Origin: Roseivirga sp.
Lineage (GTDB): Bacteria > Bacteroidota > Bacteroidia > Cytophagales > Cyclobacteriaceae
NCBI GenBank assembly: GCA_965230105.1
Contig: CBDDKG010000005.1
Location: 188,489-252,488 of the forward strand
Reading direction: 5' to 3'
DNA: 64,000 bases
In this document: piece after piece, positions 1 through 64,000 of the stretch
Layout of the letters: each line of letters begins with the position of its first letter
Position numbering within the stretch: position 1 is the first letter of the stretch
Position numbers and translations under genes: made by a program
The notes under the pieces: model-generated
The model's database searches: none
Told to the model about the DNA's origin: nothing
What the model saw: only the letters and a program-made list of their open reading frames with translations

Positions 1-222
1 GCGGTTTTCTTTGTAAACTTCAGTGGGCAACCCCAAAAAGGGATCGTTACTTCTACCAATTCTTATGTGATGTCTGGACCTTCGGCTGCTGCCGAGTTAA
101 TCGAGGTAGTGGGTCAGGGACATAAAGTCGAAATCATAGACAAGACTGATATTTGGTATGAGATCAAGTGGAGAGGAAAACGTGCTTTTGTAAGAGAGAC
201 TAATCTGCAGGAGTTGCTTTAG
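1..222 (+). CDS. 3' end of a protein with a C-terminal bacterial SH3-like domain (partial, runs off the window edge)
   Basis: Frame 1 is open from base 1 to TAG at 220-222 (...GIVTSTNSYVMSGPSAAAELIEVVGQGHKVEIIDKTDIWYEIKWRGKRAFVRETNLQELL). The 'GPS...G.KV.I....WY.I...G..G/AFV' pattern is SH3b-like. Not in the ORF track. Confidence 0.6.
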   Translation, partial: AVFFVNFSGQPQKGIVTSTNSYVMSGPSAAAELIEVVGQGHKVEIIDKTDIWYEIKWRGKRAFVRETNLQELL

Positions 223-1436
223 CGATCTACTTCCCCAAGTACAATATCTATTGAGCCGAGAATTGCTACCATATCGGCAATTAAGCCACCTTTTGAAAGC
301 TCACCTAGAATAGAAAGGTTCACAAAACTTGCCCCACGCGCCTTGCAGCGGAAAGGAATATCTGATCGACCGTCTGCTCTGAAGAAGAAACCTGTTTCGC
401 CTTTTGGGTTTTCTGCCCGAACATAAAAATCCTGTGCTTTTGGACGGATCTTTTTTGGAACAGTAGCCCTTGGGTCGAAGTCACGAGTTCTTTTGTGGTC
501 ACCTGTCAATTTGGTTAGGCATTGTTCTATGATCTTCACGGATTCATAACACTCCAACATGCGGACAGAAGTACGATCCCAGCAATCACCCAATGTTCCC
601 ATTGTACCTTTGCCTATAGGAATCTCAAAGTCAATCTCAGGGTAGACAGAATAGGCATCTACTTTTCTCAAGTCAAACTTGAGTCCAGAGCCCCTTAGCA
701 TTGGCCCAGTGATACCATAATTGATAGCAAGGTCGGCAGGAAGTATACCTACGTTAGCCGTTCGGTCAACAAAGATTTTGTTTTGGAGAACGACTTCATC
801 GAACTCCTTGAGTTTGGGCTTAATGTATTGACAGAATTCCAGGCATCGTTCTTCGAAGCCTACTGGTAGATCATAGAAAAGGCCACCAACCCAAATGTAG
901 TTGTAGAGCATTCTGGCGCCAGATGCCCATTCTAAAAGTCTTAGAATATGCTCCCTGTCCCTTAACATCCATGGAAAAGGAGTGATGGCACCAATATCCA
1001 TGGCATAAGTGCCCAGCGCAATAAAGTGAGATGCCAGTCGATTGAGTTCGGCAACAAGTACTCTAATGTATTCAATGCGTTTGTCGATGGTGTTCTCTAT
1101 GCCCAGCATGCGTTCAACGCCCATCACAAAGGCATGTTCTGAATTCATGGCCGCCAGATAGTCCATTCGGTCTACGAAGGGAAGCGTCTGGTTGTAGGGG
1201 AGGCTTTCAGCATGCTTTTCGAAGCAACGGTGTAGGTATCCTAAATGTGGTACGACATCCACAATCTCTTCTCCTGAAGTAATGACCTCTAATCTTAATA
1301 CTCCATGAGTTGAAGGATGCTGAGGACCAATATTCACGATCATTTCCTCACTCTTCAAGTCTTCTGGCTTGAATTTCTGAGGTTCTGACTGCTGCAGATT
1401 CTGGTTATCAAATATGTATTGAACTTCGTTGGCCAC
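219..1436 (-). CDS. nuoD: NADH-quinone oxidoreductase subunit D
   Basis: GPQHPSTHGVLRL, GYLHRCFEK, DRMDY and C-terminal DIVLGEVDR motifs. Confidence 0.97.
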   Translation of the reverse strand: MANEVQYIFDNQNLQQSEPQKFKPEDLKSEEMIVNIGPQHPSTHGVLRLEVITSGEEIVDVVPHLGYLHRCFEKHAESLPYNQTLPFVDRMDYLAAMNSEHAFVMGVERMLGIENTIDKRIEYIRVLVAELNRLASHFIALGTYAMDIGAITPFPWMLRDREHILRLLEWASGARMLYNYIWVGGLFYDLPVGFEERCLEFCQYIKPKLKEFDEVVLQNKIFVDRTANVGILPADLAINYGITGPMLRGSGLKFDLRKVDAYSVYPEIDFEIPIGKGTMGTLGDCWDRTSVRMLECYESVKIIEQCLTKLTGDHKRTRDFDPRATVPKKIRPKAQDFYVRAENPKGETGFFFRADGRSDIPFRCKARGASFVNLSILGELSKGGLIADMVAILGSIDIVLGEVDR

Positions 1437-1921
1437 TATTCTGCTACTTTAACTCCGCGATAATAGGTCTGATGTTCATAGTCCTTTCTCAATGGAAAGC
1501 CTTCCCAGTCTGCCGGAAGAAGTATTCTCCTTAAATCCGGATGATTGTTGAAATCAATGCCGAATAAATCATAGACCTCACGTTCTTGCCAGTCTGCCGT
1601 CTTCCATAAGGGTGTGAGCGAATCAATTATTGGTTCCTTTCTTGGTAATGTGACTTTAACCATCAGGTGATGGTCGTATGGAATGGAGTATAAATTATAG
1701 ATTACTTCCATTGTATCTGCCTCAGGACCATTATCCAGGCCTGTAACACAGGAAAGCGAATCGAAATAAAGCCCTTCAGTTTGATGAAGGTATTCCATGT
1801 TTTCGACCAAGCGATCGGCAGGCAGTTCAAGGCATTGAGGACTTGCAGTTTCATCAATTGATATGACCAACCCTTCGCCTAATTCCGCTTTTAGTTTTGA
1901 TATGATATCCCCAAATGTCAT
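1436..1921 (-). CDS. nuoC: NADH-quinone oxidoreductase subunit C
   Basis: [14 protein letters not shown] and [22 protein letters not shown] motifs. Confidence 0.96.
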
Positions 1922-2439
1922 GCTTTAGCTTTAACCAATAAATTTTCTATAGCCTTTGGTGCCACAATGCTTTCTCCTTTAATCTTTTCCTGAAGTTTCA
2001 ATAAACCACCAATCAATGCTTCAGGTCTGGGCGGGCAACCTGGTACATAGACATCTACCGGAATGATTCGATCAACGCCTTTGACCACATGGTAGCCGTG
2101 TTCCCAATAAGGTCCGCCACAGTTGGAACAAGAGCCCATGGAAATGACATACCTAGGTTCGGCCATTTGCTCATAAAGCCGTCTCACCCGATCGGCCATT
2201 TTGAAGGTAACCGTACCCGCCACGATCATAACATCTGACTGACGAGGGCTGGCTCGAGGTACAATGCCCAGTCTATCCAGATCATAAGGAGTTCCCTGAG
2301 TACTCATAAATTCTATGGCACAGCAAGCCGTTCCGAAGGCCATAGGCCACATAGATGATAATCTGGCCCAGTTGATCAGGTCTTCAAATTTGGTGATGAT
2401 GATACCACCTTGTCCTAGTTTTTGATCGAGTAAACCCAC
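1918..2439 (-). CDS. nuoB: NADH-quinone oxidoreductase subunit B
   Basis: [15 protein letters not shown] and [14 protein letters not shown] (N2 cluster ligands). Confidence 0.97.
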
Positions 2440-2906
2440 TATCCTTTATACTTATCGTATGCGCTATCTGGTATTTTTGACTTATAGTTAGAACCCACCG
2501 GTTGTGATTTGACCCAATTGAGATATCCTTTTCGCCATGCGTAAGCCAGCCCAAGTGCTAACACTAAGATGAAGATGAACATTTCTGCAATGGCAAACCA
2601 AGCCCAACTCCAATTAGTGCCTTCAATAAGTTCTTTGTCTCCAAAAATTACTGCCCATGGGAAGAGATAAATTATTTCTACTTCGAACAAGAGGAAAATA
2701 AGGGCTACAATGTAGAATTTAACATTAAAGCGACCCCAGGCACTACCAACCGTATCTTCTCCAGATTCATAGGTGGTGAGTTTTTCAAAATTGGGCCTGT
2801 TCGGACGTAGGAGTTTTGATGCAGTCAAACCAACAATAGCGAAGGCTAATGCTCCGAGGATGAAGATCAATAAAGTACCGAACTCGGATAAATTGGTTTG
2901 GATCAT
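2439..2906 (-). CDS. nuoA: NADH-quinone oxidoreductase subunit A
   Basis: Three TM helices; [28 protein letters not shown] and YAWRKG motifs. Confidence 0.95.
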
Positions 2907-2908
2907 TC

Positions 2909-3541
2909 TTAAAAATTCAGCGGATCGTGATGCTGAAAATGGCCATTCATTTTGATGCGGTCTTTGGCAGTTTCCATCTCTCGAATAAGCGGCAAGGCCC
3001 TCTCCAGATGGTTGATCATATAAGTTTGCCTTTGAGACTCACGAGGCATTTGCAACATGTCATATTCCTGCTCTAAAGATAAACCTAATTTGTGAGCCAA
3101 TTCAAATGAATTTGTCAACAGATCGACATCCAGAGCTTCATCCATTTTGAGTACTGAAACGAGTTCTTTACCCAGGCGCTTGAGGTCTTGCCACTGCTTT
3201 TCACTACCATCATGAATGTTTTCAATGGGTTCGATTTCCCCTCCTGAGTAGAGTTTCCCAGGCGCTTTTTCGTCAAAAGTGACAATTTCGAAGACTCTCA
3301 AACACTTGGTAATGATGTCCATTTCGCCATCCGGATAGCGCTTTACCACCTTAAGCAGTTCCATCTCAGAGCCAAACTTTCGCATATTTTCACCGAATAC
3401 GGGAATGCCGAAAGTTTTGTTTCCTTCAATACACTCATTGATAAGTTGTTTGTAACGAGGCTCGAAGACATGCAAATTGAGCTGTTCGCCTGGAAAGGCG
3501 GCCAACTTCAGTGGAAAGAATGGTAAATACCGTTTACTCAT
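2909..3541 (-). CDS. Stand-alone Lon peptidase substrate-binding (LON_N) domain protein
   Basis: LPFFPLKLAAFPGEQLNLHVFEPRYKQLI signature, with no AAA or protease domain. Confidence 0.85.
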   Translation of the reverse strand: MSKRYLPFFPLKLAAFPGEQLNLHVFEPRYKQLINECIEGNKTFGIPVFGENMRKFGSEMELLKVVKRYPDGEMDIITKCLRVFEIVTFDEKAPGKLYSGGEIEPIENIHDGSEKQWQDLKRLGKELVSVLKMDEALDVDLLTNSFELAHKLGLSLEQEYDMLQMPRESQRQTYMINHLERALPLIREMETAKDRIKMNGHFQHHDPLNF

Positions 3542-3563
3542 AAATGATTCACCTGTAAAAATA

Positions 3564-3587
3564 AAAAAGCCCCGACAGGGGCTTTTT
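3564..3587 (-). terminator. Intrinsic terminator after icd (bidirectional geometry)
   Basis: aaaaagcccc-gaca-ggggcttttt. Confidence 0.8.
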
Positions 3588-3589
3588 GT

Positions 3590-4816
3590 TTACATGTTTT
3601 TCACAATTTCTTCTCCGAATTCCGAACATTTGAGGAGTGTTGCTCCTTCCATGAGTCGTTCAAAGTCGTAGGTAACTCGCTTGGATGCAATGGCTGCTTC
3701 AAGCCCTGAGTAGATCAGATCGGCAGCTTCTTGCCAGCCCATGTACTCAAACATCATTGCGCCTGAGAGAATTACGGAACCTGGATTTACCTTGTCTTGA
3801 CCAGCGTATTTTGGCGCTGTACCATGCGTAGCTTCGAAGATGGCATTACCTGTCATGTAGTTGATATTGGCTCCAGGAGCAATACCGATACCACCAACAA
3901 TAGCTGCTAATGCGTCAGAAACATAGTCTCCATTTAAGTTCAATGTGGCAATCACAGAATACTCAGCAGGTCTTAAAAGGATTTGCTGCAAGAAAGCATC
4001 AGCAATCACATCTTTGATAATTACCTTATGTCCATCTTTTTCTATGATTTGCCATGGACCACCTTCATAGTCAGTTGCGCCATAAGCGTTTTTAGAAAGT
4101 TCATATCCCCATGCTTTGAATGCACCTTCGGTGAACTTCATGATATTACCCTTGTGCACCAGGGTAACTGAATCTCTTTTCTGAGCAAATGCATAATCAA
4201 TCGCACTTTTTACAAGACGATGAGTTCCTTCTTCAGAAACTGGCTTAATGCCATATCCGGCACTGCCAGGGAATCTTACTTTCTTGAATCTATCAGGAAA
4301 ATTCTCTTCTAGTAGTTTTCCGAATTTATCGCAGTCCTCAGAACCTTTTTCGAATTCTATACCGGCATAAATATCTTCAGTATTTTCTCTGAAGATCACC
4401 ATGTCGCAAAGACCAGGTTGTTTTACGGGTGAAGGTGTTCCTTCGAACCATCTTACCGGTCTCACACAAGCGTAAAGGTCCAATTCCTGGCGAAGGGCTA
4501 CGTTAAGTGATCTGATACCACCACCGACTGGAGTGGTCAATGGGCCTTTGATACCCACTAAATACTCTCTAAATGCGTCCAGTGTAGCAGATGGCATCCA
4601 CTCACCAGTTGCATTGAAGGCTTTTTCGCCTGCTAAAACTTCTTTCCAATTAATGGTTCTATCCGTGCCATAGGCTTTTGACACAGCACTGTCGAATACA
4701 TGCTGCGCAGCAGGCCAGATGTCAACTCCGATTCCGTCACCTTCAATGAAAGGGACAGTTGGGTTATTTGGTACGTTAAGTACTCCGTTGTTTATGGTTA
4801 TTTTTTGTTCACTCAT
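3590..4816 (-). CDS. icd: NADP-dependent isocitrate dehydrogenase
   Basis: [42 protein letters not shown] and NLNGDYVSD motifs. Confidence 0.97.
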
Positions 4817-4940
4817 ACTGTGATGAATTAAAAATGTATTGTTCTTTTTAGGATGTGAAAGGTAACAATTTCTAAGGGCTACAAAGTTTCAAGTTTCAAG
4901 TTTTTCAAGCAAAAAATGTAGATCGAAAATGACCTATTTG

Positions 4941-5759
4941 CTAATAACTTTCTGACTCGTTAGGGAAGTCTTTTGATTTCACATCTTTGATGTAGTTGCC
5001 TACAGCTTCTGTAATAATGCTCCCTACATCGGCATATTGCCTTAGAAACCTTGGCTTAAATTCTTTAGTAATGCCGAGCATATCGTGCATTACTAAAACT
5101 TGTCCATCTGTATACGGACCTGCACCAATCCCTATAGTTGGTATATTGATTGCTTCCGAGACACGTTTGGCTAGATCTGCCGGAATTTTCTCCAGAACAA
5201 TGGCATAGCAACCGCACTCTTCCAAGAGCTTTGCATCGGCAATAAGCTTTTCTGCTTCTTCAGACTCTTTAGCTCTAACGGCATAAGTGCCGAACTTATA
5301 AATCGACTGAGGAGTCAGCCCCAGGTGACCCATTACCGGAACGCCTGCGCTAAGTACACGTGTCACAGACTCTTTAATCTCTGCACCACCTTCCATTTTG
5401 ACCGAGTGTGCCCCGGACTCTTTCATAATTCGGATGGCCGACCGTAGGGCTTCTGAAGAGTTACCTTGATAAGAACCAAAGGGAATATCCACCACGACAA
5501 ATGCTCGGTTCACAGCTCGAATCACAGAGCTAGCGTGATAGATCATTTGATCGAGTGTAATCGGTAAAGTGGTTTCATGACCTGCCATAACATTGGAGGC
5601 AGAATCACCAACCAAAATAATGTCAACACCTGCTCCATCGATAAGCTGGGCCATGGAATAGTCATAAGCCGTAAGCATAGAGATTTTCTCGCCTCTATCT
5701 TTCATGGCTTGAAGTTGGTGTGTGGTTACTTTCTTAATCTCCGACTTGTGAATTGACAT
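4941..5759 (-). CDS. panB: 3-methyl-2-oxobutanoate hydroxymethyltransferase
   Basis: [15 protein letters not shown] and GHLGLTPQS motifs; start moved to ATG 5759 (MSIHKSE). Confidence 0.96.
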
Positions 5760-5818
5760 GCCTCTGAAAAATTGGAAGACAAATATACACAAATAAGGTA
5801 TTGGTCAATTGACTTGAC

Positions 5819-6502
5819 CTATCTCCGCTGTGGTCTGTCTCTGTGGTTGTAGAGATCATAAAGAATACTCACGGATAAGTTTACACTTCTATTCGTGATC
5901 TCAGAGGACGAAAAATAATTTTCGTTGCTTAATGAAGAAAAGCCATGATTGTAAGATAAGCCTGGCCTCAGTATTAATTGGTCGGATAGTGAAATATCGA
6001 TACCTGCTTCTAATAACCCAACCAGGTCAAAACTAGAGGCTATGTCTTTAACATCTAAATTTTCCATCTGGTTTTGACCACCTACTAGCGGGGTAGCGGT
6101 TTTAGCAGAAACTAGATAGGAGGGTGCAATTCCGATTTTAAAAAATAAGGGAGCCTGGCCCTTCATATGGTATCCAAGCTTGAATGCCAGGCCGAGATAG
6201 TCATAATCAAATCTACTCTCAAAGTCACCTACAGGATTGCCATTATTATCATTGAGCTCGCCTGTATTCCTGAAGCCTCTCTGACTGTAATTTAAATCAG
6301 CACCAATACTAATCTGACTAGAAGGCTTATACTGGTATATTATGCTTGCTGAAAAACCAATTCTAGTATCTGTCTCAGTCAAGAAGTTTGATGAGTTGAC
6401 ATTACTTGATGTCGCACCAAGTCCTAATCCAATCAGATGTTTTTGTCCATGAAGTGAAAGACTTGTTAGGGCAAGAACAATTATGACTAGGGCTCTTTTC
6501 AT
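5819..6502 (-). CDS. Outer-membrane beta-barrel (porin/PorT-like) protein
   Basis: Signal peptide, alternating beta-strand pattern, YSQRG and DYLGL motifs. Confidence 0.72.
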   Translation of the reverse strand: MKRALVIIVLALTSLSLHGQKHLIGLGLGATSSNVNSSNFLTETDTRIGFSASIIYQYKPSSQISIGADLNYSQRGFRNTGELNDNNGNPVGDFESRFDYDYLGLAFKLGYHMKGQAPLFFKIGIAPSYLVSAKTATPLVGGQNQMENLDVKDIASSFDLVGLLEAGIDISLSDQLILRPGLSYNHGFSSLSNENYFSSSEITNRSVNLSVSILYDLYNHRDRPQRR

Positions 6503-6514
6503 ACGATTGGGGAT

Positions 6515-6542
6515 AAAAAAAGAGGAGTGTTAACTCCTCTTT
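6515..6542 (-). terminator. Intrinsic terminator after mscS
   Basis: aaagaggag-tgttaa-ctcctcttt, with a + strand A-run that gives the U-tract on the - strand. Confidence 0.75.
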
Positions 6543-6553
6543 AATTAGGTAAA

Positions 6554-7375
6554 TTATTTCTCGTTATAAACGTGAATATCTCTCTGTGGATAAGGAATTG
6601 ATATTCCTGCTTTGTCCATTTCTCTTTTGATGTTTTCGATCATATCGAAGTGAACATTCCAGTATTCAGAAGTGTCGACCCATGCTCTGATGGTAATATC
6701 AACACTACTATCTCCAAGGTTGCCCACTCTCACAAAAGGAGCAGGATCCTTATGAAATCTGCTGTCTGCAGCAATCAGCCCCTGAATAATTTCTTTCGCT
6801 CTGTCAAAGTCATCATCATAACCAATACCACAAACAAAATCCCATCTTCTGGTAGGCTCTTGTGTGATATTAGTAATTGTGGCCCCAGCTACTGCGCCAT
6901 TCGCCATGTAGATCACGCGGTTGTCAGGAGTTTTTAAAGTTGTGGTCACAATGGAGATTGCTTGAACAGAACCAGTTTCACCATTTACATTGATGACATC
7001 ACCATTTTTAAATGGCTTTAAGACTAAGATTAGAATACCGCCAGCAAAATTTGCTAAACTACCCTGTAAGGGCAAAACCTACTGCAAGTCCGACAGCTCC
7101 CAGAATTGCTACTAACCCCGCGGTATTTGCTCCAGCTTTCTCAACCACTGCAATTAGGAGAACTACGGTGAGCATGCCTTTTACAACTCCGGTGAGTGTA
7201 GGCATAAGCGTTGGATCAACACCCTTCTTTGTTAGTACATTTTTGAAAACTTTGACAATTCGTTTGTGATGACCCAGAGGCCAACAACCAATATCAATAA
7301 GGCGGTAAGGATTTCAATACCCTTGTCAATATAGGTATCGGAGTTTTTGTCCCACCATTCGGTAATCATTTCCAT
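6554..7375 (-). pseudogene. mscS: Small-conductance mechanosensitive channel interrupted by two compensating 1-nt indels (pseudogene or sequencing error)
   Basis: The ATG at 7375 opens MEMITEWW...GLWVIT. Adding 1 nt at 7263-7265 gives KRIVKVF...GVDPTL...LGAVGLAVGFA. Removing 1 nt at 7070-7072 gives LQGSLANFAGG and the rest of MscS. Confidence 0.82.
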
Positions 7376-7405
7376 AATAAGTTAGTTTAAAGTTGTTCTT
7401 AAAAA

Positions 7406-7906
7406 TTAGTACAAAAAGGCCGAATATTCATCATTGAGTTGTACATCAATGTGTTCTTGAATGGTTGTCCCTAACTCAAAACCTTTGTAGTCCACGGCAA
7501 TCGGAAATCTTTTGTGACTTCTATTTACCAAAACTGCGGTTTGAATTTTTGATACATTCATTTTCAGGAAGGGATCCAATGCATAAATCATGGTTCCTCC
7601 TGAATTCAAGACATCATCGATCACAATCAGTGTGAAATCTGACACTTCAGGTTGAGCAGAAAAACTTACTTGAGGTTGGCTCGTTGCGGATTTATCAATA
7701 TCCACTCGGATGAGTTGGATGCGAATATCTGAAATTTTTTCAATTTCTGTTTTCAGCAGTTCGGAAATTACAACACCATTGGTGTCAATACCAGCGAAAA
7801 ATAACTCCTCAGTCTTATGATTTTGCTCGTAAATCTCATAAGCCATCCTTTTGATAATCTGAAGGATCTGGGAGTGTTCTAAGATGCGTTTTCTTTCTTG
7901 GTGCAT
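7406..7906 (-). CDS. Phosphoribosyltransferase family protein (PyrR-like)
   Basis: PRPP loop LIVIDDVLNSGGTM; AVLVNRSHKRFPIAVDYKG. Confidence 0.82.
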   Translation of the reverse strand: MHQERKRILEHSQILQIIKRMAYEIYEQNHKTEELFFAGIDTNGVVISELLKTEIEKISDIRIQLIRVDIDKSATSQPQVSFSAQPEVSDFTLIVIDDVLNSGGTMIYALDPFLKMNVSKIQTAVLVNRSHKRFPIAVDYKGFELGTTIQEHIDVQLNDEYSAFLY

Positions 7907-7910
7907 TCGA

Positions 7911-8387
7911 CTATTCAGGTATAGGCATCACCTTACTGTCTTTAAAAGTAGACAGTATCACCATTGACTGCAAGTTGTCTACTACCGAAATATCGCTCAC
8001 TTTTTCCAACATTAGTTTTTGGTAAGAAGAGATATCCTGAGCAATAACTTTTAGTACAAAATCACCTGAGCCCGTTACGTGATGACATTCAATTACTTCA
8101 TCAATACTGTTGATGGCATCCATAAAGATTTCAATGTTCTGCTTATTGTGCCCTTTAAGCGTAGCATATACAAAAGTACTTACACCCATGCCGATCTTGT
8201 CGGTGTCGAGCTTGGCATGGTAACTCTTGATGATTCCAGAGTTCTCGAGTTTTTTTACACGCTCTAGGGTTGGAGCCGGAGACAAACCAATCTCTTTGGA
8301 CAATTGAGCATTGGTGATTTTGGCATTGGCCTGAAGGATGTCCAAAATCTTACGGTCGATTTTATCTAATTTTAGATTGAGGTTCAT
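7911..8387 (-). CDS. Lrp/AsnC family transcriptional regulator
   Basis: LDKIDRKIL..LQ.NA, HTH GLSPAPTLERVKKLE and ECHHVTGSGDF. Confidence 0.93.
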   Translation of the reverse strand: MNLNLKLDKIDRKILDILQANAKITNAQLSKEIGLSPAPTLERVKKLENSGIIKSYHAKLDTDKIGMGVSTFVYATLKGHNKQNIEIFMDAINSIDEVIECHHVTGSGDFVLKVIAQDISSYQKLMLEKVSDISVVDNLQSMVILSTFKDSKVMPIPE

Positions 8388-8475
8388 AATATATCAGATA
8401 CAAAATATAATTCTGTTCAAAGGTAGTATTTTCGAAGAAAATTTTACCATCCGTTAAAAATATTCCAAATGGCTG

Positions 8476-9660
8476 TTAGGTTTTTCTTCTGATTGCCTTT
8501 CTCAGGGCTCTGGCTTTCTTATTGATTTGCTCTCTCCTTTTGGTATTACTTCTGATGATGGATATTCTTTCTAAAGCACTCTCATAATTTTGAGACTCAT
8601 CGTCATACTCGGCAAGGTAAAGTTGGGAAGTGAGGTAATAACCAGAATCTTCTGAAGAAGTACTTTCAGAAAAATCGATCACCTGCTGAAAGTAGTCTTG
8701 GGCTGTAGGATGATCACTACGCTTCTTATGAATATGGCCTAGATAGAAACTAGCATAACGTCCACTTACAGCTTCATAACCGAGTTGTCCTTCACTGATT
8801 CGCTTTAAAATTTCCTCAGCCACCGATTCAGCTTTTTGGTATTGACCAGTGGTATAAAGCATCTGCGCATAGAAGCGATGAAAGTATGCATTGTTGGGGT
8901 ACTTACTAAAAACCTGCTCCCCGAGCCTAAGGGCATCGTAAGTCTTCTTTTCTTCGAAGGCTTTTATCCTCATCAGGAAATAGATGGCCTCAATCCTCGT
9001 GTAAAAGGCGTTTTTGGAGACCTGCTCCATTTGTTCAATGCCCAGTTGTTTTTCACCTTTTGGAAAGAACAGAAGTATGGGTTTGAGCATAGGATAGTTT
9101 TCTCGAATCCATATGGAGTAGTAATTAAACAGTGCATCTCCAAAAAGTATTTCCGGACTGAAACCTTCATTACCCTTCGTTTTTTCTAGATATCTCAGTG
9201 CCCATTTCCCGGCACTCGCAGCTCGACCCCAATTCCTTTTTTCTGAATGATAGCGTCCTTTAAAACCATAAGACCCTGCCAAGAAAAAGGCAGCCTCTAC
9301 ATTATTCTCATCCTTTTCCAAAAGCACTTTTGATTTTATAATGGCTGTGTCCATATAAGCCAGAAATTCATCTCCCAGTGGAGTCTCGGCTTCAAGGTTG
9401 GGTAACATTTGCCACCAAGTGCTAATGCCATACAAGAAATACGGTAATGGATGTTCAGGATAGCGATACTTTAACCAATTGAAATCAACCTCCGCTTTAT
9501 GAAAGTTGAAATTGTACATGTTATCCACCGCATCAGTAATCTCAATTTGCAGTGGCATATTTAGTAATAAGTACTCGCTACTGTTGTTAGCACTTTGAGC
9601 GAAGGTGCTTTGTATCAAAGTGCTACCTAGAATAAATATGTATAAAATGTACTTTCTCAC
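8476..9660 (-). CDS. Exported tetratricopeptide-repeat protein
   Basis: Signal peptide and Tyr/Ala-rich helical repeats (YFLYG, AAFFLAG, ASFYLG). Confidence 0.7.
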   Translation of the reverse strand: MRKYILYIFILGSTLIQSTFAQSANNSSEYLLLNMPLQIEITDAVDNMYNFNFHKAEVDFNWLKYRYPEHPLPYFLYGISTWWQMLPNLEAETPLGDEFLAYMDTAIIKSKVLLEKDENNVEAAFFLAGSYGFKGRYHSEKRNWGRAASAGKWALRYLEKTKGNEGFSPEILFGDALFNYYSIWIRENYPMLKPILLFFPKGEKQLGIEQMEQVSKNAFYTRIEAIYFLMRIKAFEEKKTYDALRLGEQVFSKYPNNAYFHRFYAQMLYTTGQYQKAESVAEEILKRISEGQLGYEAVSGRYASFYLGHIHKKRSDHPTAQDYFQQVIDFSESTSSEDSGYYLTSQLYLAEYDDESQNYESALERISIIRSNTKRREQINKKARALRKAIRRKT

Positions 9661-9774
9661 CTGGCTTTTAAAGTTCGTGCAAAATTATAGCCCTTAATGT
9701 CATTTACTATGCGTTGACACATTTTTATTACGGCCTTCGTCCTATAATCGTACTTTTATCCAAAATAGTTTTCA

Positions 9775-10419
9775 ATGCCAAGAGAATTTAGCGCATTAGA
9801 ATTGCGAGCAAGAGATTGGGTGAGTTTTAACAAGAAGCTCTTTTTTGCAGTGGTCTGTTTAATTGCATTGCTCTTGCTTTATGTACAACAGTCGTTTATT
9901 GTTGCCGAGATAGCAGCTTTTAAATTCTTGGAAGGACCTGAAGCATTACTGTTTCAAATCTTCGCAGGGCTGAAGTTTTTGGCAGTACCCATTGTGTATG
10001 CCATCAAGTTTACGGTTGTCGGCTTTATCCTTTGGACGGGGTGCTTTATGTGGGGTTATAAGGTGACTTATACCAAATGCTGGCAGATTGCAATGATAGC
10101 CGAGGTGGTCTTTTTTGTGCCCACAATCATCAAAATCTTTTGGTTTATGTTCGTGAGTACCGACCCAAACTATTTCGAATACCAGGCATTTTACCCCCTT
10201 TCTTACATGAACTTTTTCGACTATCAAGAAGTACCTAAGAAGTACATATATGCCAATCAGGCCCTGAATGTCTTCGAGATCGTCTATTGGGTTGTACTGA
10301 CATATGGAGTGGATTTTGCCGCTAGAAAGAAGAAGTCTGTCGCCAATGCCATCGTGGCAACTACTTACATCCCATTATTTTTGTTTTGGCTTTGGTTTAA
10401 TATCAACATCACCGACTAA
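9775..10419 (+). CDS. Conserved multi-pass membrane protein (Yip1-like topology)
   Basis: About five hydrophobic segments; F.PLS motif; co-oriented upstream of the DUF2723 gene. Confidence 0.6.
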   Translation: MPREFSALELRARDWVSFNKKLFFAVVCLIALLLLYVQQSFIVAEIAAFKFLEGPEALLFQIFAGLKFLAVPIVYAIKFTVVGFILWTGCFMWGYKVTYTKCWQIAMIAEVVFFVPTIIKIFWFMFVSTDPNYFEYQAFYPLSYMNFFDYQEVPKKYIYANQALNVFEIVYWVVLTYGVDFAARKKKSVANAIVATTYIPLFLFWLWFNINITD

Positions 10420-10498
10420 ACATAGGGCTTTCGATTAATAAAAATTAACGCCTTGCAAGCCATATTTTTACTATTTTCACGCCTCAAACGTGGAATAA

Positions 10499-13492
10499 AT
10501 GACAGATTTTAAGAAGATCAACAATCTTACCGGCTGGGGAGTTTTTCTCGTTTCTTTGGTCACATACATACTGACTATTGAAGAAACGGCCAGTTTTTGG
10601 GATAGCGGGGAGTTCATTGCCATAGCCTACAAGCTTGAAGTATCGCATCCTCCTGGGGCTCCTTTGTTCATGTTGATTGGTCGTTTGTTCTCATTCCTTG
10701 CGTTTGGAGATGTTACTGATGTGGCCTTTTGGATAAATATGTCCAGTGCTGTGGCCTCGGCATTTACCATACTTTTCTTGTACTGGTCGATCGTCATGTT
10801 GGGTAGAAAATTGGTTGATGCCAAAATTGGTGAGGAGACTGATTATCAAAAAATATTGCTCGCTGGAGCAGGGGCGGTAGGCGCCTTAGCATTTACTTTT
10901 AGTGATTCTTTCTGGTTTTCAGCTGTAGAAGGTGAGGTTTATGCTTTGTCGTCTTTCTTTACTGCGGTTGTTTTCTGGGCTATTCTGAAGTGGGAATTGG
11001 TTCAGGACGAAAGCAAGGCTAACCGTTGGCTGATATTCATTGCCTACATGCTGGGACTGTCAACAGGTATCCACTTGTTAGGGCTTGTAACACTACCTGC
11101 GCTGGGCTTGATTTATTACTTTAAGAAGTATGAAAACCCAACTTGGGTGGGAGGACTAATAGCCATTGTTGCAAGTTTAGGACTGATCGTTTTAGTTAAT
11201 AGCATTATCATTCCTGGGCTGCCGACTTTGGCAGGTAAGTTCGAGATTACCTTTGTGAATACATTTGGGTTGCCGTTTGGTTCGGGTGCCCTTTTCCTTA
11301 CCCTGGCTGTAATTGCAGGTATTATTTTCGGCTTACGCTATACTGTTAAGAAGGATTGGGTAAATCTCAACACATTGATTCTATCAGTCGCTTTTATCCT
11401 GATTGGATATACTTGTTATGCAGTAATTCTGATTAGATCAAGGGCTGATCCGCCAATTGATCAAAACAATCCTGAGGATGTAATGACTTTCGTTTCTTAT
11501 CTAAAAAGGGAGCAATACGGAAGCCGTCCACTGTTGACAGGACAATATTATAATGCTCCTCAAATCAGTGCTAGTCAGGGAGCCCCTGTTTACTACAAGG
11601 CTGAGGATAGTTACAAAATTGCTGATTATAAAACAGAGGTTGAATACGACCCTGAGTATACCACTTTCCTTCCGAGGATGTGGAGTGCAAACCCTGGTCA
11701 TCCGGAGACTTATATGGCAAAGACTGGACTAAGGCCTGGTGAAAAACCAAGCTTTGGTGATAATCTATACTTTATGTTCACTCATCAGATTGGGCATATG
11801 TACCTCAGATATTTCATGTTCAATTTCTCGGGTAGGGAAAGCGACATTCAAGATGCGAGTTGGTTAGGGCCACTTGCCAGTAATGAAGATGTACCTGAAA
11901 CCATTAGGAACAATAAGGGTAGAAACCAATATTTTATGATCCCGCTTTTACTCGGGTTGGTTGGTTTCTTCTTTCAATTCAATAAGGATCCAAAGCGTTT
12001 TTCAGCTACCCTTATGCTATTCATTCTCACAGGATTGGCTTTGGTCATCTATCTGAACTCACCACCAGTGGAGCCACGTGAAAGAGACTATATATATGTA
12101 GGTTCATACTATGTGTTTGCTTTCTGGATTGGGTTCTCTGTGTTGGCCATTGGTAATGCCTTTGCGGCAAAGGGAAGAAAGTCCATGGTCATTGGAGCCA
12201 TCGCAGTTGGTATGTTGGCACCTATCATTATGGCCTCAGAAAACTGGGACGATCATGATCGATCAGGTAGGTACTTGTCGGTTGATTCGGCAAGAAACTT
12301 CCTAGCGTCCTGTGCACCTAATGCTATTCTATTTACTGGTGGTGATAATGACACCTTCCCGCTCTGGTATTTACAAGAAGTAGAGGGTTTTAGAACAGAC
12401 GTCAGAGTTGTGGTGCTGAGTTATTACCAAACGTCTTGGTATGTGGATCAGACTGCCACTAAGATGAATGACTCCGAAGGTTTTCCTTACTCTTTAACTA
12501 ATGACAATTATCGAGATGGAACCAATGATGTCCTGTACATTGACGAGAATGGTCCATACAAGGGGCGTGTAATTGACCTTGAAGATTACATTGATGTTAT
12601 CAAGAGAGATGTTGATAGTTTTAAAGCCACTTTTCAATCAGGTAATCGATTGATGTCAGTTCCGACAGGGGTAGGTTTGAATTTGAATGTTGATACTGCA
12701 GCGGTATTGAACAAAGGTTTGATTCCGGATAACCTGAGGAAGTACGTCACACCGTCTATGTTCTTTCAGTTCAATCGCAATCAAAATGGAGATCTATCCA
12801 GCAGGTTTTTGGATAAGGGACAAATGATGATGCTCGACCTGATTGCTAATAACAATTGGGAAAGGCCTATCTACTTTAACTATACTTCAGTTAACTCAAT
12901 AAACTTCAATGTGAACCCTTACTTGGTACAAGAAGGAATGGCATACAGGTTATTGCCAGTTAGAAAGCCCGCTAATGTGCGAGATCTGGTTAATACAGAG
13001 GTTATGTATGACAACATTAAGAACGAGATGCGTTTCAGAGGCCTTGATAATCCAAAGGCGAATTTGAATGAAGATTATAGAGGGTTTGTACAAAACCATA
13101 GGTCTATGATCACGAGCCTGTCAGACGCATTCGTTACGGAAGGTGATACAGTTAGGGCGAAAGAGATGCTTGATTTTGGGATGGAAAAAATGCCTATAGA
13201 AGCGGTACCATATGATATTTCTTCTATTGGTTTTGTGCAAGGGTATTTTGATATCGGTGAAACCGAAAAGGCAACCAATATGGCCATGGAAATCGCCAAT
13301 CAGTTCGATAGTGAAGTGACCTATCTGCAAAAGAATGGAAGATATAACAGAGAGTTTTCCATCAAATCTAGAGGTCTACGATTCATTGAAGCCTTGCTCA
13401 CTGGTAATGGGAAGACGGCCGAAGCTGATACAGTTCGTCAGATGTTAAATGCCCAAAATGTAAGATTGGGAATGGACAGAAGCGACTTCTAG
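10499..13492 (+). CDS. DUF2723 / TMEM260-like GT-C glycosyltransferase (GT117)
   Basis: FWDSGEFIA..YKLEVSHPPGAPLF, FWFSAVEGEVYA, ERDY and FT.GDNDTFPLWY.QEVEG.R.DVRV motifs; many TM helices. Confidence 0.85.
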   Translation: MTDFKKINNLTGWGVFLVSLVTYILTIEETASFWDSGEFIAIAYKLEVSHPPGAPLFMLIGRLFSFLAFGDVTDVAFWINMSSAVASAFTILFLYWSIVMLGRKLVDAKIGEETDYQKILLAGAGAVGALAFTFSDSFWFSAVEGEVYALSSFFTAVVFWAILKWELVQDESKANRWLIFIAYMLGLSTGIHLLGLVTLPALGLIYYFKKYENPTWVGGLIAIVASLGLIVLVNSIIIPGLPTLAGKFEITFVNTFGLPFGSGALFLTLAVIAGIIFGLRYTVKKDWVNLNTLILSVAFILIGYTCYAVILIRSRADPPIDQNNPEDVMTFVSYLKREQYGSRPLLTGQYYNAPQISASQGAPVYYKAEDSYKIADYKTEVEYDPEYTTFLPRMWSANPGHPETYMAKTGLRPGEKPSFGDNLYFMFTHQIGHMYLRYFMFNFSGRESDIQDASWLGPLASNEDVPETIRNNKGRNQYFMIPLLLGLVGFFFQFNKDPKRFSATLMLFILTGLALVIYLNSPPVEPRERDYIYVGSYYVFAFWIGFSVLAIGNAFAAKGRKSMVIGAIAVGMLAPIIMASENWDDHDRSGRYLSVDSARNFLASCAPNAILFTGGDNDTFPLWYLQEVEGFRTDVRVVVLSYYQTSWYVDQTATKMNDSEGFPYSLTNDNYRDGTNDVLYIDENGPYKGRVIDLEDYIDVIKRDVDSFKATFQSGNRLMSVPTGVGLNLNVDTAAVLNKGLIPDNLRKYVTPSMFFQFNRNQNGDLSSRFLDKGQMMMLDLIANNNWERPIYFNYTSVNSINFNVNPYLVQEGMAYRLLPVRKPANVRDLVNTEVMYDNIKNEMRFRGLDNPKANLNEDYRGFVQNHRSMITSLSDAFVTEGDTVRAKEMLDFGMEKMPIEAVPYDISSIGFVQGYFDIGETEKATNMAMEIANQFDSEVTYLQKNGRYNREFSIKSRGLRFIEALLTGNGKTAEADTVRQMLNAQNVRLGMDRSDF

Positions 13493-13515
13493 TCTTAAAT
13501 TGAACGAGAGAATTT

Positions 13516-13545
13516 AGGCCTGCTCAGTGAGTAGGCCTTTTATTT
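13516..13545. terminator. Terminator between the convergent DUF2723 and methyltransferase genes
   Basis: aggcctgctc-agt-gagtaggcct followed by tttattttt. Confidence 0.75.
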
Positions 13546-14313
13546 TTCCAAGATTAGGAAAAGGTCTAATGCCTCATCACCATTATCCATGAGCAAATAG
13601 TCTTCATGACTAATTTCAGAGACCAATCCAGTATTGGCTGTATTGAGTTTATTCCTGTTCATCCTGTTTAGGATGTCATAGGGAATTCTGAGGATAGGCG
13701 CGGGAAGCCTGTATTGTAGATTAAATATGTCAAAACGAGTGATGCGCTCTACCGATCGCTTATTTTCTTCATAATAAGCCATCACTTTTTCATTTCCGCC
13801 AACGCCCTTCATCTCAACTTTGTGAAAGTATTTACCAGCCAAATTAGTAAGCTCAGAAGCTGTGTATTCTCTAACATGCCACGGATTCCTACTCAATGTT
13901 TTTTTGATGTTTGGCGTGGTAAGTATGGCCTTTCCACCGGGTTTGAGTACTCTGAATATTTCGGCAAGAAAATCACCGTCTGCTTTTACATGTTCTATGA
14001 CTTGAAAACTGACAATGGTATCAAAACTGTCGTCCTCGATTTCTTTGAATGGAGGGAAAACAGCCTGCCTGAAATCTAATTCAGGATGTTTGGCCTTAAG
14101 TTTTTCAATTACTTCTTGAATTTTGTCAAGAGCCACATAGCTATCTGCCAAGGGGGCAAGTAGATCGACTCCTCGGCCTTCACCACATCCCAGTTCCAGT
14201 AAATCACCTTTTATATAAGGTTTGGCTAAATAATAGGCCTTCAACAAACGTTGATGAATTGGGTTATCCGAAGGGATACTATCAGAAGCAATTTCAGTTG
14301 TATAGGTAGCCAT
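13540..14313 (-). CDS. Class I SAM-dependent methyltransferase
   Basis: LLELGCGEGRG, FQVIEHV and LKPGG motifs. Confidence 0.9.
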   Translation of the reverse strand: MATYTTEIASDSIPSDNPIHQRLLKAYYLAKPYIKGDLLELGCGEGRGVDLLAPLADSYVALDKIQEVIEKLKAKHPELDFRQAVFPPFKEIEDDSFDTIVSFQVIEHVKADGDFLAEIFRVLKPGGKAILTTPNIKKTLSRNPWHVREYTASELTNLAGKYFHKVEMKGVGGNEKVMAYYEENKRSVERITRFDIFNLQYRLPAPILRIPYDILNRMNRNKLNTANTGLVSEISHEDYLLMDNGDEALDLFLILEK

Positions 14314-14420
14314 CCTTAAATTTTGGCCAAAAATAAGCTATTTGACTCAGAATCGATGAATTCACATAAATTTGTTCTGCTCCATTCAAATTCTATATAC
14401 CTTTAGTTAATCGTTTAATC

Positions 14421-15635
14421 ATGAAACGTATAAGCTCAATATGTATTCTGTTATTCTTGGCTTCGGGGCTAATGGCTCAAGTCAGAATGAGTTCTGCCGA
14501 AATCAGCTATCTCTATAATCAGGAGAATGAGTTTCTGGTGCAACACAAGGTGGCTTCCAATGGGGACCAAGTAAAAGTTTACCTGAGATTCATTTTAAAC
14601 AGCGGGAATGTTAAGATTTCCGATTACCGAATCTCATATGACCTACGGGCAAGTTATATAGATGAAAAAGCAGTTAACTCGTCTGTCACTATAGATTCAG
14701 CGAACGTGGTGGATATTGCCTTCAGGCAGTACGTTTATGCATTCGAATTTGAAAAGAAACCCAATGATAACCTCATTGTGATTGACTTCTATAATGCAGT
14801 ACGAGATAAACGATTTAGCCTGGATATACCATTGAAGATAAAAGAATGGACTCCGTCCTCACATCTAATCTTTCAGGCCAATAAGGACTTGCCCTATTTC
14901 GACAAATACATTAACAAGGACTTTCCGATTAGGATAGTTAACGTCTTTGATAACTCAGACAGTTTTGAAATCAATGGTGTGAATAGTAATAAGAATGTGG
15001 CAATGCCTCCATTCGATGATTCTGATATGCAGACCGCCTCGGATATCCCTTTAGATACGCTTTATGGAGTGACCAATGGCGAGGAATTTCGATTCTACAA
15101 TAACGGTTTTCATACGATCAGATCATCCTCCCGACCAGAAGATGAATTGGGTATTATAGTGACTGATGAGGTTCACCCGTATTTTGATAATTATCGGGAC
15201 CTTATGGATCCTTTGATTTATGTGAGTACCAATGACGAGTTCAAGGATATGCAGGCGGCAACTGATGGTCGCGAGGCATTTGAAGCCTTTGTGAGCAATA
15301 CCATTTCTTCCAACGAGCAAATCGGTAAAGACTTTATTAAGTATTATTATAGGCGAGTTAGAAAATCGGCACGCCTTTTTTCTGAAAATCAAGCTGGCTG
15401 GAAAACAGACCGAGGTATGATCTATCAAGTATTTGGCAACCCCTCCCAAGTATTTAGAAATGAAAGCACTGAGCTATGGGTTTATCCTTCGAACACCGGA
15501 GGCCGTTTGAAATATATCTTTGACATAGTAGTCGAAGATGGTATTACTAAATACAAATTGATCAGAGATAAGCGGTACAGAGAGAACTGGATGCGGGCAG
15601 TCACACAGTGGAGGTCTGGCAGAATAATAGAATAA
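14421..15635 (+). CDS. GWxTD domain-containing exported protein
   Basis: Signal peptide; YYRRV...F...AGWKTDRGMIYQVFGNP. Confidence 0.85.
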   Translation: MKRISSICILLFLASGLMAQVRMSSAEISYLYNQENEFLVQHKVASNGDQVKVYLRFILNSGNVKISDYRISYDLRASYIDEKAVNSSVTIDSANVVDIAFRQYVYAFEFEKKPNDNLIVIDFYNAVRDKRFSLDIPLKIKEWTPSSHLIFQANKDLPYFDKYINKDFPIRIVNVFDNSDSFEINGVNSNKNVAMPPFDDSDMQTASDIPLDTLYGVTNGEEFRFYNNGFHTIRSSSRPEDELGIIVTDEVHPYFDNYRDLMDPLIYVSTNDEFKDMQAATDGREAFEAFVSNTISSNEQIGKDFIKYYYRRVRKSARLFSENQAGWKTDRGMIYQVFGNPSQVFRNESTELWVYPSNTGGRLKYIFDIVVEDGITKYKLIRDKRYRENWMRAVTQWRSGRIIE

Positions 15636-16382
15636 ATGCAATCAAACTCATCTTCAGACTTCATTTATGGCACACGTGCTATCATAGAAGCGATTGAATC
15701 AGGTAAAGAAGTAGACAAGTTGTTTGTTCAAAAAGACGTTCGAAATGAGCTGTCTTCAGAACTCCTCAAACTATGCAGAGACTTGTCGGTTCCTGTACAA
15801 AGAGTACCTGTTGAGAAGCTAAACCGAATTACTCGAAAGAACCATCAGGGTGCAGTTGCCTATCTGTCTTCTGTCAGTTTTGCCTCACTCGATAATTTAA
15901 TTTCTGAAGCCTATGGTAAAGGAGAAAATCCCTTATTCATTATGCTTGACAGGGTGACAGATGTTAGGAATTTCGGTGCTATTGCCAGGACAGCCGAATG
16001 TGCCGGTGTTCATGGAATTATTGTGCCAAGTAGAGGAACTGCTCAAATTGGCTCGGATGCAATGAAAACTTCTGCCGGGGCACTCAATTACATACCCATT
16101 TGTCGGGCAGAAAACCTCAAGTTGACCATTAAAGACCTACAAGAAAATGGTATTCAGATAGTGGCATGTTCTGAGAAAGCTACTGAGACCATCTATGAAA
16201 AGGATTTTTCGGTACCTGTAGTCTTGTTAATGGGTTCAGAGGAAGATGGTATTTCACCCGAGTACTTAAAGCTTTGTGATGATCATGCGAAACTACCTAT
16301 CACAGGCAACATAGAATCTCTAAACGTTTCAGTGGCAACAGGTATAATCGCTTATGAGGCAGTAAGGCAAAGGGCTAAGTAA
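15636..16382 (+). CDS. rlmB: 23S rRNA Gm2251 2'-O-methyltransferase (TrmH/SpoU family)
   Basis: NHQGAVA, LDRVTDVRNFGAIARTAE, GSEEDG and IESLNVSVATGI motifs. Confidence 0.9.
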   Translation: MQSNSSSDFIYGTRAIIEAIESGKEVDKLFVQKDVRNELSSELLKLCRDLSVPVQRVPVEKLNRITRKNHQGAVAYLSSVSFASLDNLISEAYGKGENPLFIMLDRVTDVRNFGAIARTAECAGVHGIIVPSRGTAQIGSDAMKTSAGALNYIPICRAENLKLTIKDLQENGIQIVACSEKATETIYEKDFSVPVVLLMGSEEDGISPEYLKLCDDHAKLPITGNIESLNVSVATGIIAYEAVRQRAK

Positions 16383-17445
16383 ACTGTTCGCCTTTACTCT
16401 TGGCATCACTTAAGAACTCACGAAACTTCTTCTCCGCATCCTTCTTACAAATGAGGATGACGTTATCCGATTTTGTAACGAGATAGCCATCCAAGTCTTG
16501 CGCTACAATTAACATATCGTCAGGACCTTTAACCAAGCAATTCTTGGTGTCATATAAGAGGGCATTGCCCTGAATTACATTATTGGCATCATCCTTTTCC
16601 CTGATTTCGTGTAAGGAATCCCAACTGCCCAAGTCTGACCAATCAAATTTGCCCTTCACCATATAGACATCGGATGCTTTTTCCATAATGCCGTAGTCAA
16701 TTGAAATGCTCTTGCATTGCGAATAAGCCTTATCAATAAAAGCCTGCTCTTGATCGGTGTAGTACTTTTGAGCTCCTTCCTCAAAGATCACAGCCATGTC
16801 TTTCAAATACTCATGGAAAGCCTTTGTGATCGTTTCGATGGACCAAATAAAGATGCCAGCGTTCCAGACAAAATCACCACTGTCCACAAATTTTTTAGCA
16901 AGTTCTAATTCAGGCTTTTCAGTAAATGTCTTCACCTTTTTGACCTTTTTTAGTGGGCTGGAGTGGTATTGAATATAGCCATAACCCGTTTCCGGACGAG
17001 AAGGTACAATACCTAGGGTGATTAGTTTTTCCGAGCCTTTGGCTGCTTTCACAGCTGTATTGACATTTTCTTGAAAGACTTTCTCTTTGAAAACCACATG
17101 ATCCGATGGCGCCACAATCATTACGCCTTCAGGGTCTCGCTGTTTAATCTTAAATGCGGGATACCCCACAGCTGCTGAGGTGTTGCGTCCTATGGGTTCA
17201 AGGAGTATTTGATCATCACTCAGATCTGGCAATTGCTCTTTTACCAAATCTCTGTAACGAGCATTGGTCACTATATAAATCTTATCACTTGAAGCAATAT
17301 TTAAAAAGCGATCATAGGTCATTTGAATTAGTGACCTACCCGTGCCGAGCACGTCCAGAAATTGTTTTGGTCTTTCAGCACGGCTATAAGGCCAAAACCT
17401 ACTGCCGATTCCTCCGGCCATTATGACTACATAATTATTTGCCAT
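16375..17445 (-). CDS. manC: Mannose-1-phosphate guanylyltransferase (single domain)
   Basis: IMAGGIGSRFWPYSR..RPKQFL, GRNT, ETGYGYI, FTEKP, SIDYGIMEK and WSDLGSW motifs. Confidence 0.92.
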   Translation of the reverse strand: MANNYVVIMAGGIGSRFWPYSRAERPKQFLDVLGTGRSLIQMTYDRFLNIASSDKIYIVTNARYRDLVKEQLPDLSDDQILLEPIGRNTSAAVGYPAFKIKQRDPEGVMIVAPSDHVVFKEKVFQENVNTAVKAAKGSEKLITLGIVPSRPETGYGYIQYHSSPLKKVKKVKTFTEKPELELAKKFVDSGDFVWNAGIFIWSIETITKAFHEYLKDMAVIFEEGAQKYYTDQEQAFIDKAYSQCKSISIDYGIMEKASDVYMVKGKFDWSDLGSWDSLHEIREKDDANNVIQGNALLYDTKNCLVKGPDDMLIVAQDLDGYLVTKSDNVILICKKDAEKKFREFLSDAKSKGEQFT

Positions 17446-17446
17446 T

Positions 17447-18424
17447 CTAAATAATTCCTTCGTTGATTAAATCGCTTATGTGTAGGAAACCTACTACCTT
17501 CTGGTTGTCAATAATGATTAATTGATTGATGTCGTGCTCGCGCATTTCATTCAAAGCTCTAATCGCGTACTCCCCCTTTTTAATGGTTTTAGGATTATGG
17601 GTCATTACCTGACTTATTTTCAATGCTGAAAAATCATCATGTTTCTCCAGCATTCTCCTCAAATCTCCATCTGTGAATATTCCCACCAACTCTTCTCTGT
17701 CATTTACAACGGCCGCTGCACCAAGACGTTTCTTTGAAATGGTCAAAATGCTCTCTTTTACCAAATCGGTTTCTTGCACGATCGGTAATTCATTCTTGGG
17801 ATAGATATCATCTACTTTCAGGTATAACCGTTTGCCCAAGGCACCTCCAGGATGAAACTTGGCAAAATCTTGAGCTGTAAAGCCTCTTGCTTCCAGCAAA
17901 CTGACCGCCAGGGCATCGCCCATGGCCATATGAACGGTAGTACTTGTTGTAGGGGCCAGATTATTAGGATCTGCCTCTTCACTCACTATTGCCTTCAAGA
18001 CATGGTCAACATGCTTTGCTACAAAGCAATCTTCGTTACTGACCAGCCCAATAGTTTTTGCTCCTGTCTGTTTTAAGAGCGGAACGAGCAATTTGATTTC
18101 TTCAGTATTTCCGCTTTTTGAAATACACATTACTACATCATCTGGCTGGATAATACCCAAGTCACCATGAATTGCATCTGCAGCATGCATGAATATGGAA
18201 GGAGTACCGGTTGAATTTAAAGTGGCGACTATCTTATTTGCGATGATAGCACTCTTACCGATACCTGTGACCACCAAACGGCCTTTCATATTCAGTATTT
18301 CGAGTACAGTCTGCTCAAAATCCTCATCGATATACTCGATTACATTCTTAATTGCCTCAGCTTCCTTGAGAAGCGTTTTCTTGGCTATTGTTTGAATATT
18401 TTTCTGTAACTTCAATTCAGTCAC
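17447..18424 (-). CDS. kdsD: KpsF/GutQ family arabinose-5-phosphate isomerase (SIS + CBS domains)
   Basis: GIGKSAIIA, HGDLG, SKSGNT, APTTST and HPGGALGKRL motifs; CBS pair. Confidence 0.92.
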   Translation of the reverse strand: MTELKLQKNIQTIAKKTLLKEAEAIKNVIEYIDEDFEQTVLEILNMKGRLVVTGIGKSAIIANKIVATLNSTGTPSIFMHAADAIHGDLGIIQPDDVVMCISKSGNTEEIKLLVPLLKQTGAKTIGLVSNEDCFVAKHVDHVLKAIVSEEADPNNLAPTTSTTVHMAMGDALAVSLLEARGFTAQDFAKFHPGGALGKRLYLKVDDIYPKNELPIVQETDLVKESILTISKKRLGAAAVVNDREELVGIFTDGDLRRMLEKHDDFSALKISQVMTHNPKTIKKGEYAIRALNEMREHDINQLIIIDNQKVVGFLHISDLINEGII

Positions 18425-18487
18425 TTTTTAAAAGTCCGAGCAAAGATAAGCATTGGACTTTATCCTTTTTAGGTTGGCCAAATTAAT

Positions 18488-20692
18488 ATGATAAGTGTAG
18501 AAGAAATCCGAGGGACCCTCAAGAAAGTCTTCGGTTACGACAAATTCAGAGGCAATCAAGAAAAAATAATCCAGAATGTACTAGAAGGCAAAAACACTTT
18601 TGTCATTATGCCCACAGGGGCAGGCAAGTCTATGTGCTACCAAATGCCTGCCATAATGCAGTCAGGGACCGCGATTGTTATTTCCCCTCTTATCGCCCTG
18701 ATGAAAAATCAGGTGGATCAGCTAAATGCCTTCGGGATAAACGCCAGGTTCTTAAACTCAACGCTCTCAAAGTCGGAAATCAACAAAATAAAAAAGGCTA
18801 CACTCGAGGGTGAAGTGAAACTCCTTTATGTTGCTCCCGAGTCCTTGACCAAGGAGGAGAATGTGGAGTTTTTAAAACAAGCAGACATCTCTTTTGCTGC
18901 TATAGATGAAGCCCATTGTATTTCAGAATGGGGACATGATTTTCGTCCGGAATATAGACGGATCAAATCAATTATCGCTCAGGTGGGTGATATACCGATC
19001 ATTGCTTTAACGGCCACTGCTACACCCAAAGTCCAGCTCGATATTCAGCGTAATTTGAATATGGAAGATGCCGATCTATTCAAGTCTTCCTTTAACAGGG
19101 AGAATCTCTATTATGAGGTGAGGCCAAAGAAAAATGTCAAGAAGCAATTGGTAAAGTTCATACGGGAGAACAGTGGGAAATCGGGAATTATTTATTGTCT
19201 GAGTAGGAAAAAGGTCGAAGAAATAGCGGGATTTTTACAAGTCAATGGGATAAAAGCAGCCCCATATCATGCAGGTTTCGAGCCTTCTGTTCGGATGAAA
19301 AACCAAGACGATTTTCTAAATGAAGAAGTTGATGTGATTGTCGCAACGATCGCCTTTGGTATGGGTATCGATAAGCCGGATGTGCGCTTTGTAATACACT
19401 ATGATGTGCCAAAGTCATTAGAAGGCTATTATCAGGAGACTGGAAGAGCTGGACGTGATGGTTTAGAAGGTCAGTGCGTCATGTTCTACAAATACGAGGA
19501 TATTCTCAAACTGGAAAAGTTCAATAAGGATAAACCAGTTACTGAAAGAGAGAATGCCAAGGTGCTACTTGATGAAATGTCTTCCTATGCTGAGTCTGCT
19601 GTCTGTCGTAGAAAACAGTTGCTACATTACTTCGGTGAGGAATATGATGATACGGCTTGTCGTGAATCAGGTCTGTGCGACAACTGCCGCTATGAGAGAG
19701 AGAGTTTCGATGGAAAAAGTGAAATCGTTACAGTCATAAAGACAGTAAAGCAGACGGAAGAAAGATTTGGAACTACCCACCTGGTAAGCGTTATCAGAGG
19801 TTCTCAGAATCAATACGTCAAGAGCTATGGGCATGACCAACTCGAAGTCTATGGAGCTGGTAAGGATCAAGATGAGCATTACTGGAAATCTCTGGTTCGT
19901 CAAACACTACTCAATGAATTCCTGCAAAAAGACATTGAAAACATCGGTGTACTCAAATTGACCGAGAAAGGTGAGGATTTTATTAAGAAGCCTCATAGCG
20001 TTGATATTATCAAAGACTTAGACTTTAGTGATGTCGATAAAAAAGAGGATGAGAACAATGAATCGCAAGGTTCTTCTCCAATTCACATTGGGGATTCTTA
20101 TGACAAAGAGTTATTCGAGTTGCTGAAGATCGAGAGAAAACGAATTGCCAGAGACCGAGATTTGCCACCATATGTAATTGTCCAAGACCCATCACTTCAG
20201 GAGATGGCAACCACTTATCCGACTACCGCAGAGGCATTAGCAAATGTCAATGGTATTGGCATGGGTAAGGTGCAGAAGTTTGGGCAGAGCTTTTTGGAGC
20301 TAATTAAGCAATATGTAGAAGACAATGATATCGGTATTGAAGATGTTGTTGTGATTAAAACGGCAGGCTCAAAGTCAAAGAACAAAATCTATATCATTCA
20401 GCAGATTGATCGTAAAATTGACTTAGAAGAAGTGGCTGAGGGCCAGAATTGGTCTTTGAGTGAGTTGATTGATGAGATGGAAATCATCTGTTTTGCTGGT
20501 ACTAAATTGAACATCGACTATTATCTGGAGCATGTTTTGGACGAAGAAAGGCAGGAAGACATCATGGACTATTTCCTCAATGCCGATTCTGATGACATTG
20601 ATGAAGCGCTAGATGAATTCGAAGATGAAGATATTGCTGAAGAGGATATGCGATTGATGCGGATTAAATTCATCTCTGAATACGCAAATTAA
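18488..20692 (+). CDS. recQ: ATP-dependent DNA helicase RecQ
   Basis: MPTGAGKSMCYQ, IDEAHCISEWGHDFRPEY, QETGRAGRDG, Zn/RQC and HRDC domains. Confidence 0.97.
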   Translation: MISVEEIRGTLKKVFGYDKFRGNQEKIIQNVLEGKNTFVIMPTGAGKSMCYQMPAIMQSGTAIVISPLIALMKNQVDQLNAFGINARFLNSTLSKSEINKIKKATLEGEVKLLYVAPESLTKEENVEFLKQADISFAAIDEAHCISEWGHDFRPEYRRIKSIIAQVGDIPIIALTATATPKVQLDIQRNLNMEDADLFKSSFNRENLYYEVRPKKNVKKQLVKFIRENSGKSGIIYCLSRKKVEEIAGFLQVNGIKAAPYHAGFEPSVRMKNQDDFLNEEVDVIVATIAFGMGIDKPDVRFVIHYDVPKSLEGYYQETGRAGRDGLEGQCVMFYKYEDILKLEKFNKDKPVTERENAKVLLDEMSSYAESAVCRRKQLLHYFGEEYDDTACRESGLCDNCRYERESFDGKSEIVTVIKTVKQTEERFGTTHLVSVIRGSQNQYVKSYGHDQLEVYGAGKDQDEHYWKSLVRQTLLNEFLQKDIENIGVLKLTEKGEDFIKKPHSVDIIKDLDFSDVDKKEDENNESQGSSPIHIGDSYDKELFELLKIERKRIARDRDLPPYVIVQDPSLQEMATTYPTTAEALANVNGIGMGKVQKFGQSFLELIKQYVEDNDIGIEDVVVIKTAGSKSKNKIYIIQQIDRKIDLEEVAEGQNWSLSELIDEMEIICFAGTKLNIDYYLEHVLDEERQEDIMDYFLNADSDDIDEALDEFEDEDIAEEDMRLMRIKFISEYAN

Positions 20693-20722
20693 TTACCTTT
20701 ATCCCTTAAAATTTTTGACTTC

Positions 20723-22012
20723 ATGAACATCCTGATTTTAGGAAGTGGGGGTAGAGAGCATGCTTTCGGTTGGAAGATCGCTCAGAGCCCACAGTGTGAT
20801 AAATTATATATAGCTCCAGGAAATGCAGGTACAGCTGCGATCGGAGAAAACATCAATATCGGTGTCAATGACTTCGATGCTATAGGCTCCTTTGTAAAGG
20901 AAAATAATGTAGATCTTGTGATTGTTGGACCAGAGGATCCATTGGTGAATGGCATAAGCGATTATTTCAAAGCTGATGGAGAATTGACTAAAGTTGGGCT
21001 GGTAGGACCTTCAAAAGCTGGTGCAGAACTTGAGGGTAGTAAAGACTTCTCTAAGAAGTTTATGGATAGACACAATGTGCCAACCGCCCGATCAATGACC
21101 TTTACAAAAGAAACATTAGAGGAAGGTTTGAACTATGTCTCAAGTCACCCGACTCCAGTTGTACTAAAGGCTGATGGCCTGGCGGCCGGGAAAGGTGTAA
21201 TCATTGCCGAAACGCATGAACATGCACGCGAGACACTCAAAGAGATGCTGGTCGATGCCAAGTTTGGAGAGGCCTCCAGTCGAGTGGTGATCGAACAGTT
21301 CTTAGAGGGTATTGAACTTTCTGTTTTTGTTTTGACCGATGGTGAGAGTTACAAGATTCTTCCAGAAGCGAAGGACTATAAGCGCATTGGTGAACAAGAC
21401 AAGGGACTGAATACAGGTGGAATGGGAGCTGTTTCTCCTGTGGTTTTTGCAAAAGGTGACTTTCTGAGTAAAGTAGAAGAGCGCGTTGTAAAACCTACGG
21501 TGAACGGACTCAAAGCAGATGGCATTGACTATAAGGGCTTCATATTTATAGGCCTGATGAATGTGGCAGGGGAACCTTATGTGATTGAGTACAATGTGCG
21601 CATGGGAGACCCTGAAACTCAGGTGGTGTTGCCTCGAATCAAATCGGATCTGGTTGATTTATTACAGGCAACAGCGAAAGGCAGCCTGAGCGACACTGAT
21701 TTTGAAGTAGACCCAGAAGCTGCGACTACCGTAGTAATGGTGGCAGGGGGCTATCCGGAGGCCTATGAGAAGGGACATCAAATTATCGGAATCGAAGGAG
21801 TTTCAGGAGCAACTGTGTTTCACGCGGGTACCAAATTGACCGATAATGGGCAAGTGGTGACCAACGGGGGGCGTGTGCTTGCGATTACCGGTAGAGGTGA
21901 TTCGGTAGCAAAAGCCCTTGAAAATTCTTATAATGGCATAGCAAATATTTCTTGGCAAGACGTATATCACAGAAGAGATATTGGTCAGGATATTTTGCGA
22001 TTGATAGATTAA
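20723..22012 (+). CDS. purD: Phosphoribosylamine-glycine ligase
   Basis: GSGGREHA, KADGLAAGKGV, NTGGMGAVSP and EYNVRMGDPETQ motifs. Confidence 0.97.
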   Translation: MNILILGSGGREHAFGWKIAQSPQCDKLYIAPGNAGTAAIGENINIGVNDFDAIGSFVKENNVDLVIVGPEDPLVNGISDYFKADGELTKVGLVGPSKAGAELEGSKDFSKKFMDRHNVPTARSMTFTKETLEEGLNYVSSHPTPVVLKADGLAAGKGVIIAETHEHARETLKEMLVDAKFGEASSRVVIEQFLEGIELSVFVLTDGESYKILPEAKDYKRIGEQDKGLNTGGMGAVSPVVFAKGDFLSKVEERVVKPTVNGLKADGIDYKGFIFIGLMNVAGEPYVIEYNVRMGDPETQVVLPRIKSDLVDLLQATAKGSLSDTDFEVDPEAATTVVMVAGGYPEAYEKGHQIIGIEGVSGATVFHAGTKLTDNGQVVTNGGRVLAITGRGDSVAKALENSYNGIANISWQDVYHRRDIGQDILRLID

Positions 22013-22047
22013 TAGACTCAAAGCCCTAATGGGCATTATAGATACCT

Positions 22048-23322
22048 ATGAGCTGTAGCTGTGGCGTAAGCGTTGAAGGAAAGACAGCAGGTTGTAACAA
22101 TAATGGTGGTTGTTCTACCGGTGGTTGCAACAAACTCAATGTATTTGATTGGCTTTCGAATATGGACATCCCTGTCCAGGAGAAATTCGATGTAGTAGAA
22201 GTTCGTTTCAAAAATGGACGAAAGGATTTTTATCGCAACGTTTCAAATCTGGATTTAGTCACAGGAGAAGCCATTGTAGTAGATGTACAAGGTGGACACC
22301 ATATTGGGTATGTATCGATGCAAGGAGAACTTGTGCGTCTCCAAATGAAGAAAAAGAGCATTGCAGATAATGATGATATCCGCAAGATCTATAGAAAGGC
22401 CACTCTCAATGACCTTGAAAAATTCGAGGAGGTAAGGAAGCGTGAGAATCCAGCTCTTTATCGAACGAGAAACATCATCTTAGAACAAAAACTCGCCATG
22501 AAACTCACAGATATAGAGTTTCAGGCAGACAATACCAAAGCTACTTTTTACTATTCAGCTGACGAACGTGTCGACTTTCGTGAACTGATCAAGGTGTTGG
22601 CGGGAGAATTTAGAATCCGAGTTGAAATGCGTCAAATCAGTCTGCGTCAAGAGGCGAGCAGGTTAGGAGGGATTGGCTCATGTGGAAGAGAGCTTTGCTG
22701 CTCTACCTGGCTAACAGACTTCAAGAGTGTTTCAACCTCTGCAGCGCGCTATCAAAACCTAAGTCTTAACCCAAGCAAACTGTCAGGTCAATGTGGTCGA
22801 CTAAAGTGTTGTCTTAATTATGAGTTGGAGACTTATATGGATGCCCTACAAGACATCCCTGAAGTCAAGTTTCTGAAGACCAAGAATGGAGATGCACGTC
22901 TTCAGAAGACAGATATTTTTAGAAAATTGATGTGGTTCAGTTTTGATAAGGACAATAACTGGCATCCGATTTCCACAGAACGTGTGAAGGAAATCATGGA
23001 GATGAACAAAGCTGGAGAGCTTCCTGAAAGCTTGACTTTAGATATTATTGAGGTCGCGATTGCTGATAATCGGATTAACAGAGATCTTGAACAAATGGAC
23101 GAAAAGTTCAGAAAGAAGAATGCTGGAGGCAAGAAAAGAAGAAACAACAAGAATAGAAACCGTAAAAAGAAGCCAACTAACCCACAGGCAAAGACAGACC
23201 AACAACCTCAAGCAAAGTCATCGAATCAACAAAAGCCGCAAGAAGGAGGTCCTAATAAGGGACAAGGGAATAGAAAAAAGAAAAGACGTTTTAGAAATAA
23301 AAAGTCAAGCAACAATGAATAA
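22048..23322 (+). CDS. ricT: PSP1/RicT (YaaT) family Fe-S protein with a long basic tail
   Basis: N-terminal Cys cluster; EVRFKNGRK; GGIGSCGRELCC and KLSGQCGRLKCCLNYE motifs. Confidence 0.87.
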   Translation: MSCSCGVSVEGKTAGCNNNGGCSTGGCNKLNVFDWLSNMDIPVQEKFDVVEVRFKNGRKDFYRNVSNLDLVTGEAIVVDVQGGHHIGYVSMQGELVRLQMKKKSIADNDDIRKIYRKATLNDLEKFEEVRKRENPALYRTRNIILEQKLAMKLTDIEFQADNTKATFYYSADERVDFRELIKVLAGEFRIRVEMRQISLRQEASRLGGIGSCGRELCCSTWLTDFKSVSTSAARYQNLSLNPSKLSGQCGRLKCCLNYELETYMDALQDIPEVKFLKTKNGDARLQKTDIFRKLMWFSFDKDNNWHPISTERVKEIMEMNKAGELPESLTLDIIEVAIADNRINRDLEQMDEKFRKKNAGGKKRRNNKNRNRKKKPTNPQAKTDQQPQAKSSNQQKPQEGGPNKGQGNRKKKRRFRNKKSSNNE

Positions 23323-23788
23323 GTACGCCTTATCCTTAATTGGGCTTTTTGCCTTAATGATTGTTAGCTGTGACAGTGGAAGGGTCTATGAATCTGACTA
23401 TGATTTTGAAGGTCAGAAATGGCATATGGATACGATTCCAAGTTTCGAGTTTCAAATTGAAGAACTATCAGGTAACGACATTCTCCTGAAGATTAGAAAT
23501 AGTCTGGATTTCCCATTCAGAAACTGCTATATGACCTATTATTTAGAGGACAGCGCAGGTAACGTATTAGCTTCAGACCTTGTTAACTTCCAGTTGTTCG
23601 ATGAAACTACCGGAAAGCCTTTTGGAAAAGGGAATAGTGTTTTCCAGCATAGTGAGGCCATTCTGTCTGGGTACAGTTTTCCCAGCACTGGGCGCTATAA
23701 CCTGAGAATTGCGCAGTATATGCGAAAGACCGATTTAGAAGGGACTTACTCTGTCGGTGTAAGAATTGAAGAATCAAATCAGGATTGA
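23315..23788 (+). CDS. gldH: Gliding motility lipoprotein GldH
   Basis: Lipobox IVSC; IRNSLDFPFRN, GKPFGKG, IAQYMR and L.G...VG.RIE motifs; directly after PSP1. True start is ATG 23315. Confidence 0.85.
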   Translation: MNKYALSLIGLFALMIVSCDSGRVYESDYDFEGQKWHMDTIPSFEFQIEELSGNDILLKIRNSLDFPFRNCYMTYYLEDSAGNVLASDLVNFQLFDETTGKPFGKGNSVFQHSEAILSGYSFPSTGRYNLRIAQYMRKTDLEGTYSVGVRIEESNQD

Positions 23789-26700
23789 TTACTCACCTGA
23801 TCAACAAACCTCTTGAGCTTTTCTCTGGTCTTATCCTTGTGCATCCAATATTCACGAGACAGGATCATATCAACAGGCCAGTTTTTTGACTTTATATGCG
23901 CAGGTCGATAGGCAAAAACCTCCTTGGATGAGAGGCTATTATAAAAATAATCGTCATCCGTAAATAGTAACCCAAGGTACTCGTTTTCTCTCTTAATGGA
24001 GAGATCAGCATAAACGTCTTCATATTCGAATGACACTGGGAGATCATTTTCCCATGCTTGCAGCTTTCTCTTCAAATACCAGTCTAGTCCAAATTCCGTT
24101 GAAGGCAGTTTTGAAGGTTTGAAATGATTGTTAGAAACCTCATGGGCGTATTCTAAGTATGCTCTTAATAACTTTGGTCCTTCATTCTTCACATGGTCGA
24201 CTTTGAGCGCTGACGGCAATATTGAGGTGACTATGATTACTCTTTCTTTGGCTCGGGTTATCGCTACGTTTAAACGATTTTCACCACCTGCCTGATTCAG
24301 ACTACCGAACTGAATCGAAAGTTTGCCAGCGGCATTGGGTGCATAGGCAGTTGAAAAGATGATAATATCCCTTTCGTCTCCCTGAACGTTCTCAATGTTC
24401 TTAACGAACAAGTCATTGAGATGGCTTAAACCAGTTTCTTCCAACCGATCGAGAATGAGTGCCTGTTGAGGTGCATTGAACGTGACAATGCCCATGGACT
24501 TGTCGTTCTCTTCTTCTTGAAACGATTTTACCAAGGCTACAATTCGATCGGCTTCAACCGAATTGGTTTGTTTTTCCCACTGACCATCTACTTTGATGTA
24601 TTCTATAGCCGGCTCGGTGTCATTGACACTTTTAAAGTCTGGTAATACGCTGAGCTTTCCTTTGTAAAAGTGTTGATTAGAAAAGTCTATCAAGGCCATC
24701 GACCGACTTCTATAGTGACCTTTAAGGTCAACTTGCATGAGATGGTTATTGGCTAATTCCAATAGCGAATCGACTTCCAACGCCATTTCTTCCTGTTCAT
24801 CTTCCCACCTTACCCTGTAAAGGTCATTGGGCCGGAGCTGTTGGCTATCCCCAGCGATGACGACCTGCTTGCCTCTGTAAATAGCGGGAAGACCCTTTTC
24901 GGTAAAACACTGGCTTGCCTCATCAAAAATGACCAGGTCAAAGAAGGACTCCATTGGAAAGATGGCTGAGACAGCCTCAGGAGAAGCCAGCCAGCATGGT
25001 ACCAGGTTGAAAAGCTCATGCTCAAAGTTGGAAATTAGCCTTCTCAGAGGCCAAATCTTTCTTTTCTTGGTAACCTGATGCTTTAAGTCTCTATAAGTAA
25101 CCTGGTTGTTCAGTCTGTTGAATTCCAAACCTTCATAGGTTCTTTCCTTGGTGCGTTGTAACAATATAGAAGCACTGGCTTCAGCTTTGTCAGCAACTGA
25201 CTGTTGCAGCTCATCCACCATAGTCTGGAACTTTAGTGTTGAAGCATCTGCCAGAACAGGATATTTATTTTCGATGTGATTGATCCAGGCCAGCCGAATG
25301 CTATTGTCGAATAGCTGGAGGGCCTCTTCTTTACTCTGAATGTCATGCTCGATAATCTTATCCGTTGCAGCCCTCTCTGCCTCAGTAAATGATGCTCTGA
25401 TTTTATCCAAGGCAATCAACACGTCAAAGTCTTTTCTTACACTTTTCCTTAATGCATCAGCATATTTAGGATCAGCCAGCATGATATCAATCTGCCTTGG
25501 AAGTATATATTTGTTCCAATTGGCCCTTTTGTCTGGAAGATTCTTAAGGATTTCACCGATTGCTTTGAGCTTGCCACCAAATATCTTCGATGAGGAATTC
25601 TTTAGTGGGAAGAACTCTTTGAAATTAGCAAAGGAGTCGAATAATGTCTTTGCGTTGATCGCTTTCTCCATCTGATCCAACCAATCATTAATAACCTCCT
25701 GATCTGTAGACTGTGGTACATCTTCTATCCACCCAACGCCTTTGAGTTTAGTTAGCTGGTGTTGAAGGTTTAGTCGATTGTCAATGCGTGCTGTCAATAC
25801 TCTGAGCGCAGCTTTATCATCTCTGAGATCGTTGGCTACCAATATTCGGGCAAGCCTCAGTTTCTCCTTTGAAAACCTCCATTTCAAAGACTTCCAAAAA
25901 GTGTTTTTGGCATCGCTGCGTTGCTTCAAGATGCCTTGGACCTCACCAATTTCGTTGGCGGGAATGCTTTGTTCTACACCATGATCGGCAAAGCAAGTAT
26001 TAATAAGTTTCCGAGTGTTTTGAAGCCACAGTAAACCTGCACTTTCACTACCAAAAACTACCATAGGCCGGAATAACTTAAAGGTATCTTCCGTTTTGAG
26101 CAAGGCCTGAATTTCTTCGAGACGATTCAGGTTCTCGCTAATAGTGCGGCAATCATCATAGTCCACCTTTTCACCGATGACGTCACCCACCTCTTGCTGT
26201 AATTGTGTAGCTACTTCAAGGATCTCATCAATATAATTAAGAGTGGCTTGCAAATCAGAAGGCCCGAAGGCAGCAAAACTCACACGGTCTGACCATGGGT
26301 GCTCTTCGACATTCAAGTCTTTGGCATAGTCAAAATAAAGACAAAGGTCTTTCTTGAATGCTTTCAATTTATTGAAATGAAAGTCGCTGTATTCCTGAAC
26401 GAGCGGAATGGATGCTAAGTCAGGGCTTGAGGTGAGATAGAGTTCCTTAATGGAGAGTCCGCATTCGCTCGTATCGAATAGTGCCTTTTTGTACTCGTCA
26501 AGTGACTCCGTAGCATCCTCAATACTTAGACTGGCCTGTTTAAAGGCGCGATCTAACTGCAGTGCATCGAGGCTGGTATTGCTTCTTTTATAACCCTGAA
26601 GCTGCTCGATTTGATTGGCTAACTGATCATAGATTGCCTTTCGATCGGCCTTGAAATCATGAACTAATGTGGCGAAGTCTTCGGCTTTGATGGATTTTAG

Positions 26701-27786
26701 ACGTTCGTAGACGACATCCAGCGCAGCTCGCTTTTGGCTAACCACCAATACCTTTTTTCCCCTGGCGATAAAATCTGAAATGAGGTTACAGATCAATTGC
26801 GATTTGCCCGTTCCTGGTGGGCCCTGAACGACAATAGAGTTTCCTTTTTTTACTGCATTCAAAGCATTTTCCTGATAGGCATCCAGGGCAAAAGGGGAGA
26901 AAGTCTCGTATTCATTGACATTCCTCAGGAAGTGTCTGGTGGGATCAAAGTCTTCAGAAGTAGGCTCTGGCTCATTCAGGCTTTTGTTTTCAAAGAATTG
27001 ATCAAGGTCATCCGCTTCGATCTGGTCGAGCATAAAGTCATAGTCAGGGACCAGGTAAGAGTCGGCCTGAGGAAAAATACCGAGCACTGCCTGCATTTTA
27101 ATACTCACTTCGCCTTCTTGTGATGTGAGGTCAAGGCTCTCCTTATTTTTTTGGGCGAATGACTCGAGCTGGCTTCCGTAAAACTCTCTGCTGAACCGGA
27201 GGTCAATAGCACTTTCTCTTAACTGCTCATAGAGCATGTTCTTAAAAGCGGTGCTCTCTTTGTCATAACCATCGAAGGTAAATTCAACCAGCTCATCGGC
27301 TAAGTCAATCTGATTATAATGCGCAAAGGCTAGCAGGAGACTTTTATTGAAGCTTATGTTTACGTCCTTCTTGGGGCATAAAATCCAATCTCTACTAGTT
27401 TGATCCAACTCTACTGGGAAAAAGCATAATGGTGCTCTGAGACTGGTTCCGTCATTAAACTTTCCTTCTACGAAGGGCCAACCTACATAAAGGTCTCTAG
27501 CGCCACTTTCTTGAAAAATAAACTGCTCTCTACGTTGGAGCTTTTTTAATCGGGTCGAAAGTTTATTCGATTGCTCATCTCGTGCATCTGAAATGGGAAT
27601 AAGTTTGACCTTTGACTTACGAGAAATGATTTGATCGACAAGGTTCCAGGATGGTTCTCCATTGACATGATCGAGGTCGTGAAGGTCCAAAAACTGTTCA
27701 GCATTTAGCCTAAGGAGTAGCAAGGAACGGTTGTTGCCCGATAGGTTGGTCAACCGCCTTTGATACGTCTTCAGAATCTGCTGCAC
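23779..27786 (-). CDS. DUF4011 + SF1B (UPF1/Dna2-like) helicase + degenerate C-terminal REase-like domain
   Basis: N-terminal ..L.NLSGNNRSL; Walker A GPPGTGKS, Walker B DEASQ, GDSQQL, HYRS, ENVQGDERD and RLNVAITRAK; GTG start. Confidence 0.85.
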   Translation of the reverse strand: MQQILKTYQRRLTNLSGNNRSLLLLRLNAEQFLDLHDLDHVNGEPSWNLVDQIISRKSKVKLIPISDARDEQSNKLSTRLKKLQRREQFIFQESGARDLYVGWPFVEGKFNDGTSLRAPLCFFPVELDQTSRDWILCPKKDVNISFNKSLLLAFAHYNQIDLADELVEFTFDGYDKESTAFKNMLYEQLRESAIDLRFSREFYGSQLESFAQKNKESLDLTSQEGEVSIKMQAVLGIFPQADSYLVPDYDFMLDQIEADDLDQFFENKSLNEPEPTSEDFDPTRHFLRNVNEYETFSPFALDAYQENALNAVKKGNSIVVQGPPGTGKSQLICNLISDFIARGKKVLVVSQKRAALDVVYERLKSIKAEDFATLVHDFKADRKAIYDQLANQIEQLQGYKRSNTSLDALQLDRAFKQASLSIEDATESLDEYKKALFDTSECGLSIKELYLTSSPDLASIPLVQEYSDFHFNKLKAFKKDLCLYFDYAKDLNVEEHPWSDRVSFAAFGPSDLQATLNYIDEILEVATQLQQEVGDVIGEKVDYDDCRTISENLNRLEEIQALLKTEDTFKLFRPMVVFGSESAGLLWLQNTRKLINTCFADHGVEQSIPANEIGEVQGILKQRSDAKNTFWKSLKWRFSKEKLRLARILVANDLRDDKAALRVLTARIDNRLNLQHQLTKLKGVGWIEDVPQSTDQEVINDWLDQMEKAINAKTLFDSFANFKEFFPLKNSSSKIFGGKLKAIGEILKNLPDKRANWNKYILPRQIDIMLADPKYADALRKSVRKDFDVLIALDKIRASFTEAERAATDKIIEHDIQSKEEALQLFDNSIRLAWINHIENKYPVLADASTLKFQTMVDELQQSVADKAEASASILLQRTKERTYEGLEFNRLNNQVTYRDLKHQVTKKRKIWPLRRLISNFEHELFNLVPCWLASPEAVSAIFPMESFFDLVIFDEASQCFTEKGLPAIYRGKQVVIAGDSQQLRPNDLYRVRWEDEQEEMALEVDSLLELANNHLMQVDLKGHYRSRSMALIDFSNQHFYKGKLSVLPDFKSVNDTEPAIEYIKVDGQWEKQTNSVEADRIVALVKSFQEEENDKSMGIVTFNAPQQALILDRLEETGLSHLNDLFVKNIENVQGDERDIIIFSTAYAPNAAGKLSIQFGSLNQAGGENRLNVAITRAKERVIIVTSILPSALKVDHVKNEGPKLLRAYLEYAHEVSNNHFKPSKLPSTEFGLDWYLKRKLQAWENDLPVSFEYEDVYADLSIKRENEYLGLLFTDDDYFYNSLSSKEVFAYRPAHIKSKNWPVDMILSREYWMHKDKTREKLKRFVDQVSNQS

Positions 27787-27908
27787 GGGTTGGTGGTTAG
27801 TTAATGGTTATTAGTCAATAGTGAATTTAATGAATCATTATTACCATTCCATGTATAGCCCGTTTCCCGAAGTTAAGCACTACACACTTTGTTCTATGCT
27901 TTTTCTTT

Positions 27909-28481
27909 TTATTTCATTATGCCTGCTAAGTCAATAAATTCTCCAACGTAGTATGAAGGTAATTGCTTTTGAATTCCCATTCTGTAAATCCCAATTCCAT
28001 ATGTCTGATTAAGATTTACAGAATTTTGAATTCTTTTTGCCGATTCCAATAATTCAGATACAGTAAACTCTTTATTATTCTGAGCGGTTATTAACTCTCC
28101 CTTTTTCAACCCTCCTTTTGGTCCAATTGGATAGAGCCAAACCTTTTCAGACTTAATTGACTTCATGTCAGATTCTTCTAAATTGAAATCAGAATCTGAC
28201 CATGAAGCATTTTCGATTCTACACGTCCTAATCGTTAAATCTGGTCGAAAAATATCGTGTTCTTCTTTAGTCAACTCTTTGAAGTCAATTAAACTAGCTT
28301 TCTCCGAAAAAACATTTCTTGAAGCTCGATAAAATGAGCATTTCTGTTTCAAGTTGGAAGCAAAAGTCCAAGACTTATCATGCTCCCAATATCCATCATA
28401 GAGCACCTCAAATTCATCAAATCCAATTACTCTCATGATTGAACCGTCCCAGCTTGCTTTATATATTTCTCCAAGTTTCAT
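27909..28481 (-). CDS. Orphan hypothetical protein (visibly AT-rich)
   Basis: 190-aa ORF with an ATG and no competing ORF; no motif recognised. Confidence 0.6.
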   Translation of the reverse strand: MKLGEIYKASWDGSIMRVIGFDEFEVLYDGYWEHDKSWTFASNLKQKCSFYRASRNVFSEKASLIDFKELTKEEHDIFRPDLTIRTCRIENASWSDSDFNLEESDMKSIKSEKVWLYPIGPKGGLKKGELITAQNNKEFTVSELLESAKRIQNSVNLNQTYGIGIYRMGIQKQLPSYYVGEFIDLAGIMK

Positions 28482-28503
28482 CTTAAGTGCCTAGAGCAAT
28501 TAA

Positions 28504-29313
28504 CTATTTGCCAAAAGGAGAATCTGGTTCTTTGGCAAAAACATTGAAGACGATTTTGTCCATTCTGCCTGGCATCCACTTGTTTAAGAAGACTGCTAAC
28601 TTGCCTTGTGAAGTAAAGACAATATCACGTTTACGTTTTCTAATCGCTTTGATAATACCCTGAGCCACGGCTTCGGCTGTCATCATCTTACCTTCATCAC
28701 GAGGTGAGTCTCCTTGAGAGGTGCCGTCCGCTGTCAATGCCGCATTCCGGATATTGGTGCCTGTAAATCCAGGACAAGCCACCAAGACATGAACGCCACG
28801 ATGCATCACCTCAGTACGGAGTGATTCAAAGAAGCCATTCATCGCATATTTTGATGCTGTGTAGGCGGTTCTTGCCGGTGTGCCGCGATAGCCATTGATG
28901 GAAGAAATCCCCACTATACTGCCCTTAGTTTTGAGGATATGAGGCAGGCAATATTTAGTGGCGTATAGGGTGCCATTAAAATTGATGTCCATCACCTTTC
29001 GGAAAACATCGAGATCAATTTCTTCCAATAGGGCTCTCATCGAAATGCCTGCATTGTTGATGAGGATATCAATCTTCCCAAAGGCCTCGATGGTTTGGTT
29101 GACAAGGCTTTCATTATCGCTCTCCTTGGCTACATCAAGTTTTAAGCATAGATTCGGTGCATTCAAGCTGTCAAGGGCCTGGCCCACTTCCCTCAGCCTT
29201 TCTTCATTTCTTCCAGTGATGACCACTTTCGCTCCTAGTTTTCCAAACTCCAGAGCCAGGGCTTTGCCTATACCGGAGGAGGCTCCCGTGATGATGATGA
29301 CTTTATCCTTCAT
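28504..29313 (-). CDS. SDR family oxidoreductase
   Basis: ITGASSGIG, NNAG and YTASK motifs. Confidence 0.93.
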   Translation of the reverse strand: MKDKVIIITGASSGIGKALALEFGKLGAKVVITGRNEERLREVGQALDSLNAPNLCLKLDVAKESDNESLVNQTIEAFGKIDILINNAGISMRALLEEIDLDVFRKVMDINFNGTLYATKYCLPHILKTKGSIVGISSINGYRGTPARTAYTASKYAMNGFFESLRTEVMHRGVHVLVACPGFTGTNIRNAALTADGTSQGDSPRDEGKMMTAEAVAQGIIKAIRKRKRDIVFTSQGKLAVFLNKWMPGRMDKIVFNVFAKEPDSPFGK

Positions 29314-29379
29314 TGGGACAAATTAAGTGAGAATTTTATTGACAACCACATGTAGGAAGCCCAACTCGAAACTATCCAT

Positions 29380-29387
29380 TATCTTTG
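29380..29387 (+). promoter_or_regulatory. Bacteroidota sigma70 -7 element of thiL
   Basis: TATCTTTG matches TAnnTTTG, 22 nt before the ATG. Confidence 0.6.
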
Positions 29388-29409
29388 CCCTCCAAAATCA
29401 GGAATAGGC

Positions 29410-30447
29410 ATGTCTGAAAAAAGAACAGAGTTATCGGAGTTAGGGGAGTTTGGTCTTATTGACCGTTTGGCAGAAGGCTTGACAACCAAGCAATCCAGTA
29501 CCGTAATGGGTATTGGAGACGATGCCGCAGTAATCGATGAGGGTGATGAGTATGGTTTGATTTCTACTGATATGTTGGTTGAGGGAGTGCATTTTGACCT
29601 TTCCTATGCACCGCTTCAGCATCTTGGCTATAAGTCTATAGCGGTGAATGTATCAGACATTGCCGCTATGAATGGCATTCCTCAGCAGGTAGTTGTTTCT
29701 CTGGCCCTAAGTAACCGCTTTTCAGTCGAAGCCATCGAAGCCATTTATGCTGGCATAAAGGCTGCCGCAGAAGATTTTAATGTAGACGTTGTAGGAGGTG
29801 ACACAACCGCTTCTACAAGCGGATTGGTAATTTCTGTTTCTGTTTTTGGCAAGACGTCCAAGGATTTGATTACCTATAGAAAAGGCGCTAATAATAATGA
29901 CATCCTTTGTGCAACAGGCGATTTGGGAGGAGCCTATATCGGCTTGCAGGTTTTGGAAAGAGAAAAGCAGACTTTTTTGGCTAACCCGAATATGCAGCCA
30001 CAGCTCGACAAGTATCAGTATGTGGTACAACGCCAACTGAAGCCCAAGGCCCGTATGGACGCTATCCATGAGTTAAGAGAAATTGGAGTGGTTCCGACTT
30101 CTATGATTGATATTTCTGATGGACTGGCTTCGGAAACTTTACACCTTTCTAAGCATTCAGGAGTAGGCTTTGTGATTTATGAAGATCAATTGCCGATCGA
30201 TAATCAGACCTACGAAACGGCTGTAGAATTCAATCTTGATCCTATGACTTCAGCATTAAATGGAGGCGAGGATTATGAGCTCCTTTTCACCATAAAGCAG
30301 TCTGATCATGCCAAATTGGATAAGCATGCTGATATCCATTTCATTGGCCATGCACAGGATTTATCTAAAGGAAATATCATTATGACCAAGAAGGGTAATC
30401 AGGTGCCTTTATCCGCCCAAGGATGGAATCACTTAAGCGAAAAATAG
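29410..30447 (+). CDS. thiL: Thiamine-monophosphate kinase
   Basis: GEFGLI, GIGDDAA, STDMLVEGVHF, NVSDIAAM, DISDGL and GGEDYELLFT motifs. Confidence 0.96.
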   Translation: MSEKRTELSELGEFGLIDRLAEGLTTKQSSTVMGIGDDAAVIDEGDEYGLISTDMLVEGVHFDLSYAPLQHLGYKSIAVNVSDIAAMNGIPQQVVVSLALSNRFSVEAIEAIYAGIKAAAEDFNVDVVGGDTTASTSGLVISVSVFGKTSKDLITYRKGANNNDILCATGDLGGAYIGLQVLEREKQTFLANPNMQPQLDKYQYVVQRQLKPKARMDAIHELREIGVVPTSMIDISDGLASETLHLSKHSGVGFVIYEDQLPIDNQTYETAVEFNLDPMTSALNGGEDYELLFTIKQSDHAKLDKHADIHFIGHAQDLSKGNIIMTKKGNQVPLSAQGWNHLSEK

Positions 30448-31209
30448 GCTTAGGATCAGAATCACGCATAGAAAGCCTGAAATGATGGCTGCGTTAAATT
30501 GACGTTCTGCGGTGAGTAGTTTGGAAAGGCCTAATATAGCCGCTATTATGGCCAAAATACTAATGAGCGTTACGTATGACCGATCACTAAAGTATAGGAA
30601 GTCTGTTTTTTGACCGCCTTTAAAACCCCTAATCTTAGCAAATAGAAGACTTCTTTTGTATTCAATAATGTCTCCTGCTTTGAGGTCATAATTCCCGTCA
30701 GGACTTTTAAAAATTATCCCTTCTGCACTCACATAGTTAAGTTCAGTGATGTAGGATCCATTATTGAATGTCCTGGTCTGGTTGACCCTGACAATCTCAG
30801 TTCTTTGAATCGGCTTGTAGAAAGTCATATCTACTAAAAAGAGGAATGCCAGCACCAGAAATACCAGATTGAATGTTTTGGAATGCTTGGCGTTGGCCTC
30901 ATAATCGGTAGGTGGATATACATTCTTAGGTTCGAACCTGAAGAAGGAGTCGAATTCTCGGCCCATGCTACTCTCTGTATTTGAGACTTGGTTCCGATAT
31001 TCCAAGAGGGCCTGATCATACTCCTCTCGGGATTCGCTATTGGAGAGTACACTATATGCTTCATTAATGTCTTGAATGGACATGAGGCCATTCTTTTTGG
31101 GGCTTACATCTGGATGCGCACTTTTTGCCTTTTCACGATATGCCTTTTTGATTTGCTTCGTGCTTGCATTTTCTTTGACTCCCAGGATATGGTAATAATC
31201 TTTAGGCAT
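30433..31209 (-). CDS. J-domain (DnaJ-like) membrane protein
   Basis: DYYHILGV, IKKAYR and HPD motifs; C-terminal TM helices. Confidence 0.82.
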   Translation of the reverse strand: MPKDYYHILGVKENASTKQIKKAYREKAKSAHPDVSPKKNGLMSIQDINEAYSVLSNSESREEYDQALLEYRNQVSNTESSMGREFDSFFRFEPKNVYPPTDYEANAKHSKTFNLVFLVLAFLFLVDMTFYKPIQRTEIVRVNQTRTFNNGSYITELNYVSAEGIIFKSPDGNYDLKAGDIIEYKRSLLFAKIRGFKGGQKTDFLYFSDRSYVTLISILAIIAAILGLSKLLTAERQFNAAIISGFLCVILILSLFFA

Positions 31210-31252
31210 ATCTTTAGCAAGTTAACAAGTGCATGGGCAAACCAATACGAAG

Positions 31253-32083
31253 ATGAAAGAGACGGTTCATTACTTTAACGGCAACTTTGTGCCAAAGCGT
31301 CTAATTAATTTGTCAATTGATGATGTGGGTATTTTAAGGGGCTATGCAGTGTTCGACTTCTTTAAGGCGATCGGCAATGTTCCACTCTTTTTGGAGGATC
31401 ATCTGGATCGTCTCGAGAACTCCGCAAATAAGATCAACTTAGCGCTGCCCATTTCACGAGATGAGATAAGAAAAGTGATCGAGAAGTTGATTGCTAAGAA
31501 TCAGTTTTCGGCAAGTAATTTTAAGATTATTGTCACTGGGGGTGAATCAGAGGATGGTTTTTCACCAGGTCAATCACAAATTATCATTCTCAACAACCCA
31601 CATAAGGATCCTGACACTCAACTCTTTGAGAAAGGGATTAGCCTGATGCTGCACCAATATCACAGAGATTTCCCCGAAGTAAAGTCTACCTATTATGCTC
31701 CAGCATTATCACTCCAAAAGGGATGGTTGGCCAAAGGGCATACGGATGTACTCTATCATGACGGAACATTCGTTTCGGAAGTATCCAGAAGTAATATCTA
31801 CTTTTTTGAGGGCGAGACACTGAGAACTAATAAGGAGGGAGTACTTGGAGGTGTGACCAGGAAAAATGTGCTCAAATGTGCTGAATCTTTATTCAATATC
31901 GAAATAGGACCGATTCGTTTGGAAGAGTTGCTGAATGCGGAAGAGGTTTTTATTACCAGCACCAATAAAAAGGTGATGCCAGTGGTAAAGCTTGATGATC
32001 AGCTTATAGGAAATGGGAAGGTAGGAGATAGAACAAAAAAGCTAATGAAGGCTTTTTGCTCTGTATATAGATCAGTATGTTGA
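31253..32083 (+). CDS. Class IV PLP aminotransferase (D-amino acid/branched-chain/PabC family)
   Basis: HLDRLENSA, catalytic VKS, EVSRSNI, LGGVTR and EEVFITST; start moved to ATG 31253. Confidence 0.9.
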   Translation: MKETVHYFNGNFVPKRLINLSIDDVGILRGYAVFDFFKAIGNVPLFLEDHLDRLENSANKINLALPISRDEIRKVIEKLIAKNQFSASNFKIIVTGGESEDGFSPGQSQIIILNNPHKDPDTQLFEKGISLMLHQYHRDFPEVKSTYYAPALSLQKGWLAKGHTDVLYHDGTFVSEVSRSNIYFFEGETLRTNKEGVLGGVTRKNVLKCAESLFNIEIGPIRLEELLNAEEVFITSTNKKVMPVVKLDDQLIGNGKVGDRTKKLMKAFCSVYRSVC

Positions 32084-32098
32084 GGAGAGGTCTTGAGG

Positions 32099-32392
32099 CT
32101 AGGCCTGATCTAACTCATAGCCAATAACGTCCAAGAGCATATCCATAATCTGGATTGGAAGCCGCTTTTCAAGATCTTTGTACCGATAGTTGATGACGTG
32201 GCCATCTTCCAGCTGAAAAGCAATGCGCCCTGTCTGAATTTTGTTCTCAAAAATTTGAATTTCAAGGACGGTATTGTCGATGCCGTTGCTGTAGGTATTG
32301 TTAATTCTCCAGGTGATATTCTTACCTACTTCTTGCAGCTTGCCAAGCAAGCTACGGACCAGTGTTTTGTTTTCTTGAGCTACCGCCTCCAT
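32099..32392 (-). CDS. Small hypothetical protein
   Basis: 97 aa from ATG 32392 (MEAVAQEN...); the ORF-track extension overlaps the upstream gene. Confidence 0.6.
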   Translation of the reverse strand: MEAVAQENKTLVRSLLGKLQEVGKNITWRINNTYSNGIDNTVLEIQIFENKIQTGRIAFQLEDGHVINYRYKDLEKRLPIQIMDMLLDVIGYELDQA

Positions 32393-32430
32393 ATTGACTT
32401 TTATAAGACAACGGTAGAAAAGGCATTTGG

Positions 32431-32796
32431 TTATTCGTCTTCTGGGAACGGCACAAATAAGAAGTTGGTAAAGGTCTGGTCCACTACAAAGAGGCAGCAA
32501 AACTCATCTGGATTCTTGAAAGCCTGCTTAAAAGCATTCTCGTCATCAACGAGTTTGCGCTGTACAAACTCATCCAAATACGTGATATGATAGTTCCACT
32601 CCGTGTTCAGTTCATTGCGACCAATGAGTAACTGGCCAATGGGAATATCAGTTTGCGAAATAGGGAATATGGGAAAATCAGAAAAGCCCCTTTTTCTGAC
32701 TTGATAAGATGCCTCTTTCAAGGTATCGGCTACCACTACAAAATCCTTTGTAATAGAGCCGAGGTATTTACCATTTAATTCCGGATCGTTTTGCAT
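32431..32796 (-). CDS. Small conserved hypothetical protein
   Basis: 121 aa with globular composition (KYLG.IT.DF, YPIF, FCCLFV, F.PFPED). Confidence 0.65.
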   Translation of the reverse strand: MQNDPELNGKYLGSITKDFVVVADTLKEASYQVRKRGFSDFPIFPISQTDIPIGQLLIGRNELNTEWNYHITYLDEFVQRKLVDDENAFKQAFKNPDEFCCLFVVDQTFTNFLFVPFPEDE

Positions 32797-32872
32797 AGGG
32801 CAAAATTAGCATAGAATGGTTTTACAAGGATAAAAAATCCCTTTTGTTTTTAGCGCTTCCCTGAAGCGGGTA

Positions 32873-33283
32873 CTATCGATCTTTCACTCGGTACATAAAT
32901 TTTAAACCCGACCAGATATCATCAATGGCAGCTACTTTGACATCAACGAGTCCAATACCCAAGCCAAAACTTCTGATCACATTACCGTCAAGGTCTGTTT
33001 TGAGTTTTGAGGCCTTCTTAGGCCACGATAACCATAGGGTGCCATCCTTTTTCAGGTAGCCTTTCACAGGTGGAATCAGAGATTTCATGTCCTCTTGAGA
33101 CATAAGGAATACATGAGCAAAGTCTATGCTTTCAGCCTTTGGTTTCTCGATAGCCTCTATATCCGGCATTGCCTCGAATAAGTTGAAGTAATACTCAGGG
33201 ATTTGTAAAAAGTGGCAAGCGTAGTTGTCCTTTATTCCGAGTTTTTTGGCTAAAGGTGTGCCTGAATATCCGGCAGTTGTCAT
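32873..33283 (-). CDS. DUF3052 family protein
   Basis: GYSGTPLAKKLGIK, LWLSWPKKASK, GLVDVKVAAID..WSGLKF. Confidence 0.82.
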   Translation of the reverse strand: MTTAGYSGTPLAKKLGIKDNYACHFLQIPEYYFNLFEAMPDIEAIEKPKAESIDFAHVFLMSQEDMKSLIPPVKGYLKKDGTLWLSWPKKASKLKTDLDGNVIRSFGLGIGLVDVKVAAIDDIWSGLKFMYRVKDR

Positions 33284-33333
33284 GGAATAAGTTTAAAAAG
33301 TGATCATATAATATAATTACTTTTTAAGGCAAG

Positions 33334-33371
33334 AAAAAGGCCTCAAGGTTCTGAATCACACTTTGAGGCCT
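33334..33371 (-). terminator. Intrinsic terminator after the ABC permease
   Basis: aggcctcaa...ttgaggcct stem with a U-tract on the - strand. Confidence 0.65.
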
Positions 33372-33393
33372 GTTTTTCTGATGAGTGGCGTAG

Positions 33394-35970
33394 TTATTCC
33401 TCCTTTAGGTAGGTAATCGGATTGGCACGCAGTGCTCTGTATAACTGAGAAAATACCGTCAATACGGCTACTCCCAATACCGAAATTAAGGCTGCTGCTC
33501 CGATGGTCCAGCCAAAGTCAATTTTGTAGGTATAGTTGTTTAGCCAGTCGGTCATAATACTGACTGCTATGGCAAGCCCCACTACTGCACCAATCAATAA
33601 AAGCCATATGTACTTGCTGAGGTACAGCCCAAAGATGTGCTTGGCATTCGCCCCAACCACTTTTCTCACACTGACATCCTTCATTTGCTGACGTATTTGG
33701 TTGCCTACAAAACCCATTAGCCCAAGGCAGGAAAGGAATATAGCCGCTGCCGAGCCTACTTGGGCAATTTTCTTGATACTTGCTTCTAGTGCATATCGAT
33801 TAGCAATGTCATCTTCCACAAAGCCATAGCTAAATGGATATGGAGAAAAATATCGGTCATGGATCGCTTCTATCTGGGCTATCTTGTCTTGATTGATATC
33901 AGAGAACTTGATATAAGTATTATAGGTGAGTAGTCGATCACCCATCCACATGATCAGCGGGTCTACTCCAGAGCGCAAAGACTCAAAGTTGAAGTTTTTA
34001 ACAACACCTACAATGGTCGGTTTTTGGAATTCACCATAGCCAAAATAGATTTGCTTGCCAATGGGATCTTCCAGCTTTGTTTTCTCAAGAAATGCCTCAT
34101 TTACGATAACGGCTCCCATGGCATCTGTGGATATTTCCTTGCTAAAACTTCTACCTTCAACGAGTTCTATACCCATGGCTGCTATGTAATCAGGATCTAT
34201 GCGTGCGTGACGTACATCGACCCTCACATCATCTGCATCTTTATAGTTGGTGCCATTAAATCCTGATGTAATGGTGACATGCTCTACACCAGCAATAGCC
34301 AGTATATCATTTTTAAAGCTCTCTTTAGTTTGTGCATCTCGGATAGGCCTGAATATGCGTACTACTTTTTCTCCTGAGTAGCCCAGGTCATGATTGAGCA
34401 AAAAGTTGAGCTGGCCATTCATGGTAAGCATACCGGCAATTAGAAAGGCAGAAATGGCAAACTGAAGGGTAATCAGGCCTTTGGCCAGATAGTTTTTGCC
34501 CCCTAGTTTTGATTTACCCTTGAGCCCATTAATGGTTTTATAACGTGATAATAATAGGGCAGGGTAGATGCCAGAAAGCAAGGTAACCACTACGAGTATA
34601 AGGAGTCCACCCAAGAGCACCTCACTGTTAAAGATAATATCAAGCGTATAGGTCTTCTCAGCATACTCAGCGAAACCTGGCAGCATAAGTGCCATAAAAA
34701 TGATCGATAAGATTAAGGCCAGAAAGGCTGAGATAAATGCCTCTGCTACAAACTGCTTGAATACCGAGGTTTTCTCAGCTCCGAAAACTTTACGAAGGGC
34801 AACTTCTTTCAATCGAATAATATAGTTGCCAACCGCGAAATTGGCATAGTTGACACAGGCGATCAGCAGGCAGAATATACCAATGATGGTCACAATGGTA
34901 ATCAGCTCGTTGTCACCTCTGGCTGCTATGCCATTACCAGTGCCAAACTCAGGATTGAGGTGTATATCTGTTAATGCCTGAAGACCTAAGCTAACTTGAA
35001 CTTCTTCCATTTCAGGGTCAGTCGGGAAGACATCATTCATTTTCTGCTCAACCACTTCAGCACTTGAATTTGGATCGATTTGGAAGAAGGAATTCATGTT
35101 AATGTCGAACCAGACCTTTGTTCTGGGCTCATTATCCGCTGCCCAACTTGAAAAAGGGAAGATAATTTGAGGCCGAATCGAGGTATTTAGCGGAAAGTCT
35201 TTGTAGATACCCACTACTTTCAATGTTTGATCTTCTTCTCCGGCTGAGACGGTAATCTCTTGCTGGCCACTGGCTTTTGCAATGCCTAGGCGATCGGCTG
35301 TAGTTTCGGAGACTACTATTGATAGTGGGTCGGTGAACTCCCCTGGGTTACCGATAAGAAAGTCCACGGAGAATATTTCGAAGAAATCACGATCAGCATA
35401 ATGGAAGGACTCTTGTTGGTAAGCGTCCTTTACTTTCACCAGAGTCGATGCATTTTTGAATCGACTGCTCTTGATGATTTCTGGAATCTGGTTGGGGAAT
35501 TCTTCCCCCATGATATAGGAAGAACCGGCAAAACGATCTACGCGATCTGCACTGCTCATGGTGGCAGTGGATCGATAAACATAATCGCCATTGGCATAAA
35601 AACCATCAAATGATTGTTCATCGGTTACGAAAATGTAAGCCAGCCAACTGATGGCGATTCCTAAGGCAAGGCCAAGGATGTTCAGACTGGAGTAGCCTCG
35701 GGTTTTCCATAGAAATCGGATGCCGATTTTGAAATAATTCTTGATTAACATGACACTATTATTTTGAGTTTGAACTTTGATTCTAAAGTACCTGAGGCAT
35801 CTGATTACCTCGAAAATGTATTTTCTGCGTGCATAAGAAACCCCCTTTTCCGTGGCACGCCACTGAAAAGCTTCATATAGATCTCCTTCCACTTCTTCGA
35901 CCAGGTCAGTGGGGCAGACGTATTGCAACAACCGTAAGGCCCAATATGGTGGGCTCTTAAATGAGGCCAT
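33394..35970 (-). CDS. MacB/FtsX-like ABC transporter permease with an N-terminal permease-prefix domain
   Basis: EEVEGDLYE prefix domain, MLIKNYFKIGIR, ACVNYAN, RKVFGA and second-half RKVVGA; start moved to ATG 35970. Confidence 0.9.
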   Translation of the reverse strand: MASFKSPPYWALRLLQYVCPTDLVEEVEGDLYEAFQWRATEKGVSYARRKYIFEVIRCLRYFRIKVQTQNNSVMLIKNYFKIGIRFLWKTRGYSSLNILGLALGIAISWLAYIFVTDEQSFDGFYANGDYVYRSTATMSSADRVDRFAGSSYIMGEEFPNQIPEIIKSSRFKNASTLVKVKDAYQQESFHYADRDFFEIFSVDFLIGNPGEFTDPLSIVVSETTADRLGIAKASGQQEITVSAGEEDQTLKVVGIYKDFPLNTSIRPQIIFPFSSWAADNEPRTKVWFDINMNSFFQIDPNSSAEVVEQKMNDVFPTDPEMEEVQVSLGLQALTDIHLNPEFGTGNGIAARGDNELITIVTIIGIFCLLIACVNYANFAVGNYIIRLKEVALRKVFGAEKTSVFKQFVAEAFISAFLALILSIIFMALMLPGFAEYAEKTYTLDIIFNSEVLLGGLLILVVVTLLSGIYPALLLSRYKTINGLKGKSKLGGKNYLAKGLITLQFAISAFLIAGMLTMNGQLNFLLNHDLGYSGEKVVRIFRPIRDAQTKESFKNDILAIAGVEHVTITSGFNGTNYKDADDVRVDVRHARIDPDYIAAMGIELVEGRSFSKEISTDAMGAVIVNEAFLEKTKLEDPIGKQIYFGYGEFQKPTIVGVVKNFNFESLRSGVDPLIMWMGDRLLTYNTYIKFSDINQDKIAQIEAIHDRYFSPYPFSYGFVEDDIANRYALEASIKKIAQVGSAAAIFLSCLGLMGFVGNQIRQQMKDVSVRKVVGANAKHIFGLYLSKYIWLLLIGAVVGLAIAVSIMTDWLNNYTYKIDFGWTIGAAALISVLGVAVLTVFSQLYRALRANPITYLKEE

Positions 35971-36292
35971 ATTGTAATGATGGTTTTGGAACCAGCGACC
36001 ACATCTCTGATCTGCGTTGTTGTATTTCTTGAGCGATTCGATAACCAGCTGGTGTTCCCTGGTAATATTTCTTTCGCTTACCTCCACGTTCAGGGGTAGG
36101 CTCACCAAATGATGATTTCACCAGCCCCTTTTTCTCCAGTCGCTTCAGTACAATATGGATGGCAGGTAGGGATATGCTCTGTTTTACATGTTTTTCATAG
36201 ACTTTGGCTATCTCAACACCATAACGCTCCTCTTTCATCAACACGATCACCAGAATGGTCTCTTCTAGTGATCCAAGGGAATATTCGCTCAT
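35957..36292 (-). CDS. PadR family transcriptional regulator
   Basis: LGSLEETIL, YGVEI, LKRLEKKGLVKS and GEPTPERGGKRKKYY motifs. Confidence 0.93.
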   Translation of the reverse strand: MSEYSLGSLEETILVIVLMKEERYGVEIAKVYEKHVKQSISLPAIHIVLKRLEKKGLVKSSFGEPTPERGGKRKKYYQGTPAGYRIAQEIQQRRSEMWSLVPKPSLQYGLI

Positions 36293-36344
36293 ATAATTAA
36301 CAATTGTTTATAATATCGTGACGAATATAATTAACATTTGTTTA
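36291..36344. promoter_or_regulatory. Tandem 20-bp repeats, probable PadR operators
   Basis: atataattaacaattgttta (36291-36310) and atataattaacatttgttta (36325-36344), 19/20 identical, each with an AACAwwTGTT core. Confidence 0.6.
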
Positions 36345-36403
36345 ATTAATCAAATTACGCGTACTGAAATGGCTCAGAACTGTATTGAAATGGTCAGTCT
36401 AGA

Positions 36404-37726
36404 CTACCAGTTGGGCTTCGGGTTAGGGTCGTAACGGTGCCATGGGACCTCATTTACCCAATTAAAACCCCGATTGGTCAGATAGAAATTGGATAGATCA
36501 TAGGTCTTCAACTTCATTTGTAGCGTGTCCTGCTCAAATACCCCACTTAGGGTAAGACCGTCATCGAGTTTCTGATAAGTCAATGGATATTCCTTTCTGA
36601 GGGAGTCTCTTCCAATACTAAAAGTCACGGTCATTTCAACGGTGTCGATCGTACTTGAATAGTACCTGACTCTATCGTCCATAAATATGGCAATCGATCG
36701 GTTTGGATCTTCAAAGATGAGTCGCTGCCACCTTACTTTGTCAGTCAATAGCGGAGGCAAAGTATCTCCATTTTTGACATAGTGCTCTACATCATAAAGA
36801 CCTAAGAGTGCTGATTTAGGTCTCAGCTCCCCATATTGTTTCCTGCTCCTCAAATCCCGGCTGATTTGTGACTGGAAGAAATAGAAAATTAGGAGTACCT
36901 GAATCACCAATAGGGTGTATTTTTTCCAGGGCGTTTTAAACATGGGTGGCCATGGGGTGATCTTCTCCTGTTTTTGAAAGAGTAACAAACCGAAAATGGC
37001 CTTCCGGTCGATCATAGCGATATAAAGTCCCATGAACATCAGTTGGGCCGAAAAGAGCTTTACGGGAACGTCATAGGCCATATTGAGCATAAAGACATTG
37101 AACATGACACCAAAGGTGACAAGCCCACCAAGGGTTCTGGTCCTTCTGAAGATAAGTAATGTGCCAGCGATTACTTCACTCATTCCGGCATAAACGGAGT
37201 AGGTCTTAGACGCACCCATAAACGTCCAAAGTAGTCCCATAGGACTTGATTGACCATAAGTTCTGAGCAATCGGTCTATCCTCAATTGAGGCATTTGAAG
37301 CCAAAAGACTTTGATAAAGCCATAGAGCAACATGTAGAACACCAAGTAGTAGACGGTGATCAGCACAAACCAGCGCCATGGACGATAATAGTTCTTGCGG
37401 CCCTTATCGATCAATGACCAAATGATGGTGCCAATGGCTGCCAAACTGGTAAACAGACCATATTGAACCCAATTAAAGGACATATCTCCACTACCAGTAG
37501 GCGTGCTGGAAAGCTCATTTAGGCCCAGTAGTTTTGTCCCGACTTGATTGGTGACCCAAGTCCAAAAGTTTCCGAACTGAGTATCTAACCAAAATTCATT
37601 GAAGACATTTAAAGGGGTAGTGAATGGGAAGGGAAGAATAAATAAGAGGAAGAGAATAAAGATAAATCTGAAGCCGATTTTCCTTGAAGTGCTCCATTCC
37701 TCATGTGCAACCAGGATAGTTTCCAT
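36404..37726 (-). CDS. DoxX-like multi-pass membrane protein with a C-terminal soluble domain
   Basis: YGFIKVFWLQM, SPMGLLWTFMGAS..Y, RRTRTLG and LNMAYDVPVKLFS motifs. Confidence 0.62.
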   Translation of the reverse strand: METILVAHEEWSTSRKIGFRFIFILFLLFILPFPFTTPLNVFNEFWLDTQFGNFWTWVTNQVGTKLLGLNELSSTPTGSGDMSFNWVQYGLFTSLAAIGTIIWSLIDKGRKNYYRPWRWFVLITVYYLVFYMLLYGFIKVFWLQMPQLRIDRLLRTYGQSSPMGLLWTFMGASKTYSVYAGMSEVIAGTLLIFRRTRTLGGLVTFGVMFNVFMLNMAYDVPVKLFSAQLMFMGLYIAMIDRKAIFGLLLFQKQEKITPWPPMFKTPWKKYTLLVIQVLLIFYFFQSQISRDLRSRKQYGELRPKSALLGLYDVEHYVKNGDTLPPLLTDKVRWQRLIFEDPNRSIAIFMDDRVRYYSSTIDTVEMTVTFSIGRDSLRKEYPLTYQKLDDGLTLSGVFEQDTLQMKLKTYDLSNFYLTNRGFNWVNEVPWHRYDPNPKPNW

Positions 37727-37823
37727 TGAAAAAATATTTGGATCGAATTTAATGGATTTGGTTTGGGTTTTTAATACCGTTCACCATTATGGAGTATGAG
37801 AATTGTTTTTTAGCTTTCTTATT

Positions 37824-38525
37824 ATGAAGAAGAATGGGCCTTCCCGAAACATCAAGTACTTTCTTGCTGAGCTGATGATTTTGATTATTGGTATTTCTGT
37901 ATCCTTTGCTTTGAACGAGTATAGACAACAAAAAAGAGAGGAAAAACAGGAAGTACAATTGTTAGAAAGTTTCAAGGCAAACCTAATCAATGATAGTACG
38001 ATTCTTTCCCGAGGCGCTGCGTTAATGGCGAGTCAGATAGAGTCGGCCCAAAGACTGATCTTGCTTAGCCAAGATGCGACATTTACGGATAGTACCGCAC
38101 TAGATGTGGTGACATTGCTAAGTTATATTCCCTTTAATTCAGAAGATATTACTTATCAGGAAATGAAGAGTCTGGGTACTAATCACATTATCCAAAACGA
38201 CACTTTATCAAAGGAAATCATTGGGTTGTATGAGCGTTCCTATGAGAATATTCATGAGTGGACGAGAATAGACGCTAATCACGTAAAGGAGAAGCTTATC
38301 ACTTATACTATTGAACATTTTCCATTTGCGCCAAACCTCAATTTTGGTCTTATAGATGCTGTGAACAAAAGAAAATTAATGACATTAATTCAAACAGATG
38401 AGTTCAAGCATCTGGTGCAATGGAGTATGATTTACAAAGTAAGCACTAAGGCACAATTTGATATAGGTTTGACGAATATCAAGTCAATCCTTGAAAAGAT
38501 CGATGATGAAATAGAGGCTAATTAA
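37824..38525 (+). CDS. DUF6090-like protein (N-terminal TM anchor plus helical domain)
   Basis: KYFLAELMILIIGISVSFALNEY signature; start moved to ATG 37824. Confidence 0.6.
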   Translation: MKKNGPSRNIKYFLAELMILIIGISVSFALNEYRQQKREEKQEVQLLESFKANLINDSTILSRGAALMASQIESAQRLILLSQDATFTDSTALDVVTLLSYIPFNSEDITYQEMKSLGTNHIIQNDTLSKEIIGLYERSYENIHEWTRIDANHVKEKLITYTIEHFPFAPNLNFGLIDAVNKRKLMTLIQTDEFKHLVQWSMIYKVSTKAQFDIGLTNIKSILEKIDDEIEAN

Positions 38526-38925
38526 AGAGCCTCTGATCCATTGAATATTTCCCCGGTCCTGTGATAAACAAAAATAGGTAAGCCGATAGATACAAGAATG
38601 CCTTTTCCTGACCTCTGAAGGGATCATCAAGATGTACTGTCGCCAGTGCCACAATCATCGTAATCATCAGTGGAACAAGTGCATATCGTGTGGTCAACCC
38701 TAAAATCAAGAGTATGGAACAAATGAATTCACCAAAAGCAGCCATGATCAGTGAAGCTTCTGGCCCTATGCCTAGTGGATCGCCAAATTGAAAGTTGCCA
38801 CTAAGTACCTTTTGGAATTTAGGATAACCGTGAGTGAACATCATTAAACTTGTCGCAACTCTAAAGATGAGCAGTCCAAAGTTGACGGCAGAAGAATTCT
38901 TGCCTGTTTTCAGTAGTCTCTTCAT
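38518..38925 (-). CDS. DoxX family protein
   Basis: LLIFRV..LMMFTHGYPK, FGDPLGIG, EFICSILLILGL.TR and GPGKYSMD motifs. Confidence 0.9.
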   Translation of the reverse strand: MKRLLKTGKNSSAVNFGLLIFRVATSLMMFTHGYPKFQKVLSGNFQFGDPLGIGPEASLIMAAFGEFICSILLILGLTTRYALVPLMITMIVALATVHLDDPFRGQEKAFLYLSAYLFLFITGPGKYSMDQRLFN

Positions 38926-38963
38926 ATCAGATGAATTTTCTACAATAAAACAGAGAAATTGAA

Positions 38964-39779
38964 TTATTTACAATACTCGTTCATATAGGCGGTAGCTAGT
39001 TCGTCATCCATGGCATCTCCTTTCTTGAAGTCAGCGCAGGCTGAGCTTACACCATGCCAGGATGAGGCAAGTTTAGCCATTCCCCTTCGCGTATAGGCTT
39101 CAGTGTATTCAGGGTCTTTTTCTATGGCGAGATCATAGTTCTCAATGGCCTCATCGTAATTCTCGTAGTGAAGAAACACGGCTGCTTTGTTAAAGTAGGC
39201 AACCGGAAGGTTAGGGTCCACCTTTAAGGCCTTATCAAAATCTCTAATTCCCGCGGGACCATAGCCGGCTCTGGCCCATGCTGCACCTCGACTGATCAGG
39301 GCTTGTACATCGTCAGGTCGATCATTAAGATATCTTCCCAAATCTCCTATGGCTTCATTACTATTGCCAAGTTTAACATGAGCTCTACCCCTTAAAGAAA
39401 GGGCTTCCAGATTATCAGGTTCAACATTAAGCACAGTATTGGTATCAAAGATGACACCTTCAAAATTTTCCAATTCAAAAGAGCAACGGGCTCTGCCTAA
39501 AGTGGCTTTTCTAGAGTTGAATCGAAGTCTTAAAAGGGTGTTATAATCATCATAGGCTTTGTCAAACTCCTCAAGCTTTTCATTGGCCAATGCACGGTTG
39601 AAGAGGGCATACTTGTCTTCGGGTTCTAGCTTAATGACCCGATCATAAGCGGCAGCAGCAGCTTTGAAATCACCTTCCTTCATGTACTCATCGGCTTCTT
39701 CACGAACGGCCGTCATATCACAGGAGCAAACCAGAACTGCAAGTAAAATGGTGTTAAGGAGTAATGTGCGCATGTACAA
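38964..39779 (-). CDS. Tetratricopeptide-repeat lipoprotein
   Basis: Lipobox VCSC and about six clear TPRs. Confidence 0.87.
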   Translation of the reverse strand: MYMRTLLLNTILLAVLVCSCDMTAVREEADEYMKEGDFKAAAAAYDRVIKLEPEDKYALFNRALANEKLEEFDKAYDDYNTLLRLRFNSRKATLGRARCSFELENFEGVIFDTNTVLNVEPDNLEALSLRGRAHVKLGNSNEAIGDLGRYLNDRPDDVQALISRGAAWARAGYGPAGIRDFDKALKVDPNLPVAYFNKAAVFLHYENYDEAIENYDLAIEKDPEYTEAYTRRGMAKLASSWHGVSSACADFKKGDAMDDELATAYMNEYCK

Positions 39780-39840
39780 ATAAACTAAATGATTAGTTTA
39801 ATGTTGCCACAAATGAATAGAAAATTATTTGATTTAACGT

Positions 39841-41928
39841 TTAATAGCTGCCGTGGTATTTACGAGTAAACCATTCCACCGAAAGAAGTGCCAATAATAG
39901 CAGAAGAATCCAGGGGTTATGAATGATTGGATTTAGTCTTTCATTGGAGCGGGCCAAAGGTCTTGGATTAAGAGCCTCTATGGCATTGACTGCTTGATCC
40001 GCCTGATGGAATGGGAAGAACCTCCCTTCCGAATTGTTAGAGATATTCCTTAAAAGCTGAAAATTAGCTGTGAGATCAATGTCTTCCAAAGCTAATTTCC
40101 GGATCGCAAAACTACCGCTGGCTACCTCGCGATTGCCCGCAAGGCTGGTGGATGCTGTATATCGATAAACCCCCGGCGCCAATCCATTGAGTTGATAGTT
40201 CTCAGTGGGTGTATTCACATAGTTATATTCTACGGTTTCGTTTTCACTGTTGGTGACTTTTAGGTCAATGTTATAGTCATAGACCTTTTCAAAGAGCTCA
40301 TTATAGACCTCAGTATTGAATTCCACAGGTTCACTCTCGAAATAGCTCTCTTCCGTAGTACTGACCCTGAAATTTCTTTTATCATCCTTGGTGGCCAGGT
40401 ATTGAATCAACTTGCCAAACAGTTCATTAAAGAGCTCTGGGGTCTCATAAAGACCACTTTCCTGAAGCTTCCATTTCCATATACCACTGCCTGAAAGCAC
40501 CGCTGACTTTCTTTCATCCCCATTGTAAATACTTAGCAGCGGTCTATTCGTTTGAACATTGCCAATCTTTTGATAAAGGAAGATATTGGCATTGTTCTTC
40601 AGAGTAAATTGCCCATATGGCGCTCTAATGGGAGGGTAGTCTCTACCTCTGCTGAGCAGCGTCTCGTCAATAGAGAACAGCTCAAAGTTCGGATTCAAAT
40701 TTCCTCCCACGAGATCAGATTGCCCGAAGCTCTGATAGCTGATCACTGGATTGGCCTGGTTCAGTGTATTCAGTGACCCTGTACCTGTAATAAACCAAGT
40801 ATTTGTTTTGTCCAACCAACTGGTCAGCCATGGCGGAAGATCTGTAACACCTGGAAGCTGGTGCATGATGAGCAAGTCAAAAGGTCCATCAGGGGTATCT
40901 TCTGTAATGCCATCCAGGTAGATTTGAACTTCCGTACCTTCTTTTGATTCAATCAGGCTTTTTAATGCTTTTACATCAGGATGAGGTGATGCGGCAGCAA
41001 TCAGTATTTTTTGTTTGCTATCGACTGTCTCAATAAAGGCCCTTCTGGTATTGTTGACAGTAGAACTTTCACCCTCTTTGGGTACGATTACAATATTATA
41101 AGCTTCTACACCAATGGTCTCAGCATCCAGTATGAATTCGAGGCTATTTACTTCTTGATTGCCTTGAAGGTTTATACTTTGAGAACTCACCAAGGCACCT
41201 TGTTTTCTTACTTCTACACTGACATTCTCATCCACATATCCATTATTGTAAATGTCTACCACCAAAGGAAATTGATTGCCCTGATAGACTACTTTATTGT
41301 AATTGATTCGCTTTATACTGAGATCACGGGCAGGGATGGTATCACCTACGCCTATACTGAAGACAGGGTAGTTTAGGGTCAGGAATTGTGGTGAACTGCC
41401 ATAATTGTGAATGCCGTCACTCACGAGTATCGTTCCTACCAGGTTTTGTTGTTCAAAGTCCTGGCGTACACCCCTTAGTATGCTATGAAGATTGGTGGCC
41501 TGTTGGTTAAACTGTATGTCAGAAGCATTGTCATAATAGCTTTCTATTCCTCTGATGCGTACATCAAGATCTGCATCCTCCAATTGATCGGCCATTGCAG
41601 CCACTTGATTTCTTACGTCAATAAACTGAGTGGAATCATAGCCATCGGGCAAAGAGGCAGAATCATCTACGGCTAAGACAACAATCGGCTTTTCCTCGAA
41701 AAACTCTATTTGATTAAGTAGAGGTCCCAAAATCAAAAAGCACATGATGCTGATCAGGGCAAACCTAAGTCCCGCTAATAACCGATTAACCGATTTACTC
41801 CAGGGAGAATTTTTGGTGTATAACAATGCCGCATATCCTGCACCAATCAACAGACATAATGGTATAAACCACGAAGAGAACTCTGTCTGAAGGGAAATTT
41901 TGGAAAGGAGTGTAGAAAGGTTATACAA
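39841..41928 (-). CDS. Membrane-anchored vWA-like domain protein
   Basis: N- and C-terminal TM helices; MIDAS-like VDDSAS, TNL and LVSDGIHN; C-terminal LSVEWFTRKY. Confidence 0.65.
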   Translation of the reverse strand: MYNLSTLLSKISLQTEFSSWFIPLCLLIGAGYAALLYTKNSPWSKSVNRLLAGLRFALISIMCFLILGPLLNQIEFFEEKPIVVLAVDDSASLPDGYDSTQFIDVRNQVAAMADQLEDADLDVRIRGIESYYDNASDIQFNQQATNLHSILRGVRQDFEQQNLVGTILVSDGIHNYGSSPQFLTLNYPVFSIGVGDTIPARDLSIKRINYNKVVYQGNQFPLVVDIYNNGYVDENVSVEVRKQGALVSSQSINLQGNQEVNSLEFILDAETIGVEAYNIVIVPKEGESSTVNNTRRAFIETVDSKQKILIAAASPHPDVKALKSLIESKEGTEVQIYLDGITEDTPDGPFDLLIMHQLPGVTDLPPWLTSWLDKTNTWFITGTGSLNTLNQANPVISYQSFGQSDLVGGNLNPNFELFSIDETLLSRGRDYPPIRAPYGQFTLKNNANIFLYQKIGNVQTNRPLLSIYNGDERKSAVLSGSGIWKWKLQESGLYETPELFNELFGKLIQYLATKDDKRNFRVSTTEESYFESEPVEFNTEVYNELFEKVYDYNIDLKVTNSENETVEYNYVNTPTENYQLNGLAPGVYRYTASTSLAGNREVASGSFAIRKLALEDIDLTANFQLLRNISNNSEGRFFPFHQADQAVNAIEALNPRPLARSNERLNPIIHNPWILLLLLALLSVEWFTRKYHGSY

Positions 41929-41947
41929 TGCTTAGAAGCCTAAGTAA

Positions 41948-42001
41948 AATCGGTTAATGACAGTATAACGCATAACAACGTAAATAAGCCATTAACCGAT
42001 T
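41948..42001 (-). terminator. 12-bp perfect inverted repeat with a 30-nt loop after fabG (probable terminator or processing hairpin)
   Basis: aatcggttaatg (41948-41959) and cattaaccgatt (41990-42001), with a U-rich tail on the - strand. Confidence 0.5.
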
Positions 42002-42033
42002 CGAAAATTGTAAATGAATTTTATGAATGGCGT

Positions 42034-42780
42034 TTAGGTCATCATGCCGCCATCTACAACAAGGGTCTGTCCTGTCATATAAGCAGACATATCTGACGCT
42101 AAGAAAACGCATGCGTTGGCCACATCTTCTGGTGAACCACCACGCTTCAATGGAATACCATCTCTCCATCCCTGAACGGTCTTTTCATCCAACTGATCCG
42201 TCATCTCCGTTTCGATAAAACCCGGAGCAATGGCATTAGATCGGATACCTCTTGAACCCAGTTCAAGTGCTACAGATTTGGTAAAACCAATGATACCCGC
42301 TTTAGAAGCGGCATAGTTGGCCTGGCCGGCATTTCCTTTGACACCTACCACCGAAGTAATATTGATGATCGATCCGGCACGTTGTTTCATCATAGTTCTG
42401 GTGGCTGCCTTTACGGTATTGAAACATGACTTTAGGTTCACATTGATCACCTCGTCCCACATCTCTTCCGACATTCTCATCAAGAGGTTATCGCGTGTGA
42501 TACCTGCATTGTTAACGATTACATCGAGCGAACCGAACTCGGTTACTACATCATTCACCAGTTGTTCAGCTGCATCAAACTCAGCTGCATTGGAACGAAA
42601 ACCTTTCACTTTAGTACCAAAGGCAGCAAGTTCGGCTTCTAATGCCTGTCCTCTTTCAACACTTGAGAGGTACGTAAAAGCCACATTTGCACCTTGTTGT
42701 GCATAGGCAGTTGCTATTGCTTTGCCAATGCCCTTTGAAGCACCAGTTACTAAAGCAGTTTTTCCATCTAAAAGACCCAT
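42034..42780 (-). CDS. fabG: 3-oxoacyl-ACP reductase
   Basis: VTGASKGIG, NNAGITRDNLLMRM, GNAGQANYAASKAG and IAPGFIETEMT; start ATG 42780. Confidence 0.93.
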   Translation of the reverse strand: MGLLDGKTALVTGASKGIGKAIATAYAQQGANVAFTYLSSVERGQALEAELAAFGTKVKGFRSNAAEFDAAEQLVNDVVTEFGSLDVIVNNAGITRDNLLMRMSEEMWDEVINVNLKSCFNTVKAATRTMMKQRAGSIINITSVVGVKGNAGQANYAASKAGIIGFTKSVALELGSRGIRSNAIAPGFIETEMTDQLDEKTVQGWRDGIPLKRGGSPEDVANACVFLASDMSAYMTGQTLVVDGGMMT

Positions 42781-42902
42781 ATAAATTGTTTTGAAGTCAA
42801 AAATTAAGCTTTCGGTTTTGTGCTCACCGAAATCAATCTTCAAATAAAACCAAAAGGATTAACTCATACAATTCCAGTATTTTTTTGTCATTGGATTTGG
42901 CT

Positions 42903-42910
42903 TAACTTTG
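42903..42910 (+). promoter_or_regulatory. Bacteroidota -7 element of lpdA
   Basis: TAACTTTG. Confidence 0.6.
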
Positions 42911-42944
42911 CGGCTCTTCAAAACGAGAAAAATCAAATAGAAAT

Positions 42945-44339
42945 ATGGCAACGAAATACGATTTAATAGTCATTGGAAGTGGCCCTGGAGGATATGTGGC
43001 AGCGATTCGAGCTTCTCAGCTCGGTATGAAAGTAGGTGTGGTTGAGCGTTCAGAGCTAGGCGGAATTTGCCTGAACTGGGGATGTATTCCTACCAAAGCA
43101 CTTTTGAAGAGTGCTCAAGTGTTTGAATATGTGCAGCATGCACAGGATTATGGAATCAAGATTGAAGGAGCGGAAGCCGATTTCGATGGCATGGTGAAAA
43201 GAAGCCGTGACGTGGCTGCAGGTATGAGCAAAGGCATCCAGTTTCTATTCAAGAAAAATAAAATTGATCACATTGCTGGTTTTGGTAAACTGAAAGCTGG
43301 TAAGAAAGTAGAAGTAACTGCTGAAGATGGCTCTAAAGTAGATTACTCTGCCGATCATATCATTTTGGCAACAGGTGGTCGTTCAAGACAACTGCCTAAT
43401 CTGCCGATCGATGGTAAAAAGATTATCGGTTACCGCGAAGCGATGGTATTGGACAAGCAGCCAGAGTCAATGGTGATTGTAGGTTCTGGTGCTATTGGTG
43501 TTGAGTTTGCGTACTTCTACCACTCAATTGGTACAAAAGTGACCATCGTTGAGTATATGGATCGCATTGTTCCTGTAGAAGACGAGGAAGTTTCTAAGCA
43601 ACTGGAAAGAACTTACAAGAAGGCGAAGATGAAAATCATGACCAGCTCTGAGGTGACTTCAGTCGATACCAAAGGTGCAAAGTGCAAGGTGCATGTGAAA
43701 ACCAAGAAAGGCGAAGAAGTGCTTGAAGCAGATGTAGTACTTTCTGCAGTGGGTGTTTCTACCAACCTTGAAGGTATCGGACTGGAAGACGTTGGCGTAG
43801 CTACTGATAAAGGCAAAGTGATCGTTGATGACTACTACAAAACCAACATCCCAGGCGTTTATGCGATTGGTGATATTGTACATGGCCCTGCTTTAGCACA
43901 CGTTGCTTCTGCCGAAGGTATTATCTGCGTTGAAAAGATTTCAGGCATGGATGCTGAGCCATTGGATTACAATAACATTCCTGGTTGTACTTACTGTAGT
44001 CCTGAAGTTGCTTCTGTGGGTTATACCGAGAAAGCAGCGAAAGAGGCCGGTTATGATGTGAAAGTGGGTAAGTTCCCATTCTCGGCATCAGGTAAGGCCA
44101 AGGCTGCAGGTGCGAGCGATGGCTTTGTAAAGGTGGTTTTTGATGCCAAGTATGGCGAGTGGTTAGGTGCTCATATGATTGGAGCTAATGTAACGGAGAT
44201 GATCGCTGAGGTTGTGGCAGCCAGAAAGCTGGAGACTACCGGGCATGAGATCATCAAAACGGTTCACCCTCACCCGACTATGTCTGAGGCAGTGATGGAA
44301 GCGGCAGCTGCGGCTTATGATGAAGTAATTCACTTGTAA
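42945..44339 (+). CDS. lpdA: Dihydrolipoyl dehydrogenase
   Basis: GSGPGGY, GGICLNWGCIPTK and HPHPTMSE motifs. Confidence 0.97.
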   Translation: MATKYDLIVIGSGPGGYVAAIRASQLGMKVGVVERSELGGICLNWGCIPTKALLKSAQVFEYVQHAQDYGIKIEGAEADFDGMVKRSRDVAAGMSKGIQFLFKKNKIDHIAGFGKLKAGKKVEVTAEDGSKVDYSADHIILATGGRSRQLPNLPIDGKKIIGYREAMVLDKQPESMVIVGSGAIGVEFAYFYHSIGTKVTIVEYMDRIVPVEDEEVSKQLERTYKKAKMKIMTSSEVTSVDTKGAKCKVHVKTKKGEEVLEADVVLSAVGVSTNLEGIGLEDVGVATDKGKVIVDDYYKTNIPGVYAIGDIVHGPALAHVASAEGIICVEKISGMDAEPLDYNNIPGCTYCSPEVASVGYTEKAAKEAGYDVKVGKFPFSASGKAKAAGASDGFVKVVFDAKYGEWLGAHMIGANVTEMIAEVVAARKLETTGHEIIKTVHPHPTMSEAVMEAAAAAYDEVIHL

Positions 44340-44372
44340 ACAAGACTATATATTTCTCCTGTACCCCACCAT

Positions 44373-44900
44373 ATTGACGAGAACGAACTAGTTCTCCGAC
44401 TGAAAGGTCAGGACAAAGAGGCCCTGGCTTATCTATACGATAAGTACGGGGCCGCTTTGTATGGTACCGTGGAGAGAATTGTCCAGAATGAAGAGCTGTC
44501 TACCGAAGTGGTGCAGGATATCTTTATGAAAATCTGGAATAAGATCGATCAATACGACTCTGGAAAGGGACGTTTCTTCACTTGGATGCTTAATATGGCA
44601 CGGAATGCGGCCATCGATAAGGTGAGGTCCAAAGAAATCAACCGATCGGCTAAAACTGATTCGATTGATGACTACGTATATACCATTGATAGTCAGAACC
44701 AAACTGAACTTCCTGTCGATGGTATTGGTGTGAAAGAACTCATGAATGATCTGGCAGAAGAGCAGCGATTTGTTTTGCTTAAAGTATATTTCGAAGGTTT
44801 TACGCATTCGGAGATCGCTGAAGAGTTTGATATTCCCCTGGGAACCGTCAAAACCAGACTGAGGTCTGCATTAAAACATTTAAGAAAGCGACTGGAATAG
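44373..44900 (+). CDS. ECF sigma-70 factor (SigK-like); start codon uncertain
   Basis: Region 2 LYDKYG..LY and FFTWMLNMARNAAIDKVR; region 4 TH.EIAEEFDIPLGTVKTR. The frame is open from 44340, but the first TTG/ATG/GTG is at 44457, so ATT 44373 is used here. Confidence 0.9.
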   Translation: MDENELVLRLKGQDKEALAYLYDKYGAALYGTVERIVQNEELSTEVVQDIFMKIWNKIDQYDSGKGRFFTWMLNMARNAAIDKVRSKEINRSAKTDSIDDYVYTIDSQNQTELPVDGIGVKELMNDLAEEQRFVLLKVYFEGFTHSEIAEEFDIPLGTVKTRLRSALKHLRKRLE

Positions 44901-44901
44901 C

Positions 44902-45699
44902 TTGGATATAGAAAAGTACATATCGTCTGGAATTTTGGAGGCTTATGCCCTCGATACCCTATCTGTTGAAGAGCGGAAAGGAGTGGAGGATATGCTCAAC
45001 CAATATCCTGAGCTAAAAGCTGAATTGGAAGCGATCGAGTTGTCTTTAGAAGCAATAGCTCTTAAAACAGCAGTGGCGCCACCGGCTGGCTTAAAGGATG
45101 CCATACTATCTGGTGTTGAAGAAAGTGCACCCGCCAAAGAAACTAAAGTGGTAGCCATGGAACAGCCATCGGCTACCTGGAAGTATCTGGTAGCCGCTTC
45201 AGTAGCACTGGCTTTGATCAGCGGCTATATGGCTTATGACTACCGTGCCAAGTGGAAGTCTATCAATGAAGCTTATGCGGAGTTGGCGAGTTCCAATAGC
45301 CTGATGGCCGATCAATACAACAAAGTCAACCAAAGGCTGGAAGGTATAGAAAGTGACCTGGCCATTATGAGCAATTCGGAGTTTTTGAGAGTATCGATGG
45401 CAGGAACAGAAAATGCCCTGGAAGCTTCGGCCAGTGTCTTCTGGAACAAGCGCACCGAAGAACTCTTCCTCAATATCCAAAACCTTAAAACCCTGTCCGA
45501 AGACCAGCAGTATCAGCTTTGGGCCATTATAGATGGCAAACCGGTGGATGCCGGAGTCTTTGATTTAGGCACTGAAGGCTTGATCAAAATGAAGAATACT
45601 GCCGCTCAGGCGGTAGCCTTTGCCGTAACCATCGAACCTAAAGGTGGTAGTGAAGCACCTCACCTGGAAACCATGCAGGTGATCGGGAATGTGGGGTAG
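44902..45699 (+). CDS. RskA-like anti-sigma factor
   Basis: SGILEAY.L, one TM helix, coiled coil, QYQLWAI.DGKPVDAG and FAVTIEPKGGSE.P motifs; TTG start. Confidence 0.88.
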   Translation: MDIEKYISSGILEAYALDTLSVEERKGVEDMLNQYPELKAELEAIELSLEAIALKTAVAPPAGLKDAILSGVEESAPAKETKVVAMEQPSATWKYLVAASVALALISGYMAYDYRAKWKSINEAYAELASSNSLMADQYNKVNQRLEGIESDLAIMSNSEFLRVSMAGTENALEASASVFWNKRTEELFLNIQNLKTLSEDQQYQLWAIIDGKPVDAGVFDLGTEGLIKMKNTAAQAVAFAVTIEPKGGSEAPHLETMQVIGNVG

Positions 45700-45711
45700 T
45701 TTCTCTATTCT

Positions 45712-45754
45712 AGCGCTCACCTGTCTGCCGATAGGCAGGCTTGTAGTGAGTGCT
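45712..45754. repeat. Nested REP-like palindrome
   Basis: agcgctcac...gtgagtgct encloses cctgtctgccgataggcagg (cctgtct/aggcagg stem). Confidence 0.5.
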
Positions 45755-45779
45755 GACCTTAACTATTTAATATAAGATA

Positions 45780-45802
45780 GGTCCGCACTGCAAGTGCGAA
45801 CC
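45780..45802. repeat. Short REP-like hairpin
   Basis: ggtccgcact-gca-agtgcgaacc; the single mismatch is G.U on the - strand. Confidence 0.45.
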
Positions 45803-45842
45803 AGAAGTACTCATATCCAGATACTCATATCTCAAGTCTCAA

Positions 45843-45906
45843 ACTACTACCACTAGTGATTCTGATACTAGTACTAGTGACTCACTTATACCAGCACTAG
45901 TGATTT
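45843..45906 (+). promoter_or_regulatory. Array of three ACTAGTGA direct repeats upstream of the heme-receptor promoter
   Basis: ACTAGTGA at 45852, 45873 and 45896; palindrome ACTAGTACTAGT at 45867-45878. Confidence 0.65.
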
Positions 45907-45934
45907 CCGGTGGAGCAACCGCCCTCTATATTTG
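45904..45934 (+). promoter_or_regulatory. Sigma70 promoter P1 of the TBDR-hmuY-DUF6607 operon
   Basis: TTT-N20-TATATTTG. Confidence 0.7.
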
Positions 45935-45939
45935 CATCT

Positions 45940-45958
45940 ATTAAGAATGATTCTAAAT
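45940..45958. promoter_or_regulatory. Fur-like 19-bp palindromic operator
   Basis: ATTAAGAATGATTCTAAAT, between the -7 box and the ATG. Confidence 0.72.
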
Positions 45959-45960
45959 AA

Positions 45961-48228
45961 ATGCAAAGAGCATCATTTATCGCGCTTCTGGTTATCTCAA
46001 CAAGCTTTCAGGCCTTGGGTCAGCGCCTCCTTTTCACCAATGCTGAGACAAAGGAACCAGTATCTGGTGCTGTCATCAAGCTGGAATCAATTGCTGGAAA
46101 AGGTAGTGCTGTAGCCGTCACCAATGCCAGGGGTGAGGTGACAATTGATCTCGCTTTTCCACTGATCATTCAGACCAGTCATCTGGCATATGAAGCCTAT
46201 CAAGACACCCTATATAACAGTGATGTCAATGCATTTCAGCTGGTGCCCAGAATCACGGAGTTAGATCAGGTGGTGGTCACAGGTCAGTTTAATCCTCAAG
46301 CGGCCAGTAATTCCATTTTCAGAGTACAAACAATCGATTCAAAAGAGTTTAAACAGCGTGGTGCTTTCAACCTACAAGAGGTACTCAGCAACCAGTTAAA
46401 TATTCGGGTGAGTCAGGATTTAGCCATTGGCAGTTCATCTATTAGTCTGCAGGGTATTTCAAGTCAGAATGTAAAGATCCTGGTAGACGGTATTCCACTA
46501 GTTAACCGCTCGGGTAATGGCAATGGTGCAGACCTGAGTCAGATTAATCTCCAGAATATTGAGCGAATAGAAATTGTGGAAGGCCCTATGGCCGTGAATT
46601 TTGGGGCTAACGCATTGGCTGGTGTGATTAACCTCATCACCAAAAAGGACTTCAATAGTAGAACAGAAGTTAGACTCGATATTCAGTCAGAGACGGCTGG
46701 CAATGAGTTGGGTCTGGATGCAGGTCGGCATGTGCAATCCATAGGAGTTAACCACAGGTTGAATGAGAAGTGGTCATTTCTAGTGAGCGCTCAGCATAAT
46801 GATTTCTTAGGCTTTCAGGGGAACGCTGGTGTCAGGCAGAATGAATGGAATCCGAAAAGACAGTGGTTAGGGAACGGCTTGCTGAGGTATCAGTCTGATA
46901 ACCATAGTCTACATTATCGCTTTGATGCACTCAATGAGCTTATTCAAGACTTTGGAGCAGCTCAAAACAACTTCTTGCCTTCAGGAGAAAATCAGCCCTT
47001 TGCTATTGATGAAACCTATGATTCTAGAAGGTATTCTCATCAGCTGCAGGCGGAAGGAAGATTACCCTTCCTAAATCGATATACTGCCTTTGCTTCCTTT
47101 TCTGATTTCGAAAGAGATAAGAGACGCTTTACCAAGAATATTGTCACGGGTGCCGAACAGTTGACAAACGGAGATGGTGATCAAGACCTAAGTACCTATG
47201 GCGTATGGGAGTTTGGTGGAACAGGCTTTTTAAGTCCTGCTAATGCCTTTGACTTACAAGTAGGCTACCAAATTTCACTGGAGCGTGTAGGAGGGGGGAG
47301 AATCCTGGATGCGGAACAGGGCATCGAAGAGTATGCAGTTTATACCTCTGCAGAATGGAGACCGGCTGCAAAGGCCACTTTTAGACCCGGTCTTCGTTTT
47401 ACCACGAATAGTGTCTTTGGCAGCCAGCTGATTCCATCACTGCAGTTTAAGTACCATCAAAGCGAGGCCTTACAATTCAGAATTTCTTATGGAGGCGGCT
47501 TTAGAGCGCCATCGGTACGGGAGCTTTACTTTGAGTTTGTCGATTCCAATCATAGGATTTTCGGAAACCCTGACCTGACGCCTGAGACCTCGAATCATTT
47601 CAGCCTGAATACTATTTCTAAGTATAAGATTGCATCTACCAATGTGGATGTAGATCTGAATCTTTTCTACAATAGTATTAGTGATCAGATCTCTTTGGGG
47701 CAGAATGTCAATGATATTACCAGCACCACCTACCTGAATATTGAGCGTTTTAAAACCTTGGGGCTCACCCTGACCCAGAAGGCTCAGTTCGGGGCGCTGT
47801 CTGCGAATATTGGCTTTTCTTATATCGGCCGTTTCAATAGAATTTCAGATAATGAGGAGGGTCTGGACGACTTCTTTTACTCTCCAGAGTTCAATGCTAA
47901 TCTTTCTTATCGCTTTTCAAAAAGCCGTACCTCCATCAATGCCTTTTACAAGTACACCGGCCGACTGCAGTCCTATTTCACAGATACAAACAGTCAGAAT
48001 GAGCAGGTGATCAGCATTGGAGAAATCAGTGATTTCCACTGGTTGGATGCTACCATAATTCAGCCTTTGAGTAATGCTTTCGAGCTGACCCTGGGTGCAC
48101 AAAATATTTTAAATGTAATCAATATCAATAATTCAGGTGTGGGTGGAGGAGCCCACTCCGGAGGACCTTCTGTACCCATATCCTATGGAAGATCTTATTT
48201 CTTAAAACTAAGCTATAATCTAAAATAA
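45961..48228 (+). CDS. TonB-dependent receptor, HmuR/FepA-CirA-like (probable heme receptor)
   Basis: CarboxypepD-like N-terminus, LDQVVVTGQ TonB box, ILVDGIP, IERIEIVEGP and RAPS.RELY motifs; adjacent to hmuY. Confidence 0.88.
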   Translation: MQRASFIALLVISTSFQALGQRLLFTNAETKEPVSGAVIKLESIAGKGSAVAVTNARGEVTIDLAFPLIIQTSHLAYEAYQDTLYNSDVNAFQLVPRITELDQVVVTGQFNPQAASNSIFRVQTIDSKEFKQRGAFNLQEVLSNQLNIRVSQDLAIGSSSISLQGISSQNVKILVDGIPLVNRSGNGNGADLSQINLQNIERIEIVEGPMAVNFGANALAGVINLITKKDFNSRTEVRLDIQSETAGNELGLDAGRHVQSIGVNHRLNEKWSFLVSAQHNDFLGFQGNAGVRQNEWNPKRQWLGNGLLRYQSDNHSLHYRFDALNELIQDFGAAQNNFLPSGENQPFAIDETYDSRRYSHQLQAEGRLPFLNRYTAFASFSDFERDKRRFTKNIVTGAEQLTNGDGDQDLSTYGVWEFGGTGFLSPANAFDLQVGYQISLERVGGGRILDAEQGIEEYAVYTSAEWRPAAKATFRPGLRFTTNSVFGSQLIPSLQFKYHQSEALQFRISYGGGFRAPSVRELYFEFVDSNHRIFGNPDLTPETSNHFSLNTISKYKIASTNVDVDLNLFYNSISDQISLGQNVNDITSTTYLNIERFKTLGLTLTQKAQFGALSANIGFSYIGRFNRISDNEEGLDDFFYSPEFNANLSYRFSKSRTSINAFYKYTGRLQSYFTDTNSQNEQVISIGEISDFHWLDATIIQPLSNAFELTLGAQNILNVININNSGVGGGAHSGGPSVPISYGRSYFLKLSYNLK

Positions 48229-48229
48229 C

Positions 48230-49315
48230 ATGATACTCAAAAAAGTAACCTATTACCTGGCTGTCATTGGCCTGTTTGCCATGACCGCCTGTTCTAACGA
48301 TGATACCCCGACTATCGATCCGCCAGCTACAGGAGCCATTATTGATCCTGCCGTGGGTGGTCCAACCCAGCCGAATCAGGTTTTCATTGACTTGTCAAAG
48401 GAGAGTCAGTCTTCTGTAAGCAGAAACTCATGGGATCTCGGTTTTCATACGGGTACTGATTTCAGAGTTATTCTGAATAATTCGGCCAGTACTTTGGCCA
48501 GATCCATTGACAAAAACGATTTGAATGCCATCACTGCTGCAGATACTGCTGGTTTTGGTGCACAACTTAATATTGATGCCATCTTTGGAGCCCTATTTGG
48601 TCCACCACCAGCATGGTTATTCAGTGCTGCAAGCTGGTCTGATGACCCTTCAGGTGACTTAACCAAGACCGCTATTGCTGAAGTATCAGCTACGGATGCT
48701 GATAATCAAGTATATATCATCAACAGAGGAAAGAACCCTGATGGTTCTCCAAGAGGTTGGATGAAGATCCGTACCCTGAGAAACTCAAATGGCTATACCC
48801 TGCAGTATGCCGAAATTGGTGCGACAAGTTTCCAGGAACTGAATATCACGAAAAACAATGATGTTGACTTTGTTCCGGTAAGTTTCGACAATGGTATTAT
48901 CACTTCAATTCCTGAAAAGAATGATTGGGATTTTGTCTTTACCATTTTCACAAACCTCTTACCGATAAGTCAGGACGTTTCCATCCCTTACGCCATTAGA
49001 GATTACATCTTAATCAATGCCAATAGAGTAGAGGTGGCCATGGTAGAGATCGCGGCTGGCACTAGCTACGAAGACTTTGCCATTGGTGCCGTTGGTGCTT
49101 TGAATTTTTCCACTGAAGTAGCCGCCATTGGTAGTGGCTGGAGAAATGTGGCACAACCAGGTTCTAACGTTGAAACCGGCATTAAAGATGACATCTTCTA
49201 TGTGGTGAAGGATACTGACGAGAACTATTACAAACTACGCTTTACTCGCCTTGTGGATGCGCAACCCGGAGACAGAGGAAACCCTCAGTTTCAGTATGAA
49301 CTGCTAGTCCAATAA
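48230..49315 (+). CDS. hmuY: HmuY family lipoprotein
   Basis: Lipobox MTAC followed by acidic SNDD; NQVFIDLS, WDLGF, WDFVF and YYKLRF motifs. Confidence 0.82.
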   Translation: MILKKVTYYLAVIGLFAMTACSNDDTPTIDPPATGAIIDPAVGGPTQPNQVFIDLSKESQSSVSRNSWDLGFHTGTDFRVILNNSASTLARSIDKNDLNAITAADTAGFGAQLNIDAIFGALFGPPPAWLFSAASWSDDPSGDLTKTAIAEVSATDADNQVYIINRGKNPDGSPRGWMKIRTLRNSNGYTLQYAEIGATSFQELNITKNNDVDFVPVSFDNGIITSIPEKNDWDFVFTIFTNLLPISQDVSIPYAIRDYILINANRVEVAMVEIAAGTSYEDFAIGAVGALNFSTEVAAIGSGWRNVAQPGSNVETGIKDDIFYVVKDTDENYYKLRFTRLVDAQPGDRGNPQFQYELLVQ

Positions 49316-49349
49316 GACTGAAATCACGAACTATTATAACAGACTGAAT

Positions 49350-50261
49350 ATGAAACAATTATTAATTATCGCCCTATGTGTCATCAGCATGAGTACATGG
49401 GCACAAAGCAAAAAGAAGCAGGATGTCGCTGCGATAAAAGAAATGTGTGGGTGCTACAAGGTAAGGTTCAATTTTGCCGAAACCTTCGCACCAGACAGGC
49501 GCTATGAGTTCCATAAAAACTATAAATCAAAAGGCCTTGAGTGGGTTCAGTTGGTCGAGGAGGATAAAAACAAGGTCTCTTTGCAGCACCTGCTGATTGT
49601 GGCTCCTAAGACGATCGTGAAGCATTGGAGACAGGACTGGATCTATCAAAACACTGACTTTTATACCTATGACAAGGATAACAGTTGGAAGTATAAAGCG
49701 CTTTCAAAGAAAGACGTCAAAGGCCAGTGGTCTCAGAAAGTTTATCAGGTAGATGGTAGTCTTCGTTACGAAGGTTCGTCAAGCTGGGTACATGTAGATG
49801 GTCGACACTATTGGGAGAATACTGCTGATTCTCCTCTACCAAGACGTGAGTATTCCAAACGGACGGATTACAACTTAATGGTAAGAACTAACCGTCAGGA
49901 GTTGACACCAGAAGGTTGGGTACATGAGCAGGATAATGATAAGGTCATCAGGTCTGAGAAAGGTGACAAGTTATTAGCCCAAGAGAAAGGCTGGAATACC
50001 TATACAAAAGTAGATGACAGTGAGTGTAAAGATGCTCACGAATGGTGGGCGAAAAATAAGCAATACTGGTCTGATGTTAGACAGGTGTGGGATGAAGTTT
50101 TTGCATCAAAATCAACTTTGACCTTTAAGCGAAAAGTGGACGAGAAGGTTATGTACGAAAGAATTTTTGCCCTGGGAGATAAGGTCTTGGAAGCTGATGC
50201 TTATGACAGCGAAGCCATTCAGAAAGAGTTGAATGATATTATAAACGCATATCGTGATTAG
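49350..50261 (+). CDS. DUF6607-like exported protein
   Basis: Signal peptide; MCGCYKV.F.FAETF, KHWRQDW, WSQKVYQVD, PLPRREY and GWVHEQDN motifs. Confidence 0.72.
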   Translation: MKQLLIIALCVISMSTWAQSKKKQDVAAIKEMCGCYKVRFNFAETFAPDRRYEFHKNYKSKGLEWVQLVEEDKNKVSLQHLLIVAPKTIVKHWRQDWIYQNTDFYTYDKDNSWKYKALSKKDVKGQWSQKVYQVDGSLRYEGSSSWVHVDGRHYWENTADSPLPRREYSKRTDYNLMVRTNRQELTPEGWVHEQDNDKVIRSEKGDKLLAQEKGWNTYTKVDDSECKDAHEWWAKNKQYWSDVRQVWDEVFASKSTLTFKRKVDEKVMYERIFALGDKVLEADAYDSEAIQKELNDIINAYRD

Positions 50262-50285
50262 TTAAATTGTTTCATATCATGAGTT

Positions 50286-50319
50286 GAAGAGGGGACCCAC
50301 TTCGTGGTGTTCCTTCTTC
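50286..50319 (+). terminator. Hairpin terminating the heme operon
   Basis: gaagaggggacccacttcgtggtgttccttcttc, followed by tatt. Confidence 0.55.
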
Positions 50320-50411
50320 TATTAGCTTATGATAGGACTGTCTACGATTAAAAACAGAATAACGGCTGAAGGAACAAGAACAACGTTAGCAGTTAAATTT
50401 TCTTTTAACCG

Positions 50412-50439
50412 AAAGGGGCAACTATTCAGTCGCCCCTTT
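50412..50439 (-). terminator. Hairpin terminating the flavodoxin operon
   Basis: aaaggggcaact-attc-agtcgccccttt; the one mismatch is G.U on the - strand. Confidence 0.6.
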
Positions 50440-50499
50440 GAAATTTAAAACCACTTCTGTTAGAAACATATCTGGTTTAACACTACGTATTGTGTGAGA

Positions 50500-51036
50500 C
50501 TAATTGGCCATCACTGAATCGCTAATAATGGGAAACTCCTCTTGGATCTGTTCCAGCCAGGCATCGACACGGTCCACTGTCAGGTCTCTTTGGTTGTCTT
50601 CATCGACAGCTAAACCCATAAACCAGCCAGGCTCAAACTCTGCAACAGACTCTAGGTAGTCATAACCTTCGGTAGGCCAGACACCAATAATCTCTCCTCC
50701 ATTTTGGGCGATGACATTGCCAAGAATACCAACGCCATCAATAAAGAACTCGCCATAGCCTATCTGGTCCCCCAGGCCAAATAGAGCTACTTTTTTGCCA
50801 CTAAAATCGATGGTTTGGAAGGTCTCAAAAAAGCTCTCCCAGTCACTTTGCAAATCGCCATCAAACCAGGTAGACAGGCCAAGAATTAGTTTATCATACT
50901 GATCAAAATCCGACTTCTTCACCTTGTAAACGTCATAAACGTCTAGCATTTCCTCTCCTAATTTTTTGATGATAAGTTCAGATACATATTCAGTAGAGCC
51001 CGTATCTGAGCCATAAAACAAACCAATTTTTTCCAT
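50500..51036 (-). CDS. fldA: Long-chain flavodoxin
   Basis: IGLFYGSDTGSTE, LGLSTW..GDLQSDW, ALFGLGDQ.GY..FF.D and GL.VDEDNQ motifs. Confidence 0.95.
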   Translation of the reverse strand: MEKIGLFYGSDTGSTEYVSELIIKKLGEEMLDVYDVYKVKKSDFDQYDKLILGLSTWFDGDLQSDWESFFETFQTIDFSGKKVALFGLGDQIGYGEFFIDGVGILGNVIAQNGGEIIGVWPTEGYDYLESVAEFEPGWFMGLAVDEDNQRDLTVDRVDAWLEQIQEEFPIISDSVMAN

Positions 51037-51039
51037 GTA

Positions 51040-51390
51040 TTATTTTCTGTTTCCTGTACTGTCTTTTTGTGTTGGCAAAGCCAATAATCTACTTTCTATT
51101 ATCAGCTGAGTTTCGATGAGCAATGATTCCAATTGATTTAACTGTTCTTCTGAAAGCACGAAGTGAATGTTAAGACGCTCTATTTGGACGAGTGCCTTCT
51201 TGTTTAACAAGGTGTTGAACCACTGAAAACTTTGTTGTTGAGTTGTTATAAAGTCTTTGAAGTAAGCGATGCCAAGAGGACTAAGTTCAAGACTCATATA
51301 CTCGGACTTCACCAAAAATGAATCTCCCACATCACTGACAGCGATGCTCCCAAAAGGATTTTCATTAATGACGTGTCCAATTCTTGGCAT
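51040..51390 (-). CDS. Divergent, Cys-free DUF6686-like paralog
   Basis: Same length and the same beta-beta-beta-alpha x2 pattern as the two upstream paralogs; shares the C-terminal helix pattern (LIETQLII vs LEEAMLML). Confidence 0.5.
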   Translation of the reverse strand: MPRIGHVINENPFGSIAVSDVGDSFLVKSEYMSLELSPLGIAYFKDFITTQQQSFQWFNTLLNKKALVQIERLNIHFVLSEEQLNQLESLLIETQLIIESRLLALPTQKDSTGNRK

Positions 51391-51582
51391 TTACTTACTT
51401 TTTCCTTTGAGCCTTATCTTTTCGTTTAGGTAGGGGCACTGAATTTTGGCAATGCCCTCTAGTTCAGCATCTGTTAATGAAGTGTTGCCTGCAATAACCT
51501 CATTGATGACCCTGTCAAAATCTATATTGAGAATCGATTGACCACGATTCGAATTTGTGCCTTGAATAGATCCTTTATCCAT
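51391..51582 (-). CDS. Small (63 aa) hypothetical protein with a QCPYL motif
   Basis: ATG start; its stop abuts the next gene's ATG; fills the operon gap. Confidence 0.6.
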   Translation of the reverse strand: MDKGSIQGTNSNRGQSILNIDFDRVINEVIAGNTSLTDAELEGIAKIQCPYLNEKIRLKGKSK

Positions 51583-51631
51583 CTTCCTATATGATTTAGT
51601 ATTTAGTTTGATCCATCAAGGACTTAGTTTC

Positions 51632-51955
51632 TTAGCTAATAAGTGTTTTGTTAATCTGATCCATCAGCATTGCCTGCTCGATTTCACTTATGATGTATTG
51701 CGTTTCTTCCTGGGTGAAACCCATACCATGACCGTCAAATTTTGAATTACTGATTACAGCTTTCAGGCCTTGTGGATGCCTTGCAGTGTAGTGCTGAATG
51801 GTGAGCGATTTCAGTATCTTCAAGAATGCTCTTAGTTCTCGCCTCGTAAAGGTCATGAAGAGGTTCTTATAATTCACATTGTAGTGGTTACAACACTTAC
51901 ACCTATAAATCTGGATGTCTTCCGACTCATGCAGTATGATTATTTTGTGTGTCAT
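51632..51955 (-). CDS. DUF6686-like protein
   Basis: CKCC..Y.V.YKN motif; 4-nt overlap with the upstream paralog. Confidence 0.7.
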   Translation of the reverse strand: MTHKIIILHESEDIQIYRCKCCNHYNVNYKNLFMTFTRRELRAFLKILKSLTIQHYTARHPQGLKAVISNSKFDGHGMGFTQEETQYIISEIEQAMLMDQINKTLIS

Positions 51956-52284
51956 TCTTTTATTTCTAGAGATTCGTGCACTTGTAACATGAGCATGGCC
52001 TCTTCCAAAACCGTAACGAGTTCTCCAAACTCTTCTAGGTTAAAACAAAATTGTATGTCAGGATGGCAAGTTTCCAGTACCGTATAGTCCTGACCATTTG
52101 GAAACCTGGTGGCGTTTTTAAAGAACTCCGAACTTGTAACTCCCTGATAAAAATTGTTGAACTCCTCAATTTCAAATCCTACAAGTATGTTTTTATAGTA
52201 TAGGCCTACGCGCTTACAACACTTGCATAAGGAAATATTTAAGTGAGGGCTATCTACTAAGATTGTTGGACTACATTGACTCAT
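51952..52284 (-). CDS. DUF6686-like protein
   Basis: CKCCKRVGLYYKN and IQFCFNLEEF..L...LEEA motifs. Confidence 0.72.
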   Translation of the reverse strand: MSQCSPTILVDSPHLNISLCKCCKRVGLYYKNILVGFEIEEFNNFYQGVTSSEFFKNATRFPNGQDYTVLETCHPDIQFCFNLEEFGELVTVLEEAMLMLQVHESLEIKE

Positions 52285-52297
52285 AGTATCTGGTTTT

Positions 52298-52325
52298 AAA
52301 ACTCGCCCTCCGAAGAGAGCGAGTT
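52298..52325 (-). terminator. Intrinsic terminator inside the leader
   Basis: Minus strand aactcgctctc-ttcg-gagggcgagtt-tt. Confidence 0.7.
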
Positions 52326-52494
52326 ATTGACTGATTATATGAAGAGTATTCAATTACGTAGGAGTCACCCTTCTGATGACTCCTGCAGTAGAGTGTATCC
52401 ATCACTTACATTTTCAATTCTGTGATTTAGTGATGCATTTCCTCCTTAGTGATCTCGATCGAGGTATTTCCACTGCAACTTCTCCACTATTATT

Positions 52495-52513
52495 ATTTAG
52501 ACTAATTCTAAAC
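52495..52513. promoter_or_regulatory. Fur-like 19-bp operator
   Basis: ATTTAGACTAATTCTAAAC, just downstream of the -7 box. Confidence 0.72.
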
Positions 52514-52520
52514 AATGACA

Positions 52521-52551
52521 CAAATGTATACTCGAAGTATGACTCGGACAA
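52521..52551 (-). promoter_or_regulatory. Sigma70 promoter P2 of the leader-DUF6686-flavodoxin operon
   Basis: Minus strand TTG-N20-TACATTTG. Confidence 0.75.
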
Positions 52552-52590
52552 TCGCTAGTTGTAGTAGTATTGCTTACTACTAATAGTGAT
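52551..52590. promoter_or_regulatory. Upstream motif of P2 (ACTACTACAACTAGCGATT plus a TAGTAGTA-N5-TACTACTA inverted repeat)
   Basis: 17/19 identical to 45843-45861; perfect 8-bp inverted repeat at 52562-52582. Confidence 0.55.
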
Positions 52591-52629
52591 TTCGAAGGGA
52601 GAATGGAATAGCTTCGGAAGGCACTTGGA

Positions 52630-54834
52630 CTAGTAGCAGTCGGTCTTAATCTGACCACACATTTTCAGGTGATTCAGGCTGAGTCCGGAACCTTTTTTGA
52701 GGTGCTCAGCAAGCACCTTCTCAACTGCCTGTTGCATGCTGAGTCCACCACAAATCATAATGACATGTCCCTGGCTGAGGGCTGTGGTAATCCACCTTAA
52801 CTCTTTGCTGATGGCATCCTGAACATATTGTTTCTCATCGCCTTCTCTTGAGAAGGCTGTGATGAGCTTATTCAACTTTCCAGTGGTAACGGCTCTGTCT
52901 AATTGTTCTTGGTAGAGTTGATAAGAAGCTGTATTCCGCCCTCCCCAAAACAGTGAGATATGCTGTTTTAGTGGGCTATCATTGATCATGCCGAGAAAAG
53001 GAGCAATGCCTGTTCCATTCGCAATCATAATAACCCCCGGTGCTTCTTTAGGTAGGTGAAATGCTGGATTGGTCTTCAGATTACCCAATACCTTATTGCC
53101 AATATTTGATTCACTTAAATAGGACGAGCATATGCCCATATCATGCTTTCTGATGCTGAGCGTAATCGTTGATGCTTCGTTATCCACAGACATGGAATAC
53201 AGGCGCTCGCGGCTTTCCCCTGGAGGTATTACAGATAATAGGTCTCCCGACTGGTATGCTTTCAGTTTGCGTTTTGAAGACTTTAAAGTCAGAAGAAACG
53301 TTTGATCTGATGAGTTAGGAGAATCACATTTTTCTGTGACCAAGAATGGAAGTTGTTTCCTTTTTGGAATGGCCAGATCCTGTTCATCAATCGAGATTTT
53401 CTGGCCCGTTTTCGTTCCTAAGGCTTGAACCCAGTGCATGAACTCGTCTTTGGACTCATTGTCCACCTTGTGCAATGGTACAAGCTGAGTAGCCTCTGTT
53501 CCCTGGCTTAACTGAGCATTGGACTCAATAGCAAACTGGCAAAAGTCAGGATAGGCCGTACTCCCAAAGCCTAAAACTGCATATTGGAAGGGTTGTTGTT
53601 GCTTTGTGTTTCGAACTTTATGAATAAACTTTTTGGCATTTTCAGGCGCTTCCCCCACACCATAGGTGGAGGTCAAGACGAGTAATTGCTCCATATTCTT
53701 AAAGGACTCATATTCGTCCATGCCGGTTAGGTGTACTTTGTGTTGAAGCTTGAGCAAACTCTTTTGCAAAGCCCTGGCAAAACGCATGGTACTGCCCTGT
53801 TCGGAACCTACCAGAATGATAATTTCGCTATCATCTTTGCTGTATGGATTTATGATTTTACTCTTATCTCTTTTCAGGTAAATGGCAAAACCACTATAGA
53901 TAAAGAATAGAATACCGATTCCGGTAAGTCCCAATACAGACGCCCAAATGATAGTGCCTTCTCCCGTATGAAGGTTAAAGCTTAACTGATATGCTAGCTT
54001 TACCAAAGGGTAGTCAAGCTCACTGATCACTGTCCCATTAAACTGATTGACCAGGAGTTCCTTATTCTTAAGTTTGACTTCGTAGTATTCCTCAGGGAAT
54101 TCGGCAAATGGGAAGTTGAGTTCTCTTAGATCTTCAAGTGTGTAGGTATTGAATGGCTCAAAGGAGGATAGGGGTTGTTTCGGTTCTTCTGTGAGTCGGG
54201 TCTCATCTATTGAGTGATCGAGTGGTGGTATGACAACCAAATTGAACCGCTCCATAAATAGATAGGTGCCAGTGGCGCCAAGCACTATGATGGATAGGAT
54301 CAGCCAGCGGCTGAAGCGTGTGTGGTAATCCTTGTAGAAGTCGTTTTTAATGACTTTCGAAAAGTAATTTTTGATACCACCCTGCTTCTTAAGTATCAGA
54401 AAGAAACCGCTAAGTGCCATAAACAAGAGTATGACAGAGACCAAGCCTATGAGAAACCTTCCGATCTGACCCAGAAATAGAGATCGGTGCAAACTGCGGC
54501 TAAATTCAAAGATTCTAGGGGTTCGGATAAGCTCACCAATTTTCAGACCTGTGAATGGATCGACATAAAAAGGGGTGTCTGAATCAATGGTTTGGATAGA
54601 AACAAAGCCGTTCTTGTCACGAGAAATGTTAAGAACTTCTTCATGCTGAGCTGTAATGTTGGTGATGGCCTCACTCAATAGTAGGTCATCTGCTTTTTTT
54701 ACCTGATAGGGATGTGTCTTTTGATAGATAGGCTCAAAAGACAAGATAGCGCCTGTAATAGACGCTATCAGAAGAAATATCGTACTGATTATAGCCAGCC
54801 AGAGGTGTGTGACCCGCCACAATGAGAGTGACAT
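52630..54834 (-). CDS. PepSY-TM + flavodoxin + FAD/NAD(P)H (FNR) fusion oxidoreductase
   Basis: WRVTHLWL, SLHRSL and LHTGEG membrane His; GSEQGST and STYGVGEAP flavodoxin motifs; RLYSM, GICS, GTGIAPF, YVQD and ICGG FNR motifs. Confidence 0.88.
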   Translation of the reverse strand: MSLSLWRVTHLWLAIISTIFLLIASITGAILSFEPIYQKTHPYQVKKADDLLLSEAITNITAQHEEVLNISRDKNGFVSIQTIDSDTPFYVDPFTGLKIGELIRTPRIFEFSRSLHRSLFLGQIGRFLIGLVSVILLFMALSGFFLILKKQGGIKNYFSKVIKNDFYKDYHTRFSRWLILSIIVLGATGTYLFMERFNLVVIPPLDHSIDETRLTEEPKQPLSSFEPFNTYTLEDLRELNFPFAEFPEEYYEVKLKNKELLVNQFNGTVISELDYPLVKLAYQLSFNLHTGEGTIIWASVLGLTGIGILFFIYSGFAIYLKRDKSKIINPYSKDDSEIIILVGSEQGSTMRFARALQKSLLKLQHKVHLTGMDEYESFKNMEQLLVLTSTYGVGEAPENAKKFIHKVRNTKQQQPFQYAVLGFGSTAYPDFCQFAIESNAQLSQGTEATQLVPLHKVDNESKDEFMHWVQALGTKTGQKISIDEQDLAIPKRKQLPFLVTEKCDSPNSSDQTFLLTLKSSKRKLKAYQSGDLLSVIPPGESRERLYSMSVDNEASTITLSIRKHDMGICSSYLSESNIGNKVLGNLKTNPAFHLPKEAPGVIMIANGTGIAPFLGMINDSPLKQHISLFWGGRNTASYQLYQEQLDRAVTTGKLNKLITAFSREGDEKQYVQDAISKELRWITTALSQGHVIMICGGLSMQQAVEKVLAEHLKKGSGLSLNHLKMCGQIKTDCY

Positions 54835-54838
54835 ACAG

Positions 54839-55339
54839 TTATTTACTAGCCGATTTTTGAATTAACTGCACATAGCGGATGTAGCCATTGCCTTTTAATC
54901 GCTGACCCGCCATGCTATCTGTCAAGTCTATCTCTAGATCCTTTTCGTGATAATCCTGATCTTCTACCGCAGTCTCAAACCTTAATTTGTAACCGGCATT
55001 AACCATTGAAGCATCAAGGCTTACTGTAGCGACTTTTCTTCCCCCACTAGAGATAGAGGCGCCAGCCATACCGTCAATTTCTACTTTATTGCTCGGATAG
55101 AATTCATACCATGCCGGTAGATCTTCGTACCAATCCTCATCATCGCCATGTACAGACACGGTCTTCACATATTCTCCTTCAGTATTCAATACTGAAACCA
55201 CAACATAGGCACCTTCGCCACCATAGTTGGTCAGCTGGATGAGGCATTTGTATGTGACAGCTTCGTTGTTAATCGATTTAAATCCAAAGCTGATGCTTGC
55301 TGCCAATAAGAGAACAGCGATTAATAATTTGTTTTTCAT
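54839..55339 (-). CDS. DUF2271 family exported protein
   Basis: Signal peptide; NYGGEGAYVV.S, WY.DL..W, IDGMAGASI and RFETAVED motifs. Confidence 0.8.
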   Translation of the reverse strand: MKNKLLIAVLLLAASISFGFKSINNEAVTYKCLIQLTNYGGEGAYVVVSVLNTEGEYVKTVSVHGDDEDWYEDLPAWYEFYPSNKVEIDGMAGASISSGGRKVATVSLDASMVNAGYKLRFETAVEDQDYHEKDLEIDLTDSMAGQRLKGNGYIRYVQLIQKSASK

Positions 55340-56856
55340 TATTTCTGAGTTTTCAAAAATTCAATATTGGTGATGTTGGCCCCTAAAATTTCGTTTTCCA
55401 TGGCCAGGTCATATGCAGACTCTTCGAATTCAGTTCTGACGTTTTTATCGGCTCCAGAAGCGATTAAGAATTTGAGTAAATCGCTGGTTTCTGATAGCAT
55501 GGCTGCATGGTGTAAGATCGTTTGGCCATTCGCATCTTTTGCGTTGATGTCAATGCCCAGAGCAATAAGCCTTTTCAGAAATTCAATGTTCTGTCGTGAA
55601 ATGGCCACATGCAGCAGCGTCTGCCCATCAAATTGTGTTGTTTTGGGATTGTAACCTTTGGACATTAAGAACTTCATCTTTTGATCGAAGAGATCAAGAT
55701 TATTTCTCGTGCCATCTACGACATGGTAACCTAGGTCATAAACTCCATCTGCTTTGACTTCTATTTGAGCTCCGGCATCGGCAAGAAATTCGACTACGTC
55801 CATATTATTGTATTTGATGGCTCGCATAAAGCTGGAAAAGCCTTCTTTATTCTTGCTATTGATGTCCTTAGTCTTATTTGCCAAGAACTTTACTTTTTCC
55901 AGTCCACCTCTGGCTGAGGCATTGATCAGGGGAGTGTTACCATCTTTATCTACCTGGTTGACATCAGCGCCCTTATCGATGAAGTATTGGAGGGTTTTGA
56001 CATCATTGGAGCGGAATGCAAGGTTGTGTAGCGCATTTCTGCCTGACTTAGTCGATTTCGCAGGATCAAGCCCCAGACTTTCAAAGTATTTGAATAATAA
56101 GATTGGAGATGCTTCATTTTCACCAAAGTTTCTGTTAGTCGCAAAGTAGAAAGCGTTCTCCCCCGTCTTTGGGTTAGCCTTGAAGTCGACTTTGTAATCA
56201 TCAACAAGCTTTTGTAATAACTCTTTATTCCGAGTGGAAGCCGCATAGTGAAAGAGGCCATTACCATTATCATCCGTCTCATGGATGTCTACACCTAAGC
56301 CCATGAAGTAATCAAGCATTTCGGTGTTTTCGAGTCGACCTGCGAAAGTCATTAAGACATTTCTACCATTTCGCGGATTCTTCGCTGCAATGTCTAAGCC
56401 ATTGGCCATAGACAGTTCGTATACCTTTTTGTTAGCTTGACCTGAACGTGCTGCAAACATCATGGCATTGTTGCCGCCATCATCGACTAGCTCAATTTTG
56501 ATTCCACTTGACAGTAAATATTCCATCACTTCAGTATTGCCCCTTAAGGCAGCCCAGTGGAGATAAGTTCGGGCATCATGGGTGATGGTATTGACTTCGC
56601 CTACTTGCTTAACCAAATACTTGATTACATCTGTAGCATTATTCTCAAGTATGGCATAGGTAGTAGGGTCAAACATTGAAGAAGTAAACTCAGTAGGTGA
56701 GTGGCCTTCCTTTACTTTTTGTTTCACCTCTTCTAAAGAGGGTTGTAATCTCCAAAAACCTCTGTCTAGAAATTTATTCGACTGTTGTGCAGTGGCGGTG
56801 AACTGGATAAGAACACAGCAAATCAATAAAATCCTGCTAAGTAAACTGACTCTCAT
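55339..56856 (-). CDS. Exported ankyrin-repeat protein
   Basis: Signal peptide; many T.LH.A..G...V..LL..GA.IN..D..G repeats. Confidence 0.9.
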   Translation of the reverse strand: MRVSLLSRILLICCVLIQFTATAQQSNKFLDRGFWRLQPSLEEVKQKVKEGHSPTEFTSSMFDPTTYAILENNATDVIKYLVKQVGEVNTITHDARTYLHWAALRGNTEVMEYLLSSGIKIELVDDGGNNAMMFAARSGQANKKVYELSMANGLDIAAKNPRNGRNVLMTFAGRLENTEMLDYFMGLGVDIHETDDNGNGLFHYAASTRNKELLQKLVDDYKVDFKANPKTGENAFYFATNRNFGENEASPILLFKYFESLGLDPAKSTKSGRNALHNLAFRSNDVKTLQYFIDKGADVNQVDKDGNTPLINASARGGLEKVKFLANKTKDINSKNKEGFSSFMRAIKYNNMDVVEFLADAGAQIEVKADGVYDLGYHVVDGTRNNLDLFDQKMKFLMSKGYNPKTTQFDGQTLLHVAISRQNIEFLKRLIALGIDINAKDANGQTILHHAAMLSETSDLLKFLIASGADKNVRTEFEESAYDLAMENEILGANITNIEFLKTQK

Positions 56857-56881
56857 TCCGATCGGATTAGTTATTGTTGTT

Positions 56882-56900
56882 ATTTAGACTAATTCCAAAC
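56882..56900. promoter_or_regulatory. Fur-like 19-bp operator
   Basis: ATTTAGACTAATTCCAAAC, 18/19 identical to 52495-52513. Confidence 0.72.
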
Positions 56901-56930
56901 AAAGGTAAAGCGCAAAGGTTCAAGGATCAA
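56900..56930 (-). promoter_or_regulatory. Sigma70 promoter P3 of the ankyrin-DUF2271-PepSY operon
   Basis: Minus strand TTG-N20-TACCTTTG. Confidence 0.75.
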
Positions 56931-56951
56931 CTGTCAATGCGGCTAATTCGA

Positions 56952-56967
56952 TCACTAGTACTAGTAT
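56952..56967 (-). promoter_or_regulatory. Upstream 16-mer ATACTAGTACTAGTGA
   Basis: Exact match to 45865-45880, in the same orientation relative to transcription. Confidence 0.65.
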
Positions 56968-57025
56968 TTTTTGCAATTGGTCTGACCCTATTTTTGGGTA
57001 GAAAGGTGTGAGGTCTTTAGAAACA

Positions 57026-57490
57026 TCAGCGCAACTTTTTTAATGCCCTCTTAAGTTGTTTGGCATTGACAAAAGCATCCTGTTGATGGAGAATTTCATA
57101 TTTGGCATTGAGAAAAACAAGGGTGGGATAGGCCACAACTCCGTCTTTGGCCCCAAGTTGCTGTGCCAGCTCATGAGTACCCGTATTGGTACCATTCGGT
57201 TTGTATTTAAAAGTTTGACCCAGAAAGGTGACATCTGTTTTGGATTCTCCGTCAAAGCTTACGAAGTGAAAGTCTTTTGTAAGCAGAGACTTGATCTCCT
57301 CATTTTGAAAAGTGGTCTGCTTCATATTCTCACAGAAGTTACACCAGGGGGCATGCAAGAAAACGACCACAGGCCTTGGGTCTGTCTTTTGTACAGCTTC
57401 TAGCTTCTCAAAACTTAGAGCATAGTCTTGTGCATGAGCTACGCTCAATCCCAGTGTTATATTCAATATAAAAGCTAAAGCAATTTTCAT
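57026..57490 (-). CDS. Exported thioredoxin-fold protein
   Basis: Signal peptide; APWCNFC active site and YPT cis-Pro loop. Confidence 0.85.
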   Translation of the reverse strand: MKIALAFILNITLGLSVAHAQDYALSFEKLEAVQKTDPRPVVVFLHAPWCNFCENMKQTTFQNEEIKSLLTKDFHFVSFDGESKTDVTFLGQTFKYKPNGTNTGTHELAQQLGAKDGVVAYPTLVFLNAKYEILHQQDAFVNAKQLKRALKKLR

Positions 57491-57493
57491 TAC

Positions 57494-59776
57494 TTAACGA
57501 ACTGTAAACCTTAAACCTAAGAAACCTCTGATGCCCTGGTTTGAAGCATATACGTAGGTTGGGTCAAAAGTAAGACCATTAGGGTTATTTGGTGTGGGAA
57601 TTACCTGCCCATCATTGCCGAAGGTCACATTCCTGTCAAAGGGATCGAATGGCCGGGCGATGCTATTATCGGCAGGAGTGAAATTCAATAGGTTTTTAAC
57701 TCCTCCATAAACCTCCCATTGATCACCGAACTTCTTGGTCAGCTGGATGTTTTGAATACTAAACCATGGAGATTCTGCAGGTCGATCGTCTAATTCGCCT
57801 AAGAGTGGCAAGCGCATTGGACCATACAAATTACCAGTATAATCCACCTGAATACCATTGCTGAACGTATAGCCTATACTCCAAACACCTTGCACTGATT
57901 CAGTGAGAATTTGTCGGGTTCTTTCACCGTTTTCCTCTACCGTGACATCCATTACGGTCAGACCGCCATTGATTTTCAATCCATTGTCCCAGACCATGTC
58001 CACATTGACAGAAATACCACGTGAAATAGAGTTTCCCTCCAGATTACTATAAATGATTTTGTTTGGATCAGTCTCGTAATCTGGTAGAATACGATTTGTA
58101 AAGTAGGTATAGAAGGCAGTGGCGTCCAGACCAATATAGGTGCTATTGCTGGTATAGAACTTCTTTACAAAGTTGATGTTGGTATTCCAAGACGTTTCAG
58201 GTCTTAGCTCCCCATCAAACTCCACTGTTCTCGCACCAGAGAGTGCCGCGTGGTCTTCCGTAAAGACATTGGCTACCCTATAGCCATTGCCAGCACTGAT
58301 GCGAAGAATGTTCCTTTTATTCGGAGAGTTCCATTTGTAATTGACCCTGGGAGTCACAATACCACCATGAAGGCTATTATAGTCATAGCGCATACCCAGC
58401 AATAGTTTATTGTTGGGTTTTAAAGAAATCTCATCTTGAATAAATACGCCTGGCAGATGGGTTCTAGATGGATTATTGTCATTGCTGTCATCATTAAATG
58501 TTGCAGGTGTATTGTCATCGTAATAAGTGTAACGATAGACAGTTCCTGCCACAATATCATGCTTGCCCATGCTTTTATTCCATGTCAATTGCCCAAAGGC
58601 AACATATTGATCGGCATCGTACTCGGTGTCTCCATAAAATGAATCTTGCACATGGCCATTAGCACTGAACTGGAAATTCAATAGCTCGCTCGTTGGCAAT
58701 TGGTATACACCAAATGTCTCCCACCGGCTGGTGTATATGCTTTCTCCATATACATCTGTACCCCCTCTGTTTTCGCTATTCCACTGGATTTCACCACCCC
58801 AGCGATCCTCATAAACATAGCGACCTGCTATTGAGAATACTCGATTGTCTTTGCGCTGAAAGTTGATTTTGTTGAAGATAGAGATCCTATTCTGAAGGGT
58901 TAAATCAGTGAAGTTGTCACCATTATTATCGATTGGGTTTTGGTAATTGAAATAGTTAATACCCAATAATGACTGTGTTCTTTTACCCAGATTGTACCTC
59001 AATCCAATATCAGTATTTACCTCACCCCAGTCTGTAGCGAAAACATCTACTGAGGCCTGAGGAGCATTGCCCGGTTTTTTGGTGATAATATTGACTAGGC
59101 CACCTACGGCTTCTGATCCATATAAGGTAGAGGCCGGTCCTTTGACAATCTCAACTCGCTCAATCAGAGATTGCGGAATACCCGTTAGGCCATAAACCGT
59201 AGATAAGCCACTGACAATGGGCATACCATCGATCAATACCATGGTGTATGGCCCTTCGAGACCATTGATGTGAATATCTCCCGTATTGCAGACATTACAG
59301 TTTAACTGTGGCCTAACACCATTTACATTTTGTAGCGACTCAAAGATGGAAGGTGTAGGATTGGCTTTGAAGAACTTTTGACTATATACTTCCACAGGAA
59401 CTGGGCTTTCCAGTTTGGACACTTCTTTCAGAGTACCAGAAACCACGATATCATCGAGCGCATTAATTTTTTCTACCAGGTCGAAAGATAAGGTCAAGTC
59501 AGGTGTCTCAGTACTGAGTCTAACAGCTTGACTAATTTTTTCATAACCGACCATGGAAACCACGAGCGTGTAACTTCCATAGGGTACGCTCTCAATGCTA
59601 AAAGCACCGTTTTCATCGGATACATCACCGTAAGAAGTACCCAATAAACCTACATTCACCAATACCATTGGGGTGCCTTGTGAAGACAGGGTTCCTTTAA
59701 TTGAGCCCTCCTGTGCCCAAGCGGAAAAGGAGAATAAAACGAAGAAAAAACCGAATAGAAACCTGTTTAGCCTCAT
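57494..59776 (-). CDS. TonB-dependent receptor with a plug CxxC (probable divalent-metal receptor)
   Basis: LDDIVVSGT, RPQLNCNVCNTGDIHINGLEGPY, IERVEIVKGPASTLYGSEAVGG and terminal GLRFTVR. Confidence 0.9.
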   Translation of the reverse strand: MRLNRFLFGFFFVLFSFSAWAQEGSIKGTLSSQGTPMVLVNVGLLGTSYGDVSDENGAFSIESVPYGSYTLVVSMVGYEKISQAVRLSTETPDLTLSFDLVEKINALDDIVVSGTLKEVSKLESPVPVEVYSQKFFKANPTPSIFESLQNVNGVRPQLNCNVCNTGDIHINGLEGPYTMVLIDGMPIVSGLSTVYGLTGIPQSLIERVEIVKGPASTLYGSEAVGGLVNIITKKPGNAPQASVDVFATDWGEVNTDIGLRYNLGKRTQSLLGINYFNYQNPIDNNGDNFTDLTLQNRISIFNKINFQRKDNRVFSIAGRYVYEDRWGGEIQWNSENRGGTDVYGESIYTSRWETFGVYQLPTSELLNFQFSANGHVQDSFYGDTEYDADQYVAFGQLTWNKSMGKHDIVAGTVYRYTYYDDNTPATFNDDSNDNNPSRTHLPGVFIQDEISLKPNNKLLLGMRYDYNSLHGGIVTPRVNYKWNSPNKRNILRISAGNGYRVANVFTEDHAALSGARTVEFDGELRPETSWNTNINFVKKFYTSNSTYIGLDATAFYTYFTNRILPDYETDPNKIIYSNLEGNSISRGISVNVDMVWDNGLKINGGLTVMDVTVEENGERTRQILTESVQGVWSIGYTFSNGIQVDYTGNLYGPMRLPLLGELDDRPAESPWFSIQNIQLTKKFGDQWEVYGGVKNLLNFTPADNSIARPFDPFDRNVTFGNDGQVIPTPNNPNGLTFDPTYVYASNQGIRGFLGLRFTVR

Positions 59777-59820
59777 GATTAGAGCTGTCGATTATATTTT
59801 TTTGGTATGTAAAATTATAA

Positions 59821-59838
59821 AATTAGACTAATCTAAAA
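59821..59838. promoter_or_regulatory. Palindromic operator TTAGA-N4-TCTAA (DtxR/MntR-like spacing)
   Basis: AATTAGACTAATCTAAAA lies within a putative TTT-N20-TAATTTTA promoter on the - strand. Confidence 0.5.
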
Positions 59839-59882
59839 AAATAATTAGATCAATTTTATTGACTTTAATCCATTGAAGAAAT

Positions 59883-59914
59883 AAAAAAGGCCGCTCCGAC
59901 TCCTCGGAACGACC
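59883..59914 (-). terminator. Intrinsic terminator after the distal TBDR
   Basis: Minus strand ggtcgttccga-ggag-tcggagcggcc-tttttt (two G.U pairs). Confidence 0.75.
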
Positions 59915-59938
59915 CATCTCAACCAATTAATCAACAAC

Positions 59939-62185
59939 TCATAACTTAATGCCCAGGGATAGTCTTGCCTGAAATGGCGTACCTGGGGTAAAATGTATTT
60001 CACTTACTGAAGTGGCCTCTGAGAATAATCTCGACTCAGTCTCAAACTGTGCTTCCTTCCATTCTCTGTTCAATAGATTCTCGATTGAGAGCCCAATATC
60101 AAAGCGTCCGACTCGATAGTTCATGGTCATATCCAATAGGAAGTATCCGTCAGCAATCAAGGACTTGTCTTCGTTGGCAGATCTATCTCCCAATAGTCGA
60201 TAGCTTAGGCTGCCGCTGAACTTTTTCTTTGTATCATAAATCAGGCTGCCGATACTGGTAAAAGTCGGAGCCAATGGAATATACTGCTGACCTTCAGCTT
60301 CCTCTACTGCACGAGGATTGGTATAGTTGACATCCATACTGGCATAAAGGCTCGGTGTGAATTGATAGCGAAGCCCAAGTTCTATTCCTTGTCTTGTAGT
60401 TTTACCCCCGGCTTCTACAATCCCTTCATCCCCAACGTAGACAAATTCCTGGTCGAGGTTTAATCTCCATAGAGCTAGGTTCACTAACAGTTTATCAGAA
60501 GGTTTCCAGATGGAACCAATATCCAGGCCATAAGCCTTCGGTAAAATCTGTTCACCAGATCTTGCCACTACTACGCGGGAGTCATTGGAATGAAAACCAA
60601 CGCCCGACTTGATGAACAAATTGAGACTGGGCTTGACGGTATAGCTCAACTTGAGCTTAGGACTGAAAATGCCCTGACTTACATCAGGCTGTGATGTTGC
60701 GAGTTTATCGGCATAGCCGAAACTAAACCAATCATATCGGACTCCTGTAGTGAGTTCCAGTTTCTTCGTCAGGCTCACTTGTTCTTCAGCAAACAGGTAA
60801 AGATTAGTTTCCCTGATGTCTCCGAATGCCAAATCTTCAAGGATTGTGTTCTTTTGAAAAGTTCTGGATAGGCGATTGTCATTGATGATGTCGTGCCGAA
60901 AACCTATTCCTAATTCAGTGGATGCATCGCGTCCAAGAAAAGACCAGTTGTTCCAATAACTATGCTTACTACCCAACAAAGTTCTGCTTTCTGATTGCGT
61001 AATCTGATCTCCGAAAACCGGATCATTCAGGAAGAATGTGAAGTTTGAAACCAGGTTAAAATGATATCGAGATAGGAAGAGCTGATTCTCAATAAATGAA
61101 CCATCGTTGAATTCAGTGATCATCTGGGCATTGAGATTATATCTGCTTGTATTGCCACCCTCTGTATCATCAATTGCCCCAAATCTTGATATTTGACCAC
61201 TGCTGATAGCTCGTTGAGGCACCTGTCCTGATGCACTCCAACGGCTTCGAAAGGCAGAAAGGGAAACTTCAAGCTTGTTCTGATCGTTTAGTCGCTGGTT
61301 AAACTTCAAGAGTGAATTAAATCGGTTGAAGTTTTGTGGGCTCTCAAAGTAACCATCAGAGATGGAGTACTCTGTCGCTAAATACAGACTTGGAGCGTAT
61401 TTCTTATTTGATGCCAGGAGGTTAAACAAACCAACACCGCGAAAGGTATTAAACTGCCCTGCTTCAAACTTAACTGAACTTTCATTGAGTCTTTTTTTAG
61501 TTGAGAAGGCCGCAAAGCCCGCTGTATTCAAATTACCTTGATCAGTGTAATAGGGGCCTTTGTCAAAAGCCACTCTTTCAATGGTCTCAGGGATCACAAA
61601 GTGCAGGTCTGAATAGCCTTGTCCATGGGCATGTGAAACCATATTCACAGGCATACCATCTACAGTGAGAGCGATGTCAGTACCATGGTCAATGTCGAAA
61701 CCTCTTAAGAATATCTGTTCTGCTTTTCCTCCACCTGCATGTTGGGCAATGAAAAGCCCTGGAACGATTTGCAATACATCTTGAGAAGACTTGATGGGTC
61801 TTAGTCCGATATCAATAGCTGATATTTGAGATTGATTTTGACCGAGGTCAGGCCTTATTTCAACATCCTTGAGTGATAGTTTGGCGGGTGACAAAGTCAC
61901 TTCAATCTCCCTTTTTTCTCCATTGTTAATGATAATTTCTTGGCTGTGTTTTTCGAATCCAATGAAACTCACTTGCAATTGGTATTTGCCGCTGTCAACA
62001 TTGTCCAAATAGAACTTACCCAGTCTGTTGGTCGGACTTCCCTGCAATGTTTCTATTAACACGACATTGGCTCCTATCAAGGGTTCGCCTTGAGTATCTA
62101 CTATTACACCGGTTACAAGACCTTTTTGTCCGAGGGCCTGGAAACCTAATAGGCTAATACAAAGGATTAAGATGTAGGATCTCAT
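59939..62185 (-). CDS. TonB-dependent receptor with a His-rich plug
   Basis: QHAGGGKAEQIFLRGFDIDHGTD and VSHAHGQGYSDL motifs; terminal HFTPGTPFQARLSLGIKL. Confidence 0.9.
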   Translation of the reverse strand: MRSYILILCISLLGFQALGQKGLVTGVIVDTQGEPLIGANVVLIETLQGSPTNRLGKFYLDNVDSGKYQLQVSFIGFEKHSQEIIINNGEKREIEVTLSPAKLSLKDVEIRPDLGQNQSQISAIDIGLRPIKSSQDVLQIVPGLFIAQHAGGGKAEQIFLRGFDIDHGTDIALTVDGMPVNMVSHAHGQGYSDLHFVIPETIERVAFDKGPYYTDQGNLNTAGFAAFSTKKRLNESSVKFEAGQFNTFRGVGLFNLLASNKKYAPSLYLATEYSISDGYFESPQNFNRFNSLLKFNQRLNDQNKLEVSLSAFRSRWSASGQVPQRAISSGQISRFGAIDDTEGGNTSRYNLNAQMITEFNDGSFIENQLFLSRYHFNLVSNFTFFLNDPVFGDQITQSESRTLLGSKHSYWNNWSFLGRDASTELGIGFRHDIINDNRLSRTFQKNTILEDLAFGDIRETNLYLFAEEQVSLTKKLELTTGVRYDWFSFGYADKLATSQPDVSQGIFSPKLKLSYTVKPSLNLFIKSGVGFHSNDSRVVVARSGEQILPKAYGLDIGSIWKPSDKLLVNLALWRLNLDQEFVYVGDEGIVEAGGKTTRQGIELGLRYQFTPSLYASMDVNYTNPRAVEEAEGQQYIPLAPTFTSIGSLIYDTKKKFSGSLSYRLLGDRSANEDKSLIADGYFLLDMTMNYRVGRFDIGLSIENLLNREWKEAQFETESRLFSEATSVSEIHFTPGTPFQARLSLGIKL

Positions 62186-62190
62186 TTTCT

Positions 62191-63477
62191 CTAGCTTTTC
62201 AGGTTTTCTCGGATACGCTGGGCTGTCAGTGGTCCTAACTCGAATTCGCTTTCCAGCGCTTCTTTGAGGTATTCCTGACCTTTTCGTAGGTGCCCATTCA
62301 TTTTATAAATGAGGCCCAGGTGATAAAGTACTTCTGGTTCGGAGGACTGTCCATCTACAAATAGGCTGGCGATTTTGAGTGCCTTTTCTAATTCACCATT
62401 TTGGAGGTATGTCCAGGCCAGCAGATCATACATTTGAGGTGTAGGGCGTTTTTCCTGCTCTTTTTCAGCTTCTATAATGGCCTCAGCATTCATCTTTAAA
62501 TCCTCACTAGCCAATAGAATGAGGTATTTATTGTGCATGCCCATGTATTTTGGAGAGGAGGCCTGCGCAAAAAAGGCTTGCTTTAGTTGCAGGCTCTCAC
62601 TCCCCAAGCCTTCATAGTCGGCAATTTCTGCCAGCATGAGTTTTACCTGTGGATCATTGCTGTGTTCATCGATGTGACGAAGAATTCGTTTGGCTTCATC
62701 CATGTTGCCATCATGTGCAAAGTTTATCCATGCCAAGCCTTTCCATGAATGCCAGTGTTGGGGGTCATGGTTAAGCACACTTAGGTAGGCTTGGTAAGCG
62801 TCTTCAATTCTACCGGCATGACCATACATGTCTCCAAGATTGGAAATGCTCCAGCGCATAATAGAATTGTCGAATTTTACTCTTTCATAAGCCATTTCCA
62901 TAAGTTCAATGGCTTTGTCAAGGTCGCCTTGATGATCCGCGAACTTGGAAGCTCTTGTCAGATAGTCAAAGGAACTTTTGCTCTGTTGTTTATTGAGGAT
63001 GCTCTCAGCAGTTTCAAACTCGCCTAATTCCATCAGGGCATCGAAAAGCATATAGTAAGAGGCCGCTTGGTCTTCACCAGCATCTACCGCCTTAAGCGCA
63101 TACATTTTCGCTGTTGGGAATTCATGCTGTGTTACCGCATTTGCACTCAATGCTCGATAAGTGGCTGCCTTATTGAATGGATTTGACTCTAGAGACTTTT
63201 GGTAAAGACTATCGGAAATATGTAGGTCATCGATCAGTCCATCTGCTCTGAAGCGTTTGCTATAAAGGCCAGCTAGTTGGCTAAGGTTAATATGACTCTT
63301 AGGAGACTTTGATAGTCTTTCTTGCCAGAATTGAATGTCTGCATTGAGATCTCGATTTGCCTTAGTAGAAACCGATAATAAGCTGTCGTAATCTGTTGCC
63401 TCTGCTATTGGTTTCTGACTTTGCTGACAGGAAACAATCAGGAGGCTTGTGAGTAAGAGTGTGAGAAATGATTTCAT
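62191..63477 (-). CDS. TPR lipoprotein of the DUF4331 cluster
   Basis: Lipobox IVSC and TPR helices; start moved to ATG 63477. Confidence 0.8.
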   Translation of the reverse strand: MKSFLTLLLTSLLIVSCQQSQKPIAEATDYDSLLSVSTKANRDLNADIQFWQERLSKSPKSHINLSQLAGLYSKRFRADGLIDDLHISDSLYQKSLESNPFNKAATYRALSANAVTQHEFPTAKMYALKAVDAGEDQAASYYMLFDALMELGEFETAESILNKQQSKSSFDYLTRASKFADHQGDLDKAIELMEMAYERVKFDNSIMRWSISNLGDMYGHAGRIEDAYQAYLSVLNHDPQHWHSWKGLAWINFAHDGNMDEAKRILRHIDEHSNDPQVKLMLAEIADYEGLGSESLQLKQAFFAQASSPKYMGMHNKYLILLASEDLKMNAEAIIEAEKEQEKRPTPQMYDLLAWTYLQNGELEKALKIASLFVDGQSSEPEVLYHLGLIYKMNGHLRKGQEYLKEALESEFELGPLTAQRIRENLKS

Positions 63478-63492
63478 GGGTGAGATTTTTTT

Positions 63493-63530
63493 GCGGCCCA
63501 GCACTTCCTAATGAAGGAAGGCTGAGTCGC
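63493..63530 (-). other. Intercistronic RNA stem-loop (stability or processing element)
   Basis: Minus strand gcgactcagc-cttcc-ttcatta-ggaag-t-gctgggccgc, with no U-tract. Confidence 0.5.
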
Positions 63531-63554
63531 ATATGATTGTATGAAAATGATTGA

Positions 63555-64000
63555 CTACCAAGGGCTTGCCAAGTAGGGAAATGTGTTTAGAAATGGTTTG
63601 TCATTGCCATCAACATGGTCGTCCGTTAGGCCGGGGTTAGCTGTACCATCAGGGCCACCGAAGATGAGTAAGAGCTCAGTAGAGATGACATCATCTGAAA
63701 GTGTTCTTCCAGTTAATACATTGACTCCATCAAAGAAAGTCGTTGTACCTGTCAGCGATACGGTCAGTATGTCTGTTGCCAAAACACCGGAGAATGTAGC
63801 GGCATCTAAACCTAATGCATTGGTTGTATAACCAGCATTTAGGGCGAGCAATCTATCTTGGATTTCCTGCCCAAAGGCAGCTCCCATTTGCGATGGGATG
63901 GTCACATTGAAAACATCTTTTCTGGCTCCCTGAATAAAGACAGTGTTTACAGCTGGACGCCCCATTTGGTCTTCTTGTGCATAGACTGCGGCTACATCAG
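63555..64000 (-). CDS. DUF4331 family protein (3' part; runs off the window edge)
   Basis: QEDQMGRPAVNT, GRTLSDDVI and FPYLASPW motifs; frame open to base 64000. Confidence 0.85.
   Translation of the reverse strand, partial: DVAAVYAQEDQMGRPAVNTVFIQGARKDVFNVTIPSQMGAAFGQEIQDRLLALNAGYTTNALGLDAATFSGVLATDILTVSLTGTTTFFDGVNVLTGRTLSDDVISTELLLIFGGPDGTANPGLTDDHVDGNDKPFLNTFPYLASPW

Follow-up and report, generated by a model that had tools for sequence, protein, structure and literature searches.

A probable iron-regulated operon of Roseivirga sp. joining an exported ankyrin-repeat protein, a DUF2271 protein and a PepSY-diflavin reductase

The window analysed here, a 64,000-nucleotide stretch of a Roseivirga sp. 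contig, carries three tightly packed genes on its reverse strand (52630-56856). According to the list of open reading frames, these encode, in the direction of transcription, an exported ankyrin-repeat protein of 505 amino acids (55339-56856; Pfam Ank_2, 9.3e-65), an exported DUF2271 protein of 166 amino acids (54839-55339; Pfam, 1.2e-34) and a PepSY_TM-flavodoxin-FNR fusion protein of 734 amino acids (52630-54834). Base 55339 is common to the stop of the ankyrin gene and the start of the DUF2271 gene, and the gap from there to the fusion gene comprises 4 bases (54835-54838). An earlier sequence-only reading had described a PepSY-flavodoxin-FNR chain of 734 residues ending in DCY, packed against two exported proteins with a 1-nt overlap and a 4-nt gap. 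The open reading frames and Pfam matches bear out both the chain and the packing, and both partners show signal-like N-termini as read by eye; the middle protein, which that reading left unnamed, is identified here as DUF2271. A thioredoxin-like gene (57026-57490) and two upstream TonB receptors were considered as parts of the module and rejected, since a 169-nt spacer with its own promoter and Fur box precedes the triad. Of 80 loci, only 1 has the thioredoxin gene together with the triad, and there the two lie far apart.

The N-terminal part of the fusion protein matched PepSY_TM (PF03929) with 1e-32 over residues 9-322, covering positions 3-295 of the 295 in the profile. Based on Pfam and AF2, this domain (53869..54810, reverse strand) comprises four transmembrane helices and two periplasmic PepSY beta-domains. 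The AF2 model (pLDDT 84.9) places the helices at residues 3-32, 123-151, 166-196 and 295-320, and the beta regions at 67-101 and 236-274. Four histidines, H10 (54805-54807), H116 (54487-54489), H171 (54322-54324) and H289 (53968-53970), lie at helix ends, were invariant among 19 homologues of 41-85% identity and are predicted to ligate two b haems. FoxB (7ABW) was matched weakly, with E=0.13 for the single sequence and E=0.001 for the domain profile; in the latter match, H10 and H116 align to histidines of FoxB. In the fold search of the fusion model, diflavin reductases dominated and FoxB lay outside the top 50. Since the six-helix Ferric_reduct domain (PF01794) was absent among the Pfam matches of the fusion protein, its proposed membership of the NOX/FRE-like reductases is rejected, and the membrane part is assigned to PepSY_TM of the FoxB family.

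The cytoplasmic part combines a flavodoxin-like FMN domain (53431..53817, reverse strand; Flavodoxin_1, 2.3e-18, residues 340-468) with an FNR-type FAD/NADPH domain (52630..53304, reverse strand; FAD_binding_6, 0.0025, residues 511-582; NAD_binding_1, 1.2e-11, residues 603-705). The former carries a GSEQGST loop as well as Y391 and Y428, which we take to be stacking residues; these motifs were read from established knowledge of CPR and SiR-FP. For the latter, the motifs RxYS (544-547), GTGIAP (607-612) and SR..K.YVQ (662-672), residue C695 and a C-terminal D-C-Y were found, and the best sequence and fold matches were NOS reductase, CPR and the sulfite reductase flavoprotein. With regard to a connecting domain, FAD_binding_1 (PF00667) was not matched by the fusion protein, leaving only the FAD_binding_6 match given above. 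The diflavin motif set, the four invariant histidines and the two exported proteins fit the earlier proposal of a conduit from NAD(P)H to periplasmic partners.

The DUF2271 protein is the only one of its family encoded in the genome. Its predicted flavinylation site is S95 (55055-55057, reverse strand), located within D89-G-M-A-G-A-S95. In all of 78 aligned DUF2271 orthologues, position 95 was S or T, and 99% of them shared G93. For the DUF2271 family, it was shown experimentally that the flavin is attached covalently by ApbE at the motif [S/T]GA[S/T] (PMC8238504). Compared to this motif, the AGAS determined here deviates in the first position, which is T or S in 75 of the 78 orthologues and Ala in 2. 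While ApbE adjoins in 24 of 77 related loci and in 10 of 15 independent DUF2271 loci, it is absent from the window. The genome comprises three ApbE genes, all away from the cluster; the one nearest to the triad-linked ApbEs (38-41%) lies within a Trx-ApbE-DUF3570 cluster and has no obvious signal peptide. Since DUF2271 should need an ApbE, which is encoded elsewhere in the genome, the system is not as self-contained as had been claimed. DUF4198 (PF10670) showed no match in the genome, which is 98.5% complete.

The ankyrin protein starts with a hydrophobic signal peptide (residues 1-23, 56788-56856, reverse strand; by eye), ending in ATA and followed by QQ, and comprises about 14 repeats, which form a continuous solenoid in the AF2 model (pLDDT 94.2, pTM 0.86). 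A fold search of this model in the PDB gave generic ankyrin solenoids and DARPins only and thus no functional clue. Full-length orthologues share 33-53% identity. On the canonical binding face, conservation is confined to repeats 1-3 and 14. The orthologue alignment shows a conserved N-terminal patch, H93-D94-x-R96-x-Y98..W101 (56554-56580, reverse strand), and a conserved C-terminal acidic patch composed of F477, E479, E487, N488 and E489 (55390-55428, reverse strand).

A pattern scan located a Fur-box-like palindrome, TTGGAATTAGTCTAAA (56883..56898, reverse strand), about 25 nt upstream of the start codon of the ankyrin gene, with a Bacteroidota -7 element, TACCTTTG (56900-56907, reverse strand), just upstream of it. 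The box of the ankyrin operon, GTTTGGAATTAGTCTAAAT, matches the 19-bp Fur box of R. anatipestifer, ATTTAGAATTATTCTAAAT (PMC5609570), in 16 of 19 positions and is regarded as a putative Fur site; its distance from the start codon lies within the about 100 bp in which a 19-bp palindrome marks a Flavobacteriia-type Fur regulon. Only three promoters (45941, 52496 and 56883) contain the pattern, with 5 strand-hits compared to 0.23 expected, and the operon starts of related loci show an enrichment of such boxes. In R. anatipestifer, the five successive genes B739_0173-0177, which can be likened to the triad by their annotation names only (TonB receptor, hypothetical, Ankyrin, 'Predicted periplasmic protein' and 'Nitric oxide synthase'), were induced 2- to 12-fold under iron limitation (PMC5429918). 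The first of them, B739_0173, has a promoter bound by Fur (PMC7976709).

The box at 45941 (forward strand) heads a putatively co-regulated neighbour cluster that lies outside the span of the triad and reaches to 50261. It encodes a RhuR-like TonB receptor (45961-48228), a HmuY/RhuA-like lipoprotein (48230-49315) and a RhuH-family haemophore (DUF6607; 49350-50261; Pfam, 1.5e-114), all on the forward strand. Over residues 5-276, the DUF6607 protein matched PDB 8XJC, the 'haemophore' RhuH, with E=3.1e-89; a literature search for the name DUF6607 gave no result. Homologues of RhuR, RhuA and RhuH are therefore all present in the window, under the same type of Fur box and 2.4 kb from the reductase gene. 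Both the Fur box and this haem-uptake neighbourhood had been missed by the sequence-only reading.

In Bacteroidota, the ankyrin gene adjoins DUF2271 in 15 of 15 independently sampled genomes and in about 76 of 77 related loci. The sole complete locus without ankyrin and DUF2271 genes is that of Capnocytophaga (L017), where the neighbours are unrelated. The system is nonetheless patchy, as none of the 8 genomes sampled from the same family carries DUF2271. The ankyrin orthologues keep their position in free-living Flavobacteriales, Cytophagales, Sphingobacteriales, Chitinophagales and Marinilabiliales. In about 24 loci with a RhuH/RhuR/RhuA context, the RhuH, ankyrin, DUF2271 and reductase genes form an operon, RhuH terminating only a few bases from where the ankyrin gene begins. 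In one lineage, represented by 4 metagenome contigs, RhuH and the ankyrin protein are even fused, the ankyrin signal peptide is missing, and DUF2271 and the reductase follow. The constant adjacency, the RhuH-led operons, the fusion and the 24 loci with an adjoining ApbE appear to be unreported, and no bacterial literature pairing ankyrin with PepSY was found. Since the ankyrin protein is the conserved and unreported part of these loci, the emphasis placed on it from the start was justified.

Altogether, the triad is probably a Fur-repressed operon for a PepSY-like/DUF2271 transmembrane conduit, acting as an NADPH-driven periplasmic ferric or haem reductase with an ankyrin adaptor. As for the path of the electrons, the substrate and the role of the ankyrin protein, we infer the following. 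Electrons from cytoplasmic NADPH would pass via FAD to FMN in the C-terminal diflavin module and cross the membrane via two b haems, held by H10/H171 on the inner and H116/H289 on the outer side. From there, they would reach an FMN bound covalently to S95 of the periplasmic DUF2271 protein, attached by an ApbE from elsewhere in the genome. The DUF2271 flavoprotein may then reduce the Fe(III) of cargo imported by TonB receptors, namely haem, ferric chelates or both, and the Fe(II) set free would enter through FeoB. The ankyrin solenoid would be a Bacteroidota-specific periplasmic adaptor, of which one conserved end patch probably docks the reductase or DUF2271 and the other a cargo carrier (RhuH or receptor).

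A narrower, haem-specific explanation, which we regard as possible but clearly the less probable, is that the triad provides the periplasmic step that is still missing from haem uptake by RhuR/RhuA/RhuH in aerobic Bacteroidota. Here, the ankyrin protein would take haem either from RhuH or from the receptor and present it to reduced DUF2271, whereupon ferric haem would be reduced and its iron released, or the haem made transportable, as a functional analogue of HmuS. The RhuH-led operons and the RhuH-ankyrin fusion without an ankyrin signal peptide point in this direction. So do the haem affinity of RhuH of 34 pM (PMC11967795) and the precedents of a haem-binding ankyrin protein, Cj1386 (Kd 7 nM, Tyr ligand; PMC11442138), and of HmuS itself, an NADH-dependent de-chelatase of anaerobic Bacteroidota (PMC12583661). 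Furthermore, His93 and Tyr98 are invariant on the ankyrin binding face, beside the N-terminus where RhuH is fused, and the genome, searched for the haem oxygenase, HmuS/CobN and HemS families among those acting on haem, showed no match to these, yet it encodes FeoB. On the other hand, many triad loci have no haem genes nearby: 24 comprise ApbE only, 10-13 another TonB receptor with an unknown lipoprotein, and one a TBDT-DUF4374-periplasmic binding protein set of siderophore-like context. In Riemerella, the triad-like B739_0173-0177 lie apart from rhuH-rhuR-rhuA (B739_1415-1417), and a de-chelatase-like domain is absent. More tentative still is the specific version in which the His/Asp/Arg/Tyr patch near the N-terminus of the solenoid accepts haem from RhuH or from the receptor, so that it is held against the complex of reductase and flavinylated DUF2271, as a new aerobic route of reductive haem-iron release in the periplasm. 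If true, RhuH-ankyrin-DUF2271-PepSY/diflavin reductase would be the aerobic counterpart of the HmuS of anaerobic Bacteroidota, and RhuH would in part be a periplasmic haem carrier and not a secreted haemophore alone.

A periplasmic redox task other than iron, e.g. Cu(II) reduction for the assembly of haem-copper oxidase, a role proposed for CrpH of Bordetella, another PepSY_TM protein, or an MsrPQ-like repair or defence, is unlikely. Not all PepSY_TM proteins are siderophore reductases (PMC13038864), and the substrate of DUF2271 systems is open in the literature (PMC8238504). However, the Fur-type box, the induction of the triad-like Riemerella genes by iron limitation (PMC5429918) and the iron- or haem-uptake neighbours, which are consistent across loci, point to iron. 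It is highly improbable that the ankyrin gene has nothing to do with the reductase and is a mere passenger, e.g. a host-interaction effector as bacterial ankyrin proteins often are: the only effector matches, to Legionella Ank in NCBIfam, lie far under the cut-offs, and the start/stop overlap, the adjacency in all 15 independently sampled genomes and the position kept in free-living taxa of five orders effectively refute it.

The preferred reading, a periplasmic ferric or haem reductase, concerns the release of iron from haem or siderophores past the outer membrane. Little is known about this step in aerobic Bacteroidota, a group with major degraders in the sea as well as pathogens of fish and poultry. 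For Flavobacterium, the existence of periplasmic ferric reductases was stated as not known (PMC9618737). For such a reductase, the operon offers a concrete candidate that is conserved widely and probably regulated by iron. Since its NADPH electron source is built in, reconstitution of this PepSY/DUF2271 class should be unusually simple. Two specific, testable hypotheses on protein-protein interactions follow from the obligate ankyrin partner and from the fusion with RhuH, and they may revise the current picture of RhuH as a haemophore.

Based on the identity of DUF2271, the locus belongs by its sequence to the published PepSY-like flavinylation-associated electron-transfer class. Méheust et al. 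2021 (PMC8238504) catalogued PepSY-like genes with NAD-binding domains and DUF2271, including 1077 such fusions. The system as such is therefore already described, while its link to ankyrin appears to be unreported. That class is bioinformatic, its sole experimentally shown part being DUF2271 flavinylation in a betaproteobacterium. Shared with these systems (PMC8238504, PMC11334425) are a PepSY_TM gene beside an exported DUF2271 with an ApbE-type site (predicted here), the NAD-binding fusion and the ties to iron, Fur and TonB receptors. Their usual partners ApbE and DUF4198, the latter frequent but non-obligatory (1500 of 3220 clusters; PMC8238504), are both missing from the cluster described here. 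Instead, its constant partner is a 14-repeat exported ankyrin protein, which is absent from the main text of PMC8238504 and of PMC11334425 (Huang et al. 2024).

FoxB of P. aeruginosa (PDB 7ABW; Josts et al. 2021), the PepSY_TM prototype with a solved structure, binds two b haems on four conserved histidines. Four transmembrane helices, two periplasmic PepSY domains and four conserved histidines are common to FoxB/FpvG and the fusion protein, for which they are known from sequence and model. The reduction of ferric siderophores in the periplasm by FoxB/FpvG is a precedent for the iron reduction predicted here. In contrast, FoxB lacks a cytoplasmic reductase domain, has neither DUF2271 nor an ankyrin protein as a partner, and receives its electrons from an unknown donor; PepSY_TM fusions with sulfite reductases were noted by Josts et al. 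2021. All FMN and FAD/NADPH signature residues, among them the motif for the 2'-phosphate of NADPH and the aromatic residue at the C-terminus, are shared with the diflavin reductases (CPR, CysJ, NOS reductase). Compared to these, the connecting domain is missing, with only about 40 residues between the domains, and a predicted haem-binding membrane domain takes the place of the single-helix anchor. As in NOX/FRE, a di-haem membrane domain (predicted here) and cytoplasmic FAD/NADPH domains would send electrons outward in one chain, but the membrane folds are unrelated (six-helix Ferric_reduct and four-helix PepSY_TM), and the present system has an additional FMN domain and an additional outer carrier with covalent flavin.

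Not only are all three homologues of the RhuR-RhuA-RhuH system of R. anatipestifer (PMC11967795; 8XJC) present in the window, but rhuH also heads the triad operon in many relatives. The published model of that system ends at the crossing of the outer membrane by haem, and the words 'ankyrin', 'reductase' and 'operon' have 0 occurrences in PMC11967795. Compared by description, Cj1386 of C. jejuni, which binds haem and is listed with cytoplasmic haem-trafficking proteins (PMC11442138), and AnkB of P. aeruginosa likewise have ankyrin repeats in a haem-related setting. While these proteins are short and encoded beside catalase genes, the protein described here is an exported solenoid of 14 repeats beside a reductase.

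The sequence-only reading had described three closely packed genes, and this layout is borne out by the ORF coordinates: on the minus strand, an ankyrin protein of 505 aa (55339-56856) is followed by a protein of 166 aa (54839-55339), whose ORF has one base in common with the preceding one, and, after a gap of 4 nt, by a fusion protein of 734 aa (52630-54834). The 505-aa protein comprises ankyrin repeats throughout (Pfam Ank_2, 9.3e-65), while the 166-aa protein, left unnamed before, is DUF2271 (Pfam, 1.2e-34). Both start with a basic stretch and a hydrophobic segment, which in the ankyrin protein ends between A-T-A and Q-Q; read by eye, these segments are probably Sec signals. The fusion protein, hereafter the reductase, combines PepSY_TM (residues 9-322, Pfam 1e-32), Flavodoxin_1 (340-468, 2.3e-18), FAD_binding_6 (511-582, 0.0025) and NAD_binding_1 (603-705, 1.2e-11). 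The nearest named homologues come from Roseivirga, with 85% (reductase) and 89% (ankyrin protein) to Roseivirga sp. 4D4.

With moderate confidence, we favor the reading that this triad provides a periplasmic reductase, driven by NADPH and controlled by Fur, which acts on iron cargo imported via TonB receptors. Electrons would pass from NADPH via FAD, FMN and two b haems to a covalent FMN on DUF2271, the cargo delivered by TonB receptors would be reduced in the periplasm with the ankyrin solenoid in an adaptor role, and the resulting Fe(II) would be taken up through FeoB, which is present in the genome.

An alignment of 19 homologues (41-85% identity) showed that H10, H116, H171 and H289 of the reductase are invariant. 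Its AlphaFold model (pLDDT 84.9) comprises long helices at 3-32, 123-151, 166-196 and 295-320, beta-rich inserts at 67-101 and 236-274 and, after the membrane part, an alpha/beta FMN domain followed by an FNR-type domain. FoxB, the solved PepSY_TM prototype, possesses four TM helices with two PepSY domains on the periplasmic side, and conserved His bind its two b haems at the edges of the bilayer (Josts et al.). Like FoxB, the modeled membrane domain has four TM helices and two PepSY-type inserts, and its haem sites are predicted. Given the even helix count and an N-terminus inside, the diflavin module should be cytoplasmic, and the same topology would place H10 and H171 at the inner edge and H116 and H289 at the outer edge. 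Since FoxB itself is matched weakly (E=0.13 for the single sequence, 0.001 for the profile), the membership in PepSY_TM rests mainly on the Pfam model; in this weak profile match, His residues of FoxB were aligned with H10 and H116. The initially proposed NOX/FRE-like reductase holds as an analogy only, because the fusion comprises no Ferric_reduct domain.

The C-terminal half showed the complete signature set of an NADPH diflavin reductase, conserved in the same alignment and with meanings known from CPR and CysJ: the GSEQGST loop of the flavodoxin part, TYGxGxxP (Y391), GFGSxxYxxFC (Y428), RxYS (544-547), GTGIAP, SR..K.YVQ, C695 and the terminal D-C-Y. The motif SR..K.YVQ represents the 2'-phosphate site and points to NADPH rather than NADH. 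In sequence and fold searches, the top matches were NOS reductase, CPR and the sulfite reductase flavoprotein, whose connecting domain is missing in the fusion (no FAD_binding_1 match).

A DUF2271 protein has been shown to be flavinylated by its own ApbE, a flavin transferase, at [S/T]GA[S/T] (Méheust et al., eLife 2021, PMC8238504). Among 78 orthologues of the window protein the motif reads I-[D/S]-A-I-[T/S]-G-A-[T/S], with S or T at the predicted acceptor position in all 78. The window protein itself carries D-G-M-A-G-A-S, in which S95 is the predicted acceptor and the Ala at the first motif position is rare among the orthologues. No ApbE gene was found within the 64-kb window, and the three of this genome are all located elsewhere: one with a membrane-anchor-like N-terminus beside a ZIP-family metal transporter gene (G000:C6:234085-234918, locus L081), one in a thioredoxin-ApbE-DUF3570 cluster (G000:C2:393201-394034; 1435-2364 of locus L082) and one beside a GFO/IDH oxidoreductase. 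The thioredoxin-cluster ApbE is the nearest relative (38-41%) of those ApbEs which directly follow the reductase gene in other Bacteroidota; no signal peptide is evident in its ORF, yet its substrates are extracytoplasmic. The thioredoxin-ApbE-DUF3570 cluster corresponds to another class of Méheust et al.

The neighborhoods connect the triad to haem and iron uptake. The DUF6607 protein of the window (49350-50261, plus strand) matched PDB 8XJC (E=3.1e-89), which is RhuH, the haemophore of Riemerella anatipestifer, and together with the two genes before it forms a full set of RhuR (TonB receptor), RhuA (HmuY-like lipoprotein) and RhuH. RhuH binds haem at 34 pM via His96 and is present in outer-membrane vesicles (PMC11967795). 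The Pfam title of DUF6607 is still 'unknown function'. In about 24 loci of marine Flavobacteriaceae (context a), RhuA/HmuY and a TonB receptor point in one direction and DUF6607, ankyrin, DUF2271 and reductase follow one another on the divergent side, the DUF6607 stop lying a few bases from the ankyrin start. Moreover, in a natural fusion of 785 aa, RhuH is joined to the ankyrin protein at the N-terminus of its mature form, the ankyrin signal peptide being lost, and DUF2271 and the PepSY-diflavin reductase come next (6001-8358 of L102-L105, four metagenome contigs, identical across four assemblies). The fusion provides good evidence for a joint action of RhuH and the ankyrin protein in one compartment.

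These findings could also be explained by a haem-specific pathway, in which the ankyrin protein hands haem from RhuH to the reductase. A haem-binding ankyrin protein, Cj1386, is known, and HmuS, an NADH-dependent de-chelatase of gut Bacteroides, would be a functional parallel (PMC12583661). The families of haem oxygenase, HmuS/CobN and HemS gave no match in the window's genome, which is only suggestive as those families alone were covered. We consider this explanation doubtful, since three further contexts and the separate locations of the triad-like and rhu clusters in Riemerella point to a broader role. In context (b), the triad is preceded by a TonB receptor and a lipoprotein of 445 aa together with an AraC regulator (10-13 loci); in context (c), the triad is followed by ApbE (24 loci, Pfam 1.5e-78); and in context (d), one genome (G151) comprises, besides the full triad at L098, a second ankyrin-DUF2271 pair with no adjoining reductase gene, which follows a TonB receptor, DUF4374 and a periplasmic binding protein (Peripla_BP_2; L099: 5977-12383). 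DUF4374 corresponds to the XusB family, whose members bind xenosiderophores, and the context at L099 is of siderophore type. In context (b), the receptor has 805 aa and the AraC regulator is divergent; the conserved lipoprotein, encoded between the receptor and ankyrin genes at a distance of about 1.4 kb from the latter (L004, L005, L006, L007, L009, L016, L038, L043, L073), had no Pfam match and is possibly a beta-propeller.

The favored reductase for TonB-imported iron cargo is further supported by regulation. A palindrome TTGGAATTAGTCTAAA (56883-56898) lies about 25 nt ahead of the ankyrin ATG and directly follows the Bacteroidota-type -7 element TACCTTTG. It matches the EMSA-supported Fur box ATTTAGAATTATTCTAAAT of R. 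anatipestifer (PMC5609570) at 16 of 19 positions. Elsewhere in the 64 kb it occurs at two sites only, both promoters: at 45941 ahead of the RhuR-RhuA-RhuH genes and at 52496 ahead of the DUF6686-flavodoxin operon (50500-52284, minus strand), which amounts to 5 strand-hits compared to 0.23 expected. Thus, three units under the same kind of box lie side by side. With the strict pattern, 20/76 related loci have a box in the 350 nt preceding the first gene of the operon, these stretches comprising <2% of the DNA scanned; in many others the box lies further upstream, about 3.4-4.2 kb from the ankyrin start and, judged by position, presumably before the TonB-receptor gene heading the operon.

Five genes in a row of R. 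anatipestifer CH-1 (B739_0173-0177), annotated as TonB receptor, hypothetical, Ankyrin, 'Predicted periplasmic protein' and 'Nitric oxide synthase', were increased on iron limitation with log2 changes of 3.3, 3.6, 2.4, 3.1 and 1.0 (PMC5429918), and the B739_0173 promoter is bound and repressed by Fur (PMC7976709). Judged by the annotation names, these genes are probably orthologous to those of the window. 'Predicted periplasmic protein' is how Pfam titles DUF2271, and diflavin modules frequently bear the name 'Nitric oxide synthase'. A non-iron role of the conduit is unlikely in view of this regulation and the neighbors.

Each of the three Fur-box promoters has an octamer ACTAG(T/C)GA 50-90 nt upstream, in three tandem copies at the first (45852-45903) and in single copies at the other two (52552-52559 and 56952-56959); its window-wide count (5 compared to 2.5 expected) is not significant alone, but the placement is striking. 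In 8 related loci, a DUF6686 gene comes directly after that of the reductase, and in locus L001 one directly precedes the ankyrin gene, which links the DUF6686-flavodoxin operon loosely to the triad beyond this genome. A TonB-dependent receptor and, 3 nt on, an exported thioredoxin-like protein (WCNFC; 57026-59776, minus strand) form a separate unit upstream of the triad promoter, which is not conserved with the triad elsewhere and was rejected as part of it.

GTDB species genomes were scanned with the alignment of the reductase, which yielded 80 loci from Flavobacteriales, Cytophagales, Sphingobacteriales, Chitinophagales and Marinilabiliales. The order ankyrin, DUF2271, reductase was directly adjoining in the about 77 loci with an ankyrin ORF, whose products are full-length orthologues (about 500 aa, 33-53% identity); about four lack it, three of them ending at a contig edge and the remaining one being a Capnocytophaga MAG with an orphan reductase gene. 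Independently of the reductase, DUF2271 was searched in 300 sampled Bacteroidota genomes and the flanks were inspected: an ankyrin orthologue adjoined all 15 strong matches, and the reductase was also present in 14. The system is patchy, occurring in about 5% of the sampled genomes, mostly of one family, and in none of eight sampled from the window's own family. Within Bacteroidota, the ankyrin protein is a constant component of the system, and with this synteny it is highly improbable that its gene is a mere passenger.

The AlphaFold model of the ankyrin protein (pLDDT 94.2, pTM 0.86) comprises a single unbroken solenoid of about 14 repeats and no further domain, and Foldseek returned long ankyrin proteins and DARPins only. 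Family conservation was projected onto those positions of each repeat that canonically contact a target. Near-invariant binding-face residues occur at the two solenoid ends only, in repeats 1-3 (N27, L30, P39, F62, H93, D94, R96, plus Y98 and W101) and repeat 14 (F477, E479, E487, N488); the face of repeats 4-13 is variable. Two conserved patches with a long variable spacer suggest an adaptor, which would hold two partners apart or together.

Database names of the ankyrin family are generic only, and in the literature searched we found no bacterial paper connecting ankyrin with PepSY or DUF2271. No description was found of the two-patch solenoid, of the connection to the haemophore RhuH at the level of operon and fusion, or of an obligate ankyrin partner in Bacteroidota, which takes the position usually occupied by DUF4198 in Proteobacteria; DUF4198 had no match in the window's genome (98.5% complete). 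The PepSY_TM-diflavin fusion with DUF2271 is, by its domains, a known class with a putative biochemical role. Josts et al. remarked that COG3182 members are fused to sulfite reductases. Among ApbE-associated clusters, Méheust et al. mined 3220 'PepSY-like' ones, with DUF2271 in 2833, DUF4198 in 1500 and 1077 PepSY-like genes with a NAD-binding domain, and proposed iron reduction for these systems (PMC8238504).

What the first reader, a model, noticed from the sequence alone, without database searches (positions are those of the whole stretch)
57026..59776. TonB receptor with a plug CxxC paired with an exported thioredoxin
Seen: CNVC at 59288-59299 in the plug, and a WCNFC thioredoxin with a signal peptide 3 nt downstream. 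Established: plug thiols face an oxidising periplasm, and periplasmic thioredoxins keep dithiols reduced. Inference: the thioredoxin keeps the plug dithiol ready for metal binding (Mn/Zn/Cu/Co) or gates it by redox state.
Basis: partly seen in the sequence, partly recalled or inferred. Interest (0 to 1): 0.55.

Follow-up and report, generated by a model that had tools for sequence, protein, structure and literature searches.

The report
Metal-regulated CxxC-plug receptor with thioredoxin partner

Summary
The receptor (57494-59776, minus strand) has only two cysteines, CNVC at 59288-59299. A signal-peptide WCNFC thioredoxin-fold gene starts 3 nt after its stop.

- **Conservation.** The cysteine pair is kept in 122 of 127 relatives, down to 28% identity. 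The thioredoxin gene follows the receptor in about 36-38 of 80 Bacteroidota loci.
- **Regulation (new here).** A TTAG-N6-CTAA palindrome (59823-59836) lies about 50 nt upstream. In this genome the same box precedes a DtxR-type repressor/TroA-like ABC importer operon. In 39-41 of 80 related loci that repressor is encoded divergently beside the receptor, often with a ZIP, Tro-type or FeoB transporter. I therefore read the unit as divalent-metal uptake, most likely Mn2+, possibly Fe2+ or Zn2+.
- **Correction.** The CxxC aligns with FhuA apex A and BtuB loop SB1. It faces the extracellular pocket, not the periplasm.
- **Prior work.** Argueta-Zepeda et al. 2026 (PMC13217887) describe an MntR-regulated CQNC-receptor/thioredoxin-fold pair in Stenotrophomonas and propose the same reductase idea. 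They did not report it from Bacteroidota, and no mutant of that receptor or thioredoxin gene appeared in the passages I read.

Earlier first-stage notes of this scan flagged the same pair on other DNA. Verdict: a real feature, a new variant of a recently described kind, with the mechanism open.

The parts
59888..59915 (-). Terminator-like hairpin plus T-run after the upstream receptor gene (P0006). It marks the 5' boundary of the unit.
   Evidence: 12-bp stem, 7 GC pairs, T-run; sequence
59823..59836 (.). Palindromic DtxR/MntR-type operator TTAGATTAGTCTAA (TTAG-N6-CTAA) with T-rich and A-rich flanks, about 50 nt upstream of the start codon and next to a TAnnTTT-like -7 element.
   Evidence: The same box occurs twice before the DtxR-Tro operon on contig C20 of this genome. 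Matches of 14/19 or better to the DtxR consensus (recalled from memory) were found in 33 of 80 receptor upstream regions, against 10 of 1600 shuffles.
57494..59776 (-). TonB-dependent receptor, 760 aa: signal peptide, CarboxypepD_reg domain, TonB box, plug, 22-strand barrel.
   Evidence: AlphaFold2 model has pLDDT 91.3. The nearest folds are Cir and BtuB.
59441..59701 (-). N-terminal CarboxypepD_reg-like domain (residues 26-112), typical of Bacteroidota receptors.
   Evidence: PF13715, 1.8e-16
59438..59458 (-). Putative TonB box DDIVVSG (residues 107-113).
   Evidence: Sequence. It aligns with the BtuB and FhuA TonB-box region. This is an inference.
59099..59416 (-). Plug domain (residues 121-226).
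   Evidence: PF07715, 4.3e-21
59288..59299 (-). CNVC (C160, C163), the only cysteines of the protein. They sit in the hairpin loop between plug strands 154-158 and 166-170, which corresponds to FhuA apex A and BtuB SB1.
57026..57490 (-). Exported thioredoxin-fold protein, 154 aa, DsbD-gamma/DsbH-like, with a family-specific beta-hairpin insertion.
   Evidence: AlphaFold2 model has pLDDT 93.3.
57332..57346 (-). WCNFC active-site motif (W49, C50, C53). It is invariant in the family, as are E82 and the cis-Pro position P122. H106 is nearly invariant.

Best explanation
The two genes form one transcription unit, repressed by a DtxR/MntR-family metal sensor, that brings a free divalent metal ion across the outer membrane. 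The ion is most likely Mn2+; Fe2+ or Zn2+ are not excluded.

- **Binding.** The receptor presents its conserved cysteine pair on the extracellular apex of the plug. There, probably together with neighbouring plug residues (D167, H169) and barrel residues, it binds the ion.
- **Transport.** TonB-driven remodelling of the plug releases the ion into the periplasm. A TroA-type ABC system takes it up in this genome; relatives use ZIP or FeoB.
- **Thioredoxin role.** The co-translated periplasmic thioredoxin is a reductase fed by DsbD. It keeps or restores the plug cysteines as thiols. It could act while the unfolded receptor crosses a periplasm that contains DsbA-type oxidases, or when the plug is pulled towards the periplasm during transport.

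**Shown here:** the gene anatomy, the conservation of the CxxC and of the pairing, the operator and its regulon, the extracellular topology by alignment, and the fold class of the thioredoxin.

**Inferred:** the identity of the metal, that the cysteines are metal ligands, and that the thioredoxin's substrate is the receptor.
For: - **CxxC conservation.** C160, V162 and C163 are conserved at 90% or more in 127 relatives down to 28% identity, and are usually lost together. They are the only cysteines in the protein.
- **Pairing.** The thioredoxin gene sits directly downstream in 36-38 of 80 loci, with spacing of -4 to +18 nt.
- **Regulon.**
  - The palindrome at 59823-59836 is conserved in position upstream of orthologs.
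  - The same box occurs twice before this genome's operon of a DtxR-type repressor, a TroA-like binding protein (3e-80 to T. pallidum TroA) and ABC components.
  - A DtxR-type gene lies divergently beside the receptor in 39-41 of 80 loci. It is followed by ZIP in 11 loci, a Tro-type binding protein in 3 and FeoB in 1.
  - The own-genome repressor is 43% identical to one of these.
- **Topology.**, with PMC8341980 and PMC11357680.
- **Redox machinery.** One search also reports that engineered cysteines in the BtuB core were spin-labelled using a DsbA- strain; I read this as meaning that periplasmic oxidases interfere with plug cysteines. This genome has DsbA-family genes and DsbD. The thioredoxin's nearest folds are DsbD-gamma and DsbH.
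- **Precedents.**
  - OprC binds copper through a plug cysteine plus barrel residues at a site outside the cell (PMC8610252).
  - The S. maltophilia CQNC-receptor/pTFP locus is MntR-controlled and switched off by 80 nM Mn2+ (PMC13217887).
Against: - Mn2+ rarely uses thiolate ligands. A CxxC would better suit Zn, Fe(II), Co, Cd or Cu.
- About half of the orthologous receptors have no adjacent thioredoxin. In two of the four genomes checked only generic thioredoxins were found elsewhere, so the partner is not obligatory.
- There is no expression or uptake evidence for any Bacteroidota member.
- The TroA-like binding protein has His-His-His-Asp ligands, which does not discriminate Mn from Zn.
Confidence: 0.5

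Rival explanations
1. Metal relay. The thioredoxin-fold protein is not mainly a reductase. It is a periplasmic metallochaperone that takes the ion from the receptor's CxxC by thiolate ligand exchange, using C50, C53 and perhaps H106 and E82. It then hands the ion to the inner-membrane importer.
For: - Both partners carry CxxC, as copper chaperones and their targets do (general knowledge).
- The thioredoxin family has an extra beta-hairpin insertion and a nearly invariant His106 and Glu82 beyond the standard motif. From memory, this is reminiscent of Sco-type thioredoxin-fold copper proteins.
- The gene is coupled to the receptor, not to Dsb genes.
Against: - The invariant WCxxC and cis-Pro, and the closest folds (DsbD-gamma, DsbH), are hallmarks of redox-active proteins.
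- Glu82 may simply tune the cysteine pKa, as in ResA-type reductases (from memory).
- No Sco-like structure appeared among the fold matches listed.
- Many receptors work without the partner.
Confidence: 0.2
2. Structural disulfide. The two cysteines form a permanent disulfide that stiffens the apex loop, whose Asn, Thr and Asp oxygens bind the metal. The thioredoxin-fold protein is a dedicated oxidase or isomerase that forms this disulfide correctly.
For: - The loop faces oxic seawater.
- The loop NCNVCNTGD is rich in hard-ligand side chains that suit Mn2+.
- The cysteines are lost as a pair.
- C-x-[YF]-C resembles the DsbC and DsbG motifs (from memory).
Against: - Only C, V, C and T are conserved in distant members. 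The Asn and Asp positions vary.
- A disulfide between cysteines two residues apart is strained and usually redox-active rather than structural (general knowledge).
- The fold class is reductive.
- General DsbA-family oxidases already exist in this genome.
Confidence: 0.12
3. Unrelated client. The thioredoxin serves another periplasmic target needed under metal starvation, for example a binding protein or oxidised Mn/Fe species. It is linked to the receptor only by co-regulation.
For: - The CxxC is topologically inaccessible in the folded receptor.
- Presence of the partner next to the receptor is independent of presence of the repressor gene there (19, 17, 20 and 23 of 79 loci in the four classes).
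- In Dyadobacter and Rhabdobacter a family member lies elsewhere in the genome.
Against: - Across five orders, the receptor is the only neighbour that recurs with the thioredoxin gene in the 80 receptor-centred loci, often with overlapping stop and start codons.
- The same pairing evolved or persisted in Proteobacteria and Verrucomicrobiota with CxxC-type receptors (PMC13217887).
Confidence: 0.08

Closest known systems
MntR-regulated CQNC-type TonB-dependent receptor plus periplasmic thioredoxin-fold protein (pTFP) of Stenotrophomonas maltophilia Sm18 (Argueta-Zepeda et al. 2026, PMC13217887; bioRxiv 10.1101/2025.10.14.682371)
   Same: - A bicistronic receptor-thioredoxin unit, with a CxxC in the middle of the plug and an exported CxxC thioredoxin-fold partner in conserved synteny.
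- A palindromic operator of a DtxR-superfamily Mn sensor upstream.
- The same proposal: the CxxC helps bind Mn2+ and the partner is its dedicated disulfide reductase.
   Different: - The motifs are CN[VI]C and WC-x-[YF]-C here, against CQNC and CAPC there.
- This receptor has an N-terminal CarboxypepD_reg domain.
- The regulator is a three-domain DtxR/TroR type. The inner-membrane partners are TroABCD-like, ZIP or FeoB rather than MntH.
- The paper reports a restricted distribution (Lysobacterales, Sphingomonadales, Opitutales) and does not mention Bacteroidota. Here the family was found in 59 of 301 sampled Bacteroidota genomes.
- Sequence-level membership in the CQNC clade could not be tested. 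None of the 150 nearest cluster representatives has CQNC.
OprC/NosA copper TonB-dependent transporter of Pseudomonas aeruginosa (PMC8610252; PDB 6FOK)
   Same: - It imports an ionic metal, not a chelate.
- A plug cysteine together with barrel residues forms the metal site on the extracellular side of the plug.
- It has the same overall fold (rank 48).
   Different: - OprC uses CxxxM in the plug plus HxM in the barrel. Here the residues four positions after each cysteine are Asn and Asp, not Met.
- No thioredoxin partner is known to me for OprC.
- OprC belongs to copper regulation, not a DtxR-type regulon.
MnoT, the TonB-dependent manganese transporter of Burkholderia thailandensis (Si et al. 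2017, as cited in PMC13217887)
   Same: [quoted passage not shown]
   Different: - MnoT works with a T6SS-secreted Mn-binding protein, TseM.
- No CxxC or thioredoxin partner is described in the text I read.
Periplasmic reductive thioredoxins: the DsbD gamma domain, Chlamydia DsbH (PDB 2JU5) and the Bacteroides fragilis cytochrome c biogenesis-related domain (PDB 3F9U)
   Same: - The thioredoxin fold with WCxxC and cis-Pro.
- These are the best structural matches and sequence matches.
   Different: - This family has a roughly 20-residue beta-hairpin insertion, a conserved His, and C-x-[YF]-C.
- It scores far below every NCBIfam cut-off.
E. coli Cir and BtuB (PDB 2HDI, 1NQE)
   Same: They are the closest solved receptor folds. 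The plug aligns without gaps around the motif.
   Different: - They share 16-17% identity.
- They carry Gly/Ser or Asn/Glu residues where this family has CxVC, and IRG where this family has ING.
- Their substrates are chelates.

Membership tests
TonB-dependent transporter | Plug domain plus 22-strand barrel, with an N-terminal TonB box | tested here: met
   PF07715 at 4.3e-21 and PF00593 at 1.1e-25. AlphaFold2 model with pLDDT 91 and Foldseek E 7.5e-30 to Cir. The TonB-box-like DDIVVSG aligns with the BtuB box region.
CxxC-receptor/pTFP manganese module (PMC13217887) | Conserved CxxC in the centre of the plug | tested here: met
   CNVC at residues 160-163, conserved in 122 of 127 relatives. 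The motif letters differ from the published CQNC.
CxxC-receptor/pTFP manganese module (PMC13217887) | Co-transcribed, exported thioredoxin-fold protein with CxxC directly downstream | tested here: met
   3-nt spacer in the window. Spacing is -4 to +18 nt in 33 of 36 linked loci.
CxxC-receptor/pTFP manganese module (PMC13217887) | Operator of a DtxR/MntR-family regulator in the promoter | tested here: met
   Sequence evidence only. The palindrome at 59823-59836 is shared with this genome's DtxR-Tro operon and with ortholog promoters. No binding assay was possible.
CxxC-receptor/pTFP manganese module (PMC13217887) | Sequence membership in the published CQNC receptor clade and pTFP clade | tested here: inconclusive
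   The Stenotrophomonas sequences could not be obtained with these tools. No CQNC motif occurs among the 150 nearest representatives. The supplements hold no sequences.
CxxC-receptor/pTFP manganese module (PMC13217887) | Induction under Mn (and Fe) limitation | not testable with these tools
   Needs expression data for a Bacteroidota member.
Thioredoxin superfamily, DsbD-gamma/DsbH-like (Pfam Thioredoxin_7 / Thioredox_DsbH) | Thioredoxin fold, WCxxC at a helix N-terminus, cis-Pro loop | tested here: met
   PF13098 at 1.3e-12, PF13899 at 4.1e-12 and PF03190 at 2.7e-6. W49, C50, C53 and P122 are invariant. Fold matches to DsbH and DsbD-gamma.
OprC/NosA copper transporters | CxxxM in the plug with HxM in the barrel | tested here: not met
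   The residues four positions after C160 and C163 are N164 and D167. OprC ranks only 48th among fold matches, at 11% identity.
NCBIfam selenocysteine-motif receptors (NF049945 FCYXU, NF049947 PCPU, NF049946 CU) | Score above the curated cut-off and a Sec-containing motif | tested here: not met
   46.8 bits against a cut-off of 825, and 23 bits against 800. No member was found in 301 Bacteroidota genomes. Whether their motif occupies the same plug loop was not determined.
SusC/RagA glycan importers | TIGR04056 or TIGR04057 signature above the cut-off | tested here: not met
   Only 20.4 bits against a cut-off of 46.2 for the signature. No SusD-like gene lies next to it.

The most novel reading that the evidence does not exclude
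The plug CxxC is catalytic rather than only a ligand. In each transport cycle the surface-exposed dithiol is oxidised. This could happen by reducing ligand-bound Mn(III) or Fe(III), or oxide-bound Mn(IV), to the transportable divalent ion, or by closing to a disulfide that expels the bound ion inward. The periplasmic thioredoxin, fed by DsbD, then resets the pair when TonB pulls the plug towards the periplasm. That would make this an outer-membrane transporter with its own redox cycle powered from the cytoplasm.
Probability: 0.12. Interest if true: 0.8.

Novelty: new variant of a known kind. Interest (0 to 1): 0.5.

Why it matters
How Gram-negative bacteria bring free manganese and similar ions across the outer membrane is poorly known. 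MnoT, MnoP and OprC are isolated cases.

This family is a strong candidate for the main such route in Cytophagales, Flavobacteriales, Sphingobacteriales and their relatives. It occurs as a single copy in about a fifth of the Bacteroidota genomes sampled, and receptors from different orders are 57-70% identical.

It would also be the first TonB-dependent transporter I know of whose function depends on a dedicated periplasmic redox partner. The Stenotrophomonas paper raised this idea but called the module phylogenetically restricted. The Bacteroidota data show that the design is far more widespread, and several of these genera are culturable and could serve as test organisms.

The topological point matters for experiments. 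Because the cysteines face outward, the partner must act during biogenesis or during plug remodelling.

Tried and rejected
1. **Selenocysteine receptors.** NCBIfam lists Sec-motif receptor families whose CxxU-like motif might sit in the same loop. A search of 301 Bacteroidota genomes with NF049945 found none, and the control genomes gave no hit either, so this lead stays open.
2. **Plasmid search.** A tblastn search of plasmids with the receptor gave only hits of about 24-30% identity. The three I inspected have no CxxC, so they belong to other families.
4. **Link to the neighbouring operon.** The ankyrin-DUF2271-PepSY reductase operon next door has no homolog in any of the 80 related loci and is separated by a 170-nt gap. 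It is not part of this unit.
5. **Upstream genes.** The second receptor and the TPR gene upstream are shared only with one other Roseivirga genome and are separated by a terminator.
6. **Siderophore or B12 receptor.** All NCBIfam equivalog scores are about a tenth of their cut-offs, and no siderophore-type binding protein or permease genes were found among the recurrent neighbours.
7. **Model geometry.** Cys-to-Cys and Cys-to-barrel distances in the models could not be measured, because coordinates are not returned.
8. **Literature.** Searches for CxxC-plug receptors or manganese receptors in Bacteroidota found nothing beyond the Stenotrophomonas paper.
Full report
**1. What is in the sequence**

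On the minus strand, ORF 57494-59776 encodes a 760-aa protein. It has a signal peptide, a CarboxypepD_reg domain, a Plug domain (residues 121-226) and a TonB-dependent barrel. Its only two cysteines are C160 and C163, which form CNVC at 59288-59299.

Three bases after its stop (TAA-GTA-ATG), ORF 57026-57490 encodes a 154-aa protein. It has a signal peptide ending AHA|QD and the motif WCNFC. It matches Thioredoxin_2, Thioredoxin_7, DsbH-type and Thioredoxin models.

A terminator-like hairpin (59888-59915) closes the preceding receptor gene. A 170-nt gap separates the thioredoxin gene from the next operon, which encodes an ankyrin protein, a DUF2271 protein and a PepSY reductase. The two genes therefore form their own unit.

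**2. Is it more than chance?**

- All 120 closest homologs (66-94% identity) carry [LIV]-N-C-x-[VI]-C-N-T-G-D, and 74 of them have exactly two cysteines.
- In an exhaustive profile-free search, 1036 cluster representatives score below 1e-30. Among the 150 best, essentially every full-length protein has C-x-[VI]-C at this place, down to about 30% identity.
- In a 127-sequence alignment, C160, V162 and C163 are conserved at 90% or more. Of the five exceptions, four have lost both cysteines.
- In 80 related genomic loci, a member of the same thioredoxin family lies directly downstream in 36-38. The loci come from Cytophagales, Flavobacteriales, Sphingobacteriales, Chitinophagales and Saprospirales.
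- The stop-to-start distance is -4 to +18 nt in 33 of the 36 linked loci.
- The thioredoxin gene is the only gene of the window that recurs with the receptor.

**3. Regulon and likely substrate**

- *Repressor beside the receptor.* Clustering all neighbours showed a second recurrent gene: a roughly 225-aa DtxR-family repressor (DNA-binding, metal-binding and FeoA/SH3 domains), divergent from the receptor. It occurs in 41 of 80 loci, and within 500 nt upstream in 39 of 79.
- *Transporters beside the repressor.* It is followed by a ZIP transporter in 11 loci, a TroA-like binding protein in 3 and FeoB in 1.
- *Operator.* About 50 nt upstream of the receptor start, most loci carry a TTAG-N6-CTAA palindrome. 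Matches of 14/19 or better to the DtxR consensus (recalled from memory) occur in 33 of 80 upstream regions, against 10 of 1600 shuffles. In the window the box is TTAGATTAGTCTAA at 59823-59836.
- *Same box elsewhere in this genome.* Genome-wide there are 18 matches to the strict pattern. Two lie directly upstream of a DtxR-family gene on contig C20, which heads an operon with a binding protein (3e-80 to Treponema pallidum TroA, ligand positions His-His-His-Asp), an ABC ATPase and two ABC-3 permeases. That repressor is 43% identical to a receptor-adjacent one.

The receptor-thioredoxin unit therefore belongs to a DtxR/TroR/MntR-type regulon for uptake of a free divalent cation. The regulator class and the partners (Tro, ZIP, FeoB) all accept Mn2+ and Fe2+, and two of them also accept Zn2+. 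I favour Mn2+, partly because the Stenotrophomonas counterpart is shut off by 80 nM Mn2+. This remains an inference.

**4. Where the cysteines sit**

The AlphaFold2 model is confident (pLDDT 91.3). It places residues 159-165 in the loop of a hairpin between plug strands 154-158 and 166-170.

A gapless alignment with E. coli BtuB and FhuA, whose sequences were taken from the annotated K-12 record, gives these equivalences:

| This receptor | FhuA | BtuB |
|---|---|---|
| N159 | R81 | N57 |
| C160 | G82 | G58 |
| C163 | N85 | G61 |
| T165 | Y87 | L63 |
| D167 | H89 | S65 |

FhuA R81 lines the external ferrichrome site (PMC11357680). [quoted passage not shown] The CxxC therefore points into the extracellular binding pocket.

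It also constrains any mechanism that involves a periplasmic partner. The same BtuB paper reports that engineered cysteines in the core were spin-labelled using a DsbA- strain. I read this as meaning that periplasmic oxidases interfere with plug cysteines. This genome has two DsbA-family genes and a DsbD.

**5. The thioredoxin partner**

Its model (pLDDT 93.3) is a thioredoxin fold with an inserted beta-hairpin. The nearest solved folds are a Bacteroides fragilis cytochrome c biogenesis-related domain, Chlamydia DsbH and the DsbD gamma domain. All belong to reductive periplasmic pathways.

W49, C50, C53, E82 and P122 are invariant in 26 family members, and H106 is nearly so. The Glu recalls the pKa-tuning Glu of ResA-type reductases (from memory). 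The His together with the insertion leaves a metal-binding role open.

Four genomes whose receptor lacks the adjacent partner were checked. Two (Dyadobacter, Rhabdobacter) encode an unlinked WCGWC relative that keeps the insertion and the His. The other two have only generic thioredoxins. In this genome P0002 is the only strong family member. The partner is thus frequent but not obligatory.

**6. Comparison with what is known**

The literature search found one directly relevant study: Argueta-Zepeda et al., Curr Res Microb Sci 2026 (PMC13217887; preprint October 2025). In Stenotrophomonas maltophilia Sm18:

[quoted passage not shown] - Structural modelling suggests Mn2+ coordination by the motif plus barrel residues.
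- No mutant of that receptor or of pTFP appeared in the passages I read. The authors describe a restricted distribution (Lysobacterales, Sphingomonadales, Opitutales) and state that the precise function remains to be determined experimentally.

What is new here:

- The Bacteroidota version has different motif letters and an added CarboxypepD_reg domain.
- It uses a three-domain DtxR-type regulator and Tro, ZIP or FeoB partners.
- It is found in 59 of 301 sampled Bacteroidota genomes and 29 of 143 genera, always as a single copy. It was not found in one large family (0 of 63) at this threshold.
- The cysteines face outward.

OprC is a solved precedent for a plug cysteine that binds an ionic metal outside the cell (PMC8610252). 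This protein lacks OprC's CxxxM/HxM pattern. All curated NCBIfam receptor families score far below their cut-offs.

**7. Mechanism and rivals**

My best reading (about 0.5) has three parts. The unit is a DtxR-repressed outer-membrane importer for Mn2+ (or Fe2+/Zn2+). The outward-facing CxxC takes part in binding. The co-translated, DsbD-fed thioredoxin keeps or returns the pair to the thiol state, either during passage of the unfolded receptor through a DsbA-containing periplasm or during TonB-driven plug remodelling.

The rivals are:
- a CxxC-to-CxxC metal relay, with the partner as chaperone (0.2);
- a structural disulfide, with the partner as oxidase or isomerase (0.12);
- an unrelated client for the thioredoxin (0.08).

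The most novel reading not excluded is a true redox cycle of the plug. Thiol oxidation would be coupled to reductive release of Mn(III) or Fe(III), or to ejection of the ion, and the partner would reset the pair (about 0.12).

**8. Limits**

- The Stenotrophomonas sequences were not obtainable, so clade membership is untested.
- The DtxR consensus, the ResA glutamate and the Sco comparison are recalled from memory.

Earlier first-stage notes of this scan describe the same receptor-thioredoxin-DtxR arrangement on other genomes. I reached the DtxR link independently, before reading them, and I do not count them as evidence.

**9. Verdict**

The feature is real, strongly conserved and biologically coherent. 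Novelty is moderate, because a near-identical module and hypothesis were published in 2026. The Bacteroidota family is a widespread and so far unreported variant, and the mechanism is directly testable.

Noticed in passing
own genome contig C20:71707-77983 (locus L084:3708-9984), outside the window: Two copies of the same TTAGAC-N4-[CT]CTAA box precede an operon of a DtxR-family repressor, a TroA-like binding protein, an ABC ATPase and two ABC-3 permeases. The first permease (428 aa) carries a C-terminal Fe_dep_repr_C (DtxR metal-binding/dimerisation) domain, so it is a transporter fused to a sensor domain.
   Followed up: partly
own genome contig C12:34203-34216 (locus L085), outside the window: A further box with the same T-rich and A-rich flanks lies about 85 nt upstream of a 266-aa outer-membrane protein of the Phenol_MetA_deg family. 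This may be a second DtxR-controlled outer-membrane channel.
   Followed up: partly
L091:1417-1983 (Dyadobacter) and L092:1417-1980 (Rhabdobacter): These genomes have a receptor without an adjacent thioredoxin. They encode an unlinked WCGWC relative that keeps the family's hairpin insertion and the conserved His. No operator box was seen next to it.
   Followed up: partly
L057:8402-8713 and L057:5398-5820 (Rhabdobacter; the same arrangement in Dyadobacter loci L070-L074 and L080): In this clade the receptor is followed by a 103-aa CBM48/CBM20-like protein instead of the thioredoxin, and is preceded by a divergent DoxX membrane protein.
   Followed up: no
L106:2404-5694 (Parabacteroides distasonis record NZ_OY725762.1): A distant receptor (27% identity, no plug CxxC) is flanked by a 142-aa cysteine-rich protein (9 Cys, including CCGVC) and an exported heavy-metal-associated domain protein (CDHC). 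This looks like a different thiol-based metal receptor module.
   Followed up: no
L104:2524-5169 (Haliscomenobacter hydrossis plasmid pHALHY01): Another distant receptor without a CxxC is preceded by a 119-aa exported protein with a GVCCNGD motif.
   Followed up: no
NCBIfam NF049945, NF049946, NF049947: Curated receptor families are defined by selenocysteine motifs (FCYXU, CU, PCPU). FCYXU reads as CxxU and could be a selenium version of the plug CxxC. NF049945 aligns to residues 163-256 of this receptor from profile position 93. No member could be fetched to check.
   Followed up: partly
G068:C3:29463-31727 (a Flavobacteriaceae-type genome in the phylum sample): The ortholog there has one in-frame TAA, so it may be a pseudogene or a sequencing error.
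   Followed up: no
window 59846-59862, minus strand: The stretch AATAAAATTGATCTAAT, just upstream of the operator, contains a further TCTAA half-site. It could be a second weak operator or a Fur-type site. The neighbouring operons are Fur-controlled according to earlier notes.
   Followed up: no
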